Part shown: piece after piece, positions 1 to 64,000 of the stretch
Layout: each line of letters begins with the position of its first letter
How positions within the stretch are numbered: position 1 is the stretch's first letter
DNA from: Podarcis melisellensis
Lineage: Eukaryota
DNA: 64,000 bases
NCBI GenBank assembly: GCA_964234715.1
Contig: OZ174278.1
Strand: one strand, 5' to 3'
Notes under the pieces: generated by a model
Told to the model about the DNA's origin: nothing
The model's database searches: none
Seen by the model: the letters and a program-made list of their open reading frames with translations, nothing else
Made by a program: the position numbers and the translations under genes

Positions 1-47
1 GATGTTCATGTTAGTCACAACCCCCATCCCTGGTAATGATTTCTTAC

Positions 48-184
48 TTTGATTTTTTGTTACATCCCTGATCAGCACCATTGAGACTTGAGTTGATGTC
101 TGTCTCATCCTCTGGCCTTTGCTGCAAATACAAAGCTTTCAAGGGATTCATGGTCCAGTCAAAAAGTGGGTCATACAGAAGCAC
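48..184 (-). CDS. ATM: ATM exon 62 (137 bp)
   Basis: [29 protein letters not shown]; AG/GT boundaries. Confidence 0.95.
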
Positions 185-3100
185 CTGTAAAACAAGGCAA
201 AAAAGTGCAACTAAATGAAGCTAGCTCAATGCCCTAAAAAGGCAGGCAAATAAAGATTCCATGTTTGTAGGAGAATCTTTAGACTGGCAATGTTGTTCAG
301 CATGTGAATTAAATGTTATGATTTGGTCCCATCTTGGTAATAAAACATTTCCATTATTTTAGCAATTGGGCAGTTATAAATGTTCTGTCAACAGCAAATA
401 CAGCTACAGTGAATCTGCTTTTTGAAATACAGAAACTCCTTGTAGAGTTTCCTCTAAGCTGTTTGTGGCCACCTGATAAATGGTAACCTCTAGGTTGAAC
501 TACCATAGTGTGTCATTTGTAAGACTGTCTTCACAAAGTGTGAATACCAACTGTTCAAGACAGCAGTGGCTAGGTTGCTAATGGAAACTGGGTAGAAAAC
601 ATCCTACAACTGTGTTAAAATATTTACAAAGGGTGGGACAGAATTCAGGGCCCTTAATGCTGATCTCAGGATTCTGGTTGGTTCATATATGCATGGACAT
701 TCCCTGAGAAAATAAGGTTCTAGGCTGCTTAGGGTTTTAAAGGTTAACTGCACCACTTCAAAACAAACTGGTAACCAGTGTAATTTGTGTTGTACTACAT
801 GCTGGGAGTCTTGATCCCAAGCCATCCTTCATGTGCAGATGTGTGTGCATGCATGCCACATGCTGGGGCTTGATCATGCCCTCAAATCTAAATAATTTCA
901 GTTGTGTGTTCAAATGGGCTCATATGTCAGTCTAACATCTTTCCCTTCCTTAAAACATTCTGCTCCCTTGAAACAGAAAAGGTTCAGAGCTGCATTACAA
1001 TATTTCAGTAAATCTCCTGTGACAAGTTATAAGTGCTTAAAATACTTATAAACTTTTCGTGTGCCTAACAGTTTAGAATGTTGAAGCAAACTTTTGCACT
1101 AGGAGCTGCCACAGTTTAAATGCCAAAGAAGTTTATGAAAGTTTTAAAATACAAACAATACCTTTCAGCTTTTCATCGACAGCCACAAAAAAGGCTTACC
1201 TCTACAATAGTAAGCAAAGCTTCTTGGGAATTTCTCATAACCACCATAGTTTTTTCACAGCATCTAGAAGACATTTTTAGAACAGTTTTCTAAATTATTT
1301 TCCACTAATAGTTTCAATATACGACAGCATTTTGTTTTTTATAGCTAATGGCAGTGTTTCTTACTGGGTCTCATTAGACCAAAAATAAAAATGTAATGAA
1401 CATGGTTTTCACTGGTTTACACTACAAGCTTGTTCAAAAACCTGAGCTGGTGGAATTCTATTGTAACTTTAACAGTGAAATGCTTAAGAAGCAACTGCAG
1501 TTATATACTATACCTCCTGAAGACTCCTTCTACACCAGTGATGCCCATTCCATCCACTATATCTCTTGTTAGCCTGAAAGGTATGATCTCTGGGGTAGGA
1601 AGGATTTTGCCCTGCTCAAAAGCAACACCTGGCAGAGGAAAAGAGAAACGCAACGTTTTTAAAAGAGTTGTATATACACATAAGAATAATATATGATCCC
1701 TTGTGTTTATACATACCTAGATCAATGTGCACGAGTTCTGCGGTTTGCTCATCTAACAGAATATTCTGTACATGTCTGTCTCCAAGACCAAGTATGTAGC
1801 CAACTGAAAGAAGGAAGTCTCAAAATGAACCCAGAAGCACTTGCCTACATTTCATTTTCCCCCTTTATACATATATCTCACAGCTTCTCTCTGCATTTAT
1901 TTATTCCCCGCCCAACAGGTTTTCCTTGCTTGTAAGGTTCTGAGAAGGTCTATTCTCCTCTTCCAAGCACAGTCTGCCATGTTGCATTAAGTGCTACTCT
2001 GGAAGGTCCCCTAATCTTCAGCAATGGTTTTTCAAGAGGAACAAAGAACTGGTGGGAGGATTGAAATGCTTGGGAACATGCCTAAGGATAGAAAATACAC
2101 CTGAGTGCGGCTCCCTCTCTTTCTCCCATTCACAAAATAAATTAATCCCATGTAGTGCTATGTCACAGTGCCAGTACACTCATGCTGCCATCTTATATTT
2201 AAAGCAGCTACTGTACACTTTTGGGCAGCATAAACCATACCATTTTTAATGATAGTTTACTTTTTAATTATTAAATGGATTAAATCTCAGTAAACTTTCA
2301 CACATGGGTGCATTTTGAAGATGCCAAAACAAGTGGGAGGTGATTCACAGTTAAGTCAACACAGCAAACGAGTAACATTGGCATTTCATTCCCAGTCAGC
2401 TATACACCTGAATGAAAATACCAGTAGAAAAGAAAGCAGCCCTCTAACTGCGCCAAAACTATCAGCCCCAACAATTAAAACTTGTCCCCTGTGATCAAAA
2501 TCTATGTACAATCAACTAAAGCTCATGGAGCACCTTGGAAGAGGAGGACAACACAGCAAGAGTCATTACATTTTAGTTATTAAATAGATTAAGACCTTTA
2601 GCTCTTGTTGAAACAAAACACTATTTTCAATTTGTCTTTATAGTTAGAAAATTATTGAAGTGTGCCAAAAACCAGCCATATTTTTACAGTACCTATTGAT
2701 GAAGTAGCAACACTGCGAGTATATGCCAGCCGTTTCTCAAACCATACTGCTGGATCAAGAAATTTTTCCATACAGAAATAACGAAATACAGGTTGAAAAT
2801 TCTGACATACATCCATAAAGACGTTACATTTCTCCTCAGGATTTTTCCTTTGGGCCTCCTTCAAAGTAAACCATAAACAATTTAAAGATGGGTGTGAAAA
2901 ATACTTGTGTTGCTTATGTACAGCTATACTTGCAGTGAGAACACAACACATAACATTTATGAAGCACCTGCCCTTCAAAATACCAATAGATGTGCAACAA
3001 TTGGGCAAAACTGAAGTGAAGTGTATTAAAGTGGACAGTGTGCTGGCTTAAGGGTGGGGGAGATAAAGGCTCAAATCCCTGCCTAACCTATAAAGTTCAC

Positions 3101-4496
3101 CACTTAACTCTTGGTCAGATATTATCTCTCACCTGAACTGACAAGGGGAGAAGGGAAGCCTGGATGGTTTACTATGAATGCACATCCTCTGGAGGAATGA
3201 ATGGGGGATCCATCTATGAATGGGTGAAGCCCTTCTTCCACCAGGAGAGGCACATGCAACTATGTGATAAGCTTCTGAAGATCTACGCTCAAGTGATTAT
3301 AGAAAGATCTGAGGAGTTGAAATGTCCCCTAATGTAGGGGTCTAGGCTTGTGAAACCGAAGTCAGTCCCTTGGAACAAGGTCCAATACGGACTAAGAAAA
3401 TTGAAGCTCTGGCTGCCTCTCGAGTGTATGTGTATGAAGGTTGAATGCTGGCACCAGGGAAAGGTCTCTTTCACCCCTTTCACATAAAGTACCCAAGCTT
3501 CCTTTCTCTGGATGGCATTAAGGAGGATACGACCCATGGATGGGATGCTCTCTATCTAGCTAGGTCATGTAGGGTGGGTAGTGCCAGACCTGGAATATAG
3601 AAGGAGGATAGAATCTGTAGAATTCTCCTGTCAAAAGTTGCTTCTGTTGAACCTAAAGTATCTAACCTGTAGTTTTGGTGAAGGTAGATGGAGACTTCCA
3701 AGTGGCTGCCCTGCAAATTTTGGACAGTGGGGCATTAGCGGAAAGTGTTTGGGAGGGCAGTTACTGGTTTGTGGGTGTTTTGTTTTTGATTTCTTAAAAT
3801 GTATTTTGTGCTTTTTGATTTATGTTGAAGGGCGGTATACAAATTTGATAAATGAACAAATAAAGCGAAGTAGACAAAAGACCTGGTGAAATGTGCTGTG
3901 ACGTAGCTAGGCCATAAAATCCTGTAATAATTTTATCCTCTTTCTTGTGGCAGCTGTGAAGTTGGCAATAGCCTTTCACTGGCAGACCCGCTCCCCATTC
4001 ATGATGAAAGGTTATTGGGGAAAGTGTGGGATTTGACTTCTTACAGATGTGAACACATCAAAACAGATTGGATGGGTGGGTGTGATGAGAACAGACGATT
4101 TTGTGGTGAGTGTTCATAGCCTTAATCAAAAATAAGGAATATACCGCTAGACACAGCATATCATGCTTGGGAAGGATTTCCTTCTGACTCACCATCATTT
4201 TCCTTTGGCAATCTACGCTGCTATAGTCCTTTGGCCTATATCGTTTGTGAGCACTGCTGTCAGTATTGATGAGGAATTCACCCAGAGGAATCGTTCCTGT
4301 GCACCACTCTAAGACACCGCTCCTCTGCGAAAGGGGAACCACCTTAAGGAATAAGCAGATGTATTAACTGTCATGATTAACCAGTGCTAATTCAAATCAG
4401 ATTCCTTTGTAACCTTAGTTTGAAAACCCATTTTGGAATCATGGGTACAATCTCTAATTTACATTGGAAAATGACCTGTGGAAAGTGAAATAAAAT

Positions 4497-4566
<70 letters not shown>

Positions 4567-7500
4567 CACATGTATTTATAACACTAGCTCCCAGTTTTCA
4601 AACTAGTTTGGCGAGGAGAGGAGATGTTGTGAGAGCAACAAGGTTTGTGTGCAGAAGCTCCAACATTCAGCAGAATCTCAGGTAGTAGCTGCTGTGGAAA
4701 AACTTTGCCCAAGTCCCTAGAGAGTCACTGCCATACTGAGCTAGATGAAGCAATGTTCTGTCTTGATATAAAACAATTTTTTTATGTTGGAGATGAAGGA
4801 TGGGAGCTCAGTGGCAGAGCATGTGAGGTGCATGTAGAAGGTCCTAGATTCAATTCCTGTCACCTCCAGCTTAAAAGATCTCGAGTAGTAAGTCCTAAGT
4901 GCCACTTTCAGAGCTAAATTCAGTAATTATCAGAGCCTATATAAAGGAAGCTTCTTTGGCTGGTGAACCCACATCATGTCTGCAACAGGCTACTTTGATG
5001 GAACAAGAGCAAAACTTGCCTTATATCTGCGGATAGTCAATTTTCTCTTTCTGGTTTCAGTATTTTGCTGAAGCAGAGCATTGCACATCTGGAAAACCTG
5101 CTGCATGACAGCATCCTGTCTCAGGTCATCACGGCCCTTTAAGAGATACAAAAAAGGCAATGGTATAGAAATGGCATCTGCTGAACACTACAACAACTTT
5201 ATGTTATTTATATTTATTTGGAAGTGAGGGAAACTTTTATTCAAAACAAGTATGCAAAGTACTGTAGACTTAAGCAACAGGAAAAGTATCCAGACAATTG
5301 AGCAGTACTGTCACTTTATACTTTGTCTTCTGGGATCACTCAGAAGTTTTGAAATACATTGTACATTTAGTAAATAAGTAAATATATATTTAGAAATGTG
5401 TAAGAACGTATTTCCATGCATTAGGAGCTTATAAATTTCCCACGGTTTTACTTTACAGCAGCTCAGAGAAATAAAACATATCAACTTCCACCAAAGGCAA
5501 GGTTCACACCACAGAACATGGCATAAGTTAAAAACCCAATATTCTACATTCAATTTACAGGTCTCATGGTTTTTAAATCAAAAAAGACACCTCTCTAGCA
5601 CGTGCAACACACAGAACATACCTTGACAAGTTGCCTCCTCTCTTTCCCATCTGATCCAACACAGTCTATTATTTTTGGTAGATTAAGGCCTCCTGCTAAG
5701 CGAAATTCTGGCTTGAATGACCTTATTGTAACCAAATTTTCATACTTCCCACTTGGATCCACCTAAAATCATAAATATATTTAGGCGCTGCTGTATCATG
5801 TTCACCACAATATTACATGTTCACTACAGTACTGATAGCCATTTCTCTGTCTGCTAGAATGAAACATGTGCAGGTTACAGACTCTGCTAACCCAGAAATA
5901 GTACCTTGGGTTAAGAACTTTGCTTCAGGATGAGAACATAAATCTTGCTCCGGCGGTGCGGCAGCAGCGGGAGGCCCCATTAGCTAAAGTGGTACCTCAG
6001 GTTAAGAACAGTTTCAGGTTAAGCACGGACCTCCAGAACGAATTAAGTACTTAACCCGAGGTACCACTGTAATCCCCGCTAATATGACTATGTAAGGATT
6101 ATTACTGAGATAAACCAGTTTCATTTACCTTGATTTCCATGGTGGGTACAACAACATCATCTAGATTCTTTAGCTTGGTGATAGGTTGATCAGAAGGGAT
6201 ATTTATGCCTCCTGCATAAACAACACACAAATTACCTTAAATGCCATTACTAACATTTGTTGCTATAGGAACTCCTGCACACTGGACTTCAAACAATGAT
6301 GAAACTGTTTCTAACATGTCTCTGATATTACAGAAATTATTCTAGATTTTCTAGTGTGGTGCCATCTACCCCTTTGCCTTTCCACTGTGTATCAGACATT
6401 CTCTACTATTTTAACTCTTTTTAATATATCTAATTGTACTATAAATATTACATTGTAAATTGGCCCATGCCCAAATACCAAAATAACCAGAGTACTGCCA
6501 ATTTGCTCTGAGGCAAAGGCTGTTACAGATACCTGCACAAATTGGATACAGTTCACTGGCTAACAAATATCATTACAGTGGTACCTCGGGTTACATACGC
6601 TTTAGATTACAGACTCTGCTAACCCAGAAATTGTACCTCAGGTTAAGAACTTTGCTTCAGGATGATAAAAGAAATCGCACGGCGGCAGTGTGGCGACAGC
6701 CGGAGGCCCCATTAGCTAAAGTGGTGCTTCAGGTTAAGAACAGTTTTAGGTTAAGAATGGACCTCCGGAACGAATTAAGTACTTAACCCGAGGTACCACT
6801 GTATAGCCTATAAATTGCACAGTTAATTTACTTTCAACAAAACATCCTGGAGAAGCAAAACAATATTTTCCAGCTATTTATTACACAGTATGAAACTGAA
6901 GGATTATTGTTGATTTTCAACTCCCACCGCAATTATCCCCATTTTCCATATTCTTACTTCTCTCTGACTTCCAGCGAGTCGCGTCCATGTTTGCTAAAGT
7001 GATATAAGCATTGCAGAGGGCTTCGACATTTGTCACCATATCAGCTCTTTCATGCTTGATGATGTTAATTATATTGCTAGCAGCTTCCATCCGTTCCTAT
7101 CGGTTGAAAAAAGAATACTGGTAAAAGCGAATGTTTTACTTACAATCTGTTGTTGTTTAGTTGTATCCGACTCTTCGTGACCCCATGGACCAGAGCACGC
7201 CAATCTACAATCTACTTTAGATTACAATCTACTTTAGATTAAAACAATTCAGAGCTCTGACAACAAAGGAAGCATTAGGAAACTGGGCCAACTGCTGGTG
7301 GGTAACTTTACTGCAGCCCTGACATTATGAAAAACAGGCCCCAACTACAATACTGTCCATGCAAACACAAGAACCTTGCCGCTCCCCCAGCCTAAAGCAC
7401 CCCAGAAGCAGGTGAATGAAAGTACCTTGTCAAGTTGAGAAGTTTCTTTTGGTGTGTTTTTTGTTTGCCTGCTTCTTGCTTCTTCCGGCTTTGCGAAGAG

Positions 7501-10500
7501 TTCATCCTTGTTGGCATTCACCAATGCCAAGATTATAAACAAAGTGTGATGTGGATGGTCCAGAGAAATTCTAGCTATAAGCTGTTAAGAAATATATTTA
7601 TTTAAAGAGTTATACAACTAGCTTTCTTACTCTGTGATCTGCATATTAAAGCAAGCATCAAAGGTTCAGCAGCAATGCTCAATGATTCAGTTCTATACTG
7701 GACTTCATCTTTCTATACTGGACTTCATCTTTCAAATGCTATTTCTATTTGAATGCGACAATAAACCACGTTTCAGCACTATGTGAATGAGCTTCAATGA
7801 ATTAATCTGGGTTGAAGCCTGGCCATGGGACAGAATTGTTCTTGCAGGCCCTAATGGATGGCCTACAGAGAGTAGGATAGAGGGAATGTTACTTTACTGC
7901 TGTTTTTAAAAAATCTCTCTTCTCTGCAGCTTTCAGTACCACTGACCATGGCCTCCTCCTAGACTGCCTCCATACATTTTTGCCTTTAAACTACCCTCTG
8001 ACCCTCAAATAAAGGGTGGTATATAAAATAAAGAAATAAAATGGAATGGTAATTGGGAGGCCAGTGCTATAGATTCCAGTCCTACCTATGAGACAAAATC
8101 CAGCATTGGGACAGTGCTTTTGCTCCCCTTGCGGATATCCCCAGTGCTATTTAATATCTATATAAAGCTACTGGCGGTTGGCATTAAGAGTATTGGAGGC
8201 AACGTGCCATTAATACACTGAGACTCAGCTCTGTTTCTACATAACATCTGAATAAGGAGAGGCTGTGTGGGTGCCAAACTAGTTCCTGGATGCAGGAAAA
8301 ATTCAGCCCTGTCAAAGGGACAAAACCTCTGAACTAGTTACTGAGGACTGCACATGTGTGTCCTCAGGCTCCTTGACCATGCAGCACTAGGCAGGGGCAT
8401 TTTATTTTATTTTTCTCCAATGCTGGGCAAAGGTGTATGAGACCAGGGAGCCATGAGCAATTACAGAGAAGAAGGGAAAAGCTGGACAAAAGACAGAGGA
8501 GCTGGGGATGGGAAGAGATGGCACAAAGCTCAATGATCAGAAGGAAGGAATCAGGAAGTTTCGTTTCGTTATACAGTAGTCCATTTCTGAGCTGCAAAAC
8601 TGGCTGCAAAAAATGAAATAGCTAAAATCTAACATTGCAACACTGTAAAATCCTTAACACCCAAACTATCTACATGCAAATAAAGTTTGTTTTTGTATTT
8701 TGTTTCTGTGTTTGTTTTGTATTTGCATGTTAAATGAATACAGGGCATCATGGTTGAAGATCAATTACATTAATCAGAATCTGATGAAATCCTTCTGCCT
8801 TGCTTTCCATTCGAGCTGCTAGTTGATACATCAGTGGCAAGAATTTGTAAGAGGGTATTTTCTTTGCCTCCTTCTGTTAAAATAAAATCAGCAAACAAAA
8901 GTAGAAGGTGAGACTGCTTAATAATATAACACAAATTGCATGTATGCTCAGATATCAGTACATCACAATATTTTTTTCTACTTGCTATCAGTGCAAGACA
9001 TTCTTTTTCACAGCAGCACTTTTATCATCCATTTCTCACACATTTTCTCACCAGGTTTTACAAGACAGTACTGTACAAGCTGGGGAATAATGTATAGTAT
9101 TTTAAGATGCAAGCACTGTTTATGACACTGGAGAGTCAGGACTGAGTGCTTCTTCATCCCCTCATTGTGAACTGGCTTTGGCACAAAGATTTTGTCGTGT
9201 ATTAAGCCAAAGTTCCTTGTTACATCTAAACCGGGGAATTCTGACTTAATGTCAGTTAAGAAACTAGGGAAATATACCAGGGGGGAGGAGAGGAGGGCTT
9301 GGCCCTGATGCCTGTTTGCATTTTCACAAAAAAACCATCAAGCCTGAACTGATTGTCTGAACAAGGCCACTGCCTGGCAGTATTTTGCATGGATTGTGAC
9401 TGTGAGGAACCTCAATTCCTATGTATTTATTACAGTGGACAATGAAGCCACTAGATTAGGTAGTTTAGTGGTGTATCCATTACATTACTCCTGTTATTTA
9501 TAAAAATCCTGACATAAGTAAGGAATGATAAGGTAAAAGAGGACTCTGGGGAAAAGAAGCAGAAAGCAGTAATGAAAGATACTACTTCAAAGAGAGACTG
9601 ATGGTGGGTTGATTCACTACATGTTGCACCTACTCCAAGAACCCAGAGTACTGGCTGTGGCGGGTGGGGGAGAAAGCGAGAAAACAAGAAACCTTTCCAC
9701 TCACTCGCCTCTGTGCCTGCTAGATATGTATGTATGGAACAGGTATGCATAGGGCCTAATCATGTAAAATCCAAGGTACATGAGTATGAACTGTACAACT
9801 GATAGCCCACATGATCTGAGACTTAAATGTTTTAGATTTTACATGTGGAAAAACGCACCCACACAGACATCCAGTGCAATTTGCTCCCCAACCTTATATT
9901 TTACTTCACTACAAAGAGGGAATGTATACACAGATGTAATAAAGTTGTATCTTTGTATACACAGATGCAGTAAAGTTACGGTGAGACTAACCTGAATCAT
10001 CACATTGACTTCATAAACACCAGAGTTCTCAAGCCAGAGAGAACAGAGTCGAAAGATCCACATGTCATGCTCTTCCCCACTCAGTAAACAGTTAATGTAG
10101 TTCTCAACAGCTTTGCATAAGAAACGTTTGCGATCCTCTCTCAGTGCGCGAATCGCACCTTCATCAAGTTGTAGTTCCCGCTGAACTCTGACTGTGTACC
10201 TTAACAGAAATTTAGAAATAAGACTACAAATCTAAAATTCATTTACTTATATGCTGACAGACATTGACTTTATAAAAAAGAGAGAGCCTGGGTTCTCCTC
10301 ATTCTCAGTACTTGACCCAATGATTACTTCTATTGGTTTACACAATAAAATGACAGAAGCAGGAAAACTCCTAAGATAATGCTTCATTACTAAGAACATG
10401 CTCACTGTTCCCCAAGAATATACATGCCAAAATACAGCTAGATGAACCCCAACCAGCTGACAGACCTGCCTTAAGTTACTTACTACGAATTGGTGGCATA

Positions 10501-13500
10501 ACATACCTCAGTTAGAGAGGCCTACCTGTTTGTAGGAACTTTGTGCTGCTTTAAGAGGCCAACTTCTTCCTTGGCCTTCCTCAACAAAGCTTGCTTGTTT
10601 TCAAACTCTGATGATTTCATGTAGTTCTCAATTCTTTGATACTGAGTGTCCGAAAAACGAGCAAGGGACAGAAAAGCCTTCATCTTTCCACTTTTGAGTT
10701 CGGTGCTACTATCATCGTTTTGGTTCCCAACAGCTGTTACTGCCTAGAACCAAATGTTATAAAAAACGATAAAACAACAGCCTGGCCATTAAACAACCAC
10801 CATTTAATGAGTAAGCACGCAAATAAGATTTCAAAAATATTTGCAGAAGTTGTTTACCTTTTCCAAGTAATTCTGCATAATGACTGTCGGGTTTTCTAAG
10901 CATGTCTCTGCTAACCAGCTTCCACACAACCTCAGACATTCTGTGTAAATCAGTCGCAGGCTTGGGTCTTGTTTAACCTTAGAAGAATATAATCATGCAG
11001 GTCAGACATACTCACTTGTATATAAAGTGACCTCTCCCCAAGCACTCTTTTATTTTGAATTCCCCTTTCAGTTAAGGTTTTCTGCATATGTTTTGGCCCT
11101 TCACAAATACAAGTATGTCACATATGTTGCCCTTATGTTTCTTCAAAACAAAACAGAAATTTAAACAACGCTGCTACTGTCAAGCTGACATAGGGCAAAA
11201 TGTACCATGTCATCTTCATCCAGTTTCTTAATCATCTCCTTTAGGATACTCAGCGCTAAGCTTTCTTCCTTTTTAGCCCAGAACACTTGTGCTTCCTCCA
11301 GTTGCCACACACATACCCCATGTCCAGCTGGAGTGAACTGTTTGATTTGAAACACTGCTCTTTCTGGAAGCTGGAAAACAAAATGAAGGGAAAAAAATTA
11401 TCTTAAGTTTTGAGATATCATCCATTTCTTCATATTTCTAGAATCCAGTGAAATCTGATACCAATTGTACCTTGTTACAATTACATCCCATCCCTGATCT
11501 AACTGCATGTTCATGTACTTAAATCTTCCAAGAATGATTCAGTATGCAAATCCTATTGCTGGAATGAAATGAAAATTCATTTCCTTTACACCCACGTTAA
11601 AATCTGTACCACTTATAAGCCACAAATAGTTTGTCCTACATTATATGGCTGCAATTTAAGATATGGGATCAGAGTACAGGGGAATCTAGATCTAGTACTA
11701 TTAATCAAATAATTGCATATGGAAGACTGAGCCCAAGATAACAGTATTTAGCCTTAAAGGATCTATTAATTTTATGGCTCATGTAGTGAATTTATGGTTG
11801 TGCTCAAATTCTTAACCAGAAACAGTGTACTGCAAATCACTGATCACAGATTAGTATATTTTGAACCTTCCCTTTTACGCCTCATAACCAGAGGGGCTAT
11901 AGAATGATAAATGGAGTGATTTCCACTCACTTTCACTCCTAAATATACTTTCAATCTGTACAGCACAATTAATGAATAACACACTAAGGCTGGAAGCTAT
12001 TTAGGTGAATTAATCCAGAATAGGAACCTGTGGGCATGTGCAAGTGGTGTCCAGCTTTGAGTAAATAGAAATATATTCGGGCCTATAATTGTATGCTATA
12101 TTATTTCACAGAAAGGACAACTTATTGATCCACTAGAAAGTTTTAAACTACCAAAAAAGGAAAGAGAATTTGCAACTGATGCAATAACAACAACAAAATT
12201 ATGCACTTCTTTTGGGGAATTAAAGAAGGTGACTATATCATGCTGCTGCTCCATAGCTCTTGGTATTGTTAAGGTGCCTAATTGCCAATCAGGCATACTG
12301 CAGAAAATGAGAAAATGCACTTGCCAAAATACAATGGCTTGACTTTCACATTTAAATATTTTTTTGTTTGTTTCCAGGCTAGCAAATGTGACTATAGGAC
12401 ACAGGTAGTGTGTTCTCGAAGCTACAAACATGAGTCTGACCAAACTGCGGGAGGCAGTGGAAGACAGGAGTGCCTGGTGTGCTCTGGTCCAGGGGGTCAC
12501 AAAGAGTCGGACACGACTAAACGACTAAACAACAACAGCGTGGTAACAAGACTAGGGAATTATAATTTCCTAATACATCTTGGAGAATCCCTGGAGTACC
12601 TCTTTAAAAATAATAACATCAATCTATACTTAATATAGCAAATCCGTAAGGGAGAACATCTAGACTGAATTTTAGGGATTTATTTACCTGTGTGTTTTTT
12701 GCCACTCGAGCCAATCTGGACAGCTCCACCAGGTGTTTTGTGAGGATGTCTTTGATGCATTCCCTTTTGGCATTCTCAGTTTCCTTCTCCAGAAGGATCT
12801 TCAGAATTACTGTGCGGAGAGCCATGATAGGTTCCTGAAAACTAAAGTCGCTGTCTTGGAGAAGCTGGGACTGTTTCTGCCACTTCAGATACGTACAATT
12901 CAGCTGGCTGGCAGTAAAAGATCTGAAAAAAAGAAAGCATATGGAAGTGTGTGAGGAATTCTGACTAAATTTTAATAAAGCTGCTTCACGTTGAGTCAGA
13001 TCACTGAGTCTATTTAGTCCAGTATTGTCTACACTGGCTTGCAGTGGCTCTTTGCGATTTCACACTGGTGTTTCTCCCAGCCCTAACTGGAGATCCCAGG
13101 GATGTGAGCTGGGACTTTATGCATGCAAATTAGGTTTGCGGTGAAGGAATGCAGATTCTGATTACCCCATAGGAAAAAATTAATTTCCATGGGTGAAATG
13201 TGTAAATACATCCAGGGTCATAAGGAAGGAAAAAGTAAAGCATTGGTTGGAAAAGAAAAGTACCCAGAGAAAAGTTGTCCTATGCATTCCAACTCTCCAA
13301 TGGTCTGCAGTCTGCAGAGCGTAGGCAGCAATGAATATACAGACTCAAGGCTGCCTTTAGACAGCTCTTCTACTTCCTTGACTCTGCAAATATAAGAAAA
13401 GGATCATTGTAACTTCTGATACCTGCCAAAGCAATTTCAAATCCCACTACACAGTGAGCAGAAGTCAGAAAGGATATCTTGTCAAGCAGCACTTAATAGA

Positions 13501-16500
13501 AACAGACATTACATATAACTTCAACTGAAAATAAATCTGACTGTAACACATGCCTACAATTAAAAAATGTCTTGACTCCATCAAAAGATAAGAGAGTTTT
13601 CTGATCTACAAAATAAGGGGCATATCACACTACATGTAAAAAGGCAAGTAGCTCCTCTGCACCATCCAAGCTTCTTATCTGCTTAAGCCTTATCTCTAAC
13701 CTTCAAAATGCACTTCTTTCAAAAGTTTCAAATTGCTATGTTATGCCTTACATAAATTGCATTAAAATCCATGGAAGCTGCATATTTTACACAAATGAAG
13801 CACTGATGTATACATCTCTTATAACATAAACTGCAATGTGTTAGGAAAGCTACAGTTTATGGCATTTTTTTGTTTTTTTGTTAATAACATACACAGACAC
13901 CTGTATGCAAAGCTTGCTACTTACCTGGCACACTTCAGTCTTTCATAAAAAGTAGAGAATTCATTGTCCCTTAAACACTGTAGAGCATCATACAATGATT
14001 CATGGTAGCCTTGTCCTCCAATTTCATCTCTTAAAAGAGAATTAACAAAATTTCTATTTGAATGCAAACACTTTATTAAACTGTCCTTTTTAACAGTAAT
14101 CCTTTATCAGCTTATCAACTGCTACTAAGGCTCCCTTCGTAGCAGTTTTAGGTAAGGGACAAACATTTAAAAATATTGCATCTGAAAAGTGATAGTTTGC
14201 ATTACTTGACGGAAGAGATTTGATCCCATTGCATGTTCCTCCAAGCTGCCTGATAACGAATCTCTTGCAATTCCATAGAACATTCTTTGTTCTCTTGTTC
14301 CAGTCCTTTAAGGTAGATGGAGAGTGTGTCACACAGCCCAAAATTCTGCAAGGCCTGCCGATCAGTGAGATAAAAAGTTAACATGAAAATGATCAGATTT
14401 CTGAAAAGGCTTTCCAACACTGGAAGTGAAGCATTTTTACTACACCCAAGTCCCACTTACTTCTAGTCCTAGTAGCACTTCAGGCTACCATGTTCAAGGT
14501 CAAAGCATAATATTAGATTTATTTATTTTTTTACAGAATTAAACTGTTACAGTCAAAATTATGGACGTTGTCATCTAACATCTGGGGGGAACCATACTGA
14601 CTACCCCTGTGAATGTGAGCATTTGGGGGGGAAGGGGGGAGATATGCATTGCTTTAAAAATTACCTCTATTATTCCTGCCTGCCGAGTTGATGGTGGAAG
14701 AGTCGTTTCAAGGTCATAGGTTACTAGGGCTTTCTCCCATCTTGCTTCATGCTCATATGTTCTTATCCTATCACGGATAAGAGAATAATATTAAAACTGA
14801 TAACACTTTGCCTTCAGTTAAAATTGCTAATTTCCCCAATAAAAGTATTACCTAGTTAAAGGCTGCAGCATTCTTCCACCACCACAGCCATAGAGACTAT
14901 CGGGTTCTCCTATGCTTTTGTATATTTCCATGAGAAGGTCCTAGGTACAAGTGAAAATAGTTACTTGACATTCTTCCATCCGACAGAACAAAAAATATTG
15001 CAATCTTCTATGGAATATGTTACATCTGACCAATACTTGCCTCTGTTATAAACTTTTAGCACACTTTGATAGACCTCCCACATCCAAACAGAAAGCCCTG
15101 TGGGCTACGCTCAGAGAAATTAATATGTTTTCCTTTACACAAAATACATAGAGGCTAGAGAACCATGAAACTCATAAGGCTCATATCTATTGAATAGCAA
15201 CAACACACGACACATTGCAATTTACTTTTGAAATGGATGGGCATTGGAACATTGGTTCATTTACCATGAATGGACCTTCTAGGCTGCCTTAGTGAGACAT
15301 CCACGGATGGGCTGTGTTTCCCAATTCATCCTGGACCCACAACCACACACCAGTCTAAGAATGAAAAGCAGCTTGGGCCTGCTGCTCAAGTAACTAAAGC
15401 CCAAAATTTCACTGAGAGACCTAAATACCCTTTTGGATCCTAGTTGTATTTTACTATCATACTGGATAAATAAGGCCAAAAGCAAGCTGCATCATACATG
15501 AAGCTGAAAGTTAAAATACAGCCTCAGCTCCCTCCCAGAAAAAGCAATATCTATGAAGCGAATGGCAATGCAGCCCAACACCGCGCTTTCAAATAGAAGT
15601 CGACACAGTATTTTAAGTCAACAGTGTACTTTATGGAGGCTAGTGGGGCCACACAATTGTCAAGTCGCCTGGTAACCATAACTTACTTGTTAGAAGTCTT
15701 AGAAACCTATCTATGAGTGAACTAGTTGAAATATTCTCAAAAACAAGATGTACCATACCTGCAAACTTATTCCAGTTTCCTCTTTGCTCTTCTTGCTCAA
15801 GGAAGTTAGTGTTAAATTCTGACTTCCTTCCTCAAATGTTAGCTGCCTAGCTGCTTTGAAAGTAGACCTGCAGAAAACAAGTTGAAAAATTGGTCTTCAA
15901 GTTGGATATGCATTCTTTTAAAATGACTAGATATACCGGTAAATCTAAGCCATGAGTAGCTCCTAGAGATACTCTGTTACTTAACTAAGCTGAGTCCATT
16001 TCCTTGGTCAGACCTGTTCAATCAACTCCTTAAATGGAAAATTGGATCACTATAAGTAGGTGCTTTGGGAGGCAGCAAAGGTCTCCCCTTAACAAAACTG
16101 TGTTGTTTTCATTTTATTTAAACTACAAAACCCACAGAATTTCAACAAACCAAGACATGGCACACTGCCTCTTGCCACTGAGATAGTCTCTAGATTAAAG
16201 CAGGGATGGACTTTACTGAAGCCAATGGGCCAAAACCATCTGGTTGGTGGAAGTTAATGGCTTTTGTTTGAAAGCAGTATTGATTTTTAACATGAAGAAC
16301 TCATGCTGAAACAAAATAAGCAGTTCAATTTATCCAAGAGGAGAATCCTTTGAATCAGACTCATCCCACATGCACGTATATCAATGTATTTTAGTTTAAC
16401 ATAAATGAGAATAGGCTGTATTGAACACTAGTACCTTGCTTGCTGTTTGTCTGAATTTATCTTGTCTGCATAGATTTCTGTGTAGAGCAACGCTGTGAAG

Positions 16501-19500
16501 TGAGCAGCACAAGACTGAGCTGCCATGGCAACCTGAAGGTAGTCAAGTTCCAGCCAAAAGCTGTCACTGAAGACTGTACTTGAAGGACTCCTGAACAAAA
16601 TATTAAGCACAAGTGCATTCATCTCACTTTATAAAAGGGCTTTAAATTGAAAGCAGCACATGTTCTATAAATCTATAACCTATTCCCCATAATTTTGTCA
16701 GGACTATAACAGTCGTTGCTTTAAGAAATAACATAGAATTATTTGACATCCTTAGAAAGATTTTAGAAGTTGCTTCAACTTAATCGACAAACACAATTCT
16801 GGGCTAAATACAAAACCACTTTCAATGGCTGTTTTGTTATTGACAATTGAAACAGGTCTTCTAAATATATAACAATATATAACAGGTCTTCTAAATGCAA
16901 TTGACTGGAAGGGCCCAGGCCCTTTGGTAAACCTGCTGGGGTGTGGGTTTTTTGCAGGTATACTTTGCAACAGGTCATTGACACAGAAATTATGCATTAG
17001 TGGTGGATTTATAATGGACCATCCACATAATATTCTGCTTTATTAGTTGCTCTAAAATGGTAACCTAACGTTACGGCATTATTGCCATTTGGAGGGGAAA
17101 GACAACACAGAACATTTGTAGTATGCTACAGGACATTTACTGTTTGGAAATGAAACAGTGTCACCGTCCCCAAATGTTTGAAGGCACAAACAGTATTGAA
17201 AGAGGCAACATGTGTAACCACCCCATATCATCACGAGCACAAATCATTGTGAGTGCAAAAATAACAAAGAAATCTGAGAGCCCTCCCCTCAATGTCTAAA
17301 TAGACCGCTGTTGTAAAATTAAAAATACAATAACATAAAGGCTAACACAGCAACTTAATCCACCTCTTTTGCCGTCTTAAGAAGTCAACAACAGCGAGCA
17401 TTGTCCGTCGAGATATTTTATCCAAACTTCCATGAACAAAGGTTTGTGAATCTGCATTGAAGAAAAACTTTAGTCAGAAGGCTACTGATCTGATGTACAA
17501 TAACAACTCTGAATTAGGGAAGTTAATAACAATGAAAACCAAAATAGAGGGATGTTATGCTTAAGTTTTCAATGTTCTTTTGAATCACCCTGATAAGTAA
17601 CTCCTCCGGTAAGTCATGAATACATATATTTTAAATGAGAAAATGGTGTGTGAAATACAGAAGTACCCCCACAGCTATTAAGAAAGTGGTTTATAGCAAA
17701 GCAGAAATCTGAACCATCTATTAAACTATGCTGTCTTTGCTATTTAACAAAAAGAAATAGCTTTGACTCTTCTGTTATTTCTTAACAATGTTCTCCATTG
17801 GCTCAGCTGACAAACTAGCAACATTTCGCTCTTCCTCTTCTTAAAACTCTTTCCATTCTAGCTGATCATTACCAGAGCCCTATAACTAAGAACCAATGCT
17901 TGAGTTGGGTTTTCCCCCATCCTCTTTCTCAATATCTTGCATGCCATATCTTTAAATTATTAGTCTTTATTTTTAAGAGTGGGGGGAAATGCTTTAAATG
18001 GAGCAGCAATTTTGCCTCCAACCACTAGATGGAGCTCAAATCCCACCTAAGCTCACCCTTACATGCATAGCATCTTAGTTGAGGCATAGGAAAAGCTTTA
18101 TGGTGTTACCTGGATCTGAATTTGCAGGTGTAGATGGCCTACTGGGAGATAGTGCATATTTGCAACAGGTGGTAAAAAACATCTGAATGTGTGTTGATAA
18201 AAGAGACTGCGCAGATTCATCTAAGTCATGAAGTAAAATGTCATGAATCAAATATGGAAGGACAGCCTGACAAAAAGCAGTTTGAACCTAGAACACAAAG
18301 AAAGAAATTGCTTGAACACATTATTAGTTTCAGTTTGCCTTTAGTAGTCACCTTTATTCTTATACTAAGTTATAACAAAGCATTCCATATATTGTTCATT
18401 CAAAAAGTTCACACACCTCTAAATGACATGGGGAAAGAGAAAAAAATGTAGTAAGAGGAAACTTTAAAATAGGAAGGTGACAGGGCAATAGAATATAATC
18501 CTACCAACAAACTTATTTTACCTTGCACAGTGGCTTCAGAAAAAGAAGGGGTTGACTTTTTATCCTTCCACTATCCAACAAGGCACAAGTCAAGGTCTTA
18601 ATCCAAACATCATGGCTTTCACCTTGAGGAATCCACAGATTTGTATTATCCAGATCTTCGGAAAGAGTGTCTCTTAATTGTTCGGGCACTTCCAAGAACT
18701 AAATGTCATTTTGTGTTGTTGTTTTTTAAAAAAGAAACCAAGTGTCTGTTAAAATTCCTTAAGCAGCATTATATAGCCTCCTCTCCTGAACCACCAACTC
18801 CAGCCTCTATTAAGGCAGCTCACAATCCCTTTAGCTTACTATGCAGAACCGCTGGGACAAAGAGAATTGTATTTTAAAAGCTCTGGAAAATCCAGGAGTC
18901 ATTCAAACTACTTCAGATATTTGGACACGCCTCTGGAAATGTCTGGGAGCAGCTACTAATCCAAGATAGTCTTATCAATTAAGACAGGAGAGTTAGGGTT
19001 CTGCATCTAATTTTATAATACAGTACAAAACACAATACCTTTTTCTTAGACACCCTGAAAGGATGGAGGTATACCAGCATGGGATCGGTCTCGGTTTTGT
19101 AAATATCCCAAAATCGATGTCCAGTTTCAGTGGCTAGAATGTTTTTTAAACATGCAACAGCAGCAGATCGAACATCAATACTGAAAAAAAAGTAACTCTT
19201 TAGAAATTGGATATTGTCATCTCAGATTTATTTAAAGGCAACATGTATATACCATGTTAAATTTTCTCCTGTATACTTACCACTGATCTATTAAAGCATT
19301 ATTTATGAGAGTTAACATTATGAAGACCCATTGAAGTTCTCGGTCTTCAAACAGATCAACCGCACTTGAGGATGAAGCGCTTTTAGTGTGCTGCAACGCT
19401 GTGGTGGAAAAATTGATAGGACCAATTTCTCCCAAACAACTTCCAACTGCATCTGCAAATGTAGACATTCATATGATGCTTTTCATATTTCACTGACGCT

Positions 19501-22500
19501 TTTCACATTTCACTGCTTTTCATATTTATGTACAAAATATACATAATACAACTGGACCCTTCAATATGAAAATTAAGAATAAAGGTAGTATTCTACTGTT
19601 TTAATATGTTGCGTTTTCTGTGTGATTTCCACTACAGGGACTCTAATTTGTATAGAATTTAAGGGCTAGGCCTAAGCATTGCAGTGATAGCAACAGTGTG
19701 TATAAACAGGGCAGGGAAAACTGTCTCCATCACATATATTCCCTGAATTCTTATTGCTTAATAGCAGCAATAGCTTACAAAACAAGAGGGAGATCTCACC
19801 CCAAATTTCTTTGAACTTAGAATTTCAATTGATGCTGTTATACTGTTGAGGAGCTTACTGAGCTTGGAGAACTAGAACCAGTACTATTTTAAGAAAACAT
19901 TTTGAAAAACCAATACATTCCAGTTTTAGAAATACTCAAATGGCAAGGATTAGTTAGCAATTTAGGAAAGCAGATACTTTTTACAGGAGACAAAGGAAGT
20001 AATGCAAAGATGAAGTATTATTAACTAAATCTTGTTTTTTAAGCTTTAATAAAAGTAATTTTTTAGTAAATAATACTATTTTTAAAAGCTAACAGAGCAA
20101 TATCAGGTTTTTTAAACAGGTTTCTAGGTGCTATCTTTCAACATTCCAGTCAAAATTTCTCTGAAGTTATTTACTGGTATAAAAATATTAAATGTTTATG
20201 TATTTGCAACATAATCTAATTTTTACTAATTCTCTTCAAAAGAACTCTACTCATTTGAATAGCTAAATTTCTTACCCAAGGCTCTATTGGTAGAATTAAC
20301 AGCTGTTTTTGAAAGTTGTAAGAAACACGCTATCAGCTTCACTATTATACAGTCCTTTGGGTTTTCTACAGTTGGGTGTAAAAAGCATTAAAAGCAATAT
20401 TAAGTGAATGAATTATTTATTATGGTCACAGACCAATAAAATTAAATATACAATTAAAATTATATGATTAAAAACAGACATTAAATATACAGATTACACA
20501 TGTAAGATTTACTAATGCTACTAATTTAAACATTTTTCATTTGAAGACTCAACCCCCCCAAAAAAACAAACCCCAACTACCCCACAATATCCATATCAAC
20601 CATGTGTGTAAAGTTGTAACCAAACAAATTAAAAAAATTCTTCTTAAATGCCAGTGCTTTGAAGTACACAGAACCTGATAAAAGGCAAATGAACTTATAT
20701 TTACAGAAACTCACAGGACTTGCTGAACTGCATTTCAAACATCATATTAATTAGTCTTTAGTATGATACGCCAACACTATCCCCAATGACACAAGGCAAA
20801 TCATCAGTGAAAGAGGAAGAGAGGCTCTAGAAAGTAAGGAGATCAGCCAGGGCAGATTTATTTCTATCTTTGCTTTCTCCAATGCTATTTTCTGAAGTGT
20901 GTCGTGAACAAAAAAAAAAAAGGACAGCACTTTTAAAATTGTGGTACCCACTGTGAAATGCATTCTCAATGTTATGTTTCGCCTAGCGCCTTCCTCAACA
21001 TCCTCTAGATAAGAAACAGTTTCTCCCTAATCCTTCGACTGATATTTATTTTTTCTTATTGCATTGTTCATTGTATACAAAACAGAAACTATACTGGTAT
21101 TTGGTTTAGTTCCTGGGTTGTTCATGCATCCATGCTGCCCTCAGGTTAGTCATATCCCCCCCCCCCCGGCAATATGCAGTACTCCCAGGAATTTAAAAAG
21201 CAGTCTCAAACCCATACCGTGAAATTCTTTCATAAGGTCCTTCATTTGTTCTTTATGCTCCTTAAGTTGCTTACGCAAATCATTTAAACCTTCAAGTCTC
21301 GTTAACAGTAGCGAATCAGAGGTATTTATGGACAGAAAATGGTTAATTTCCTGCAAACAACAAACAGAATTTATAGTAAGGATACACACAATTATTAGGT
21401 ACTGTGAATTATGAATTATGGTGCTGGAGGAGACTCTTGAGAGTCCCATGGACTGCAAGAAGATCAAACCTATCCATTATGAAGGAAATCAGCCCTGAGT
21501 GCTCACTGAAAGGACAGATTGTGAAGCTGAGACTCCAATACTTTGGCTACCTCATGAGAAGAGAAGACTCCCTGGAAAAGACCCTGGTGTTGGGAAAGAT
21601 GGAGGGCACAAGGAGAAGGGGACGACAGAGGACGAGATGGTTGGACAGTGTTCTCAAAGCTACCAGCATGAGTTTGACCAAACTACAGGAGGCAGGGGAA
21701 GACAGGAGTGCCTGGCGTGCTCTGGTCCATGGGGTCACGAAGAGTCGGACACGACTAAACCAGTGTTTCCCAACCGGTGTTCCGCGGCACAATAGTGTGC
21801 CGCGAGATGTTGCCTGGTGTGCCGCTCCGGCGGCTCCTCTGCGGCGGCTACAGCGGCAACCTCGGGCGGCTCCTGAGGCGGCGAAGGCGGCCCAGCGGCC
21901 GGAGGCGAAGACGGTTGCGGCTGCTCCCGACGCTCACCAGCGGCCTCCTCTTCCTCGCCGCTGCTGCTTCGCGGCTTCTCCTCCGCCTCCTCCTTCTCCT
22001 CGCCGCCGCCTTTTTCGGGCTCCGGCTCCTTCTTCCCCTCAGGCTCCTCCGCGGAAGGCCCGTCCGGCAGCTCGGCCTCCGAGTCGCTGCTGCCGCCGCC
22101 GCCTCTTTCTCCTCCGCTACCGCCGCCGGGCTCTCCTCCTCCTCCTCCGGGCCCCTCGTCCTGGGCGGGCAGAGCGGCGGGGGTCTCGGCGGCCGCCGGG
22201 CTCTCCTGGGTCTCCTGCATGGGGGGCTACGCGGCCTTCCTGCTCGCCTCACACGCGCGGCGCACGAACAGGCAAGGCGGCGCGCTGGGCCGAAAAGGGG
22301 GAGGGAGGGGGCACAGAGCGCGCAGGCGCGCGCGCAGGGGAGGCGCCCTCTTGCCGGGCTATGTGCGCGAGAGCGGACCCGGTGGCGAGTCTCGCGAGAG
22401 GGGCAGGGACCAACTCGGCAGACGAGAGGGGGAAGGAACGGATTCCAAAACCGGTGTCTTGCCGCGTTGTATATGTTAATTTCCTATGTTAATGGGCTAG

Positions 22501-25500
22501 GACAGGGTTTGCGATCGGTTAACGCCCAGTTATGCTTTCCCCCTAGGAATTAGGCGTTTCGGTCTTGAGGTACGCTCGCTTCACACCCCACTTGGAGGTT
22601 CCCCGGCAAGGGGGAGGGAAAAAATTTGAAAGTTACACTTTCGTGCGTCCCTCCCGGCGTGACGCTGCGCGCTGACGTCACGGGGCTGTAATGGTGGTGT
22701 GCCTCGAGATTTTTTTCATCAAACAAGTGTGCCTTTGCCAAAAAAAGGTTGGGAAACACTGGACTAAACAACAACAAATTATCTTTTAAAAAATGTAGAG
22801 ACTCTGAATGGCTGAGTAGTGTGTCAATTCTTATCTGGAAATTAACATCACTAAGATCAATGAGACTTACTCATGACTAGATATGAATAGAAAGACCTAA
22901 CCCACTATGATTTCAAAGGCTTGAAAAGTGATTGTATTACCTCCAGGAGAGAAAATCCACCATTACTGTATTTTATTTTCTGCTGAACAGCACGCAGGTC
23001 TTTAAAAGCAGGGTGATCTGGAAAAGGATCCAGATGTTTGATTGCCTGGTATAGGTTTTCATTGTCTTTGTTATCTATCACTAGATATTTTAATAAGCCC
23101 AAGACCTAAACGAAAAGGAAAACAAAAGTGGAGGAACAAAGTAATGAAACCACTCTAGAAAGTCTTCACGTTTTTGCATGGAAAAACAGCAGTCACAATA
23201 CTCTGATCCACAATCTGCAGACTAGCTGCTCAGCAGTTACTTCCCTCAATGCTTGTGCATTTTCTTTCCTTACTGCACAGAAACCCATACCCAAACAGAA
23301 GATCCTGCACTTATTTGAATGCAAAATACTCCCCACTTCCATCCACTCCTTTGACGCTGAGCCTGTTTATCAGGCTCAATGGCCAATGTCAGGGAAGACC
23401 CTATATTTAAACTATAATCCCAAACTGGTTTATTAGGCAATAAGGCCCACTGAAGACAATAGGACTTACTTCTGAGCAACCATACCAAGGACTGTGCTGT
23501 TAATTCCTCAGTTCCCATGTGCATTTCAATATGCTATGGGCACAACAGAGGAAAGAGTGAAGATGATGTGCACGAGCCCAAGGCCTGCTTTTGACTTCAC
23601 GGTGCATAAAGCAGAAAGGCAGAAGTAGGATATAAATATCCACAGTGGCCACATGTGCACATCACAGTAAGACAGGGTTGCTGGCTTACTGTGATTTAAA
23701 GGAAATGAACAGCATGCTAGTGCATGCTGTCTGACCACTCCTACTTTACTCTTTTAAATGTAGATGTTAGTGACAAAAGGTTATGTATGGACCTTCTAAG
23801 ACTGAATGCAAACTAACTATTCTGACATCCCAAATTCCTCTATATACTATGTACGGCCTTTCACAGCCTGCAGCTTTTACATTGAAATATATCAGCTGGC
23901 TGCAAAAAAAAATAGCAAAACTATTTAACAGAATTTTATAACATTAGTAATATAATTATATGCAGCAGATTAGCGTAACACATATCAGTTCTTGCCTTTA
24001 AATATATCTAAATGCAAATACTGCAGCCCACAGCTCACAGATTTAATGACACAGACACGCTAAGACTCATAATTAAGATGAGCAAGCATAGAGCCCTGAT
24101 TGTATAATTTACTTCTTCACTGGCAAGCATTTTGAGCATAATTATCCATATTCGCCTAAAAAGAAAAAAAGAAGCATTTAAATAATGCAGATAGTTAAGT
24201 TGTTCAGCTTTCCTACCAATTAAGTAGACATTTAAGGCAATTTAAGGCAGACATTTAGTTAAGCTTGGGAAAGAAACAGGAATTCATCCCTGATCTTACA
24301 CTGAGTGTCTGAGATGCAGCACAGGTCAAGGACAAGATCTTACTCCTTGCAGAGGAGTGAGGAAGAGAACTGGTGACCAAAATTTGTGGGCATACACATG
24401 TAATGGCAATGGGATCCAAAAAACTGTGCAATTAATTGTGCACTTCTTAAAACAGCAGCTACTAAACCTCAAGATTTTGAGATTGAAGGGATCTCAGAAA
24501 TTTGGAATATTGCCTGGGGCTTTCAAAATACTCTTGTGCATACCTTATTACAGTAATCCTGCAACTTACACACACACAGTTAACTTGTGTGTATTCAGCT
24601 TTAGGTGATTGGGATTTTTTTAAAGAGGTAAAAAGAGTGGGCATCCGGGGGGGGGGGGGACTTCAGCAATCTCACCTGCTATTGCTCCCTACGTTGTTTT
24701 GACTATATACAGTTACACGGTTTTTGTTCCATGCACTATCCTTGGAACATAACCCCTGAATAAGTTGTGGGTTTCAGTAATTGCCTTTTAAAACTGTTAC
24801 TAATTGATTCTTGCATTTATATTGTTCGCTTCATTAGGTGTTCTCAGGTGGAAAGGCGGAGTACACATATTCTAAACTGACCCAAGTAAACCTAAATCAA
24901 GCAAACATAAAATGCCTAGCAAGTGCAGCTGATTAAAACTTACTTCTTCTTGGGTTTCAGGTTGTTCTCCAACTATGGGAATCAGGGTCCCCACAACAAC
25001 ATGGAGGTGACTCCCTAGGGCATCTCCACAATATATTACTGCTGTGTGGCAAACACGACTGAGAAGGTCACAACATAGCAAGAAGCTCCGGAGGGATATC
25101 CCTTTGAGAGGAACAGGCCTAAAACACATTTTAAAAAATGAAGCAGCTTAGGGGAGCTACGATACACACTTTAATCAACACAGTATAACCAGACAAGGTG
25201 GTGATGTACAAATGATTTTTACAACAGGAGAAATTGTCCTACGCTCCCCTGTCTTCCCACTTCCCTCTCCCTCAAATGAAAGCAATGCCACTTTTTCTCA
25301 GGATGTTGAGGAACCATTAGTGAGCACTCTTTGAGTCTGCTCAGCCAACCAGCTAAAAATCCACCTAACAGTTACCTCATCCAGCCCACATTTTACCAGC
25401 TTCTCCACAAGAATATCATGGATGCAGTGTATCTTGATTTCACTAAGGCTTTTGAAAAAATTCCTCACGATATCATTGAAGGTCTTTCTTTGAAAGCTTA

Positions 25501-28500
25501 ATACTTTAAACCACCAATCAAGTTCATGGCTTACTGGTATTGGACAAGGTTCAATCTCCATTTATAGGAATCTTGAACAGTAAGGCCTGAGCTTGAGCTC
25601 TTTAAATACCAGTCACAGCTGATAGCCATAGACAAGATGGGCTGTACCAGGGTAAGGCAACTCCATAAATGCTGTGATGCCCAATCCCAGTTACTGAAGT
25701 ATTTTCACACCGGACATGTGTATAAATAATAGTACATAATACTCATACCTGTTGCTGATGTGGTAAATTGTAGTATAAATCACATCCCGGAGTACAAAAG
25801 CCCATGCTCCTCCTAAACCATCCTTTATTTTTTCCAGTAATAGTTGAACAAAAAAATGATATATCATAATAATTCTATGTTTTTTGTATATATTATTTGT
25901 TTCAGATGCTTGCTTACATATGGCAAATAAGATTTTTTGGAATGACTCCTGCAGAAAAAAAAGATAGGACATTAGATAGTAATCTCTGGGGATTTTCTGT
26001 TTTACATTGTCTGGAATTACCGTATTTTTCGCACCATAGGGCGAACCGGACCATAGGGCGCACCCAATTTTGGGGGGGGGAAATAAAGGGGGAAAAATAT
26101 TTTTCCCCAAGGCGCGGGGCTGGGGTGGGGGAAGCTCGAGCTTCCCCCGACCCCAGCCCCCAAACAGGCAAGTCTCCGCAAGCAGCGGGAGCGCTCCCGC
26201 TGCTTGCGGAGAGGTCCACGAAGCCTGGGCGCGCTGAGCTCAGCGCGCGCAGGCTTCAGCGTGCAGGCAACTCTCCGCAAGCAGCGGGAGCGCTCCCATT
26301 GCTTGTGGAAAGGTCCGCGAAGCCTGGGCACGCTGAGCTCAGCGTGCGCAGGCTTCAGCGTGCAGGCAAGTCTCCGCAAGCAGCGGGAGCCCAACGCTGG
26401 GCTCCCGCTGCTTGCGGAGAGGTGTGCGAAGCCTGGAGAGCGTGAGGGGTCGGTGCGCACCGACCCCTCTCACTCTCCAGGCTTCAGCGAAAGCCTGCAT
26501 TCGCACCATAGGACGCACACACATTTCCCCTTCATTTTCGGAGGGGAAAAAGTGTGTCCTATGGTGCGAAAAATACAGTAGATCTGATGATTAAAAAGAA
26601 AAATGACAGCCAGCTATCTAATTCTACCCTTCCCTCCCTTGCCCCCAACATCTTATCCCTGTCCTGAAGTCATGATGTCATGCATTTCCCCACCCCCTAA
26701 CATTACAGGCGAACATTTAAGGGAGACAAGGAAATGAACCATATTGTGACATTAGGGTGAACTAGCTGGCATTACAGAAGAGGAAGGAGCAAACAGACAG
26801 GATATTGCAGATTTATTACAGTGGACGATGAAGTCTTCGGATTGGGCTAATAAATCTACTATTCAAGTAAGACCAGTAGTTCTTTTTTAAGCAGCACCTG
26901 CATCTAGGTCAATACACAATGTGTGTCACAAAACTGAAATCAGTTACTTACAGGTTGCTTGGAAAGAATTGCTACAAGACCTTTTGACATTGCTTTATGA
27001 CAACTGCTGATGTAACCCAATGTTGCTTTGATGACTCGTGATGGAAAATGAGGAGGATTAGGAGTGGGATCCAGATCCCTGAAAAAAAATAAATGCAAGC
27101 CTTTCAAAGCCTTGATGAGTCCCCAAACAAAAATTTCTGCGAAAAGAAATATGAACAGATTGGACTGAAATACTGATTCATTTCTCTGTCACTTTCTCCC
27201 AGGGTATGCTTGTCAAAGAAATGCTCTGCCATTCCAGATTTTGGTGCCCCCATCTTGCGCAAGTTGGTCACATCTGCCCCATTTAGTAAAGGGAAATTGA
27301 GGGCCAGCAAGGTTTGCCCACATTTGAAACCTGCGTATATTGAAGCCTATATTGTCAGGAAACAAAGAAGAAGATCATTGGATTACAAATCTGCGAAAGG
27401 AGAGAAAGATAAAGGAAGAAGCCCCTGGAGTATCTGGAATACTGGAATTTAAAGGAACAAATAAATATGACTGGGACTTCTTCTTCAAGTTTGAGCATGG
27501 GAGACCAGCTGATCCTTGGCAGCAACTGTTTCTAACTGATTTGGAGGGAAGAAAATATGAGGTGCTTGTGATAGAACTCCTTCGAAACTTGAGGGCCAAC
27601 AAAAAGGATTACCAACAAAACCGACGGAGAGAGGCTAACAGAGACTTAAGGGCCTCAGATGTGAGGAATCCGGGCTAGGAATTGTTTTTTGAGGACATTG
27701 GTTTGGGAAGGGACAGAAACTGGGGTAGAGAGGGAGGGGGAGAGCAGAATTGTAAAAATTTATGACTTTTGTATTTGGTTATTATGATTTTTGGTTTAAT
27801 ATAAAAAGGGAGAAATTCGTGGAAGAGAACTTAGGTCGACCTTAGAAAAAGGATTTAATGTGTATAAGAAAACTGGATAAGTAAAATTTGGCCTAGTAAA
27901 AAGAGTTAAGCTTAAAAATTACAACAATATTTTAAGGATGAGGGAAAAGAACTTGCTGAGTTAATTAATGAAATTGGGATGTAGGAAGGGGGGGTGGGGG
28001 GAAGTCAAGGAAAGAAGGTAAAGAAAGTAAGGGTATGAAATTATACATGTTTTGTCTTTGTCTTTCTATGTGTGTGTATGTCTATATAAAATGTGAAAAC
28101 CCAATAAAAATTTTATAAAAAAAAGAAAAGAAAAAAAAGAAATACTGATTCATTTCTCAGCTGGGAGGAAACAAACTAACTTATACAGGGTGAGTCCTTT
28201 AAAAGAGGCCCCGTGGATACAGAGTACACATGTCCCACGGGGCCTCTTTTAAAAAACTCATGCTGTATTTAAATAGGTGTTTTAATATTACCTATTCTAT
28301 ATCTTATATTCTATATTAAGATATATTCTATATCTGAGACTCCAATATTTTGGCCACTTCATGAGAAGAGAAGACTCCCTGGAAAAGACCCTGATGTTGG
28401 GAAAGATGGAGGGCACAAGGAGAAGGGGACGACAGAGGACGAGATGGTTGGACAGTGTTCTCGAAGCTACCAGCATGAGTTTGACCAAACTGTGGGAGGC

Positions 28501-31500
28501 AGTGGAAGACAGGAGTGCCTGGCGTGCTCTGGTCCATGGGGTCACGAAGAGTCAGACATGACTAAACGGCTAAACAACAACAACAACAATTCTATATCTC
28601 CTCTCTTTTTCTCTCTCTCTACTGCTGATCTAATCTGGATAACAGTTTATTGTCTAGAGACAATTTGCTGACTCACTACTGGGCTGAAAGTATAAAGACA
28701 GACTCCAGTTTTATTTCAAACATATGAGTGTGTACACCAAGTGCACACCAGGGAAATATGACCGCTTGCCTTTCTGTGTCCACATGCTGTAATGTGTGCA
28801 TGAATATATTTGTATACACTGTGAACTAGAGAAAAGGAACTGAAGAATCATACTGTGCTAACACCCACAGAAATATCTATAAGCAAGACATTATTCACTG
28901 ATAGACCACAAACTATTGTGGAACCACATGGTGCATTTTGTCACTGGTGAACAGACCTCAAAAGTTGCAAAGTAGGATCACAATTGCAGGGCAACGTTTG
29001 CTTCAAGTAAACATAAGAAATAAAATAACTCCAAGAGAGAGAAATCCATCAACTTTCTTTGCAGCGTCAACCGTTCTTGCCTTCAAGCAGTTGGAGGAAC
29101 ACAGTCCTACCCGGAGATACCCTAGTGCCCAACAGGGAAGGCTTACTTTGGGGGAAATGGGCAGTTGAGACAAGAGCACTAACATAATTTCCTTCTCTAC
29201 ATACAAATATCAAAATGATAAAGGTCATGCCATGACCCTGGACCCAGACTCCTTAGAGGCAGAGTCCTCTGGCACCTGCAGTTCTCAGGAGATATATCTA
29301 CTCTCTGGTTCTTCCCTTGTGAGTCTATAGACACAGGAGGCTATCCTGATTCCCCCAATGAGAGACCTCTGCCACTGGATTCTTATGGCTGATCAATAGA
29401 GATCCCCACAGCTGGAAACCCAATTACTCTGAAGGAGCTACAGCTGTTTCCTGCTTGGCAGGGGGTTGGACTCGATGGCCCTTGTGGTCTCTTCCAACTC
29501 TATGATTCTACAGTGGAAGGCACCAGCCATTCAATCAGCCAGGAGGCAGCACTAAGTGGGTGGGCATCCAGTTGCTCTGCACTGAAACAACCTGAATGTT
29601 TGGATTCACCTACAGGAGCACTATCCATGGTTCTGAACCCACACCCTGGTCTCCTTCCAAGTTGCCTTGCAACCAGGAGCTTCTAGCCTCTGCTTCTTTG
29701 AGCCATCACCTTTCCTCAGGGGTGGGCATCCCCATTAACTACAAGTGAATTTTATGACCTATTGCTATGTGTAGGTTCATGAGATTAACAGATTTTCCTG
29801 TTCTTAAGGTACTATTACTAACTCACCACTTTCTCAAATAGAAAACAGTTTGTCCGACCATCAAACCATTACATACCATCCCCATTTCTTAAATATTTGC
29901 TTACAAAGGTTAAATAACCAACATTTGTTATAATCGGCAGAGGATGGGAAACTGTACCCTGTAAATCTCGTTAGAGCAGAATCTTCTTGTGCTGCGATAC
30001 CAGCTGACTCATGCAGTGTCATCAATACCTCCACTACAATCTCTGGTAAATTACTATGAAATAAACTGTCAATCAGCTGTAAAAACAAAACAACACAACA
30101 CAGGTTTAGTTTTATTTTAATTGTGAAATACAATACAAGGCTGGTTATTACACAGCCTGTCAGTCTCCATGCTGATGTTATATTCAAAAGTATTAAACTC
30201 AGAAACTGGATAGTTTACCTATTTGCCCACCACCGTGTGTATGATGATCTCCTCCTCATTATTACTATTATTTTGTTGATTAATTGCTTCCTATGAAGGA
30301 GGAGGTTCTTTAAAGCAATACTCTGTCTGATGCATGAACAGGGGGCACCTTCCATTTCTCCCCAAGAGCAACAACCTACCCCAGCAAAGCATCCTTAAAA
30401 TAAACTGGGAGGAAAGTTCATTTAAGGCAACTTTCCCACTGGGGGTGGATGGCACAGATTAACATTTATCCCAAATTCCAACAATCATCTCTTTAAGCGC
30501 CTCCTTTTCAAAAAGGCAAAAGCCCTTAAAACCAAGAGGTGAGGATGCCCTTAGATTGTTCTCCTGCACCGCCTGGTGGCTAATCAGCAAATTGCTTTTG
30601 GTTCCGACAGACAGCACCACATTTGTTGCTTTCTCCTGTTTTACAGGGTTTGCACATCAATTTAGCTCCTTGGGGTGATTCAGACCTCAGCCATCTAAAA
30701 TTGGGGGGTGGGTGGGATCCGTATGAGAATATGCCTGCCCTCATCTCAACTACGGCCAGGATTAACAGGGTTTAGAGCTGTATGGTTACTGCAATCCAAG
30801 ATGGGTATTCTTGGCTGCTCGTGAAAGGTTGGTTCGGAGTCAGAGCTGCTTGTTACTGAATAGCACACTGCTGCATGGCTTCTAAACAGTCTCACATGCT
30901 TTTACATCTTTGTTGGTAGCATGTTTCCCTGAAGGAGCCATTGAGGAGAGGCATTGAGGGGAGGGGAAGAGTTAGAAAAACTAAGTTGGGGAAGGAAGGC
31001 CCAAGCTATGAAGTAGAAAAATGAGAAGAGGAATGTATCTTCTGCTCTCCTCTTCTGCAAGGCAGGAAGTGAATACAAAAGAGCTAGCAGAGCTAACGGG
31101 AAGAGGGGGCTAAGTCAAAAGGCTTATTGGCTTCTGTGCAATGGGAAGGGACACAAACCCCAGTAAGCGCTGGACGCCTCTTTAGCCAAACAGCAGAACA
31201 CAGAGCATTTTAGAAGAATCGTCTAGGAATTCCAACAAGTTTATTTAAAAAGTACCTGTTTTCCTAACCAGTTGTCATCTTTCAGCCTCTCATAGACTTC
31301 ATGAGCTGTCTTTTTCTTTTGCGCAAACTCACCATCTTCATGATTTTCATAGGCAAAATAAGGGAGGATGTTGACAAGTATTTTGGGGAAACAATGTGCC
31401 AAGAGCTGTTGTGTCCCTCTTTCAATCTTGTTAGCAATGGATGTAACCTCTTCAAACTGTTGCTTAACAACCAGTTGTGGAATCAAAACTTTGTAGCAGG

Positions 31501-33907
31501 ATCTAAAATTAAGGATTTTCTTTAATTATGGCTAAACAATTGAGGGGGAAATTACACTTCAAGTATACAGTGCAAGCTACAACAGAATCCAACACCTGCA
31601 TTCTTATGACAAATTATTCTTGAAAAGTTCATTTGATCACCTATTTCTAATTAGCTACTGACCAGTTAATTGCAGCAGGAGCATAGTTTAATGTATGAAG
31701 GGTATTCCAAAATATTGGTATTGTAACTCAAAAACTATGCACCTTTCTGAGAATATGCTGCTTCAACCAAAGAAACACAAAATGTGGCACCTGGCATATC
31801 GCTGCAAAATATTTTGAGTGTTTCCAGATAAATAGTGGGGGAATCACACAAACGTAAGCATACCTGTAGAACTCGTCCAAAGTACGGTAATTCAATAATA
31901 TATATGGAAAATCTGGAAGGCTGTAGCTGCAGTTCAGCCATTGGTGAACAAGATAATCTAAGTGTGTATTCATGAAATCTTCCACACTTCTGTATCCAAG
32001 AGTACCAGGAATTCTTTCCAATACCTACATACGAAAAAAGGGCAATTCCAAATGAGACCACCACTGGTAGTAACTGCAACAACTCTTAGTGGCTTCATTC
32101 ACATATCCCTAGTTTGGGTGTAATTCTAAGCCAAGGAATGTGGTTTGTTTCCTCCACACAGTAGGAGGAAAGAGTAAAAGATGTGATCACAATAAACCAT
32201 TAACTATTGTTCACCGTGATGTGCGAATGACGGCAGTGTCTATGAACTAAAGCTCCTATCAGGAATTAACACTATGGAGAAAAATGAGTAGTGGCTCAGA
32301 CCTATTTATTACAACCATTTATACAGAACCACAAAACCAAGGACATTTTAATGGGTTCAAATTTAAGTAATACAGAAATTCTTTGAAAACTGTTTGAAGT
32401 TTTTTAAAGCCCTGCACGTTCATTTAGAGTTTTTAACTGTGTGCTTTTCCCATACCTTCCTTACAAGGTGAGGCTCTAATCCATTCTCTTTTACACACTG
32501 GAAAATTGCAAACAGTGCTTGCTTTTCACACACAGGACTGCAGCGTAAAATCATCATTATTAACATGAGAAGAACTGATTTTCTATTATACTCTTCATCA
32601 GGAAGGTTCTCTTGGTTCACGGAACCATGTGCCTGTAAGAAGAAAACATTGAATGAAGACGAACTTTTAATATATTTAAGTGATAGATGTAATTTAAATT
32701 CCCTCAACCATTTATATTTTATTAAAATACGATCCTGAAATTGAGATGTAAGAAATAATCCAATAGGTCTACTTTGCAGCAATCATTTTTATGTTTTCCT
32801 ACTGGAAGTTTACAGGCCTCATGCAAAACCTAAGCATGATTTTCCCCCTTACACTTAACCCACACATACCAATTAAATGAGATGAGAGCACCATTGTTTT
32901 TGAGTGAAGCAAACACTCAAGGCCCCTATTCCAGGACAGCTTGCAGAGTGAAGCTGTGTTAAGATTGCAGAGATAATACAATAGTTTATCTGATGAAATT
33001 AAAGGCCACAGTGAAAAGGAACATTTAATCTAAGAAAAAATGTACAAGAGGGGTTCAGCACAAAAAATCTGAAATGTTTAATACAAAGTAGACTAACAAC
33101 AACAACAACAACAACAACAACAATAATAAACCATAGCATTACTCTTAAACATGATAGCTCTTTTCCAGTAACAGCACAACTACTGTGCCCCCCATGTCAT
33201 CAATTAAACAACCTCATTTAAGTCACTATGTAGCCTGTGCACCTGGTAAGTGAATGGAAATATGTTCATTTTATTGTATTACCTTGCTGAAAGATTAATC
33301 AGAAGCAAAGACTTAGAAACAGGCAAATCCAACTAAACTTCAGTGGATTTGGGAGGAAAAGGACACCCAACAACAACTTCCAATGAATAAGAGAAAATGT
33401 TACAGTGGAAGTGTGTGTGTGCTGGGGGGGATGTATTACCAATTTCTTTGTTCCTTCTTGAACTGTGAGATACAAGTTCTCAAAAGCCCTTTGCTGGAGC
33501 TTCAATGGAAGAGCATTCAGTAAGCCAGTTGAATCCCTCAGCTTCACATCTTGAAACAAACTTAGGATCAAGCATGGAGAAAAATCAAATTAGAATAATT
33601 TACAACATTCTCTGTTTTCTAAAATAAAGCCTTAAATGCATTTAATTTTGAGAGCCCTTCTGTGGTACTGGGGGGTGCCCCCCATGTCTGTGATTAAGCA
33701 ACCGTCACTTTGAATCCCTTCCCAGAGGGTGTGAGTTTGCATAGCAAAAAGAAAAAGCCAAGGGGCCTCCATCAAAGATATACATCTCATAGTCCAGCTG
33801 TTTAGGAGCTATCTCCCATCATTTTCTTAAAAGGTTTCTTGTAAACTTCTGAACTAGATATTTGGCATTTTGTTAGTAGTATCTATTTCTCTTGCAGCTA
33901 GCAACAA

Positions 33908-33968
<61 letters not shown>

Positions 33969-36900
33969 TTATTTATATCCCGCCCTCCCCAGCAGAAGCC
34001 GGGCTCAGGGCGGCTAACAACAATAAAATAGTGCAACATTCTAAAAACATTTCATTATAAAAATTAATTAAAATCCAATTGATGGCAACCATTAAGCTTA
34101 AGTTCTGTAAAGGTTGCCAAAGGAGGGAGTCAGGCTGCGCCCTGACCAAAGGCCTGGTGGAACAGCTGCCTTGCAGGCCCTGCGGAAAGATGTCAAATCC
34201 CGCAGGGCCCTAGCCTCTTGTGACAGAAGAGAGGTAGAAGCTGGATATCCAGTCCTACCATAAATCTTTGAGAATATCCCTAACTAAAGAAAGATATGAG
34301 AAACAGCAAGCATGGTTTTGAACTGGTGCTTAGATTGTTTAACTTCTACTTGAATGTCTTTCTGGGAGATGGTAAAGAAAAAATGCTAAGCAATTCTGAA
34401 TGTGTAACTTTTGTATACTACCTTTATGTCAAATAATTAAACTACAAGGGCATACCTGCTTATTGATTTAGCTGCAATCATGCAAACTTGAAAACTGCTA
34501 TCTGCAAGGAAGTGGGGGAAAGCATCACTCACAGGGATTTCTTCACCATTAACATCAAGCACAGCCCACTTTGAATGAGGATCAACCTGGTGAGGGGAAA
34601 GAGAGAAAATGTTAACACTACATTTCTATGGAACTTGGGAAAGCCAACAAAAACCTTTTTGTTTAAATATTTCTAGCTATTGACTTACCTGAAGTAAGGC
34701 TTTCATACAATTCACTAAGGCAATTCTTACGGGAGCTGTGTATTTTCCTTTATTTGCTAATTGCCTGGAACAAACAATATTTTATGATAAATTTCAAAGA
34801 GGAAAAGAAGTCTATACTTTTGGCAGATCACTCAGAATCAGAAAAAAAGTATTTCTTTCCATGCTTCAAAACTTTTTGGCTAGTTTTTAATTAATGCAGA
34901 GTTCAAGAACAGATAATATGAACAACAACTTTCTGATCAAGCTACTGTTGCCTGCTACTTCCTTTCTGGAAGCAAAGTGTTTTTGTCTAAACTAAACATT
35001 CATTCCTTACACCATTCACAACTAAAACACATTACGCTGAGGGGCCCTTAAGACTAGTATACTTTCAGAAATGTTATAAAGTGTTATAAATATAAATACA
35101 GTTTTAAAAAAATAGAGCATATCCTTGGAAACCAGATTGAAGGCACTAGAAGAACAAACATAAGTATTTCATATAGAAATAACATACATACATCATAAAA
35201 AATATGGAAGAGTCTGCTCAATCAATAAGACCGTTGATACCTACCATGAACAGGATTTATTGAGCCTATATGAGCTGATGCCAAGGATAGTATTTAGCTC
35301 CCTCTAGCAGTCACAGGCAAAATTGCAAGTTGGAAGAATTTAACTGAACTCTTCCCTCCCTTGCAAGTCTGTGTTTTTTTTAATTGCAACAAACCAAAGA
35401 AGGAAAGGAAAATCAGGCACAAAACAGCAAAAGGAAACAAAGAGACTCTGAAATCAGACCAAAAAATGTATATACAAGCTAGAACCCCAGCTACAGGCAG
35501 CAAAAAACAGTAAGACAGGGCAAGGCATCAGTTTGTATAGGTCCAAGAAATCCCTTTCATGATAACTACTTACGCTTACTGACCCAAGAAGGGTGGTGGG
35601 AGGGAGCAAATGCAAAAGACCATGTGATCCAACACTTGGCAATTGCTACAGCTGCCAGGTTTATGACCATGAAATTAACTGCATGTGAAAATATGCTTAT
35701 CATACCAAAATGCTGCAACAACAGTTAAAAGTGGACCCAGGGCTTCAGTATTTGTTCTGGCAGCACCCAAGGCGGTCACCATAGGAAGGAGATTATATAA
35801 AATTGCTGAGCAAACTTCTTGATCTCGGCGATAAAAGGGACATATATCCCTGTAGGAAAAAAAGAGAAACGCTGAGAAAATGTATCTGCAAAATATTAAT
35901 GTCACAGTTATTTCATTAAAAACAAGATTCTCTTACGAAAGAGGCTTGAGAAGGGAGACAAGGTAGTCGTCTGGCAAGGGGTTTTCTTCACTGGGGAGTT
36001 CCTTCAACAAGACCAAGTACTAGAACGAAACACATTTTTAAAAAGCTTTTCTAATGCTTTCATTTATATCAAACATTTTAAATTCCATATATATTAGACT
36101 GCATACTGGTATATTCATGCTTGGTTTATAGGTCTTGTATATATTTTAACGTAGAACAAAGCTTATCACAGGCTAAAATTACACAGCAGCATAATTGTTT
36201 ATAAAACGCCTACATGATGTTAAAGTTTCAAGATCCTAGAACAGTTAGCCAAAGACTACTTAACACACAGCAGAGTGACCTTTCATAATCATACTCACTA
36301 CATGCAGATGCTGCGGCTTAATATAATCAAACATGTTTTCCTCAATTAGCATCAAGAGTTTCTTCCAAATTTCAGACGCTCTAAAGCAAACAGTTTGCAC
36401 TGGGGTTGCTGTGGCAGCTATACACAAGAACTTTAAAGTATCAAGGAGCAACAAGTCCTGTTTTGCCAAGTGTTCTTCTGACAATGGGCTTATGGCACCT
36501 GTACATAAAATGGTGTAGTGTTAAATAAAACAATGTAAGACATGAACTTCCAAACATTTAGCAGATATATGCCAGGAAGCCATAACTACTAGTTTCCTGG
36601 CAGACATACCCAAGTATCTGAAGGCACACGTAGACATATACAGCAGTAAATTAGTGTTCCTGGACTAGGGATAGACAAATCAGTCAAAATCGTATCTCTA
36701 TCAATTTTACATGTGCTTGGTGGTAAATCCATTGTGACACATTTATGCTCTAATCGTAGATTATATTTTTAATTCCTTGTGAAAAACCATGTTTAAATCA
36801 GCATTTTATCAAAAAACCTAATTAAATGCATATGTTTAGAAATAAATTCATTGAGAAAATGTATCTTACCAACACACAGAGAGAGAAACACACTTTTTGA

Positions 36901-39900
36901 GCTGAGAACTATATTGTAGACCAAACTAAGTTGTTCTCTATTCCTAACCTGGGCAGCTACATAGAGAGTAAAGGAATTCTAAAGCAGTTATACCAGCAAC
37001 CGGGTCAAAAAGGAAGCTGCAGTATCAGCATTTGCTAAAGCATGAGCACATCGTGCAAGTCTGGTAGGGCTAGGAAACTTAGTGTTTAATACCAGCCTTG
37101 ACACAGATTGTGTGTCTTTGAGAAAAAGACAAATTCTGTCTTAGTTGTCTGTGTACTGTGATTACATTGGAAGGGCAGGGTTTAAGTTCTTCCCCAGTCA
37201 CCTCTATATTCTGAAAAAAAAAATCAGTCAGCACATTTAGAAAAACAACAACTTTGAAGGTGGCTTTTGAACTTCTGGTGTATTTCTAGAGGAAGTCTGG
37301 TGTATTTCTAGAGGAAGGCAATTAAAATACAGGAACACACACACACACACACACATTTCCACATTACCTGCCACTTCTATGTTTGCAGTGATGCACACAA
37401 GCAAAGTTGCACAGGCTTTGAACATGTGTAAAATGGTTGTTGGAATGGTACCCTCAAAAACTTTTTAAACCATTTAGTTATCACAAAACGATACAGAAAG
37501 CAATTTAAAGATACCTGTCAAAGTTTGCAGCTCTCCACCCTCATTTACATCACCAGCTTCAGCAGAGTGATCATCAAAAAGATCTGACGTGGTCGGATTT
37601 TCTCCTTCCATCCTACTCTCTTCTGGATCATCTTCCATTAAATCCACTTCTCCAGCTTCACTTATCCTCCCAGTAGAAAACATCTAAGAGAAGTTATTTA
37701 TTTGGAATTCTTTCATCACATCTTTCTTACAATAAACTCAAGATACTTTATGAAAAAAAGCTTAAAATTATCTTAACTGAGAGTTCTGTGTACGTTTCAG
37801 TATATAAAAACTGTACCACCTGTATACAAACCAGAAAAATGTGACTTCTGATTGCTTCGTTAAATGTGGCATCACTTTCCTGTGGAAGACCACTGTTTGA
37901 TACTGCTTAGTATGGGACTGGGACTTTTACTGAGGACCTCCATTTCACTTTGTAATTTAAGTAAAACAGTGAGACAAAACTCACAGCTGAGGAGTCCAGA
38001 TTGACCTCAACTGGCAGAGAAATTTATTCGAGAGAAATACTCCCTCGGCTACACAAATCTCAAGCTATTCAGAGATTAGAGATCCACACCAATGTCCCTA
38101 ACTGATCCAGAAACCCACTGTACAGTATTATCCTTAATGTGAGAGTTGCAGTCATGGAAGATAATGGACAATATCACATTTGTCAAACCTAATGGTATAC
38201 AACACTCATTCAGCCTTAATTTCTACTGTCTCTTTAGAAGAAATAGAGAGATTCAAGCGATAACCCCAAGATGGTGCAGCTTAGCCAGAAGGGAGCATAG
38301 CAGTGCAGCACTAGCAGTGGCTTGGCCCCCACCATTACCAACAAGGGTGCTAAATGTAGGGTAGAGTTGAAAGAGAGGAAGATAAACTAGCAAGGGGAAA
38401 GAGAAACAGCAGAGAAAGTAAGTGTGAAGCAGGATACATGCAATACTGGTGTTTAATGTTGGAGCGGGTGGAGCATTGCATTGTACACAGAGCAAATTGT
38501 TTTGGCTATATTTTTCACTCTCAATAGGCATAAGAAAAGGTCAAACCCAACATGTTTTGTCTGTCTTTCAAGTGAAATATCTGCTTACGTTATACACTTT
38601 TTGTTGTCCAAAATAAACTGTGATGAGGAAGTCATGCCATACACTATAACTACTCACCAGATGTTTGCAAATGTCTACAAGATCATTCATCAGTTTTGAG
38701 GTTAACAAATGCAAGAAAATTCCAGACAGGATCTTTCTTGGGCTGTTCTGTCAAAACAAACACAATATATACGAATTATTGAACACATCCCCCAAAACAG
38801 GATTTAATCACACAAGAATCCCTCTAGAGGGGATTCACGGACATTACAAGATGGAACTAGGTCGGGAAATATGAGCTGAGCTGCAAGAACTGGTCGTTCT
38901 CATGGGAAAGCTGCGAGAGATGTATGAGCAAGGTCATGTTTAGTCTACAAGCCCTCCAAAGTCGAAACCAATAGAAAATATAGCTACTGAGATGGAAAAG
39001 GGCCTGATACTCAAAACACGGGCAGCTGGACAAGAAATGAAACCAAAGAAGGAAGAGGAGGAAAAGATACCTGTTAAACAAGGGGTGGCCGAAATGATAC
39101 AGAAGACAAATGAGAGCCAAAGATCTATCAAGATGATCTTAAACCCGACCAGAGTGAAAGTTGGACCAGTTGGGATGTATGAACTTAAGAAACAAAGATG
39201 GAGCTTCACCTTTAAACAACCTGTCCTGGCTGAAAAAATCACTGACAGTATTGAGAAAGTATTTTTGCGAGTTTGGGCATTTAATATAAAAGATTTCCAA
39301 AGAAGCCGGCTGAGAGGGACTGAAAGGGACTTGAGAGCCTCGGACGTAAGGTCACCAGGCTAAAAAGATAGACTTATGGATTGTGGTCTGGGGTTGAAAC
39401 CGGGGATGGAAAAGGAGGGTTTGGGAGCCCGAAGGGGGCCTGATTTTCACTATGCAGTGCAAAAATCCTGGGTTTTTTTACGTCATTTATTATTATTAAA
39501 ATGGGGAATTCGTGGATGGGAACTAGGGACAACCTTAGGAAAAGTACTTTTATTTTTGTTTTCTTTTGTTTTCTTTTTTATTTCTCTTATATATGAATAA
39601 GGTATATAACTTAAGTGTTATTGATTAAACCAAAGTAAATATAATACTGAAATAATGGTTAAAATATGTAAAGATACTAAGATAAAAACTTGCTGAACAA
39701 ATATGCGAAGCGGAATACAAGAAGGGGAGGCGTGGGGAAGTCAAGAAAAGAAGTTACTGAAAATGAGATTTAAAAGGTGGAATTTCTGTGTTTTTTTCTC
39801 TTTTTTTGTTCTTTGTTGTGTTTGTTTTGTTTTCTTGGATGTTGTGTGTTTCTTATGTTTTTAGTTTTACTATTTGTACCTTTTAGAATAAATATTATTT

Positions 39901-42900
39901 AAAAAACAAAAAAAAAACAGGATTTAATCACTTTAACTAGGCATGGAAACATAACCAATCACTTTAAAACTAAGTAAAATTAGCTACTGCTGTATTCATT
40001 TGAAACTGAACTAATAAAAATTCTGTGTGCATGCATACACCTGTACATGATTACAAATTATTAAATTGACTGGAGAAATAGGTTTGCTGCAAAAGGGACC
40101 TAACTAGCTAAAAGTACAAGGATTTCAGCATTTCTTAATTGTGGCATGGACTGAAAGATCGGCAAGTGTCTTACCTGCTTACAATTACATGCGCAACTAA
40201 TACACTGTCCTATTAACGTCCTTAATGAAACGATCCTAGAATCTTCATTTAGCTTGTTTTTGGACTGATAAATAGTTTCTCCCACATAATGAATAAGAGA
40301 CTGTGCAAATTAAAAAAAAAATGCAAATAATTAAGAAACTGTCTCAGATATATATTGCTTTTATAGCATTCCATCCACATTCAAGTCTAATCATGCTAAA
40401 GAAACTTTCAGCTTTTTCTAACGCAATCAACCATACAAAGATGAGTAACTTTGTCTTTACTAACATTTCCTGATATTATTTATTTTCCTATTCCGTATAT
40501 TTCTCACTTTTTTCACAAAAGTGCCTCAAAGCTACTTATAATGTAAAAATAAGCATTAATCAACTTGTAAAATAAGTGACAAGGAACATAAATGTAAAAA
40601 ATAAAAAGATATGCTTCCACCACTGTTAAGATATTTCTCTTGCTTGGAAACCAGAAATTTAGTGTATTCCTTAAAACACAAAAAAGCCTTACCTTGGATT
40701 TTTGAAACAGCTTTGATTTGCGTGCTTCTTCTTCCGTCAGTATGCCAGCATAGCAGTAGCAGCCAAGAACACCAGTCAGGAGGCTGACACAACGTACTAG
40801 GATTATTGCAGATGCAACCTTCAAGTCAAACACAAAAATACATGCTAAGCATTTGATGATACTTCATCCATAGTTATTAATACTTCTATAAAGTTCAGAA
40901 TACAGTGGTACCTCAGGTTACAAACACTTCGGGTTACAGACTCCACTAACCCAGAAGTAGTACCTCAGGTTAAGAACTTTGCCCCAGGATGAGAACAAAA
41001 ATCGTGTGGCGGCGGCACAGGAGGCCCCATTAGCTAAAGTGGTACCTCAGGTTAAGAACAGTTTCAGGTTAAGAACGGACCTCTGGAACGAATTAAGTTC
41101 GTAACTAGAGGTACCACTGTACCTTCATGAATTGTAAGATGCTAAGAAGAAGCTGGTAAACAGAGCGTACTTACTCTGCCTATGTGTGATTTTAGACTCA
41201 CAAGGACAGAGCAACCCTACCTGACAGGGAGCAGTGGGGCAGAGTGACCACAGCATCTGAGGCCCTGCCACTTCTGCTGGCCAAGGCAGAAGGTGGGGTT
41301 GAAGTTTTTTGTGGTAGCTCCAGGCCGCTGCAGCTGATGACCAAAATTCATGCTGCTTGGGAGCTCCAAGGCCACTGGCACCCCATCCCAAATTGTCCCA
41401 TTTTAGGGTTTTCTGCTGGCTATCACCAGCAACAGCTTCCCACCTGCCAGGGCAAAGATGTTGCCCCAGAGGTGCTCTTCTGAGCTGATTCAGGCACAGA
41501 AAGAAACTTACGCCATCCAAGAGCAGAAAAGAGGAACTCCTCCCACTTCATTGCAGCAGCACACCCACCCATGCCATCTTTAGATGAATGTCACGTAGTA
41601 TGAGCCACCAGGGAAGGCTGGTCCATCAACAGGCATGGGGCACTGTCCCACTAACCTCAGCTTGCCCTCAGCCAGACCCCACCTGCCCACCTTCTTAATT
41701 ACAATCAGTCCAGGGAGTGGCATCGCCTATCAACTTTCTTATTCCTGGTCTCTGTTTCCGCTCCTAAAAATCACAGGGAGGATAGGGACAAAACTGGGGA
41801 TAGGCTTTGCCTGTCCTTGGCTCTGACTCTCCATAATGTTGGGTCTCCCTGCCTTCTGTCCTACCATTCCCAATGGGCACCAGCCACCTTAGCAAGCCAC
41901 CATTTGTCTGTTTTATTAATTATGTGACGTATATCAAAAGCTGCTCACAAATATTCTTGAGAAGGATGTACTTTGAGAGACCTTTCTTTTCCAACTTACC
42001 TCAGGCATAAAGTTACTCAGAAGTTGTTCTGATATCTCCAACAAGTTCTGTTCTAAAGCTTCTCTGTGTTTTTGACTGACTGTTAATCTGGAACTGAGCA
42101 ATTTGCTTTCAGGTGTATCATTTGCCACATTTGTAAAAATGCCTATTTCATCGAAAGTTGTTTGCATGTAGAATGTTTCAATTTCTGAACGGCTGGCTTC
42201 TTCTGTGTCTTGTGCATGTTGTGTACTTAAAAAAAAATGACAAATATTATCTGTCACTGGTATTTCATGACAGTATTTGAAGCCTTTAAAACCAAACACG
42301 GAATAATTAAAACTTTAATTTTATTTGATTTCCAAAATATTCTAATAGATGAGTTGAAACCAAAGGCCTGTCTTCATATAATGAACATCTGTACCCCTGT
42401 CTAATGAATTATGAACAGTCTCCCCTTTCCCACTGAATGTACAACCAGCTCTATTCATCTCTTGAAGAGCAGGAAGATAAGGCACCATAAACCCAGCAGC
42501 AACAACACAGCCTTATGCAAAAACTGTACCTCTTTGAAGAGAGGCAGTAATACATACACAGGTTTCTGAGGAGAGTGCTAAGAATTCCTCCTGCCATTTA
42601 CATGTTACATGTGCAGTGAGGGCAATCCATGTATAGAAACCTACTTCACAGACAGATGGTTTTTAACTGTATAAGGCAGCATTGGGGAATATCAGCCCAG
42701 GAGCCACATGCAGTCTTCAGGAAGCTTAAGCTATCATGACTGTATTTAACGAAAGCAGGAAACAAGCTGGATTTGGGGAGCAGCCTACTTCCCAAGTGTT
42801 CGTTACTGCCTTTGACCAGTTGGTTGAGCCAAAACCCAACCTACCAACCCTGCTAACCAAAGGGAAATCGTAGCCTAATGTACTACGGTAAGAGCCACAT

Positions 42901-43106
42901 CAATTGCTCTGGAAGACTGTATAATAATGACTGCTTAAAAACCTTATGTTTACCCAAGCTTGCCTGAACCCTCTTTTTAGTTCTCTCTTGCTCAGCCTCT
43001 TTGCGACACTGAGTTTTATTTTGCTTTCATCTAGTTTTTAAGTAGTTTCCACTGAATGTCGTTGCCCCACTTTTATTATTTTTCTGGAAACTACTTAGAT
43101 TTTTGT

Positions 43107-43197
<91 letters not shown>

Positions 43198-44249
43198 AAT
43201 GAATTCTTTGGGCTGAGAAAGGTTCTTCATCCTGGTATAGGGTCCATGAAACAAATTTCTAATTTCTGCCCATAAAACAGAATATTTTTTTTAAATGAAA
43301 CCAATTCTTAAAGATAATACCTCCAAGTGACAGAAATACTTATGTTGATCTTTAAAACATACCATTCTGAAGCATTGTGAAAAAATTCCATTGCTGCCCT
43401 ACTATTTTTCATAGTCAGACTTACAAGGATTTTTTGCAACTCTAATTTGGGAAAGTCACTGCAAAAGAATCAAAAACATGTTTTAGACTTGACAGTCCCC
43501 AAGCATATCTGTTTATCTCTATGAGACCTCAAATAGAAACTTGATTAATTTTTTGAATACAGAATTTTGAATAAAGGATACAGAAAAAATATATATCAGA
43601 TATACTGGAACAAATAAATCTAAATTAATATTAAAAGAAATGAAAATGTTTAACTCTTGTTTAACTCTTTAACAACATATTCTACTGCCAGTTTTATTTA
43701 ATTAGTAATCAATTGGTAATCAAATCCATTCCGAGGGTTCACGCAAATACAATGTGTTATCTACTTCTGAAACCAAGCTGGTCAAATAAAACCTAACAAT
43801 ATTAATTCTGTTTTAAGCCACTTTATTTCTCAAGCTGTTACCTGCGTAGGATGGGTGGCGGCTCTGTCCTGTGTTCCATCTCCTCCTCTAAGTGGCAGAA
43901 CAGAAGCCACTTCATAATGGTTTCTTTTAATGTAGAAGCCGCACTTCCTTCCCAATCATTCTGTACTGCCTCAGTTTTCGAAGCCTCTGGCACTTCCAAA
44001 GATGTCATCGCTAATGCCAAGCACTTTGCTGCAGAACTATAAGACATTATTTGCACAAGATTACCACCTGAATTTACAGCTCCAGTGCAGACCTGCATTT
44101 TAAATTTACAAAAATAACAGTGCCTTTTTGCAGGGAGGTGAGACTGTAATAGGTCTGTTCTGATCTAAATCTGTTTTAAATATGACAAGTCTTGTGGCTG
44201 AGTCACATATGCCCCTCCACCAAAAAAATCTTCAGATTTTTAACTGAAA

Positions 44250-44296
<47 letters not shown>

Positions 44297-47200
44297 GTTA
44301 ACAGTTCTATCCCATACATGTGTACTTTAAAGTAAGTCACACGAAGTTAAAGGAGCTTATTCCTAGGTAAAGTATATAAGTTTTCATTCTAAAACACATT
44401 AGTTAATCTATTATAAAACAGCCCAAACAGAATTTGTAATAGAAAAGAGTGTTCTTATATTAGTTACAAAAATTAAATAGAAAAAAGTGAAAGCACAGCA
44501 AAGGTTTGACAAATATAATTCTGGATATTAATTGGATTTGTACTAGTATAGGACAGAGCACTTGAAACCCCCTTTGCTTGCCTTGCAGGAAAGAGTGTTG
44601 ATTAGGACAGCTATTCTTCTGCTAGCCACCATCTGTGTAGTGATGCTACTCATCACTACATCGTTGTGGAGTTCCCCATTCTGTCAATTCAAAGGGTGGG
44701 AATGGGAAGGGTTGAGTCAACATGTTTGCCATCAAGTGATGGCATTGGTCCCAATTGTTGTGGCAGGTCCAAGCTACCACAGCAACCTGCCTATGCACCT
44801 CACTTTGCTGAATAAAGTCCCACTAGTCTGTGGAGGGGGAAGTATCGGAAATGTTTTAAGGAGCAATCCTACTAATCTTACTAATGCAGCAGAAACAGAT
44901 GGTGCTTACGAAGAGTTCCACGTTACCTTGAAGGTTTGCATGCAGATAGTGAAAATATCTTCCAAATTTCTCTATCCATTGCTATTAAGCCTCCTTGAAT
45001 CATGACTTGAAGTAATCCAAAGCATTCCACTTCAGTTTGCTGAAGACTTAGGCTACGAATGACCAGAGACCAAACTTTTGACCAGATTCGCTGCAGTTCT
45101 GAGTTCTGCACAGGTTTCAGATCTAACTGTTGGCTTTGACACCATGCAACCTCTTTAAGACAACGTAACACATAAGGCATCCGTTCTCTTCGACGCTGTT
45201 GAGACAGCAGCTGGTAAAGTATACTAAGCAAATGAGGACGTTCACAGTGAGGAAAGCTCATAGGGTACTTCGATATCAATCTGGTCGTAATCTGCAGCCT
45301 TGAGGGTAGAAAAAGCAGAGAGATCTGAGAAAAAATGGAACTTGGAAAATTGGGGGGGGGGGGACGGACAAGAATGAATGTTTGTTTGTTTTTACCAGGG
45401 TATGACATAAAAGTCATTCTGTGAACTTTGCAGGTTGCTCCACACCACCTCCCAACCTGATTCAATTCTCCTACGCTTGGATGGTACATCTCCACATTCT
45501 CTCTGTGTAGCAACATACGACTGAGTTATCTCCAAGACTTTGGTGTCTTCAGTAAAGACCTTTGCAAACAATAAGTGCATATTATAACATAACATTTTAC
45601 ATTAAAACATGCATTAAGAAAGAATGATGTAAGGCCAAAGCACTGTAGCTCCCAGCTCAAAATAGTGGACCAAACAGAAAACGCCCTCTAGATGGGGATA
45701 CAGAAACTGCACCCAAGCCTCCCAGGCCCATCTTAGATTGTCAATGTGGTACCCAAGTACACATCTGTGCATGTGCACTGGGAAGTAGGGGGAAAACATG
45801 GTACTTTTAGGTCATACTGGAGTGTCTCCGTGCTGTACTCCAATAGGAAAGGATTTACTCCTTTTTACAAGAAACAGTTTCTGAAAGCAGAACAATTTAC
45901 CTGATGACAAATGTCAGCCATTAACTCAACCAGGCTTTCCTTCACAGCAATACTGCGCGACCCTGCAGAATACTTTCCTCTGCTGCCTATGAGGCTTATC
46001 TCGTTCACTAATAGTTCATACAGGTTGTATACAATACTTTGCCATTTTGTCGGGTCACATGCTCCTGTTTGCACAAGAAGAGGACAAATTTAGTTCTGTG
46101 TAACTTATAATATGTGAACCAACCCCCAAGCAATCTGTTCAAATATTTTAAAAGTTCACCAGCTATTAAGAATACCTAATATAACAATGCAAAAAAGTAA
46201 CAGCTAAATCAAACAAGTATTTGAAGACTCAAAACATGAATAGACACTATGAAAAACAATGATAGTATACTAGCCAATTTAAAAATATCTGAATACTTTC
46301 CACAGAAGAATGCAGAAGTTTAGTCACCCTCCAACAGTGCCAACTGTTCCTGTAATATCTCTTCACAATTGGGCATGAAGTAACTTATGCATACCTTTTT
46401 CTTTGGCTTTCGCTCCATTTGGGTGATGAACACGAACCTGCAGCTGAATGAACTGAATGATCTGCTCCTTTAGGAAATCTTTCGGCTTATACTGAGCCCA
46501 TATATAGAGCACAGTTGGCAGAATTTCCTCTCCTAGCTTACAAACCCGCATACGGTAGTTGACTGCAAATACACTCAAATATACATTAATGGCTGCAAAA
46601 ATATGATCGAGGCCTGCGAGGTTTCTTTCTTGCCTGCAACAGAAAAAAGTCATGTTTTGTTATCGTAACTAATTTAATGAGCATGCAAATACTAACCTCT
46701 ACTGGGTATAGAGGCCCAGGCTATGCTATGCTATGCTATTTTAATTCTGCCTTTTCTCCAAAGTACTCAAGGTACGTAAACCATCAGGAGGAGAAAAAAT
46801 GTAGTTCAGTTCCAGTGTGAGAGAGAAGAAAACTGTACCATAAAGGCTTTGGAAGAGAGGACAGTTATGGGACCCTGTAACTGATAGGTTGACAGTTTTT
46901 GGTAACACATGGCAGTGATAAAGGTAACTATTGTCATACATAAGGAAGAACTAGAAAGTTGACCATATTGAGCTGACCAGAAGAGCAATAATTTCTGCTG
47001 CAGCCAAGCCTTGCAGAAAGGATTATACAAAGATTGGAAAATATGATGGCAGCTGGCTTACAGAGAAGTTTTTTTCTAAACCTTTTTATTATAAGAAGGA
47101 GTTCTCAAAACTTAAAAAATACACATTTTGGAAGAAAGATATCATTTCTGCTCTTGTGCTGCTTTTCCCAAGAAATGGCAAATGTTTTTGAAGCAAGGAA

Positions 47201-50200
47201 AGTGCAATGCTTTAATTTTAAAATTGGCTCCAAATACCGTACTTGAAAGTAATTCAAAGATTTGAAAGCAAGATGTAGAAAAGATTTAGATTAGTTCAAT
47301 GAGACTGAAAAGCAAGTGAACTTAAAATACATTAGAATAGTGGAAGTTTAAGTTTAGAAGAGTAACCATGTTAAACTCAAAATTGATTCACCAAAAGAAA
47401 AGGAAATTTACCTTGCAAGCTGCATAGCTCTAGAGAAGAAGCTTAAAATGGTAGAATTTAACCCATCAGTTTGGAGGCACAGTCCTCTGGTCAATGTATA
47501 AATTATTCTAGCCACCAATACTTTGTTAATATCTCTACAAGGTTTGAGAAACAATTTGAAGTACAGGTTTTGGAGATCTAGGAGAAGAAAATCAAATTCA
47601 TATTACTTAACTAAGTCACAAAAACATGTGTGTGTTTACTAAATATTTCCAGTCCTTTCCACTGATCATTCCTATGTTAAGAATAGTTGCAAAGCAAACA
47701 GGTAGCTCCCCAGTGGGTTCATTTATTTTAAGATGTCGCACATTTGAAAAAGGTGTTTCTCATTATCCCAGCCTTGTACAGTGAAACCTCAGTTTTCAAA
47801 CGTAATCCATTCCGGAAGACCATTCGACTTCTGAAACATTCGAAAACCAAAAACAGAAAGCGGAAGCCTCAATTCAATAGGGAAACTCAAAACGGAAGCA
47901 GTGTTGGACGCTCAGGTTCCAAAACACATTTAAAAACCGGAGCATTTATTTCCGTGTTTTCGGCATTAGGGAGCTGTTCAAGAACTGAGATTTGACTGTA
48001 TTTAAAAACTTGCCTGCTATCACATCCAACAAGGAATTGTATGCAGGCAAGTGAGCTGCCTGGTGGAGAAAGGATGGAGCACCAGCTATCTTCTGTGCTC
48101 AGTATAGAATTGGGCAGGCTACCAGACAATGGAAGCACTCAGTATAGAAATACAGCATGTTGCTGCAAGAGAATGGAGTTCTTAACCCCTCCTCTACTAG
48201 TCCCTAGAAGGCTAGTAACAAATTTGCAGGTATATGTAGGAAGACATTTTAGCTGAGAGTAACAGCTCTTCCACTTTGTCTCAACTTTATGCAGCAAACA
48301 CAAATACTGCATACATGCAGGTATTTTCTTCAACAGATACGTAAATTGTGGAAGCCACAATGAGCATGGTTTTGCTACAGAGCAAAACCCGTTAGGCCAG
48401 CTTTCCCAGGTACATAGGTTTTTAAAGATGTGTGTATTGTTCTACTGTTGTAAACCGCTTTACTTTTGTAAACCACTTTGAGGTTTTTCACAATCAAGAG
48501 GTGTACAGTCGTACCTTGAGTTGCATAACCTCCAGGTTACAGAATCTTCAGGTTACGGCCGTGGCAAACCTGGAAGTGGGTTTGCCCTGCGCAGAAACGC
48601 TCTGTGGCACCGCGTGTGTGCGCAGAAGTGGTCCTCCAGTTACGGAATTTTTGGGATACAGCTGGGCCTCCAGAACGGATCCCGTTCGTAACTGGAGGTA
48701 CCACTGTATACATTTTATGAAATAAGTAAATAAATAAATAAATAAATGATGTCCACGCTTTTACATGTTTCTGGCAGGAAATATCAATATGTATGAAGCA
48801 AGTGTATTTTCAATGTGTCTGAGCTACTCTCAATTGCCACTGCAGAAAAATTCAAGAGAGGGCTGCATCCATGTAAGCAATTTAGTTAAATACAGTAAAT
48901 TCACAAAATGAAGTCCAACTACAGCCACATTTCATGAAAAGTGGTTATAGGCAGTGAATAATCAACGATGCAGTTCTGGCACATAAATGTCAATACAGAC
49001 AGAAACTGTGGGAAGCAGGGTATTCTATACTCACAAAACAGCTTCCTTGTTCTTTTTAAACTAAGAAGGGAACTCTGCACAAGCATACCTTTGTACAAAC
49101 TGGCCTCATGATTACCCAGATCAACAATAAAATATTGTTGACATGATGAAATTGTTTGGTTTGTAATTTCAATATGAGTATGTAATTTGAGAAAATCCCT
49201 ATAAAATTAATGAAGTCAATATTAAATAAATCAAGCGAGGCAAGGATATTAGAAAAGCCAAAATCTGATATTCAATGACAGAGGAAGAAAAACCAAGAAT
49301 AGAAAAACCACAGTTATTCTATGGTTCATTATGGGAACTTCGATTATTGGAGCTATATAGCACACATCTTCAAAGAAAATAAGTTCTGCTGTATAAAATG
49401 TCTCTTGACGTCACTTCCAAGCAGTTCATGGGATTTCAAGCATAGGAATAATATCTACAAACCTGACCACTGTTGTGAAGGGATAGCACACCAATATGTC
49501 CTCACTGTAAGAATATCCTTTAACAATATGCTGCTACAATCAGTTCCATAAATGGCACAACTTGATGGATCATTTACTGTGTCCATGACAAAGATCAGAA
49601 GCTCTTGACATTTTAACCTGGGTGCTCCTGTGCAAAAGCAGAATATAAATGTGAGTTTTTAACTTTTATGAGTGATCTCAAACCAGGTCAAATTCAAGGA
49701 GAAGCTGTTGAAATACAACCAAAAATTGTAACATTTATTAGAAAACAAGTTACCTGATACATGGTAGAGTTAATGAAATGAACTGTAATATTTTTTTCCG
49801 ACAATATATCTTAATTATGTCTGTACTAGGTCACTCACTTTTATTGGCACATCTGATGAAATATTTGACCAAAGAGCTGATCTCTTGCATCTTTTTATGT
49901 CGTGTTGCTTGGGTTGATGCAGACACATTTGGTTTTGCTAATCTTGCACTTTCAGTTTCCTTCTTAATGTACTTCTGGAGAAAACTTAAAAGGCAAAAAA
50001 TAAACACTATTTATAGGCACATCATCTAATTAAAATAAACAAAATGCTCAGCAGCAACAACAATTTATTCTTTTAAATAGTGAAGTTTCAGTGCAAGCTC
50101 TTCTATGATATTCTACTAGATCCTTCTGCTCCACAGGTATATTAAAAAACATACCCTATGCAATGTGTGACTTGCTTACCTTGAGAAAATACAGGCTGTC

Positions 50201-52177
50201 TCTGGACAATCAGGGCAAACTACACATGATCACAGTCACAACATTTCTCAGGCGGGAAAAGCACAGCACAACCCTGCGGCTGCTGTGCTCACTACTCTGA
50301 CAAGCGGGAGGGAAAGGAAAAAATAAACACTGGGTGTGCTGATAAGATATATAATAGCCATAAGGAAGAGGTACAATAGCTAGATGAACTGATACAAAGG
50401 GTGGCCAAGCAACCTCTGAACATTCACTTGATTGGGTAAAATAATGATATATTGCTTCCTTTCTAGTAATCAAAACACAACAAATAATGTAGCATAGCAG
50501 TAAAGAGACTGATAGGTGAACCAGAAGTCCTATGTTCAATTCATGGGTTCCTGAACTGTTTCAGATATTTGATGTCCTCCTTTCAACTTAAATTTCTAGA
50601 GTGATTTCTAACACAAAATGAAGTACCGTATTTTTCGCCCTATAGGATGCACTTTTCCCCCTCCAAAAATGAAGGGGAAATGTGTGTGCGTCCTATGGGG
50701 TGAATGCAGGCTTTCGCTGAAGCCTGGAGAGCGAGAGGGGTCGGTGTGTACCGACCCCTCTTGCTCTCCAGGCTTCAGGAAGCTATCCCCCCAGCCCGGC
50801 AAGCTCCCAGAGCGATGCCAAAGCTGCGTGCAGCTTCGCCATTGCTCTGGGACCCGTTCTGGGGGTTGGGATCGGGGGAAGCTCGGGCTTCCCCTGCCCC
50901 CAGCCGCGCAAGCTCCCAGAGTGATGCCAAAGCTGTGTGCAGCTTCGCCATCGCTCTCCGACCCGTTCTGGGGGCTGGGGTCGGGGGAAGCTCCGGCTTC
51001 CCCCGCCCGCAGCCTCGCAAGCTCCGAGAGCGATGGCGAACGTGCACGCACCTTCGCCATCGCTCTCGGACCCTTTCTGGGGGCTGCAGAAGCTTGGGCT
51101 TCCCCCAGCCCCGCAAGCTCCGGGAGCGATGGCAAAGGTGCACTCACCTTCGCCAGCGCGCTCCGACCCTTTCTGGGGGCTGGGGAAGCTCGGGCTTCCC
51201 CCACCCCCAGCCCCGCAAGCCACTCTGACTCCCATTCTGGGGGCTGAGAAAATCCCCCCCTTTATTCCCCCCCCCCCAAATCTAGGTGCATCCTATGGGC
51301 CGGTGCGTCCTATAGGGTGAAAAATACGGTAATAATTAATCACAGTTATAGCAAAACAGCAATCAGATAAAATGTGAGATAAAAAAGTGATCTAAAAGAA
51401 ACGGAAAATAAAATAATAATAATAATACCCCACCCATCTGGCTGTTTCCCCAGACACTCTGAGCAGCTTCCAACAAAATATAAAAAAATAAAACATCAAA
51501 CATTAAAAACTTCCCTAAAAAGGGCTGCCTTCAGGTGTCTTCTAAAAGGCAGATAGTTGTTTATTTCCTTGACATCTGATGGGAGGGCATTCCACAGGGC
51601 AGGCACAACTACCGAGAAGGCCCTCTGCCTCTTTCCCTGTAAGCTTGCTTCTCACATGTGATGGAACCGCCAAAAGGTCCTCAAGCTGAACGATGGGGGT
51701 GGAGACGCTCCCTGAAAGGTTTTCTCCTAGTGCCGAAAAGACAACAGACTCCCTAGATGGCCTTAGCTCTTACCCGGAACCTCTCTCCCAAATTTACAAT
51801 TTGGGGGCAAGTACAGACTTTGCTGTGTTATTGTAAGAATTACTGAGATGTTTGTCGAACGTTTGATATTCAACAAAGTTTAACACACATCAAAATATTG
51901 TACCTGAATACAGTATCCCAGTTCATCTGTTTGCCATTTTTGGAATCAGAATTTCGATCCAGCTGTTGAATTGTTTCAGAATCCCTGATGAGACGCTTGA
52001 ACTTCTCAATTTCCTTCTAAAAAAGTAATCCAGAATAAAGAATAACACTATCATGTTATTGTACTGTTGCATATTAGAAGTGCAGGAATGGTGGTTTATT
52101 ATTACCTTTCGGTCTGTGGCCTTGTCACTTTCAAGATGGCGGCAGCAAGCCAACAGGTCTTGGAGTGCAAAATTCAT
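48..52177 (-). CDS. ATM: ATM serine/threonine kinase (PIKK), spliced CDS of 61 exons (human-equivalent exons 2-62); last exon lies outside the window
   Basis: Exon translations match ATM from the N-terminal TAN motif ([34 protein letters not shown]) to kinase motifs ([34 protein letters not shown]); splice phases are compatible throughout; all introns GT-AG except one GC-AG. Confidence 0.98.
620..800 (-). mobile_element. Degenerate L2 LINE ORF2 fragment
   Basis: LHWLPV...LTFKTL..LEP.FLRE resembles the L2 ORF2 C-terminal motif; boundaries approximate. Confidence 0.6.
1200..1263 (-). CDS. ATM: ATM exon 61 (64 bp)
   Basis: [21 protein letters not shown]. Confidence 0.95.
1514..1628 (-). CDS. 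ATM: ATM exon 60 (115 bp), activation loop
   Basis: [37 protein letters not shown]. Confidence 0.95.
1717..1803 (-). CDS. ATM: ATM exon 59 (87 bp), catalytic loop
   Basis: [28 protein letters not shown]. Confidence 0.96.
2693..2858 (-). CDS. ATM: ATM exon 58 (166 bp)
   Basis: [42 protein letters not shown]. Confidence 0.95.
4193..4342 (-). CDS. ATM: ATM exon 57 (150 bp)
   Basis: [24 protein letters not shown]. Confidence 0.95.
4499..4562. repeat. (AG)32 microsatellite
   Basis: Direct reading. Confidence 0.98.
4795..4880 (+). mobile_element. tRNA-derived SINE head fragment
   Basis: agctcagtggcagagc (A-box-like) and ttcaattcc (B-box-like). Confidence 0.55.
5020..5136 (-). CDS. ATM: ATM exon 56 (117 bp), GC donor
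   Basis: [39 protein letters not shown]; donor AAG|GCAAGT. Confidence 0.92.
5622..5762 (-). CDS. ATM: ATM exon 55 (141 bp)
   Basis: [28 protein letters not shown]. Confidence 0.95.
5871..6069 (+). mobile_element. Tigger/pogo-like MITE, 5'-truncated copy
   Basis: Near-identical to 6576-6801; ends GAGGTACCACTG+TA. Confidence 0.85.
6129..6211 (-). CDS. ATM: ATM exon 54 (83 bp)
   Basis: [27 protein letters not shown]. Confidence 0.95.
6576..6801 (+). mobile_element. Tc1/mariner-superfamily (Tigger/pogo-like) MITE
   Basis: TIR CAGTGGTACCTCGGGTTA / TAACCCGAGGTACCACTG, TA TSD. Confidence 0.9.
6958..7096 (-). CDS. ATM: ATM exon 53 (139 bp)
   Basis: [23 protein letters not shown]. Confidence 0.94.
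7148..7202 (-). mobile_element. BovB/RTE LINE extreme 3' end
   Basis: Reverse complement of ccatggggtcacgaagagtcgga...aacaacaac. Confidence 0.8.
7426..7581 (-). CDS. ATM: ATM exon 52 (156 bp)
   Basis: [27 protein letters not shown]. Confidence 0.94.
7900..8290 (+). mobile_element. Degenerate L2 LINE RT fragment
   Basis: Remnants of AAF.T.DH.LL and SP.LFNIY.K.L motifs; boundaries approximate. Confidence 0.5.
8769..8873 (-). CDS. ATM: ATM exon 51 (105 bp)
   Basis: [18 protein letters not shown]. Confidence 0.93.
9992..10199 (-). CDS. ATM: ATM exon 50 (208 bp)
   Basis: [39 protein letters not shown]. Confidence 0.95.
10526..10743 (-). CDS. ATM: ATM exon 49 (218 bp)
   Basis: [35 protein letters not shown]. 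Confidence 0.95.
10858..10977 (-). CDS. ATM: ATM exon 48 (120 bp)
   Basis: [30 protein letters not shown]. Confidence 0.92.
11206..11370 (-). CDS. ATM: ATM exon 47 (165 bp)
   Basis: [11 protein letters not shown]...[23 protein letters not shown]. Confidence 0.92.
12407..12537 (+). mobile_element. BovB/RTE LINE 3' fragment
   Basis: Matches the 3' end of the other BovB copies; (AAC)n tail. Confidence 0.88.
12688..12922 (-). CDS. ATM: ATM exon 46 (235 bp)
   Basis: [23 protein letters not shown]...[12 protein letters not shown]. Confidence 0.95.
12985..13130 (-). mobile_element. Squamate tRNA-derived SINE remnant
   Basis: Antisense similarity to the SINE head at 4795 plus typical body; boundaries approximate. 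Confidence 0.5.
13264..13383 (-). CDS. ATM: ATM exon 45 (120 bp)
   Basis: [32 protein letters not shown]. Confidence 0.94.
13925..14029 (-). CDS. ATM: ATM exon 44 (105 bp)
   Basis: [22 protein letters not shown]. Confidence 0.94.
14206..14354 (-). CDS. ATM: ATM exon 43 (149 bp)
   Basis: [18 protein letters not shown]...[11 protein letters not shown]. Confidence 0.94.
14665..14767 (-). CDS. ATM: ATM exon 42 (103 bp)
   Basis: [20 protein letters not shown]. Confidence 0.94.
14852..14940 (-). CDS. ATM: ATM exon 41 (89 bp)
   Basis: [22 protein letters not shown]. Confidence 0.95.
15759..15867 (-). CDS. ATM: ATM exon 40 (109 bp, or 88 bp with the inner acceptor at 15846); S1981-equivalent SQ site
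   Basis: [36 protein letters not shown]. Confidence 0.88.
16435..16590 (-). CDS. ATM: ATM exon 39 (156 bp)
   Basis: [33 protein letters not shown]. Confidence 0.95.
17364..17451 (-). CDS. ATM: ATM exon 38 (88 bp)
   Basis: [29 protein letters not shown]. Confidence 0.93.
18110..18287 (-). CDS. ATM: ATM exon 37 (178 bp)
   Basis: [17 protein letters not shown]. Confidence 0.94.
18522..18698 (-). CDS. ATM: ATM exon 36 (177 bp)
   Basis: [25 protein letters not shown]. Confidence 0.94.
19039..19180 (-). CDS. ATM: ATM exon 35 (142 bp)
   Basis: [22 protein letters not shown]. Confidence 0.94.
19281..19452 (-). CDS. ATM: ATM exon 34 (172 bp)
   Basis: [16 protein letters not shown]...LFEDRELQW. 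Confidence 0.94.
20276..20365 (-). CDS. ATM: ATM exon 33 (90 bp)
   Basis: [23 protein letters not shown]. Confidence 0.9.
21218..21350 (-). CDS. ATM: ATM exon 32 (133 bp)
   Basis: EINHFLS...[14 protein letters not shown]. Confidence 0.94.
21761..22761. mobile_element. Non-autonomous hAT (Charlie-like) DNA transposon carrying captured GC-rich host sequence
   Basis: Perfect 15-bp TIR CAGTGTTTCCCAACC/GGTTGGGAAACACTG, 8-bp flanking repeat GACTAAAC, subterminal GTGTGCC repeats at both ends. Confidence 0.9.
21826..22220 (-). pseudogene. Captured first-exon fragment of a host gene; N-terminus resembles eIF3b (EIF3B-like, tentative)
   Basis: CCCATGCAGGAG start; [16 protein letters not shown]...PSSPPAA...[10 protein letters not shown] acidic/Pro/Ala-rich frame running into the TIR; low complexity makes identity uncertain. 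Confidence 0.55.
22941..23105 (-). CDS. ATM: ATM exon 31 (165 bp)
   Basis: [16 protein letters not shown]...LDPFPDH. Confidence 0.95.
24944..25118 (-). CDS. ATM: ATM exon 30 (175 bp)
   Basis: [20 protein letters not shown]...[11 protein letters not shown]. Confidence 0.95.
25297..25474 (-). mobile_element. CR1 LINE RT fragment with inverted segment
   Basis: Minus strand [34 protein letters not shown]; plus strand [18 protein letters not shown]. Confidence 0.85.
25749..25948 (-). CDS. ATM: ATM exon 29 (200 bp)
   Basis: [11 protein letters not shown]...[16 protein letters not shown]. Confidence 0.95.
26020..26578 (+). mobile_element. Tc1/mariner-superfamily (Tc2/pogo-like) non-autonomous element with 99-bp palindromic tandem units
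   Basis: TIR CCGTATTTTTCGCACCATAGG (one mismatch at right end), TA TSD. Confidence 0.88.
26952..27078 (-). CDS. ATM: ATM exon 28 (127 bp)
   Basis: [19 protein letters not shown]. Confidence 0.95.
27187..28138 (+). mobile_element. Polyadenylated retroposon of unidentified family (copy A), L1-type insertion hallmarks
   Basis: 20-bp TSD GAAATACTGATTCATTTCTC (27167-27186 / 28139-28158), AATAAA 28103, A-rich tail, ORF ending at 27678. Confidence 0.88.
28186..28265. mobile_element. 80-bp mariner-type hairpin MITE
   Basis: TA-flanked, CAGGGTGAGT..TTTAAAAGAGGCCCCGTGG arms in inverted orientation. Confidence 0.8.
28336..28588 (+). mobile_element. BovB/RTE LINE 3' fragment
   Basis: [18 protein letters not shown]...; (AAC)n tail; 11-bp TSD ATTCTATATCT. 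Confidence 0.92.
29448..29510 (+). mobile_element. CR1 LINE 3' end
   Basis: gggttggactcgatggccctt...ccaactctatgattcta, typical CR1 tail. Confidence 0.75.
29958..30076 (-). CDS. ATM: ATM exon 27 (119 bp)
   Basis: [16 protein letters not shown]. Confidence 0.93.
31256..31502 (-). CDS. ATM: ATM exon 26 (247 bp)
   Basis: [11 protein letters not shown]...[16 protein letters not shown]. Confidence 0.95.
31864..32024 (-). CDS. ATM: ATM exon 25 (161 bp)
   Basis: [22 protein letters not shown]. Confidence 0.93.
32456..32632 (-). CDS. ATM: ATM exon 24 (177 bp)
   Basis: YNRKSVLL...[12 protein letters not shown]...[10 protein letters not shown]. Confidence 0.94.
33440..33560 (-). CDS. ATM: ATM exon 23 (121 bp)
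   Basis: LFQD...[13 protein letters not shown]. Confidence 0.93.
33908..33966. repeat. (AAT)n microsatellite, tail of the adjacent L2
   Basis: Direct reading. Confidence 0.97.
33967..34226 (-). mobile_element. L2 LINE 3' end
   Basis: Antisense gccgccctgagccc...gggcgggatataaataaa tail motif. Confidence 0.7.
34456..34586 (-). CDS. ATM: ATM exon 22 (131 bp)
   Basis: [18 protein letters not shown]...FLAD. Confidence 0.93.
34689..34764 (-). CDS. ATM: ATM exon 21 (76 bp)
   Basis: [19 protein letters not shown]. Confidence 0.92.
35706..35849 (-). CDS. ATM: ATM exon 20 (144 bp)
   Basis: [12 protein letters not shown]...LTVVAAFW. Confidence 0.92.
35937..36019 (-). CDS. ATM: ATM exon 19 (83 bp)
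   Basis: [16 protein letters not shown]...LLKPL. Confidence 0.93.
36299..36498 (-). CDS. ATM: ATM exon 18 (200 bp)
   Basis: [22 protein letters not shown]. Confidence 0.94.
37515..37683 (-). CDS. ATM: ATM exon 17 (169 bp)
   Basis: Acidic GEVDLMEDD...DLFDD segment; phase 0/1 fits neighbouring exons. Confidence 0.88.
38658..38747 (-). CDS. ATM: ATM exon 16 (90 bp)
   Basis: [27 protein letters not shown]. Confidence 0.93.
38812..39913 (+). mobile_element. Polyadenylated retroposon of the same unidentified family (copy B)
   Basis: 18-bp TSD AAAACAGGATTTAATCAC (38794-38811 / 39914-39931), AATAAA 39887, A tail, ORF ending at 39363, 3' UTR motifs shared with copy A. Confidence 0.88.
40175..40300 (-). 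CDS. ATM: ATM exon 15 (126 bp)
   Basis: [21 protein letters not shown]. Confidence 0.92.
40693..40818 (-). CDS. ATM: ATM exon 14 (126 bp)
   Basis: [19 protein letters not shown]...KSKLFQK. Confidence 0.93.
40903..41119 (+). mobile_element. Tigger/pogo-like MITE (same family as 6576)
   Basis: CAGTGGTACCTC TIRs, TA TSD. Confidence 0.9.
42000..42225 (-). CDS. ATM: ATM exon 13 (226 bp)
   Basis: [13 protein letters not shown]...SEQLLSN. Confidence 0.92.
43111..43194. repeat. Compound (CA)18(GA)24 microsatellite
   Basis: Direct reading. Confidence 0.97.
43363..43458 (-). CDS. ATM: ATM exon 12 (96 bp)
   Basis: [18 protein letters not shown]. Confidence 0.93.
43842..44036 (-). CDS. ATM: ATM exon 11 (195 bp)
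   Basis: [11 protein letters not shown]...PPIL. Confidence 0.92.
44250..44294. repeat. Compound (TC)n(TG)n microsatellite
   Basis: Direct reading. Confidence 0.95.
44927..45298 (-). CDS. ATM: ATM exon 10 (372 bp)
   Basis: [12 protein letters not shown]...[10 protein letters not shown]...DREIWKIF. Confidence 0.94.
45396..45559 (-). CDS. ATM: ATM exon 9 (164 bp)
   Basis: [15 protein letters not shown]...[11 protein letters not shown]...SQNDF. Confidence 0.93.
45901..46064 (-). CDS. ATM: ATM exon 8 (164 bp)
   Basis: [21 protein letters not shown]...LMADICHQ. Confidence 0.95.
46395..46633 (-). CDS. ATM: ATM exon 7 (239 bp)
   Basis: [17 protein letters not shown]...HHPNGAK. Confidence 0.95.
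47412..47577 (-). CDS. ATM: ATM exon 6 (166 bp)
   Basis: KVLVARII...QTDGLNS. Confidence 0.93.
47779..47998. mobile_element. Older Tigger-like MITE
   Basis: TA-CAGTGAAACCTCAGTT...AACTGAGATTTGACTG-TA imperfect TIRs. Confidence 0.7.
48506..48706 (+). mobile_element. Tigger-like MITE, related subfamily
   Basis: TA-CAGTCGTACCT...GAGGTACCACTG-TA. Confidence 0.8.
49463..49627 (-). CDS. ATM: ATM exon 5 (165 bp)
   Basis: [10 protein letters not shown]...[14 protein letters not shown]. Confidence 0.95.
49839..49984 (-). CDS. ATM: ATM exon 4 (146 bp)
   Basis: [11 protein letters not shown]...[18 protein letters not shown]. Confidence 0.95.
50626..51329 (-). mobile_element. Tc2/pogo-like non-autonomous element (same ends as 26020, inverted) with ~96-109-bp hairpin units
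   Basis: TIR CCGTATTTTTC(G/A)CCCTATAGG, TA TSD; left end is the reverse complement of the right end of 26020-26578. Confidence 0.88.
51425..51712 (-). mobile_element. L2 LINE 3' fragment
   Basis: AAT tail followed by antisense L2-like 3' region; boundaries approximate. Confidence 0.6.
51904..52016 (-). CDS. ATM: ATM exon 3 (113 bp)
   Basis: [12 protein letters not shown]...NWDTVFR. Confidence 0.95.
52106..52177 (-). CDS. ATM: ATM exon 2 coding part (start codon; exon extends as UTR to 52214)
   Basis: GCC ATG; [24 protein letters not shown]; acceptor ttttcag at 52215. Confidence 0.95.
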
Positions 52178-52247
52178 GGCTCAGCTAAGTTGTAGATGCA
52201 CTCACAGCATGAACCTGAAAAGTGAAATAACAATAGGTTTTTCAATA

Positions 52248-52378
52248 GAGCCGGTGTGGCACAATGGTTACTGTTTTGCTCTGGAGACCAGGGTTCAAAT
52301 CCCCACTCAGACATGAAGCTCACTGGGCGTACAGTCACCATCTCTTAGCCCAACCTACCTCACAGGGTTGTTATGATA
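52248..52378 (+). mobile_element. tRNA-derived (CORE/MIR-like squamate) SINE
   Basis: gggttcaaatcccc B box, then cctacctcacagggttgtt core. Confidence 0.65.
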
Positions 52379-52577
52379 ATTTAGTGTGGCAGCACCTACT
52401 CTCTGGAACTTCCTGCGTATTGACATCAGGCAGGAGCCTTGACTACCCTTTTTGACACCTGCTTAAAACATTGTTTAGGCAAGCCAATGCAGGCATGTAT
52501 AAATTACATGTGTTTTAATCCTTTTATGTTGATGTAATAACCTGATCTATTGATTTATAGGTTGCCAATGTGGCACC

Positions 52578-52932
52578 CTGTTGTCTTTGTCCATGGAGTT
52601 TTCTTGGCAGGGATACTGGAGTGGCTTGCCGGTTCCTGCTCCAGCCCTGAGTGCTCACTGGAAGGACAGATCCTGAAGCTGAGGCTCCAATACTTTGGCC
52701 TCCTCATGAGAAGAGAAGACTCCCTGGAAAAGACCCTGATGTTGGGAAAGATGGAGGGCACAAGGAGAAGGGGGCAACAGAGGACGAGATTGTTGGACAG
52801 TGTTCTCGAAGCTACCAGCATGAGATTGACCAAACTGCGGGAGGCAGTGGAAGACAGGAATGCTTGGCAGGAGTGCCGTGTCCTTGGGGTCACGAAGAGT
52901 CGGACACGACTAAACAACTTAACAACAACAAC
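52578..52932 (+). mobile_element. BovB/RTE insertion with inverted 5' segment
   Basis: BovB 3' end 52643-52932; 52578-52642 is antisense Bov-A/BovB-like sequence; 8-bp TSD GTGGCACC. Confidence 0.85.
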
Positions 52933-53241
52933 GTGGCACCTGCAGAGGTCTTCTCTGAAACATGCTGGCTGCCATTCCCCTAGCTCCTCCCCTGGATAAG
53001 AATTGAAGGAGGGGGGGGGTTACAGCAAGGAAGGGGACCACTAACTTGGAGGGGAAAGTGAAAACACTTTTCCAATCCTAATTGCTGTTAGAAAGGAGTG
53101 GGGGAGAAGAGCAAGTCTGCTGTTGCAGTGCATGCACGGTACCCACGGCAGCTTCTCTACAGGCCCAAAGGTTAAAAAAAAGAAGTCTGGCAACCCCTGA
53201 TTTATGATGCATTCTGCATTTGTTTTAATCAACGCGATTTA

Positions 53242-53413
53242 ATTGTTGATCTGATGTTATTCGCCACTACTTTGGTGAGTAACAAAGAAATTTTAAAGTA
53301 CATAGTAATGAATGTTATTCATTTTAAAGTAGTAAATGAATAACATACATTACTACTTTAAAAGTTACTTTGCTACTCACCAAAGTAGTGGTGAATAACA
53401 TCAGATCAACAAT
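53242..53413. repeat. AT-rich fold-back inverted repeat
   Basis: 53242-53287 vs 53368-53413 are reverse complements at 44/46; pairing continues inward. Confidence 0.9.
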
Positions 53414-53479
53414 GTTATTCATTACTACTTTAAAATGTTATTGACAGAACACTAAATTTTGCAGCTAAACAAATTCATG

Positions 53480-54800
53480 TTCAGCCGTTCCCTTCCGACG
53501 CTTACCATTTTGCGCTGAAGGGCAAGGATGCCACACAAGCGACACTCTAGAAGGGGCACCTGAGGGGATCAGGGCAGCGGCCCGCGTGGCAGAGCCCCCC
53601 GTTCTCACAGCTCCGCGAATGGCGTGACCCCGCCCCCAAACCCCCACTTACACGACGACTTCGCACCGCCGCCACGGCAGCTGGGACGTCCAAGGCCGCC
53701 GTGACGAGACCGAGGCGGGTCGTGAGGGAGGGAGGACACCGGCCACCCCGGTCCCGCCTCAGAGGCCACGCGGGCAAGACGGCGGCATTCTTGCCAAAGG
53801 GGTGGGAAAGAGAGGAAGCGGCCGGAGGAGAACGAACGGAGACAACGAGAGGGAAAACGAAAGCGAAAAGATGAATGGGGGCGGGGGGGGAGCGAAGTGA
53901 GGCGAAGAGGCGGAGCGGCGAGGCTCGCGCCAGGAACGAGCGGTGGGCGGGGCCTGAAGGGACCCACAGCGCGGGCTTCTCGCTCCTTGCGCGCGCAGCC
54001 GCCCTCGCGCTCCGACGAACGCGGGGAGGCGTGGCTGCTCCACGCTCATCACCAATCGACGTGGTGTTTTCCATCCCACTCGCGTTCTAATCCCGCCCCT
54101 CCTAACTGCTACTCCTACCCCCGCCGCCGCCGGAAGCGGAAAAGCTCCTGTTTTCTCTCCTGCTGCCGGAAGTCGGTGGGCGGGACGGAGGCTGACGGCT
54201 GCTGATGCTGTTGTGGAGAGGTTTTTGGGCGCGGAGAGAAAGGGGAGCGCGGATAACCGCCTTTTCTGGGAGTTGCTGCCGCCGCTGCCCCGCTGGGGCG
54301 GGAAGGGTGCGGACCCCTCCCCGTCCCTCCCTCAGCCCCCCTCACCATGTTACTGCCGTCCGACGTGGCCCGCCTGGTGCTAGGTAAGCGCGAGCGAAGG
54401 GTTCCTCTCCTGAGGGGGCTTCCGGGGAAAACGGGCCCTTCTTTTTGCTCCTGGACCCGCCGTGTGTCTGTGTGTGTTTCTGGGGGCCTCCGAGAAGGGC
54501 AGGCCAAGGGCGCCCCTCGCATCTGTTTCCAAAGCAGAAGAGGGACACGCCCGCGACCCCCAACTCCTAATTCATCGCCCCTGCCGCCACACTGTTGTGT
54601 TATCTTGTGAAAAGCTTTGCTCCCTCTCCTTTGCATATTGCTGTTCTTTATTTACTGTTCCATAGCCTGCCCTAAAAGCAGAAATATTGTCGATCGTTAT
54701 TTTTGTAATTCACCCTCGCCGTCCTCCGCGGATCTAAAAGCTAAAGCGCGGTTAATTTTGTTTATTGCTTTACTCCACCGTAGCCCGTCTTCTTCCACTG
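53480..54800. promoter_or_regulatory. CpG island / ATM-NPAT bidirectional promoter, including probable non-coding ATM exon 1 (candidate donors at 53505 and 53651)
   Basis: Sharp GC/CpG rise between two divergent start exons; GC boxes (e.g. GGGCGGGG 53945), CCAAT 54052, ETS/GABP-type CCGGAAG at 54130 and 54166; minus-strand GTAAG donors; island boundaries approximate. Confidence 0.88.
54347..54383 (+). CDS. NPAT: NPAT exon 1 coding part
   Basis: CACCATG, MLLPSDVARLVL, donor GTAAGC. Confidence 0.96.
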
Positions 54801-57800
54801 GGATCAGGGGCTAAGGAGGTGCTTATTACTTTGTTACATATATATATATATGATGCTCTCCCAGCCGCCCACCTTTTATTCCCCCCTTTCTTTTCTTGCT
54901 AACATGGCTCCCAAAATGGCTTAGAATCACAAGATGGCTGTATGTGTGTTGTGGGGAGAGAAGGAAGAAGGGTGATTTTTGTAGCTTGCTGTTTTGGCTT
55001 TTCCTACTCTGTGGTTCTTTGTAGCTGTCATAAGTGAAATGTCAGTCTATGCACAGCATTGTGAGCCTAGGGCTTGCTGATCAGAAGGTCGGCAGTTAGA
55101 ATCCCCGCAACGGGGTGAGCTCCCGTTGCTCGGTCCCACCTCCTGCCAACCTAGCACTTTGAAAGCACTGCAAGTAGATAAATAGGCACCGCTCCGGCAG
55201 GAAGGTAAACAGTATTTCCGTGCGCTGCTCTGGTTCGCCAGAAGCTTAGTCATGCTGGCCACATGACCCGGGAGCTGTCTGTAGACAAACGCTGGCTCCC
55301 TCAGCCTATAGAGCGAGATGAGTTCCGCAACCCCAGAGTCATCCGCGACTGGACCTAATGGTCAGGGGTACCTTTACCTTTATTCTTATATATACGTGTA
55401 CAAGGGCTGCTCCCATCCAAACTGGACTACAATCTTATGCATGGTTAGCTGGAAATACTCAACTGAATAAGATGCAAATGCTCCACCAAATAAGGTGGAA
55501 CTTACTTCCTAGCAAGCATGAGTAGAATTGCAGTGGCACCCTGGATTTAATGTTCCGGGAGAAGGGAGTTGAATCATTGAATTGTAAAGTTGAAAGAAAT
55601 GCTGAGGATCAACAAGTCCAATGGGTGCAATGCAGGAATCTCATCTAAAGCTTCCATGACAGATGGCCATCCAACCTCTGCTTAAAAACCTCCAAGGAAA
55701 GCGGGTGCACCATCTTCCAAGAGAGTCTGTTCCACTTTTGAACAGCTCTAACCACCAGAAAGTTCTTCCTGGTGCTTAGTTGGAATCGCCTTTCTTTAGC
55801 TGGAATCCTCTTCCTCTCAGGAACTGGCAGTGATGCAGGCAGATGAGCAGTGTTGCACTATGTGTGCCGCTCCACCAACTGCTATTGCTCATAAGGGGGG
55901 GAGGCTATTTTATTTGCATAAATTCAATTTATAGCAAGCAAGAGAGGAACTGCTATCAGTAGTTTTTACAAACAAGAAAATATAACCAGCTGCTATTAAC
56001 TTTGTTGTCAGTTAAATTCTTGTTTATATTCCCATTAAATTTAAATTTAATTATTAAAAATAGACAAAGCTATTTACATAATTGTTTAATAGCAGATGGT
56101 TTTGTTTTCTTTCATCATACCATACAGAGTGATTCTCTGAAGTCCACATGAAGACAAAAACACAGGAAAAAGTCACAATTGCTCTCAGTAAGGGAGCACT
56201 TGCACGCATCTTGCTATAGATTTCACATCACCCCAAAGAGGAGTTGTGGTTTTGTCAAATCCTAAATCTTGAATGCATTGCATTGTAATTAGGGTTCCCC
56301 ACTACAAACCAAGCTTTGATGCAGATTGGGATCAATCTTCTCCTTGTCCACCCACCTGTGTTTGCTTGAGTGAAATCATGCTTTGCTACCCACGAGTTGC
56401 ATGTGTCCCATCTTCAACATCACCAGACACCTACATAAGGTGCATAATGGGCTGGCATCACATGGTTGTTTTCCACATTGTAAGTTGTGTATCATTTCAG
56501 GCCACATGTGTTTAAACGTATCCTTTTATGTGTATACATTCAAATGTTATGTTTGTGTGTGGCTGCCAAGTGGATCAGATGTAAAGTGGAGCTGCACATA
56601 TTTGTTCCCACCACCACCGTGCATAAACAGAACAACAGGAAAAGCAATGTCCACGCTGTTTCTTTGGTACATGGTTCATGTTTCCAGTTTGGTAATAAAG
56701 GCACAGATAGCAATATAAATATATATATTATCAGTCTTATCATGGGTTGCATCCTCGTTCATACCATATTTATGTGAATCTATTGCGCACCTCAATTTTT
56801 GAAACCTTGAAACCAAAAAAGGATTTGCTGGCGCCATCAAATCTAATGTGCTCCCTAATTTTCGTGAAGTGATTTGGCAAAAAAACGTGCAGATTACATT
56901 CAAGTAAATATGGTATTTTATAACTCTGAACTTTAAATCACTGAATTTCTGAAAATATTTATTGGCTTTCTTCAGAAAGTGTTTCTAGCTGCTGTTGTTG
57001 CTGGTTTTGAAATGGTATCGTAATGCGGCAATCCTAAATTTATCTGCTCAGAAAAAAGTCCCACTGTATTCAATGAGATTTTCTCGCAAGTAAGTGTGAG
57101 AACATTCCATATAAACCAGGCTAGACTCCTTTTCACAGTGGAATGATCATTTTTAAAACTCATGATAAATATATGAGTTTAAGTATAATATCATTGGCTT
57201 TAACTTCTTTCCTTGTTCATATTGGCACAAAGGGTCAGAAAATATTTTGTCTGTTACAGGTTATTTACAACAAGAAAAGCTTTTAGCCACATGTCGGGCA
57301 TTTATACTAGAAAGCTCAGATTTAAAAGAATACGCAGAGCACTGTACTGGGGAAGGCTTTGTTCCAGCTTGTTTACTGGTGAGTACATATTTGTGAGAAA
57401 GGTGGCTGTACATTTTGATCAGCCCCTGAGCTTTCTACTTTCCAAGATAGTTCTGCATAATGAATATTTCAACTTAAGGTTGATTCAGGTAATAAATGTT
57501 AGGAGCTCAGCCTACACTCGAGTAGGACCCAGGTAGAAACACATGCCTGACTGGCATGTTCCCTCCCTCCTGGTCGATCATTCGGGAGCTTCAAAAGCTT
57601 TCTTCTGCCCAAACATCACAGTGACTGATGCCAACAGACACCAGCACACTTAGGGATCTGCAGAGCCTGCACAGTTCACATGACAGACCCCAGCAACTCA
57701 GCATGTTGGCTAATCTACTTTATTTACATATAAACACACACGGAGCACTGCAACATGGCTCCCTCTCTCTCTAGCATCAGACAGCAAAGAGAAAGAACAA

Positions 57801-60800
57801 AGGACAACAGTCACACTTCACAGAATACAGTAACACAAACATCCTGTCTCTGTCGCTTCCCACTCTGTGGAGTCAAAACATATACCGTCATGTGAAAGAC
57901 AACAGTCCCATAACTGCAAATCATTTATCTAACAATAAATACCCCTCCACTGCATGGTGAGCTTTGGAGTCCACAGGAAAATTGCTTGCTTGAGTCCAAA
58001 TGGCGTCCATAACCATTGTGCTTTGGATAGTCAAGACAGTTCCAGTATGTTGTTGCTGGAAGTTGTGTAGTTGAATGCTGTTCTTTTCCTTTTTTTTCTT
58101 TAGTCTCTCTTTGGGAAAAACTTAATCACCATCCTGAATGAGTATATCACAATGAAATCGAAAGGTAAGAAGGGGTGTTGGGACTGGAAGATACAAGTTA
58201 TAGATTTGGCTATTTTCTCCATTAGTGGGGGGTATATTGTGCAATATGTTTTATTTAGATTTATAATCCACACTCTACTCGGTAACGTCAGGACAGAGTA
58301 CATAAATTATTAAACACAATTATCTTTTTAAATAAAATAAATTCAAGGTGGCTTAAAATTAGTTTAGAATTTAAAAAAAAAGTCACCAATGAAAACAAAA
58401 GAGCAGGAGCAATAGACAAAAAACTTAACACCAGCCAGCCACTCAACAGCAGAAAGAAGGGACCAAGAAACTGCAAAGGAAGAGGAAAAACAAAACTAGC
58501 CCAGTGGGGACTGAGCAGAGTCAGAGCTGAGTGGTTGTTGCTGGGGGAAAGGGGGAATGGAATAGAATATACTTGAAGTTTGCATGGCTGGCTAGAACCC
58601 TTAGCAGAATTTTTCAACAGTGTGACATTTTCTTATATACCCCACTTGTACATCTAGACTCCAAAAATGATCCTCTTTATGCTAAAGCAGCAGCGCCATT
58701 TTTAAAGAAATTAGAATCATGATCTCTTTATTGTGTAGTTTTTCCAGTTGATTCATAGATCAACCATTCCTTTTCACATTTGACACAAGTTTTGTCTGAT
58801 GTGTTTATTTAAAGAAGGAACAAATGATGTTCCAGCAATGATGTCATCTTTATGGAAGAAGTTGGACTACACACTTTCTCAAATCAGGTAATTCGTATTC
58901 AAAGCAAATACTAGTCTGCATGTCACAGGGAACCTTTGTCATCTTATTATAGGGCTACATTCCTCCTATATGCTTACTACGGTTGCATTTTGGTGACGTC
59001 TTGGTGTTTTCGTACTGATTTTATCTCACTGATGCTTGTAAGTTATTAGACGTAGCATGTTGATGTTTTAAAGCTTTGTCTGATCAGGATAATAAAAGTG
59101 GTGCCAAGGAAAGCTCCAGCCGCCTTTTATGGGCTGGGAGCGGACCACAGTGAAAACTGCTGCAGTCAGGTCCGCTCCCAAAGCCCTACCCTGCAGGCCC
59201 AGCCAGATTGGCTGAATTCAAATAGGGGGTTGGTGGGAACTCCTAAAGTGCTTTGTGGTCGGCCCAATGATTTGCAGCTACTGGTTGCACAATGGAATTT
59301 GCACCGGTGGGGGGTATCAACCACCACCCACCCCAAACTCTGTAAGCAGCCACTTCTGCAACCAACCAACCCCAAAGCACATATATAACACTTCCAAAAT
59401 AAAACCAAGCTTATTTACTACAAAAATGTTAATCAGGGTGATGATGTATTTGAAAATTGTTCATCTTGCCATAGAAATATGTTACTGATAACAAAATTTT
59501 AATTATGTTTAATTTTGATCCCCACCCCCCGTTGCTTTAATCCCTAATCTAAATGTCCATGTAACTATTGTCTCACTAGTCCATATGAAGCCAAGTTTCC
59601 CTTACACTTGTATATTGAATTCTAATTTCACTTGGCAATTTGATTGTTGCAGGAGCATGCAGAATTCTGGTGCATTTTGTGCTCATCAACGGGGTATGTA
59701 TCAGAAAACATCAATTTTATGTAATCTGAATTCCCCCCTCTAAAACCTTTAAACTTTTCCCAGTCCAAGAGGAAATCGACTGGAAATCAGTCGAATTCAT
59801 TTCAGTATGACTTGTACATCATAGTATAATTAGAATTGCAATCTTATTGTAATAAGAAATTTTCTGAAATATTTATAGTAGAACTGTTAACATTTGAGAG
59901 TGTAAATGTGATGGATTTGGCCCATAGAGGCAGAGCTTAATATTTTCGTGGTGTATTAAAGCTGGAAATCCTTTATCTTGTATCTCTGAAGTAAGCATTG
60001 AGAGTTTTGTTTTCTTCATCACCCACCCAACAGACTGGCAAGTTCAGCTTGTCACTGTACTAGTTCAGAGTGATTGGAAGTAGGGAAACAACAGTTGTCC
60101 TGATCTGGAAGTGATCCAGGAAAATACCATGTGTTATTTCTGCCGTTTAAATCAGCTCTTGGACTCCATAATCCTGGAATGTGGACAAACTCTTTTCTCT
60201 TGTAGCATGTGTCAACACTCCTGAATCTTGTGTGTGATTCCATAGTAGTGCCAGCAAGCAGCTGGCTGCCTCTTTCAGTAGTTGACACCAAATCTATTTA
60301 GCAACAAAACGAACTGCATTCCTGATTTGGTTCAAAATTACTTCAGGGGTGAAGGAACATTTGGTTTTACTGCAGTGCCACAATTCAGCTCTCAAAGTAG
60401 TAAAGGCACAGCTTAAGAAACTAACAGTCTGTTGAGATGGGCTCCTATCTCCTTTTATGTCTTTTTCTAGGCCGCACAAGAAGTGCAATTGCAGATATGA
60501 AAAAGCAGAGATGTATTCCACAATCACTTCCCTCAAATTCAGGGTCCTCTGTAGCTCACCAGCCAGGACAATTGACCTCTGCTCCAATGGCAGCCACACA
60601 AGTTATTCTTAAACCAACTGTAATCCCAGTTATGGCCCAGACAAGATCAGGTTCTTCATCGGCACCCCAGTTCCAAGTACAAGAAAGCAATATTAACAGT
60701 AAGTTTGAATACTCAATTCTGTGGTCCTTGGGAGGGTGTCCCAGTGGTTGCACAGTTTAGCACAGTGTTAGGGAACCTCACGCTTGACCTCCAGGCCTCC

Positions 60801-63784
60801 CTATCTGGCCTATGGGACTCTCCCCAATCCACACACCATCCTGATCCACAACCCAGCTTCACAGCCTCTTTAGGTGTTTATTCCTGTCTGGAATAGGTCC
60901 TTGAACTCTGCTAATGTCTTTAGTTTATCTAGATGGAAGATAGAGAGGGATGTGTGAGTGTGAAGAAACTAGCTTACTGTACAAAGGAATAAAATTCACA
61001 TGTGTTGCTCCACTTACTTTTGCCTCTGGCCCTGCCCAATACTGAAATGTGGCCACCTGAATGTTGCCCAGAAGGGAACATGGCCTTGAAAATGGCTCCC
61101 CACCTCTGGTTTAGCAGATCTCCCTCCCCACTTTCAGATACCTGTCAGGTGAAGCAGGAGGTTCTGCCTAAAGAGGAGTTCTCCTATCAGTTGCAGAAAC
61201 CTCTGCAACTATTCCTGTCCCAACAATGAAGAAGACAAAAAAGATGTCTTCTGGGGATGAATCGGAGGATACGCATTATCCCTATAAGCTAGCATACTTC
61301 TTTTCTTTTTCGTTGAGACCAGTGGAAAAGAAAACCATTTAAAAACAATACAGCCACCCCACCCCACTTTCTACTCTAGCAGTGTGAACCTGGCAGGGCT
61401 TTGATTTTTTTTTCCTGCTCCTCCACCCTGGGTTGTTCCTCCTTTGCCCCCCAATTGTTACTAGTCCTTTGTTTTCCATTTGTGTATGTTTGTGAGAGAG
61501 TGGTTAGAATGGATATGCTGAAAGAGCCAGGTGAACTGAAAGCAATGAAACTGGCTTTCTGACACTAAACCTGGGAAATGTGTTAGAATCTATAGTTTTC
61601 CCTGAAAACACAACAAAACATCCTCATGACCTGGTTATTTGAGAGATCATCTTATTGATTTTACACCCAGTAGATCACTGTGTTCTTCTACGTGAGAGTT
61701 TCTCCTTGACATTCCTAAAATAACTGAATCCCACTCCACAGTAACCCCTAGCAGGGTTTTCAGTGCAGCTGCTCCTTTGTTGTGTGGAATACCATTGCTG
61801 CTGAGATAAGACAGGCACCCACTGCTTGTACTTGCTGATCAGTTAAATATATTTTTGTTTCAACAAGCTTTTCCACTCAGATGAAAAGGTCTGTCTTAGG
61901 TGTTCATTATCAATAGTTTTAAAACCCATCTTTACTTGTTTTTTGTACTGCTTAAAAAACCTTTTCAGGTATTGTTTCTGTAAATTGCCTTGAAACACAT
62001 GTGGAGGATGAGAAAGAAATAAAATGGGGAAAATATTTTGTTTAAAAAGAGAGAAGAGGGAAATGTCTACCGTATTTCAATTGCCTGTTGTCATTTGTCA
62101 TTGCCTTTCCTATTGGCAACAGAAAATGTTTGGTAGCCTAAAAAATCTTTCTTTTTAAAGCAGGAGACACTGCAAACTTGGTTTCTGCACCCCAAGAACG
62201 GAAGCTTCACTCGAGCATGGTGTCTCCCGGAAAAAGAAAAGGGTAACTGCTAATTTTTGGCTAATGTGCTTTATAATTTATGAATCTTGTTTATGTTTTG
62301 AAGGGCACCTAATCCTCTATTTACAACAGTGTATTCACCCTGCTCCTTTTTACTATTCCCTTCTGTATGAATTCATTTGAAGTCACTTCCCTCATTTCTG
62401 CCCTCAACCACAGGGCTACATAGTTGTGCTCACGTACCTGGGAGTAAGCCCCATTGAACTCAATGGAATGAATAGATAAGATTTACAACATGAGTTGCAG
62501 TAAATTTCCTAAATTTATGCCTTTCTCATTTCTTTAAACTTCTGAAATACTTCAGTGACTTCCAGAAGAAAAAAAGCATTGTATCATCGGGATCACAATT
62601 ATCCAATTGTGATTTACGGGACACTGCAATGGTGGAAGAAGAAAGCTCACCCATGGAAGAAGGAAGTGAACAGCTAGAACTTATAGAGGGTGACCTTCCA
62701 GTAAGCCTTTAAAAAAAAACTGCAGAACAGCATTTACTTTCGTTTTTCTACTCGCCTTTTCTTTCTCCTTCCCCACACCCTTGCAGTTTGTTATTGCAAT
62801 TCCAGCTTCATTTATTGCTATGAAAAATTCAGGTAATAAGGCATTTTTAAAGACTTTCCAGAGTGTGTCCCTTTTTGGTATAGCTTATAATGGTGTTTCT
62901 GGGCCAACTTTTAAATTTAATCCAGAAAGGTTTAGATGTATGACATGTAGTCTCTATGTCTGTACACACATATGAATGTATAAGGGCCAGCCCAAGAGAT
63001 TTTGGCACCTGAGGCAGACACCAAAATTGTACCTCCCTCCTCACCAGAGAAGAAGAGATCAGGGAAGAATTATATCAGGAACAAGGGGTGGAAGAAAGAT
63101 TGACATCGGGATCTGCTGTTCCAGTGGACCCTGCTGCCTGAGGCGGTCACCTTACCTTGCCTCATGGGTAGGCTGGCCCTGAATACATATAATAAATGTG
63201 CATAAAGTATATAATAGTATATAAAGTATAAATAGGACTTAAATCTTGCTTCTCTTAAGATTGGTTTGGAGACGTGAGAGCAATTTAGAATTGGTATACT
63301 AAAAGAATCATAAAGACCCCGAGCATTATCTAGTCCAACTCCCTGCAATGCAGGAATTTTAACTAAAGTATCCATGACAGATAGCCATCCCACCTCTGTT
63401 TAAAAACATTCAGTGAAGGAGGCACCTCTGGATAAGGGGGTGGGGTGTTACTTAATAGTGCTGGTAGAATCAGTTTTTCTTCTTTAGTAATTTTGGACTG
63501 CTTCAAATTTGTTTTCTAGCAAATGATTATTGAAAATGCCAGAGAGAAAATTCTGAGCAACAAATGTCTTCAGGAGAAGCTAGCTGAAAACATTAACAAA
63601 TTCTTGGGCAGGTAAAAGAACCTTCTTGACACCTCCTGTTCCAAATCTGTAAATTATTTTGGAAGCCTGCTAATTATTTGTAACTGTCTGTTCCAGTGAT
63701 GGCAATATTTCTCAGACAGCAAAACAGGCAGACAGTGGCCCAACAATACAAGAGTCCTCAATTGATGAATTCCTTGGTCTTCAG
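54347..63784 (+). CDS. NPAT: NPAT (nuclear protein, coactivator of histone transcription), exons 1-10; continues beyond the window
   Basis: LisH N-terminus MLLPSDVARLVLGYLQQE; later ENAREKILSNKCLQEKLAENINKFL; head-to-head with ATM as in other vertebrates. Confidence 0.97.
55052..55382 (+). mobile_element. Sauria SINE
   Basis: gatcagaaggtcggc..aatcccc head, ggggtgagctcccgttg, gtcatgctggccacatgacc, (ACCTTT)n tail. Confidence 0.88.
55570..55810 (-). mobile_element. CR1 LINE 3' fragment
   Basis: Antisense CR1 3' region (atggccatccaacctctgcttaaaaacctcca...agaaagttcttcct). Confidence 0.75.
56764..56913. mobile_element. Tc2-like MITE
   Basis: TA-CCATATTTA..TGAAT imperfect TIRs-TA. Confidence 0.65.
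57260..57378 (+). CDS. NPAT: NPAT exon 2 (119 bp)
   Basis: GYLQQEKLLATCRAFILESSDLKEYAEHCTGEGFVPACLL. Confidence 0.95.
57497..57934 (-). mobile_element. Solo LTR (438 bp), probably Gypsy-type
   Basis: TGTTAG...CTAACA termini, 5-bp TSD ATAAA, minus-strand AATAAA near 57720. Confidence 0.8.
58104..58164 (+). CDS. NPAT: NPAT exon 3 (61 bp)
   Basis: SLFGKNLITILNEYITMKSK. Confidence 0.95.
58815..58887 (+). CDS. NPAT: NPAT exon 4 (73 bp)
   Basis: VPAMMSSLWKKLDYTLSQIR. Confidence 0.93.
59653..59693 (+). CDS. NPAT: NPAT exon 5 (41 bp)
   Basis: SMQNSGAFCAHQR; AG/GT, phases fit. Confidence 0.88.
60471..60698 (+). CDS. NPAT: NPAT exon 6 (228 bp)
   Basis: RTRSAIADMKKQR...; strong pyrimidine tract, GTAAGT donor. 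Confidence 0.9.
62161..62242 (+). CDS. NPAT: NPAT exon 7 (82 bp; NAGNAG acceptor)
   Basis: QERKLHSSMVSPGKRK. Confidence 0.88.
62556..62700 (+). CDS. NPAT: NPAT exon 8 (145 bp)
   Basis: DFQKKKSIVSSG...EEESSPMEEGSEQLELIEGDLP; phase 2/0 fits. Confidence 0.82.
62982..63181. mobile_element. hAT-type MITE
   Basis: AGGGCCAGCC / GGCTGGCCCTG termini; degenerate 8-bp flanks AATGTATA/AATACATA. Confidence 0.6.
63303..63422 (-). mobile_element. CR1 LINE 3' fragment
   Basis: Similar to 55570-55810. Confidence 0.65.
63520..63611 (+). CDS. NPAT: NPAT exon 9 (92 bp)
   Basis: QMIIENAREKILSNKCLQEKLAENINKFLG. Confidence 0.94.
63697..63784 (+). CDS. NPAT: NPAT exon 10 (88 bp)
   Basis: DGNISQTAKQAD...ESSIDEFLGLQ. 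Confidence 0.92.
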
Positions 63785-64000
63785 GTAAGTTTCCAAGAAC
63801 TAGTGCACACTCATATATAAAATGTATTTGATGCCTGACATGCATTTGTAAGTGAAAAAGCACACCAAATAGTTAAAGAATCAGCCCACATTTCTTCCTT
63901 TAAAGCAGACTGCATTACTTGTCACTCACTTAGCCAAGCTGCAGACCACCAGCTGTGTATGACAGCCATCAGTGCTTGATAAACCACTTTCTTTTGCTGT

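What the first reader, a model, noticed from the sequence alone, without database searches (positions are those of the whole stretch)
21761..22761. Pack-type hAT transposon that has captured a host CpG-island promoter and first exon (EIF3B-like)
Seen: a 1001-bp element with perfect 15-bp TIRs (CAGTGTTTCCCAACC) and 8-bp flanking repeats (GACTAAAC), nested in a BovB tail in ATM intron 31. Only about 65-70 bp at each end look like transposon termini (GTGTGCC subterminal repeats). The ~870-bp interior is extremely GC/CpG-rich and encodes no transposase. On the minus strand it reads promoter, then 5' UTR, then an ATG at 22220 opening an acidic Ala/Pro/Gly-rich frame ([16 protein letters not shown]...[19 protein letters not shown]) that is cut by the transposon end. 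Established: 8-bp TSDs and CAG-starting TIRs mark hATs; gene capture by DNA transposons (Pack-MULEs, Pack-TYPE) is well known in plants but rarely described in vertebrates. Inference: the MQ(D/E) start, CCCATGCAGGA context, PSPPAA-like motif and composition recall the disordered N-terminus of eIF3b, so this may be a transduplicated EIF3B 5' end. Intact CpGs suggest a recent capture or protection from methylation.
Basis: partly seen in the sequence, partly recalled or inferred. Interest (0 to 1): 0.9.

Follow-up and report, generated by a model that had tools for sequence, protein, structure and literature searches.

The report
Multicopy gene-fragment-carrying hAT transposon in lizard ATM
This is a real, young cut-and-paste (hAT) transposon without its own transposase that carries the promoter and start of an expressed host-like gene, exists in roughly 10-20 copies and looks silent; this is a rare but already described kind of element in vertebrates, and the proposed source gene EIF3B could not be confirmed.

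Summary
The element at 21761-22761 is real. It has perfect 15-bp inverted ends, identical 8-mers on both flanks and no transposase. It lies in a BovB-type repeat tail inside an ATM intron.

- The left transposon arm is 65 bp, but the right arm is about 170 bp (22592-22761) and includes the TGACGTCA site. The cargo is therefore 21826-22591 (766 bp), not about 870 bp.
- The 8-mer "duplication" is weak proof, because 3 of 4 other BovB tails in the window carry the same 8-mer doublet natively.

Public reads show three things:
- The arms occur at about 10^4 copies. The cargo occurs at about 9-19 copies, with the same cargo/arm junction, while the window's flank is single copy. The cargo was therefore amplified by transposition.
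- Stranded RNA covers 21818-22279 on the minus strand and stops near 22280. The cargo is thus an untranscribed upstream region, a 5'UTR and the first 132 codons.
- Nearly all RNA carries variants absent from the multicopy DNA form. Another locus, probably the parent gene, is the one expressed, and the transposon copies look silent.

Most differences from the copy consensus are CpG-to-TpG. This points to youth, not protection from methylation.

The parent gene was not identified, so EIF3B is untested and unsupported. The scan has already noted similar Pack-hATs elsewhere in this genome, one of them followed up.

The parts
21404..21760 (+). 3' end of a BovB-type LINE copy into whose tail the element is inserted. 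The tail resumes at 22762.
   Evidence: The motif AGAGTCGGACACGACT occurs 5 times in the window, each followed by an (AAC)n tail. Read depth is in the millions. The BovB name rests on my own knowledge of the tail motif.
21753..21760 (.). Left copy of the flanking 8-mer GACTAAAC (putative target-site duplication).
   Evidence: It fits the NYYTARRN target consensus of SPIN-like Anolis hATs at 5 of 6 specified positions (PMC3014272). It is ambiguous because BovB tails often hold this doublet natively.
21761..21825 (+). Left hAT arm: 15-bp TIR (21761-21775) plus a subterminal region with two GTGTGCC motifs.
   Evidence: Depth is about 2x10^5 to 9x10^5 against a single-copy depth of 16-75. Cargo-less family members leave the window sequence at 21824/21825 (joints and loose ends).
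21826..22591 (-). Cargo of 766 bp, low copy (about 9-19 per genome). It is the 5' end of a transcription unit read on the minus strand.
   Evidence: One contig at depth 705 (X1) covers 21796-22333, and one at depth 315 (X2) covers 21797-22591. Single-copy flank contigs have depth 75 and 16. No similarity elsewhere in the window.
22286..22591 (-). Untranscribed upstream (promoter-like) part of the cargo.
   Evidence: RNA depth is 0-4 in X23 across 22280-22573. GC 0.61, CpG o/e 1.04.
22221..22285 (-). 5'UTR. The transcription start is inferred near 22280 and there is no upstream ATG.
   Evidence: RNA depth falls from about 90 (22196-22237) to 34 (22238-22279) to 2 (22280-22321), with the first mate on +. 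Sequence read.
21826..22220 (-). First 132 codons of an acidic Ala/Pro/Gly/Glu-rich frame, cut off by the cargo/arm junction. The frame runs on through the arm to a stop at 21735-21737.
   Evidence: RNA depth is about 75-125 and strand-specific. All 7 indel differences among copies and RNA are multiples of 3.
22592..22761 (+). Right hAT arm of about 170 bp. It holds two GTGTGCC motifs, a TGACGTCA site and the 15-bp TIR (22747-22761).
   Evidence: Depth rises stepwise from 9x10^3 to 4x10^5 between 22574 and 22741. Other family members join at 22591, 22605 and 22689/22692..
22762..22769 (.). Right copy of the flanking 8-mer GACTAAAC.
21225..21359 (-). Nearest ATM exon, about 400 bp downstream of the element in the ATM sense.
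   Evidence: It aligns to human ATM residues 1590-1634, E 4.6e-11.

Best explanation
A short non-autonomous hAT element of the Charlie/SPIN-like group acquired 766 bp from the 5' end of a well-expressed CpG-island gene. The acquired piece comprises about 300 bp of upstream region, a 5'UTR of about 65 nt and the first 132 codons. It replaced the middle of the element, probably by template switching during replication or repair.

The chimera kept both ends: a 65-bp left arm and a 170-bp right arm with TIRs and GTGTGCC subterminal motifs. A hAT transposase supplied in trans then moved it to roughly 10-20 places. One of them is the tail of a BovB copy in an ATM intron, in the same orientation as ATM.

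The copies are young: perfect TIRs, about 0.6% substitutions from the copy consensus, and CpG o/e of about 1. They appear transcriptionally silent and are starting to lose CpGs, as methylated DNA does.

Status of each step:
- Shown: the structure, the copy-number contrast, the shared junction, expression of a distinct variant, and the strand and start of that transcript.
- Inferred: that the expressed variant is the parent gene, the capture mechanism, mobilisation in trans, and silencing by methylation.
- Unresolved: the identity of the parent gene.
For: Ends and flanks:
- Perfect TIRs and flanking 8-mers.
- The TIR is one mismatch from hAT-N3_AC (CAGTGGTTCCCAACCT), with a YARNG terminus. The 8-mer fits NYYTARRN (PMC3014272).
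- No transposase domain.

Copy number:
- Arms sit at about 10^4 times single-copy depth.
- The cargo is one contig at 705 against 75 (X1) and one at 315 against 16 (X2).
- Those contigs cross the left junction into the arm, starting at 21796/21797. An X17 contig crosses the right junction (22357-22648).
- The window's right flank is single copy.
- Cargo-less forms exist (joints 21824>22692 and 21825>22741).

RNA:
- Depth is about 100 on 21818-22279 with the first mate on +, and zero on 22280-22573.
- RNA carries 21908G (84/84), 22118C (107/109) and 22119G (99/109). The multicopy DNA contigs of the same organism label carry A, T and A.
- Other sites are split about 50:50, as for two alleles of one locus.
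- Runs guessed to be RNA hold half of the words in three further studies.

CpG:
- o/e is 0.99 in the cargo and 0.97 in the arms.
- Window T against consensus C at 22088, 22241, 22352 and 22383 are all at CpG.
Against: - The parent locus was never seen as DNA. No single-copy DNA contig carrying the RNA variants was listed, except perhaps one of depth 10 at 22119.
- RNA over the left arm includes a strand-biased haplotype (21809C, 78 reads against 2) at a depth like the cargo's. The expressed locus may itself be flanked by a hAT arm. A similar strand excess on the right arm, which the zero-depth gap separates from the cargo, shows that such excess can come from unrelated copies.
- The copy number is a depth ratio, which the tool warns is rough.
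- The target-site duplication is confounded by the native BovB doublet.
- The RNA run and the window may be different taxa (organism B and organism A).
- No protein homologue was found for the frame.
Confidence: 0.72

Rival explanations
1. The expressed locus is not a pristine parent gene. It is itself a hAT-flanked copy: either an older master Pack-hAT, or a gene 5' end bracketed by two hAT insertions and mobilised as a composite. The cargo's promoter would then drive a mobile, self-contained transcription unit at housekeeping level.
For: All:
- RNA reads over the left arm are enriched for a haplotype (21803T/21808C/21809C) that is rare in genomic copies (3-6%).
- Its 21809C form is strand-specific (78 against 2) and has a depth like the cargo's (74-83).
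- 141 RNA reads run out of the left TIR into a partly consistent non-BovB flank.
- No loose end at 21826 was listed for RNA, although only the top rows are shown.
Against: - The right arm shows a similar strand excess (211 against 99) although it cannot be continuous with the cargo, since RNA depth is zero across 22280-22573. With about 10^4 copies, single copies inside expressed genes can give such signals.
- A roughly 50:50 allele pattern and stable presence in several studies fit an ordinary gene.
Confidence: 0.15
2. The source gene is EIF3B.
For: The evidence is generic only:
- An MQE start and an acidic Ala/Pro-rich disordered N-terminus.
- A long first coding exon, a short 5'UTR and a CpG-island promoter.
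- Expression at a housekeeping-like level.
The resemblance to eIF3b is recalled, not tested.
Against: - No eIF3b chain matched at E<=10 in the PDB sequence search.
- There were no hits in 1.8 billion representatives or in the word-indexed search (which sees only 73-231 aa proteins).
- A shared 5-mer in Pro/Ala-rich sequence is about as likely as not by chance.
- By my own rough estimate, on the order of a hundred genes start MQ(D/E).
Confidence: 0.12
3. The interior is the family's own sequence: the 5' region (promoter plus start of the ORF) of a low-copy autonomous hAT, retained in an internal-deletion derivative.
For: - Autonomous elements are also low copy.
- The transcription unit reads inward from the right arm.
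- A distinct expressed variant could be the autonomous copy.
Against: - 70-75% GC, CpG-island composition and an acidic low-complexity frame are unlike hAT transposase N-termini (BED finger).
- There was no Pfam hit and no hit to any predicted protein.
- Expression at a housekeeping-like level with a 50:50 allele pattern.
- Other Pack-hAT notes in this genome name ordinary host genes as cargo. Those are AI notes and mostly unchecked.
Confidence: 0.04
4. The element sits between the two native 8-mer units of a BovB tail without any target-site duplication. In that case it is not a standard hAT insertion, or it arrived by another route.
For: - 3 of 4 other BovB tails in the window have the doublet.
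- Most BovB copies in the reads have it too (loose ends at 21760).
Against: - hAT insertions make 8-bp duplications.
- Single-unit BovB tails exist, at 7159 in the window and in the joint 21750>22762.
- The 8-mer fits the family's target consensus.
- The termini are perfect and belong to a family of about 10^4 copies.
Confidence: 0.05

Closest known systems
Pack-TIR / Pack-hAT elements of animals (Tan et al. 2021, Nat Commun, PMC8277862), for example Pack-hAT-N8_XT carrying the CAPSL 5'UTR in Xenopus tropicalis
   Same: A non-autonomous hAT whose middle is a duplicated piece of a host gene's 5' end, amplified with the same chimeric structure to several loci.
   Different: That survey found only 4 multicopy cases among 370, at about 3 copies in the example shown, in frog and alligator. 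A search of its main text for 'lizard' and 'Anolis' found nothing. Here there are about 10-20 copies, and the cargo includes the upstream region and coding start. The parent locus has not yet been located.
Plant Pack-MULEs / Pack-TYPE transposons
   Same: TIR elements carrying gene fragments, with a reported preference for GC-rich 5' ends of genes (my own knowledge). The cargo is amplified by transposition.
   Different: A different superfamily (Mutator, 9-11 bp duplications, long TIRs) and a different kingdom. Many Pack-MULEs are transcribed, whereas these copies look silent.
SPIN / hAT-N3_AC and related Charlie-like non-autonomous hATs of Anolis (Novick et al. 2011, PMC3014272)
   Same: The TIR is CAGTG(K)TTC(Y)CAACC, one mismatch from hAT-N3_AC. 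The terminus is YARNG, the flanking repeat is 8 bp and fits NYYTARRN, and the short derivatives reach very high copy number.
   Different: The Anolis families listed there are plain deletion derivatives. Capture of extraneous DNA was reported there for hobo_AC and Helitrons, not for this group.

Membership tests
hAT superfamily (non-autonomous member) | 8-bp target-site duplication | tested here: inconclusive
   Identical GACTAAAC lies on both sides and fits NYYTARRN. However, the same doublet is native to 3 of 4 other BovB tails in the window. The reading as a duplication requires a single-unit tail before insertion, and such tails do exist.
hAT superfamily (non-autonomous member) | Short TIRs with a YARNG terminal motif, similar to named hAT families | tested here: met
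   A 15-bp perfect TIR starting CAGTG. It matches hAT-N3_AC (CAGTGGTTCCCAACCT) at 14 of 15 positions, from the table in PMC3014272.
hAT superfamily (non-autonomous member) | Termini shared by a repeated family, with a transposase supplied in trans | tested here: met
   The arms sit at about 10^4 times single-copy depth in two DNA runs. No transposase domain lies in the element. The autonomous partner was not sought.
Pack-TIR (Pack-hAT) | Internal sequence is not family sequence but a low-copy insert between TE ends | tested here: met
   Depth is about 10^5 on the arms and 315/705 on 21860-22573. Cargo-less forms join 21824/5 to 22692/22741.
Pack-TIR (Pack-hAT) | A parental, non-TE copy of the captured sequence exists elsewhere in the genome | tested here: inconclusive
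   An expressed variant about 97% identical, with an allele-like pattern, exists. Its genomic locus and flanks were not seen, and it might itself be hAT-flanked.
Pack-TIR (Pack-hAT), multicopy class | Several copies with the same chimeric junctions at different loci | tested here: met
   The multicopy contigs cross the left junction, and an X17 contig crosses the right one. The window's flank is single copy. Individual loci and their duplications were not seen.
EIF3B 5' end | Sequence similarity of the frame to the eIF3b N-terminus, or a nucleotide match to the species' EIF3B exon 1 | tested here: inconclusive
   There was no eIF3b hit in the PDB sequence search at E<=10 and none. The region is disordered and poorly conserved, and the lizard's own gene could not be searched.

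The most novel reading that the evidence does not exclude
Wall-lizard-type genomes host a hAT family that behaves like plant Pack-MULEs. It would repeatedly pick up CpG-island promoters with first exons of many different genes and amplify each to tens of copies. At least one such promoter-bearing copy, the expressed variant seen here, would be a mobile and autonomously transcribed unit rather than the original gene.
Probability: 0.15. Interest if true: 0.8.

Novelty: new member of a known kind. Interest (0 to 1): 0.55.

Why it matters
Gene-fragment capture by cut-and-paste transposons is common in plants. In animals it is thought to be rare and almost always single-copy. A lizard hAT that carries a promoter and coding start and has spread to 10-20 places extends the few multicopy animal cases. 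The scan has noted at least ten other such elements in the same genome. Together they suggest a lineage where promoter and first-exon shuffling by DNA transposons can be studied systematically. This copy also places a CpG-island promoter, in sense orientation, 400 bp upstream of an ATM exon, although it appears silent.

Tried and rejected
- Protein route to the parent gene. All four attempts failed: phmmer against 1.8 billion representatives gave 0 hits; the word-indexed search gave 0 hits at E<=10 and sees only 73-231 aa proteins; PDB sequences at E<=10 gave only low-complexity matches to WASF1 and Toc75; the ESM Atlas by features gave nothing usable.
- Pfam on six ORFs gave only sub-threshold DUF noise.
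- blastn of the element against the window found no second copy and no parent within 64 kb. Relaxed TIR searches found no further family member in the window.
- The scan's findings index returned nothing by sequence, which means nothing, and has no note containing 'EIF3B'.
- Empty site. The joints 21760>22762 in the reads have only 18-21 letters on one side and come from other BovB tails. They are not an empty allele.
- The X2 contig on 22778-22882 at 92% identity is probably a paralogous repeat, not the orthologous locus.
- I did not type an eIF3b sequence from memory for comparison, because that would be unreliable.
- A splice donor at 21939 (CTG|GTGAGC on the minus strand) was considered and rejected, because RNA depth is flat across it.
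Full report
**1. Observation**

GACTAAAC is followed by CAGTGTTTCCCAACC at 21761. The exact reverse complement ends at 22761 and is followed by GACTAAAC.

- The 15-mer occurs only at these two places in the window. At up to 2 mismatches, 0.18 matches are expected by chance.
- Longer, relaxed patterns find no other family member in the window.
- A blastn of the whole element against the window finds only itself.
- GC rises to 0.73-0.77 in the interior. CpG o/e is 0.99, against 0.15-0.35 in the flanks.
- No ORF of the element hits a transposase or any other Pfam family above threshold.
- GTGTGCC occurs four times in the two arms, all on the + strand, and six times in the other 63.8 kb.

**2. Context**

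ATM peptides are readable along the minus strand across most of the window. The ORF piece at 21225-21359 aligns to human ATM residues 1590-1634 with E 4.6e-11. The element therefore lies in the intron upstream of that exon, about 400 bp from it, and its ORF has the same sense as ATM. 'Intron 31' fits my memory of the exon numbering but was not tool-checked.

The left flank is the 3' end of a high-copy repeat. Its terminal motif AGAGTCGGACACGACT occurs five times in the window, each time followed by an (AAC)n tail. I recognise it as the squamate BovB tail from my own knowledge.

**3. The target-site duplication is weaker evidence than it looks**

Of the four other BovB tails in the window, three natively read GACTAAAC followed by a second near-identical 8-mer (GACTAAAC, GGCTAAAC or AACTTAAC). 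One has a single unit. In the reads, hundreds of BovB contigs continue past 21760 with (G/A)ACTAAACAACAAC.

The flanks here, joined, reproduce the common doublet exactly. The 8-mer repeat alone therefore does not prove a duplication.

I still read it as a duplication, for three reasons:
- hAT insertion makes 8-bp duplications, and an insertion with none would be anomalous.
- Single-unit tails exist: at 7159 in the window, and in the joint 21750>22762.
- GACTAAAC fits the NYYTARRN target consensus tabulated for SPIN-like Anolis hATs at 5 of 6 specified positions (PMC3014272).

**4. Family**

The same table lists hAT-N3_AC with TIR CAGTGGTTCCCAACCT and SPIN families with CAGYGGTTCTCAACCT. The TIR here differs from hAT-N3_AC at one of 15 positions and has the YARNG terminus. 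I file the element as a non-autonomous hAT of the Charlie/SPIN-like group.

**5. What is transposon and what is cargo**

I laid two DNA contig sets, one probable RNA contig set and one stranded RNA-seq run on 21650-22900. X1 is organism A. Its 2.5-kb contig matches the window's right flank without a difference, at depth 75. X2 is organism B, with a flank contig at depth 16.

- **Left arm.** Summed depth on 21776-21817 is 9x10^5 in X1 and 2x10^5 in X2.
- **Right side.** Depth climbs stepwise from 9x10^3 (22574-22615) to 4x10^5 (22700-22741) in X2.
- **Interior.** 21860-22573 is covered by a single contig: depth 705 in X1 (21796-22333) and depth 315 in X2 (21797-22591).
- **Other family members.** They leave the window sequence at 21824/21825 on the left and join it at 22591, 22605 or 22689/22692 on the right. 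Cargo-less forms are seen as joints 21824>22692 and 21825>22741.

I conclude that the left arm is 21761-21825, the right arm is about 22592-22761, and the cargo is 21826-22591.

Depth ratios give about 10^4 copies of the arms and about 9 (X1) to 19 (X2) copies of the cargo. The tool warns that depth is a rough measure, so I use these only as orders of magnitude.

The multicopy contigs run from the cargo 30 nt into the left arm. An X17 contig (22357-22648) crosses the right junction. The window's own flank is single copy. The cargo was therefore amplified together with the arms, at different sites. That is transposition, not segmental duplication.

**6. Transcription (run X23: raw stranded RNA reads, 12% of the run sampled)**

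- Depth is 75-125 on 21818-22237, 34 on 22238-22279, 2 on 22280-22321 and 0 on 22322-22531.
- First mates lie on the + strand, 10- to 100-fold over the other orientation in 21818-22069. In the usual stranded protocols this means a minus-strand RNA.
An upstream region (22286-22591) is untranscribed. The start lies near 22280. The 5'UTR is about 65 nt and has no ATG. The ATG is at 22220.
- Depth is flat across the candidate splice donor at 21939. The transcript therefore continues at least to the cargo boundary, and the capture breakpoint lies inside a first exon of 455 nt or more.

**7. Which copy is expressed?**

- The RNA carries 21908G (84/84), 22118C (107/109) and 22119G (99/109). The multicopy DNA contigs of X1 and X2 carry A, T and A, like the window.
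- The X17 contig (21841-22359, 9 substitutions and 21 indel letters in 516) carries the RNA variants.
- Many other sites split about 40-60% in the RNA, as for two alleles of one locus. Examples are 22085 +GCCGCT or +GCTGCT, 22108 +CTC, 22116T and 21984 -12.
- At most a few percent of the RNA comes from the 10-20 transposon copies together. They are effectively silent.
- A distinct locus about 97% identical is expressed at what I estimate, very roughly, as tens of RPKM. Runs guessed to be RNA hold about half of the sampled words in three further studies.
- I read this locus as the parent gene.

*Caveats.* RNA over the left arm is enriched for a rare haplotype (21803T/21808C/21809C), whose 21809C form is strand-specific (78 against 2) and has a depth like the cargo's. 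The expressed locus could therefore itself adjoin a hAT arm. The right arm shows a similar strand excess (211 against 99) although it cannot be continuous with the cargo. Single copies among 10^4 can thus produce such signals. Only the best-supported loose ends were listed, so I could not see whether RNA reads break at 21826. This point stays open.

**8. Coding**

The frame is open for 161 codons, but in 75% GC DNA four long ORFs overlap here. Openness is therefore weak evidence. All seven indel differences among copies and RNA within 21840-22111 are multiples of three. That fits a coding frame, but it also fits slippage in triplet-like repeats.

**9. Source gene**

The source gene was not identified.

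- The 132-codon frame found nothing among 1.8 billion cluster representatives.
- It found nothing in the word-indexed search at E<=10, which only sees proteins of 73-231 aa.
- PDB sequences at E<=10 gave only low-complexity matches, and no eIF3b chain.
- The ESM Atlas gave nothing.
- The tools hold no searchable copy of this genome.

A conserved host protein would be represented by an orthologue from another species whose disordered N-terminus differs. These blanks therefore do not argue against a host gene. EIF3B remains a guess from composition and an MQ(D/E) start, and I give it about 0.12.

**10. Age and methylation**

The window copy differs from organism A's multicopy contig by 3 substitutions in 538 bp plus three in-frame indels. 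The TIRs are perfect. CpG o/e is about 1 in the cargo and also in the arms. Intact CpGs therefore reflect youth, not a special protected state.

Against X2's contig, the five differences are all window T against consensus C. Four of them (22088, 22241, 22352, 22383) are CpG>TpG. At 22241 and 22352 the expressed variant also has C, so T is the derived state. This is the signature of methylated DNA starting to decay, and it is consistent with the silence of the copies.

**11. Comparison with the literature**

Tan et al. 2021 (PMC8277862) found 370 young Pack-TIRs in 100 animal genomes, 208 of them on hAT elements. Only four were multicopy: three in Xenopus tropicalis and one in alligator. They attribute multicopy cases to template switching at a stalled fork followed by transposition (FoSTeST). 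Their frog example carries a 5'UTR fragment at three loci.

The present element is of that kind. It has more copies, and its cargo includes the upstream region and the coding start.

Library searches for 'Pack-hAT', and for lizard hAT capture, returned no paper describing this in lizards. Novick et al. (PMC3014272) report capture of extraneous DNA in Anolis only for hobo_AC and Helitrons.

**12. Earlier notes of this scan**

The scan has flagged at least ten other Pack-hAT candidates in this same genome. Their named cargoes include UBE2G1, CDAN1, ATP6V0A2, DCLK2, SIX5 and AHSA1. One of them, s1-494028, was followed up as a multicopy (8-25 copies) hAT carrying a transglutaminase fragment in a wall lizard.

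These are AI notes that I did not test. They make this instance one member of a genome-wide pattern rather than a singular event. They also raise the possibility of a preference for CpG-island 5' ends.

**13. Verdict**

This is a real, young, multicopy and apparently silent Pack-hAT. It carries the promoter-proximal region and the first 132 codons of an expressed gene that remains unidentified. The EIF3B reading and the 'protection from methylation' reading are not supported. I class it as a new member of a known kind, of moderate interest.

Noticed in passing
window 50621-51333: Another TIR-bounded element. About 28-bp inverted ends (TACCGTATTTTTCGCCCTATAGGA... and its complement) enclose a GC-rich array of 4.2 copies of a 109-bp tandem repeat. 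It lies inside an ATM intron near the 5' end of the gene.
   Followed up: partly
window 53550-54650: A large CpG-rich block just upstream of the exon that encodes the ATM N-terminus (51926-52180, minus strand). It is presumably the ATM (bidirectional) promoter island. Nearly the whole ATM coding region appears to fit in about 52 kb of the window.
   Followed up: no
window 21776-21817 and 22658-22741 (hAT arms), RNA run X23: RNA over the hAT arms is dominated by a few haplotypes that are rare in genomic copies, for example 21803T at 68% of RNA against 4-6% of DNA. A small number of the roughly 10^4 copies, probably those embedded in expressed genes, account for most arm-derived RNA.
   Followed up: partly
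window 7159, 12503, 28548, 52896 (BovB tails): The number of GACTAAAC-like units at the BovB 3' end varies between copies (one or two). This can mimic an 8-bp target-site duplication for anything inserted between the units.
   Followed up: yes
window 22070-22237, RNA run X23: There is a minor signal in the opposite read orientation (15-40 against about 110). It is confined to the GCC/CTC triplet-rich part and is probably cross-mapping of repeat-bearing reads from other genes.
   Followed up: no

What the first reader, a model, noticed from the sequence alone, without database searches (positions are those of the whole stretch)
27187..28138. Unidentified protein-coding retroposon family: two divergent copies share a C-terminus conserved through synonymous changes
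Seen: copy A (27187-28138) and copy B (38812-39913) both have long TSDs (20 and 18 bp), AATAAA plus an A tail, and shared 3' UTR islands (AATTCGTGGA, AACTTGCTGA, GGGGAAGTCAAG), but are otherwise quite divergent. Their ORFs end in [12 protein letters not shown] and [12 protein letters not shown]. Over these 12 codons, 11 residues are identical, 7 codons differ only synonymously (aga/agg, tta/ttg, agg/aga, tca/tcg, gat/gac, gtg/gta, ccg/cca) and the stop differs (tag/taa). WxFxFK and NxKD(Y/F)QxxRxR motifs are also shared upstream. Established: long TSDs and poly(A) indicate L1-type target-primed insertion, but L1 ORF2 ends in a CCHC/Trp-rich domain that is absent here, and no RT motif is visible. 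Inference: the source elements encode a protein under purifying selection that is not a recognisable ORF2, either a non-autonomous coding retroposon or an extra 3' ORF of a squamate L1-clade LINE.
Basis: partly seen in the sequence, partly recalled or inferred. Interest (0 to 1): 0.85.

Follow-up and report, generated by a model that had tools for sequence, protein, structure and literature searches.

The report
Lizard half-L1 retroposon, short derived ORF1
The two sequences are dead, 5'-truncated copies of a roughly 1.8-2 kb wall-lizard jumping element that keeps the head and tail of an L1 but has no reverse-transcriptase gene and carries one small, selectively maintained protein gene, so it is a lizard counterpart of the mammalian "half-L1" parasites of L1.

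Summary
In detail: both copies have exact target-site duplications (20 and 18 bp), AATAAA plus an A tail, shared 3'UTR islands, and ORFs ending RDLRASDVR(N/S)PG with 7 synonymous and 1 replacement change in the last 12 codons.

It is a real family. All relatives found are 129-215 aa proteins with the same C-terminus; the named ones come from Podarcis lilfordi, the rest from unnamed public read assemblies. None is long or carries RT.

A full-length copy with its own TSD is 1.79 kb: 815-bp 5'UTR, one ORF, about 380-bp 3'UTR, no ORF2. The first ~450 bp of the 5'UTR and most of the 3'UTR match Podarcis L1 elements.

One basal family member has an N-terminus homologous to L1 ORF1p (E 1e-8). The conserved C-terminal half matches nothing.

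Between subfamilies dN/dS is about 0.36-0.57; for a close pair it is about 0.9.

Verdict: an L1-derived, ORF2-less, L1-mobilised retroposon, HAL1-like, whose ORF is a shortened and strongly diverged ORF1 derivative.

This scan's first readers flagged what appear to be the same family as complete 1.8-1.96 kb copies elsewhere in this genome. Interest is moderate.

The parts
27167..27186 (+). Copy A, 5' target-site duplication (20 nt)
   Evidence: Exact repeat of 28139-28158.
27187..27342 (+). Copy A, about 156 bp of unrelated sequence inside the TSDs, 5' of the family homology
   Evidence: No blastn or tblastn match to any family member or L1 locus. A template-switch chimera is possible but unexplained.
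27343..27678 (+). Copy A, 5'-truncated ORF: the C-terminal ~112 codons, open, stop TAG at 27676-27678
   Evidence: ORF 27340-27678. Aligns from about codon 83 of P0019 and P0020. DNA matches L004, L005 and L003e2 at 68-73%.
27679..28102 (+). Copy A, L1-type 3'UTR with the three conserved islands
   Evidence: blastn to the 3'UTR of the internally deleted L1 at L003:1349-3486, E 1e-13. The last ~150 bp is 73-81% identical to two Podarcis L1 3'UTRs.
28103..28138 (+). Copy A, AATAAA signal (28103-28108) and A-rich tail
   Evidence: Read directly.
28139..28158 (+). Copy A, 3' target-site duplication
38794..38811 (+). Copy B, 5' target-site duplication (18 nt)
   Evidence: Exact repeat of 39914-39931.
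38812..38850 (+). Copy B, last 39 nt of the 5'UTR, including the palindrome CCCTCTAGAGGG (38820-38831)
   Evidence: Copy B aligns to L001:621-1278 at 92.6%. L001 carries a further 620 bp of 5'UTR upstream, so copy B is 5'-truncated.
38851..39363 (+). Copy B, complete-length ORF (170 codons) disabled by two in-frame stops (38872-38874, 38941-38943)
   Evidence: Frame translation. 84% identical to the intact 170-aa P0001.
39364..39886 (+). Copy B, L1-type 3'UTR
   Evidence: blastn of B 776-1102 against the deleted-L1 3'UTR, E 8e-25; alignment.
39887..39913 (+). Copy B, AATAAA and A tail
   Evidence: Read.
39914..39931 (+). Copy B, 3' target-site duplication

Best explanation
Copies A and B are dead, 5'-truncated insertions from two divergent subfamilies of a lacertid (wall-lizard) non-autonomous retroposon derived from L1. 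A full-length element is about 1.8-2.0 kb. It has an ~800-bp 5'UTR whose first ~450 bp is an L1 5'UTR starting GACTTCCGGG..TAATGGCGG, one ORF of 170-215 codons in the position of ORF1, a 380-540-bp L1 3'UTR, AATAAA and a poly(A) tail. It has no ORF2.

Shown here: the architecture, the L1 identity of both UTRs, the absence of EN/RT, the L1-type insertion marks (15-20 bp TSDs that begin A-rich), the many divergent subfamilies, and dN/dS below 1 between subfamilies.

Supported through a chain of homology: the ORF descends from L1 ORF1. Its N-terminal long helix corresponds to the start of the ORF1p coiled coil. The RRM/CTD part is not recognisable, and a family-specific basic C-terminus (..[26 protein letters not shown]) has become the most conserved part.

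Inferred mechanism, by analogy with mammalian HAL1 and with L1 cis-preference: the element is transcribed from its L1-like internal promoter. Its small protein oligomerises through the N-terminal helix and binds its own RNA in cis through the basic C-terminal segment. The polyadenylated RNP then borrows ORF2p from autonomous L1s for target-primed reverse transcription. Frequent 5' truncation yields copies like A and B.
For: Family and size. An exhaustive profile search of 1.84 billion proteins gave 10 hits, all 129-215 aa and all ending in the same C-terminus. Named sources are hypothetical proteins of Podarcis lilfordi.

Full-length architecture. L003:4931-6720 is 1.79 kb, has a 14-nt TSD with one mismatch, and holds a single ORF. 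L001 and L002 show 660-810 bp of 5'UTR upstream of the ATG.

L1 identity of the UTRs. L003:1349-3486 is an internally deleted L1. Its ORF fuses an ORF1 N-terminus (63% to P0025, E 1e-54) to an ORF2 C-terminus (49% to L010:13571-14164, E 6e-36). That L010 ORF2 piece in turn matches human LINE-1 ORF2p residues 1093-1226 at E 1e-9. P0025 residues 188-319 match human ORF2p 752-882 at E 4e-15. This L1 shares its first ~470 bp with every family 5'UTR (64-67% identity, E 1e-22 to 1e-47), shares ~900 bp with L009e1 (E 1e-104), and shares its 3'UTR with copies A and B (E 1e-13 and 8e-25).

ORF1 link. The L009e1 N-terminus matches L1 ORF1p (P0025 residues 56-135) at 36% identity, E 1e-8. The C-terminal ~100 aa of L009e1 match family proteins P0010 and P0011 at E 3e-9 and 2.5e-7. 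A family N-terminal HMM scores L009e1 above all 500 shuffles, and scores the L1 ORF1 N-termini at p about 0.03-0.06.

Selection. NG86 dN/dS is 0.36-0.57 between subfamilies over the whole ORF and typically about 0.3 over the last 36 codons. It is 0.9 for the close pair B/L001, as expected for post-insertion decay.

Structure. Two AlphaFold runs agree on a confident N-terminal helix of ~50 residues (pLDDT 75-87), with the rest at low confidence.
Against: Direct profile comparisons of the main family with L1 ORF1 N-termini are not significant (hhalign E 0.08-0.3), so ORF1 ancestry of the main family rests on one bridging copy. The C-terminal half matches nothing: not the one complete lizard ORF1p RRM/CTD available, not the ORF2 C-terminus in any frame, not Pfam and not PDB. 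These negatives are weak, because a genuine lizard ORF1p piece is also missed by Pfam and PDB. YN00 gives higher dN/dS values (0.4-1.2), so constraint on the whole ORF is modest. No full-length L1 of the matching lineage was available to map the deletion breakpoints.
Confidence: 0.72

Rival explanations
1. The L1 UTRs are only a vehicle. The ORF, or at least its conserved C-terminal two thirds, is not ORF1-derived: it was captured from elsewhere or arose de novo or by overprinting between the L1 head and tail, and it now serves the element or the host in a way unrelated to ORF1p.
For: The C-terminal half has no detectable similarity to lizard ORF1p, to ORF2p in any frame, to Pfam or to PDB. 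hhalign of the main family against ORF1 N-termini is not significant. No RRM-like fold is predicted.
Against: L009e1 joins an ORF1p-like N-terminus (E 1e-8) to the family C-terminus within one ORF. The ATG lies at the ORF1 position. The three-way alignments keep one register. Sequence tools also miss a true lizard ORF1p piece.
Confidence: 0.18
2. These are processed pseudogenes of a cellular, possibly L1-derived domesticated gene (in the manner of L1TD1), rather than copies of a self-propagating retroposon.
For: The ORF is under purifying selection. Podarcis annotations list members as proteins.
Against: Every copy that reaches the 5' end (L003e2, L009e1, L009e2) starts at the same L1-type 5' terminus. 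There are many deeply divergent subfamilies, each with its own UTRs. There are two copies in this 64-kb window, and adjacent copies occur in P. lilfordi. No intron-bearing parent was seen.
Confidence: 0.05
3. It is an extra 3' ORF of an autonomous L1-clade LINE, and copies A and B are ordinary 5'-truncated LINE tails.
For: Both window copies are 5'-truncated, so on their own they cannot exclude an upstream ORF2.
Against: The full-length 1.79-kb copy with a TSD has no room for ORF2. In L001, L002 and L007 the 5'UTR abuts the ORF. Podarcis L1 ORF2 ends ..DWKKFKDYLAKYCNIK and is followed directly by the 3'UTR. No long protein carries the C-terminus.
Confidence: 0.02
4. The ORF is not translated or functional, and its conservation reflects RNA-level constraint or sampling of intact ORFs from databases.
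For: The protein databases list only open ORFs, which is an ascertainment bias. Most of the protein is predicted to be disordered. YN00 dN/dS approaches 1 for some pairs.
Against: Synonymous changes far exceed replacements at the C-terminus across subfamilies whose dS is near saturation. The reading frame and length are kept across subfamilies with about 30% identity. The genomic copies seen here that are not pre-selected for open frames (window copy B, L003e2, L009e1) carry stops or frameshifts, while frames stay open across lineages.
Confidence: 0.03

Closest known systems
HAL1 (half-L1) non-autonomous L1 derivatives of mammals (Smit 1999; Bao & Jurka 2010, as cited in PMC5753468)
   Same: Both are L1-derived elements that keep L1 UTRs, carry a single ORF at the ORF1 position, lack ORF2, and insert with a poly(A) tail and long TSDs, presumably using L1 ORF2p in trans. 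HAL1s are already known to have arisen several times independently.
   Different: The host is a squamate lineage and the parent is a lacertid L1, so the origin is independent of mammalian HAL1. The ORF is only 170-215 aa, against about 300 or more for ORF1p. It has no recognisable RRM or CTD. Its best-conserved part is a family-specific basic C-terminus that was not found in any L1 protein available here.
Autonomous Podarcis L1 (ORF1p plus ORF2p)
   Same: They share the 5' terminus and the first ~450 bp of the 5'UTR, the 3'UTR islands, AATAAA and poly(A), and the TSD length. In the bridging copy L009e1 the start of the ORF also matches the start of the ORF1p coiled coil.
   Different: The family has no EN/RT ORF and is about 1.8-2 kb rather than about 6 kb. 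The second half of its 5'UTR and most of its ORF are family-specific.
Internally deleted L1s (for example L003:1349-3486 and P. raffonei LOC128406054, P0025)
   Same: They are short L1 derivatives with L1 UTRs and one fused ORF.
   Different: Their ORFs are plain in-frame ORF1-N/ORF2-C fusions that are easily recognised as L1. No subfamily structure or family-specific conserved protein segment was seen for them.
L1-mobilised SINEs and SVA-type composite retroposons
   Same: They are also non-autonomous, polyadenylated and dependent on L1 ORF2p.
   Different: Those elements are non-coding and have pol III or composite heads. This family is coding and has an L1 5'UTR.

Membership tests
HAL1-like (ORF1-only L1 derivative) | 5' and 3' UTRs derived from L1 | tested here: met
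   blastn to the internally deleted L1 L003:1349-3486: 5'UTR E 1e-22 to 1e-104, 3'UTR E 1e-13 and 8e-25. The L1 identity of that element is anchored to human ORF2p.
HAL1-like (ORF1-only L1 derivative) | No ORF2 (EN/RT) in full-length copies | tested here: met
   A 1.79-kb full-length copy with a TSD and one ORF. All homologous proteins are 215 aa or shorter. No RT or EN Pfam hit in 21 members.
HAL1-like (ORF1-only L1 derivative) | The single ORF is homologous to L1 ORF1p (coiled coil, RRM, CTD) | tested here: inconclusive
   N-terminus: L009e1 against L1 ORF1p gives E 1e-8; the main family is linked only through L009e1 and direct hhalign is not significant. RRM/CTD: no similarity found, but the control lizard ORF1p piece is also missed by Pfam and PDB.
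HAL1-like (ORF1-only L1 derivative) | L1-type insertion marks: poly(A), AATAAA, 10-20 bp TSD, A-rich start of the TSD | tested here: met
   Copies A and B and L003e2. The TSDs start AAATAC, AAAACA and AACTGT.
HAL1-like (ORF1-only L1 derivative) | Mobilised in trans by L1 ORF2p | not testable with these tools
   Inferred from the L1 3'UTR, the poly(A) tail and the TSDs. It needs a retrotransposition assay.
Autonomous L1 LINE | Encodes an APE endonuclease and reverse transcriptase (ORF2) | tested here: not met
Processed pseudogene of a host gene | An intron-containing parent gene exists, and copies start at the mRNA 5' end rather than at a transposon terminus | tested here: not met
   Three independent copies start at the same L1-type terminus GACTTCCGGG. 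No parent gene was found, but no genome-wide search was possible.
SINE | Head derived from a pol III transcript (tRNA, 7SL, 5S) | tested here: not met
   No Rfam match in 27000-28300 apart from two weak matches well below their gathering scores, at the 3' edge and flank of copy A. The full-length 5' end is an L1 5'UTR.

The most novel reading that the evidence does not exclude
The small protein is not just a decayed ORF1p. It is a new kind of retroposon RNP or adaptor protein: an ORF1-type oligomerising helix joined to a novel, strongly conserved basic C-terminal motif ([12 protein letters not shown]). That motif evolved in the parasite to bind its own RNA, or to dock onto L1 ORF2p or a host factor. 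This would let an RRM-less element compete with its L1 parent for the replicase across many co-existing subfamilies.
Probability: 0.25. Interest if true: 0.7.

Novelty: new variant of a known kind. Interest (0 to 1): 0.45.

Why it matters
HAL1-type elements are the only well-described protein-coding parasites of L1, and as far as the library searched here shows they are described from mammals. A diversified lizard family would be an independent origin of the same strategy. It also retains a selectively maintained ORF that has lost the recognisable RNA-binding domains of ORF1p. That offers a natural experiment on which parts of ORF1p a hitch-hiker on ORF2p actually needs, and on how L1 cis-preference is subverted. 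Practically, Podarcis genome annotations currently list these ORFs, and internally deleted L1s, as hypothetical or uncharacterised genes; they should be masked as repeats.

Tried and rejected
- **Pfam on both window ORFs and 21 family members:** no credible hit.
- **PDB sequence search with the family profile:** nothing relevant.
- **ESM Atlas feature search:** no usable hit.
- **hhalign of the family against L1 ORF1 N-termini and against a lizard ORF1p RRM/CTD piece:** not significant.
- **Idea that the conserved C-terminus is out-of-frame ORF2 C-terminal coding sequence:** a MAFFT alignment suggested it. tblastn in all frames, an nhmmer profile of the stop region against shuffles and a protein HMM against shuffles do not support it. 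In one search one wrongly framed row was included in the HMM; the result was null either way.
- **Idea that the 5' 156 bp of copy A is an inverted or duplicated piece of the element:** only a 19-nt match, reached by 1 of 300 shuffles. Left unexplained.
- **Complex prediction, three copies of residues 1-60:** no verdict, because a control scored nearly as high. This is not evidence either way.
- **Two AlphaFold models:** mean pLDDT 49 and 43. Too poor for a fold search, so none was run.
- **Read laying on 38400-40300:** The later script that cut out copy B's 3' end stopped at 39886. Scripts that read the whole window file used it only as a local BLAST subject.
- **Literature searches for a lizard HAL1-like element:** none found. 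Bao & Jurka 2010 is not held.
- **Consensus or repaired sequences:** none were built.
Full report
**Observation**

Copy A (27187-28138) is bracketed by an exact 20-nt direct repeat at 27167-27186 and 28139-28158. Copy B (38812-39913) is bracketed by an exact 18-nt repeat at 38794-38811 and 39914-39931. Both end in AATAAA plus an A-rich tail.

The ORFs 27340-27678 and 38992-39363 end [12 protein letters not shown] and [12 protein letters not shown]. The last 12 codons differ by 7 synonymous changes and 1 replacement. Within the window the two peptides match at 37% identity over 83 aa (E about 1e-6), and two 3'UTR stretches match at 74-79%.

**A real protein family, always short**

A profile of the two peptides, scored against 1.84 billion representative proteins, gave 10 hits. 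All are 129-215 aa and all end at the same C-terminus. No long protein and no RT-bearing protein was hit.

The word-indexed searches added a 170-aa protein 84% identical to copy B (P0001) and further members. The only named sources are hypothetical proteins of Podarcis lilfordi; the rest come from ~1-kb contigs of public read assemblies whose organisms are not named.

The alignments show three parts: a conserved N-terminal segment (MAADGKLQAEIERMFFLVGxLQ..), a variable acidic middle, and a conserved basic C-terminus (..[34 protein letters not shown]).

P0001 shows that copy B's ORF starts at ATG 38851 and has two in-frame stops. Copy A retains only about the last 112 codons. Family homology in A starts near 27343, and the 156 bp before it, though inside the TSDs, match nothing.

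**Full-length architecture**

- Contigs L001 and L002 carry 660-810 bp of non-coding sequence upstream of the ATG, with conserved blocks shared between subfamilies whose proteins are only about 30% identical.
- In the P. lilfordi chromosome, L003:4931-6720 is a complete element of 1.79 kb. It is flanked by a 14-nt TSD with one mismatch and consists of an 815-bp 5'UTR, the ORF (decayed), a ~380-bp 3'UTR and poly(A). There is no room for ORF2.
- L009 holds two further copies head to tail.
- The three copies that reach the 5' end (L003e2, L009e1, L009e2) start at the same terminus, (G)ACTTCCGGG..TAATGGCGGA.

**The UTRs are L1 UTRs**

L003:1349-3486 has the same 5' terminus and a poly(A) tail, but its ORF reads as an L1 ORF1 N-terminus (..LKEKQTNLRIRV) fused to an L1 ORF2 C-terminus (HLWWTCPRIK..). 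L1 identity is anchored by tools as follows:

- That ORF matches P0025 (P. raffonei LOC128406054) at 63% identity, E 1e-54.
- It matches the ORF2 C-terminal ORF L010:13571-14164 at 49% identity, E 6e-36.
- The L010 ORF2 piece matches human LINE-1 ORF2p residues 1093-1226 at E 1e-9.
- P0025 residues 188-319 match human ORF2p 752-882 at E 4e-15.
- A second L1 in L010 shows ORF1 followed by an Exo_endo_phos start.

This deleted L1 shares sequence with the family as follows:

- Its first ~470 bp match every family 5'UTR at 64-67% identity, E 1e-22 to 1e-47.
- About 900 bp match L009e1, E 1e-104.
- Its 3'UTR matches copies A and B, E 1e-13 and 8e-25.

Over the last 150-200 bp, family tails are as similar to the two L1 tails (73-83%) as the A-type and B-type tails are to each other (77%). 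Podarcis L1 ORF2 ends ..DWKKFKDYLAKYCNIK, not with the family motif.

**Origin of the ORF**

L009e1 is the bridge between the family and L1.

- Its N-terminus (MYSEALVRAFCKTSALLEQLHEKTD..) matches L1 ORF1p (P0025 residues 56-135) at 36% identity, E 1e-8. The match starts one codon from an internal Met of ORF1.
- Its C-terminal ~100 residues, in a shifted frame and ending GRDLRASDIRLPG*, match family proteins P0010 and P0011 at E 3e-9 and 2.5e-7.
- An HMM of the family N-termini scores L009e1 above all 500 shuffles. It scores the two L1 ORF1 N-termini of that lineage only marginally (14/500 and 29/500 shuffles reach them).
- hhalign is not significant but keeps the same register.

I conclude that the ORF starts as ORF1. 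This is well supported for L009e1 and moderately supported for the main family.

The C-terminal half has no detectable relative in lizard ORF1p RRM/CTD, in ORF2p in any frame, in Pfam or in PDB. These negatives are weak, because a genuine lizard ORF1p RRM+CTD piece is also invisible to Pfam and PDB. No full-length L1 of the matching lineage was available.

Two AlphaFold runs agree only on a ~50-residue N-terminal helix (pLDDT 75-87). The rest is low confidence. Hydrophobic residues recur every three to four positions over about five heptads of that helix; this is my reading of the sequence, not a tool result.

**Selection**

| Comparison | NG86 dN/dS |
|---|---|
| Between subfamilies, whole ORF | 0.36-0.57 |
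| Last 36 codons | about 0.1-0.7, typically about 0.3 |
| Close pair B vs L001 | 0.9 |

The close-pair value is what neutral decay after insertion predicts. YN00 gives higher values (0.4-1.2), so constraint on the whole ORF is modest and is concentrated at the two ends.

**Mechanism**

This is inference by analogy with HAL1 and with L1 cis-preference. The element is transcribed from the L1-type 5'UTR. The small protein oligomerises through its helix and coats its own RNA through the basic C-terminus. ORF2p from autonomous L1s is recruited at the poly(A) tail. Target-primed reverse transcription gives A-rich-starting TSDs (AAATAC, AAAACA, AACTGT) and frequent 5' truncation.

The scan's earlier follow-up reports an intact L1 in this wall-lizard genome (s1-489268), so a driver is plausible.

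**Comparison and novelty**

The closest known kind is HAL1, the ORF1-only L1 derivative of mammals, which arose several times (PMC5753468). This family meets the architectural criteria (L1 UTRs, no ORF2, L1-type insertion). It differs in host, in its independent origin from lacertid L1, and in an ORF that is much shorter than ORF1p, lacks a recognisable RRM/CTD and has its own conserved C-terminus.

I found no paper describing it; Repbase and Dfam could not be consulted. I rate it a new variant of a known kind.

First readers of this scan flagged what appear to be complete copies of the same family elsewhere in this genome (s1-489287, s1-489288, s1-498199, s1-498183). Those are unchecked notes. 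Their ~1.8-1.96 kb single-ORF description agrees with what I verified independently in P. lilfordi.

**Limits**

- The run search showed only that runs of 'organism A' hold copy B (55-82% of its words), while 'organism B' holds about 16%.
- The trimer prediction gave no verdict.

Noticed in passing
window 27187-27342: About 156 bp at the 5' end of copy A lie inside the 20-nt TSDs but are unrelated to the family or to any L1 sequence fetched. This could be a template-switch chimera or a captured fragment. A 19-nt match to the ORF (27294-27310 against 27586-27602) is borderline.
   Followed up: partly
window 28183-28268: A 34-nt inverted repeat (88% complementary, 18-nt loop) lies immediately 3' of copy A's TSD. 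It gives only a weak, sub-threshold Rfam mir-1263 match and is probably a MITE-like hairpin.
   Followed up: no
L009:1500-4508 (P. lilfordi OX395126.1): Two family elements lie head to tail. The second starts about 60 bp after the stop codon of the first, which is the basal L1-like member L009e1. The second is itself cut off at about 4508.
   Followed up: partly
L003:1349-3486; L010:8001-9693 (P0025, P. raffonei LOC128406054): These are internally deleted L1s whose ORF1 N-terminus is fused in frame to ORF2 pieces. One of them is annotated by NCBI as a spliced protein-coding gene.
   Followed up: partly
window 38820-38831; L001:~631-643; L002:~775-787; L003:~5716-5728: A palindrome CCCTCTAGAGGG (or a near variant) is conserved about 20 nt upstream of the family start codon across subfamilies. 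A weaker version is present in the deleted L1 5'UTR. It could be a regulatory or structural RNA element.
   Followed up: no
L010:17132-17533: A genuine lizard L1 ORF1p RRM+CTD segment gets no Pfam hit (including the L1 ORF1p family) and no human or mouse ORF1p hit in PDB at E<=1. Standard sequence tools therefore cannot rule ORF1p ancestry in or out for squamate sequences.
   Followed up: yes
window 21761-22761: An earlier first-reader note (s1-504995) describes a Pack-type hAT with a captured EIF3B-like promoter and exon, 5 kb upstream of copy A. I did not examine it.
   Followed up: no
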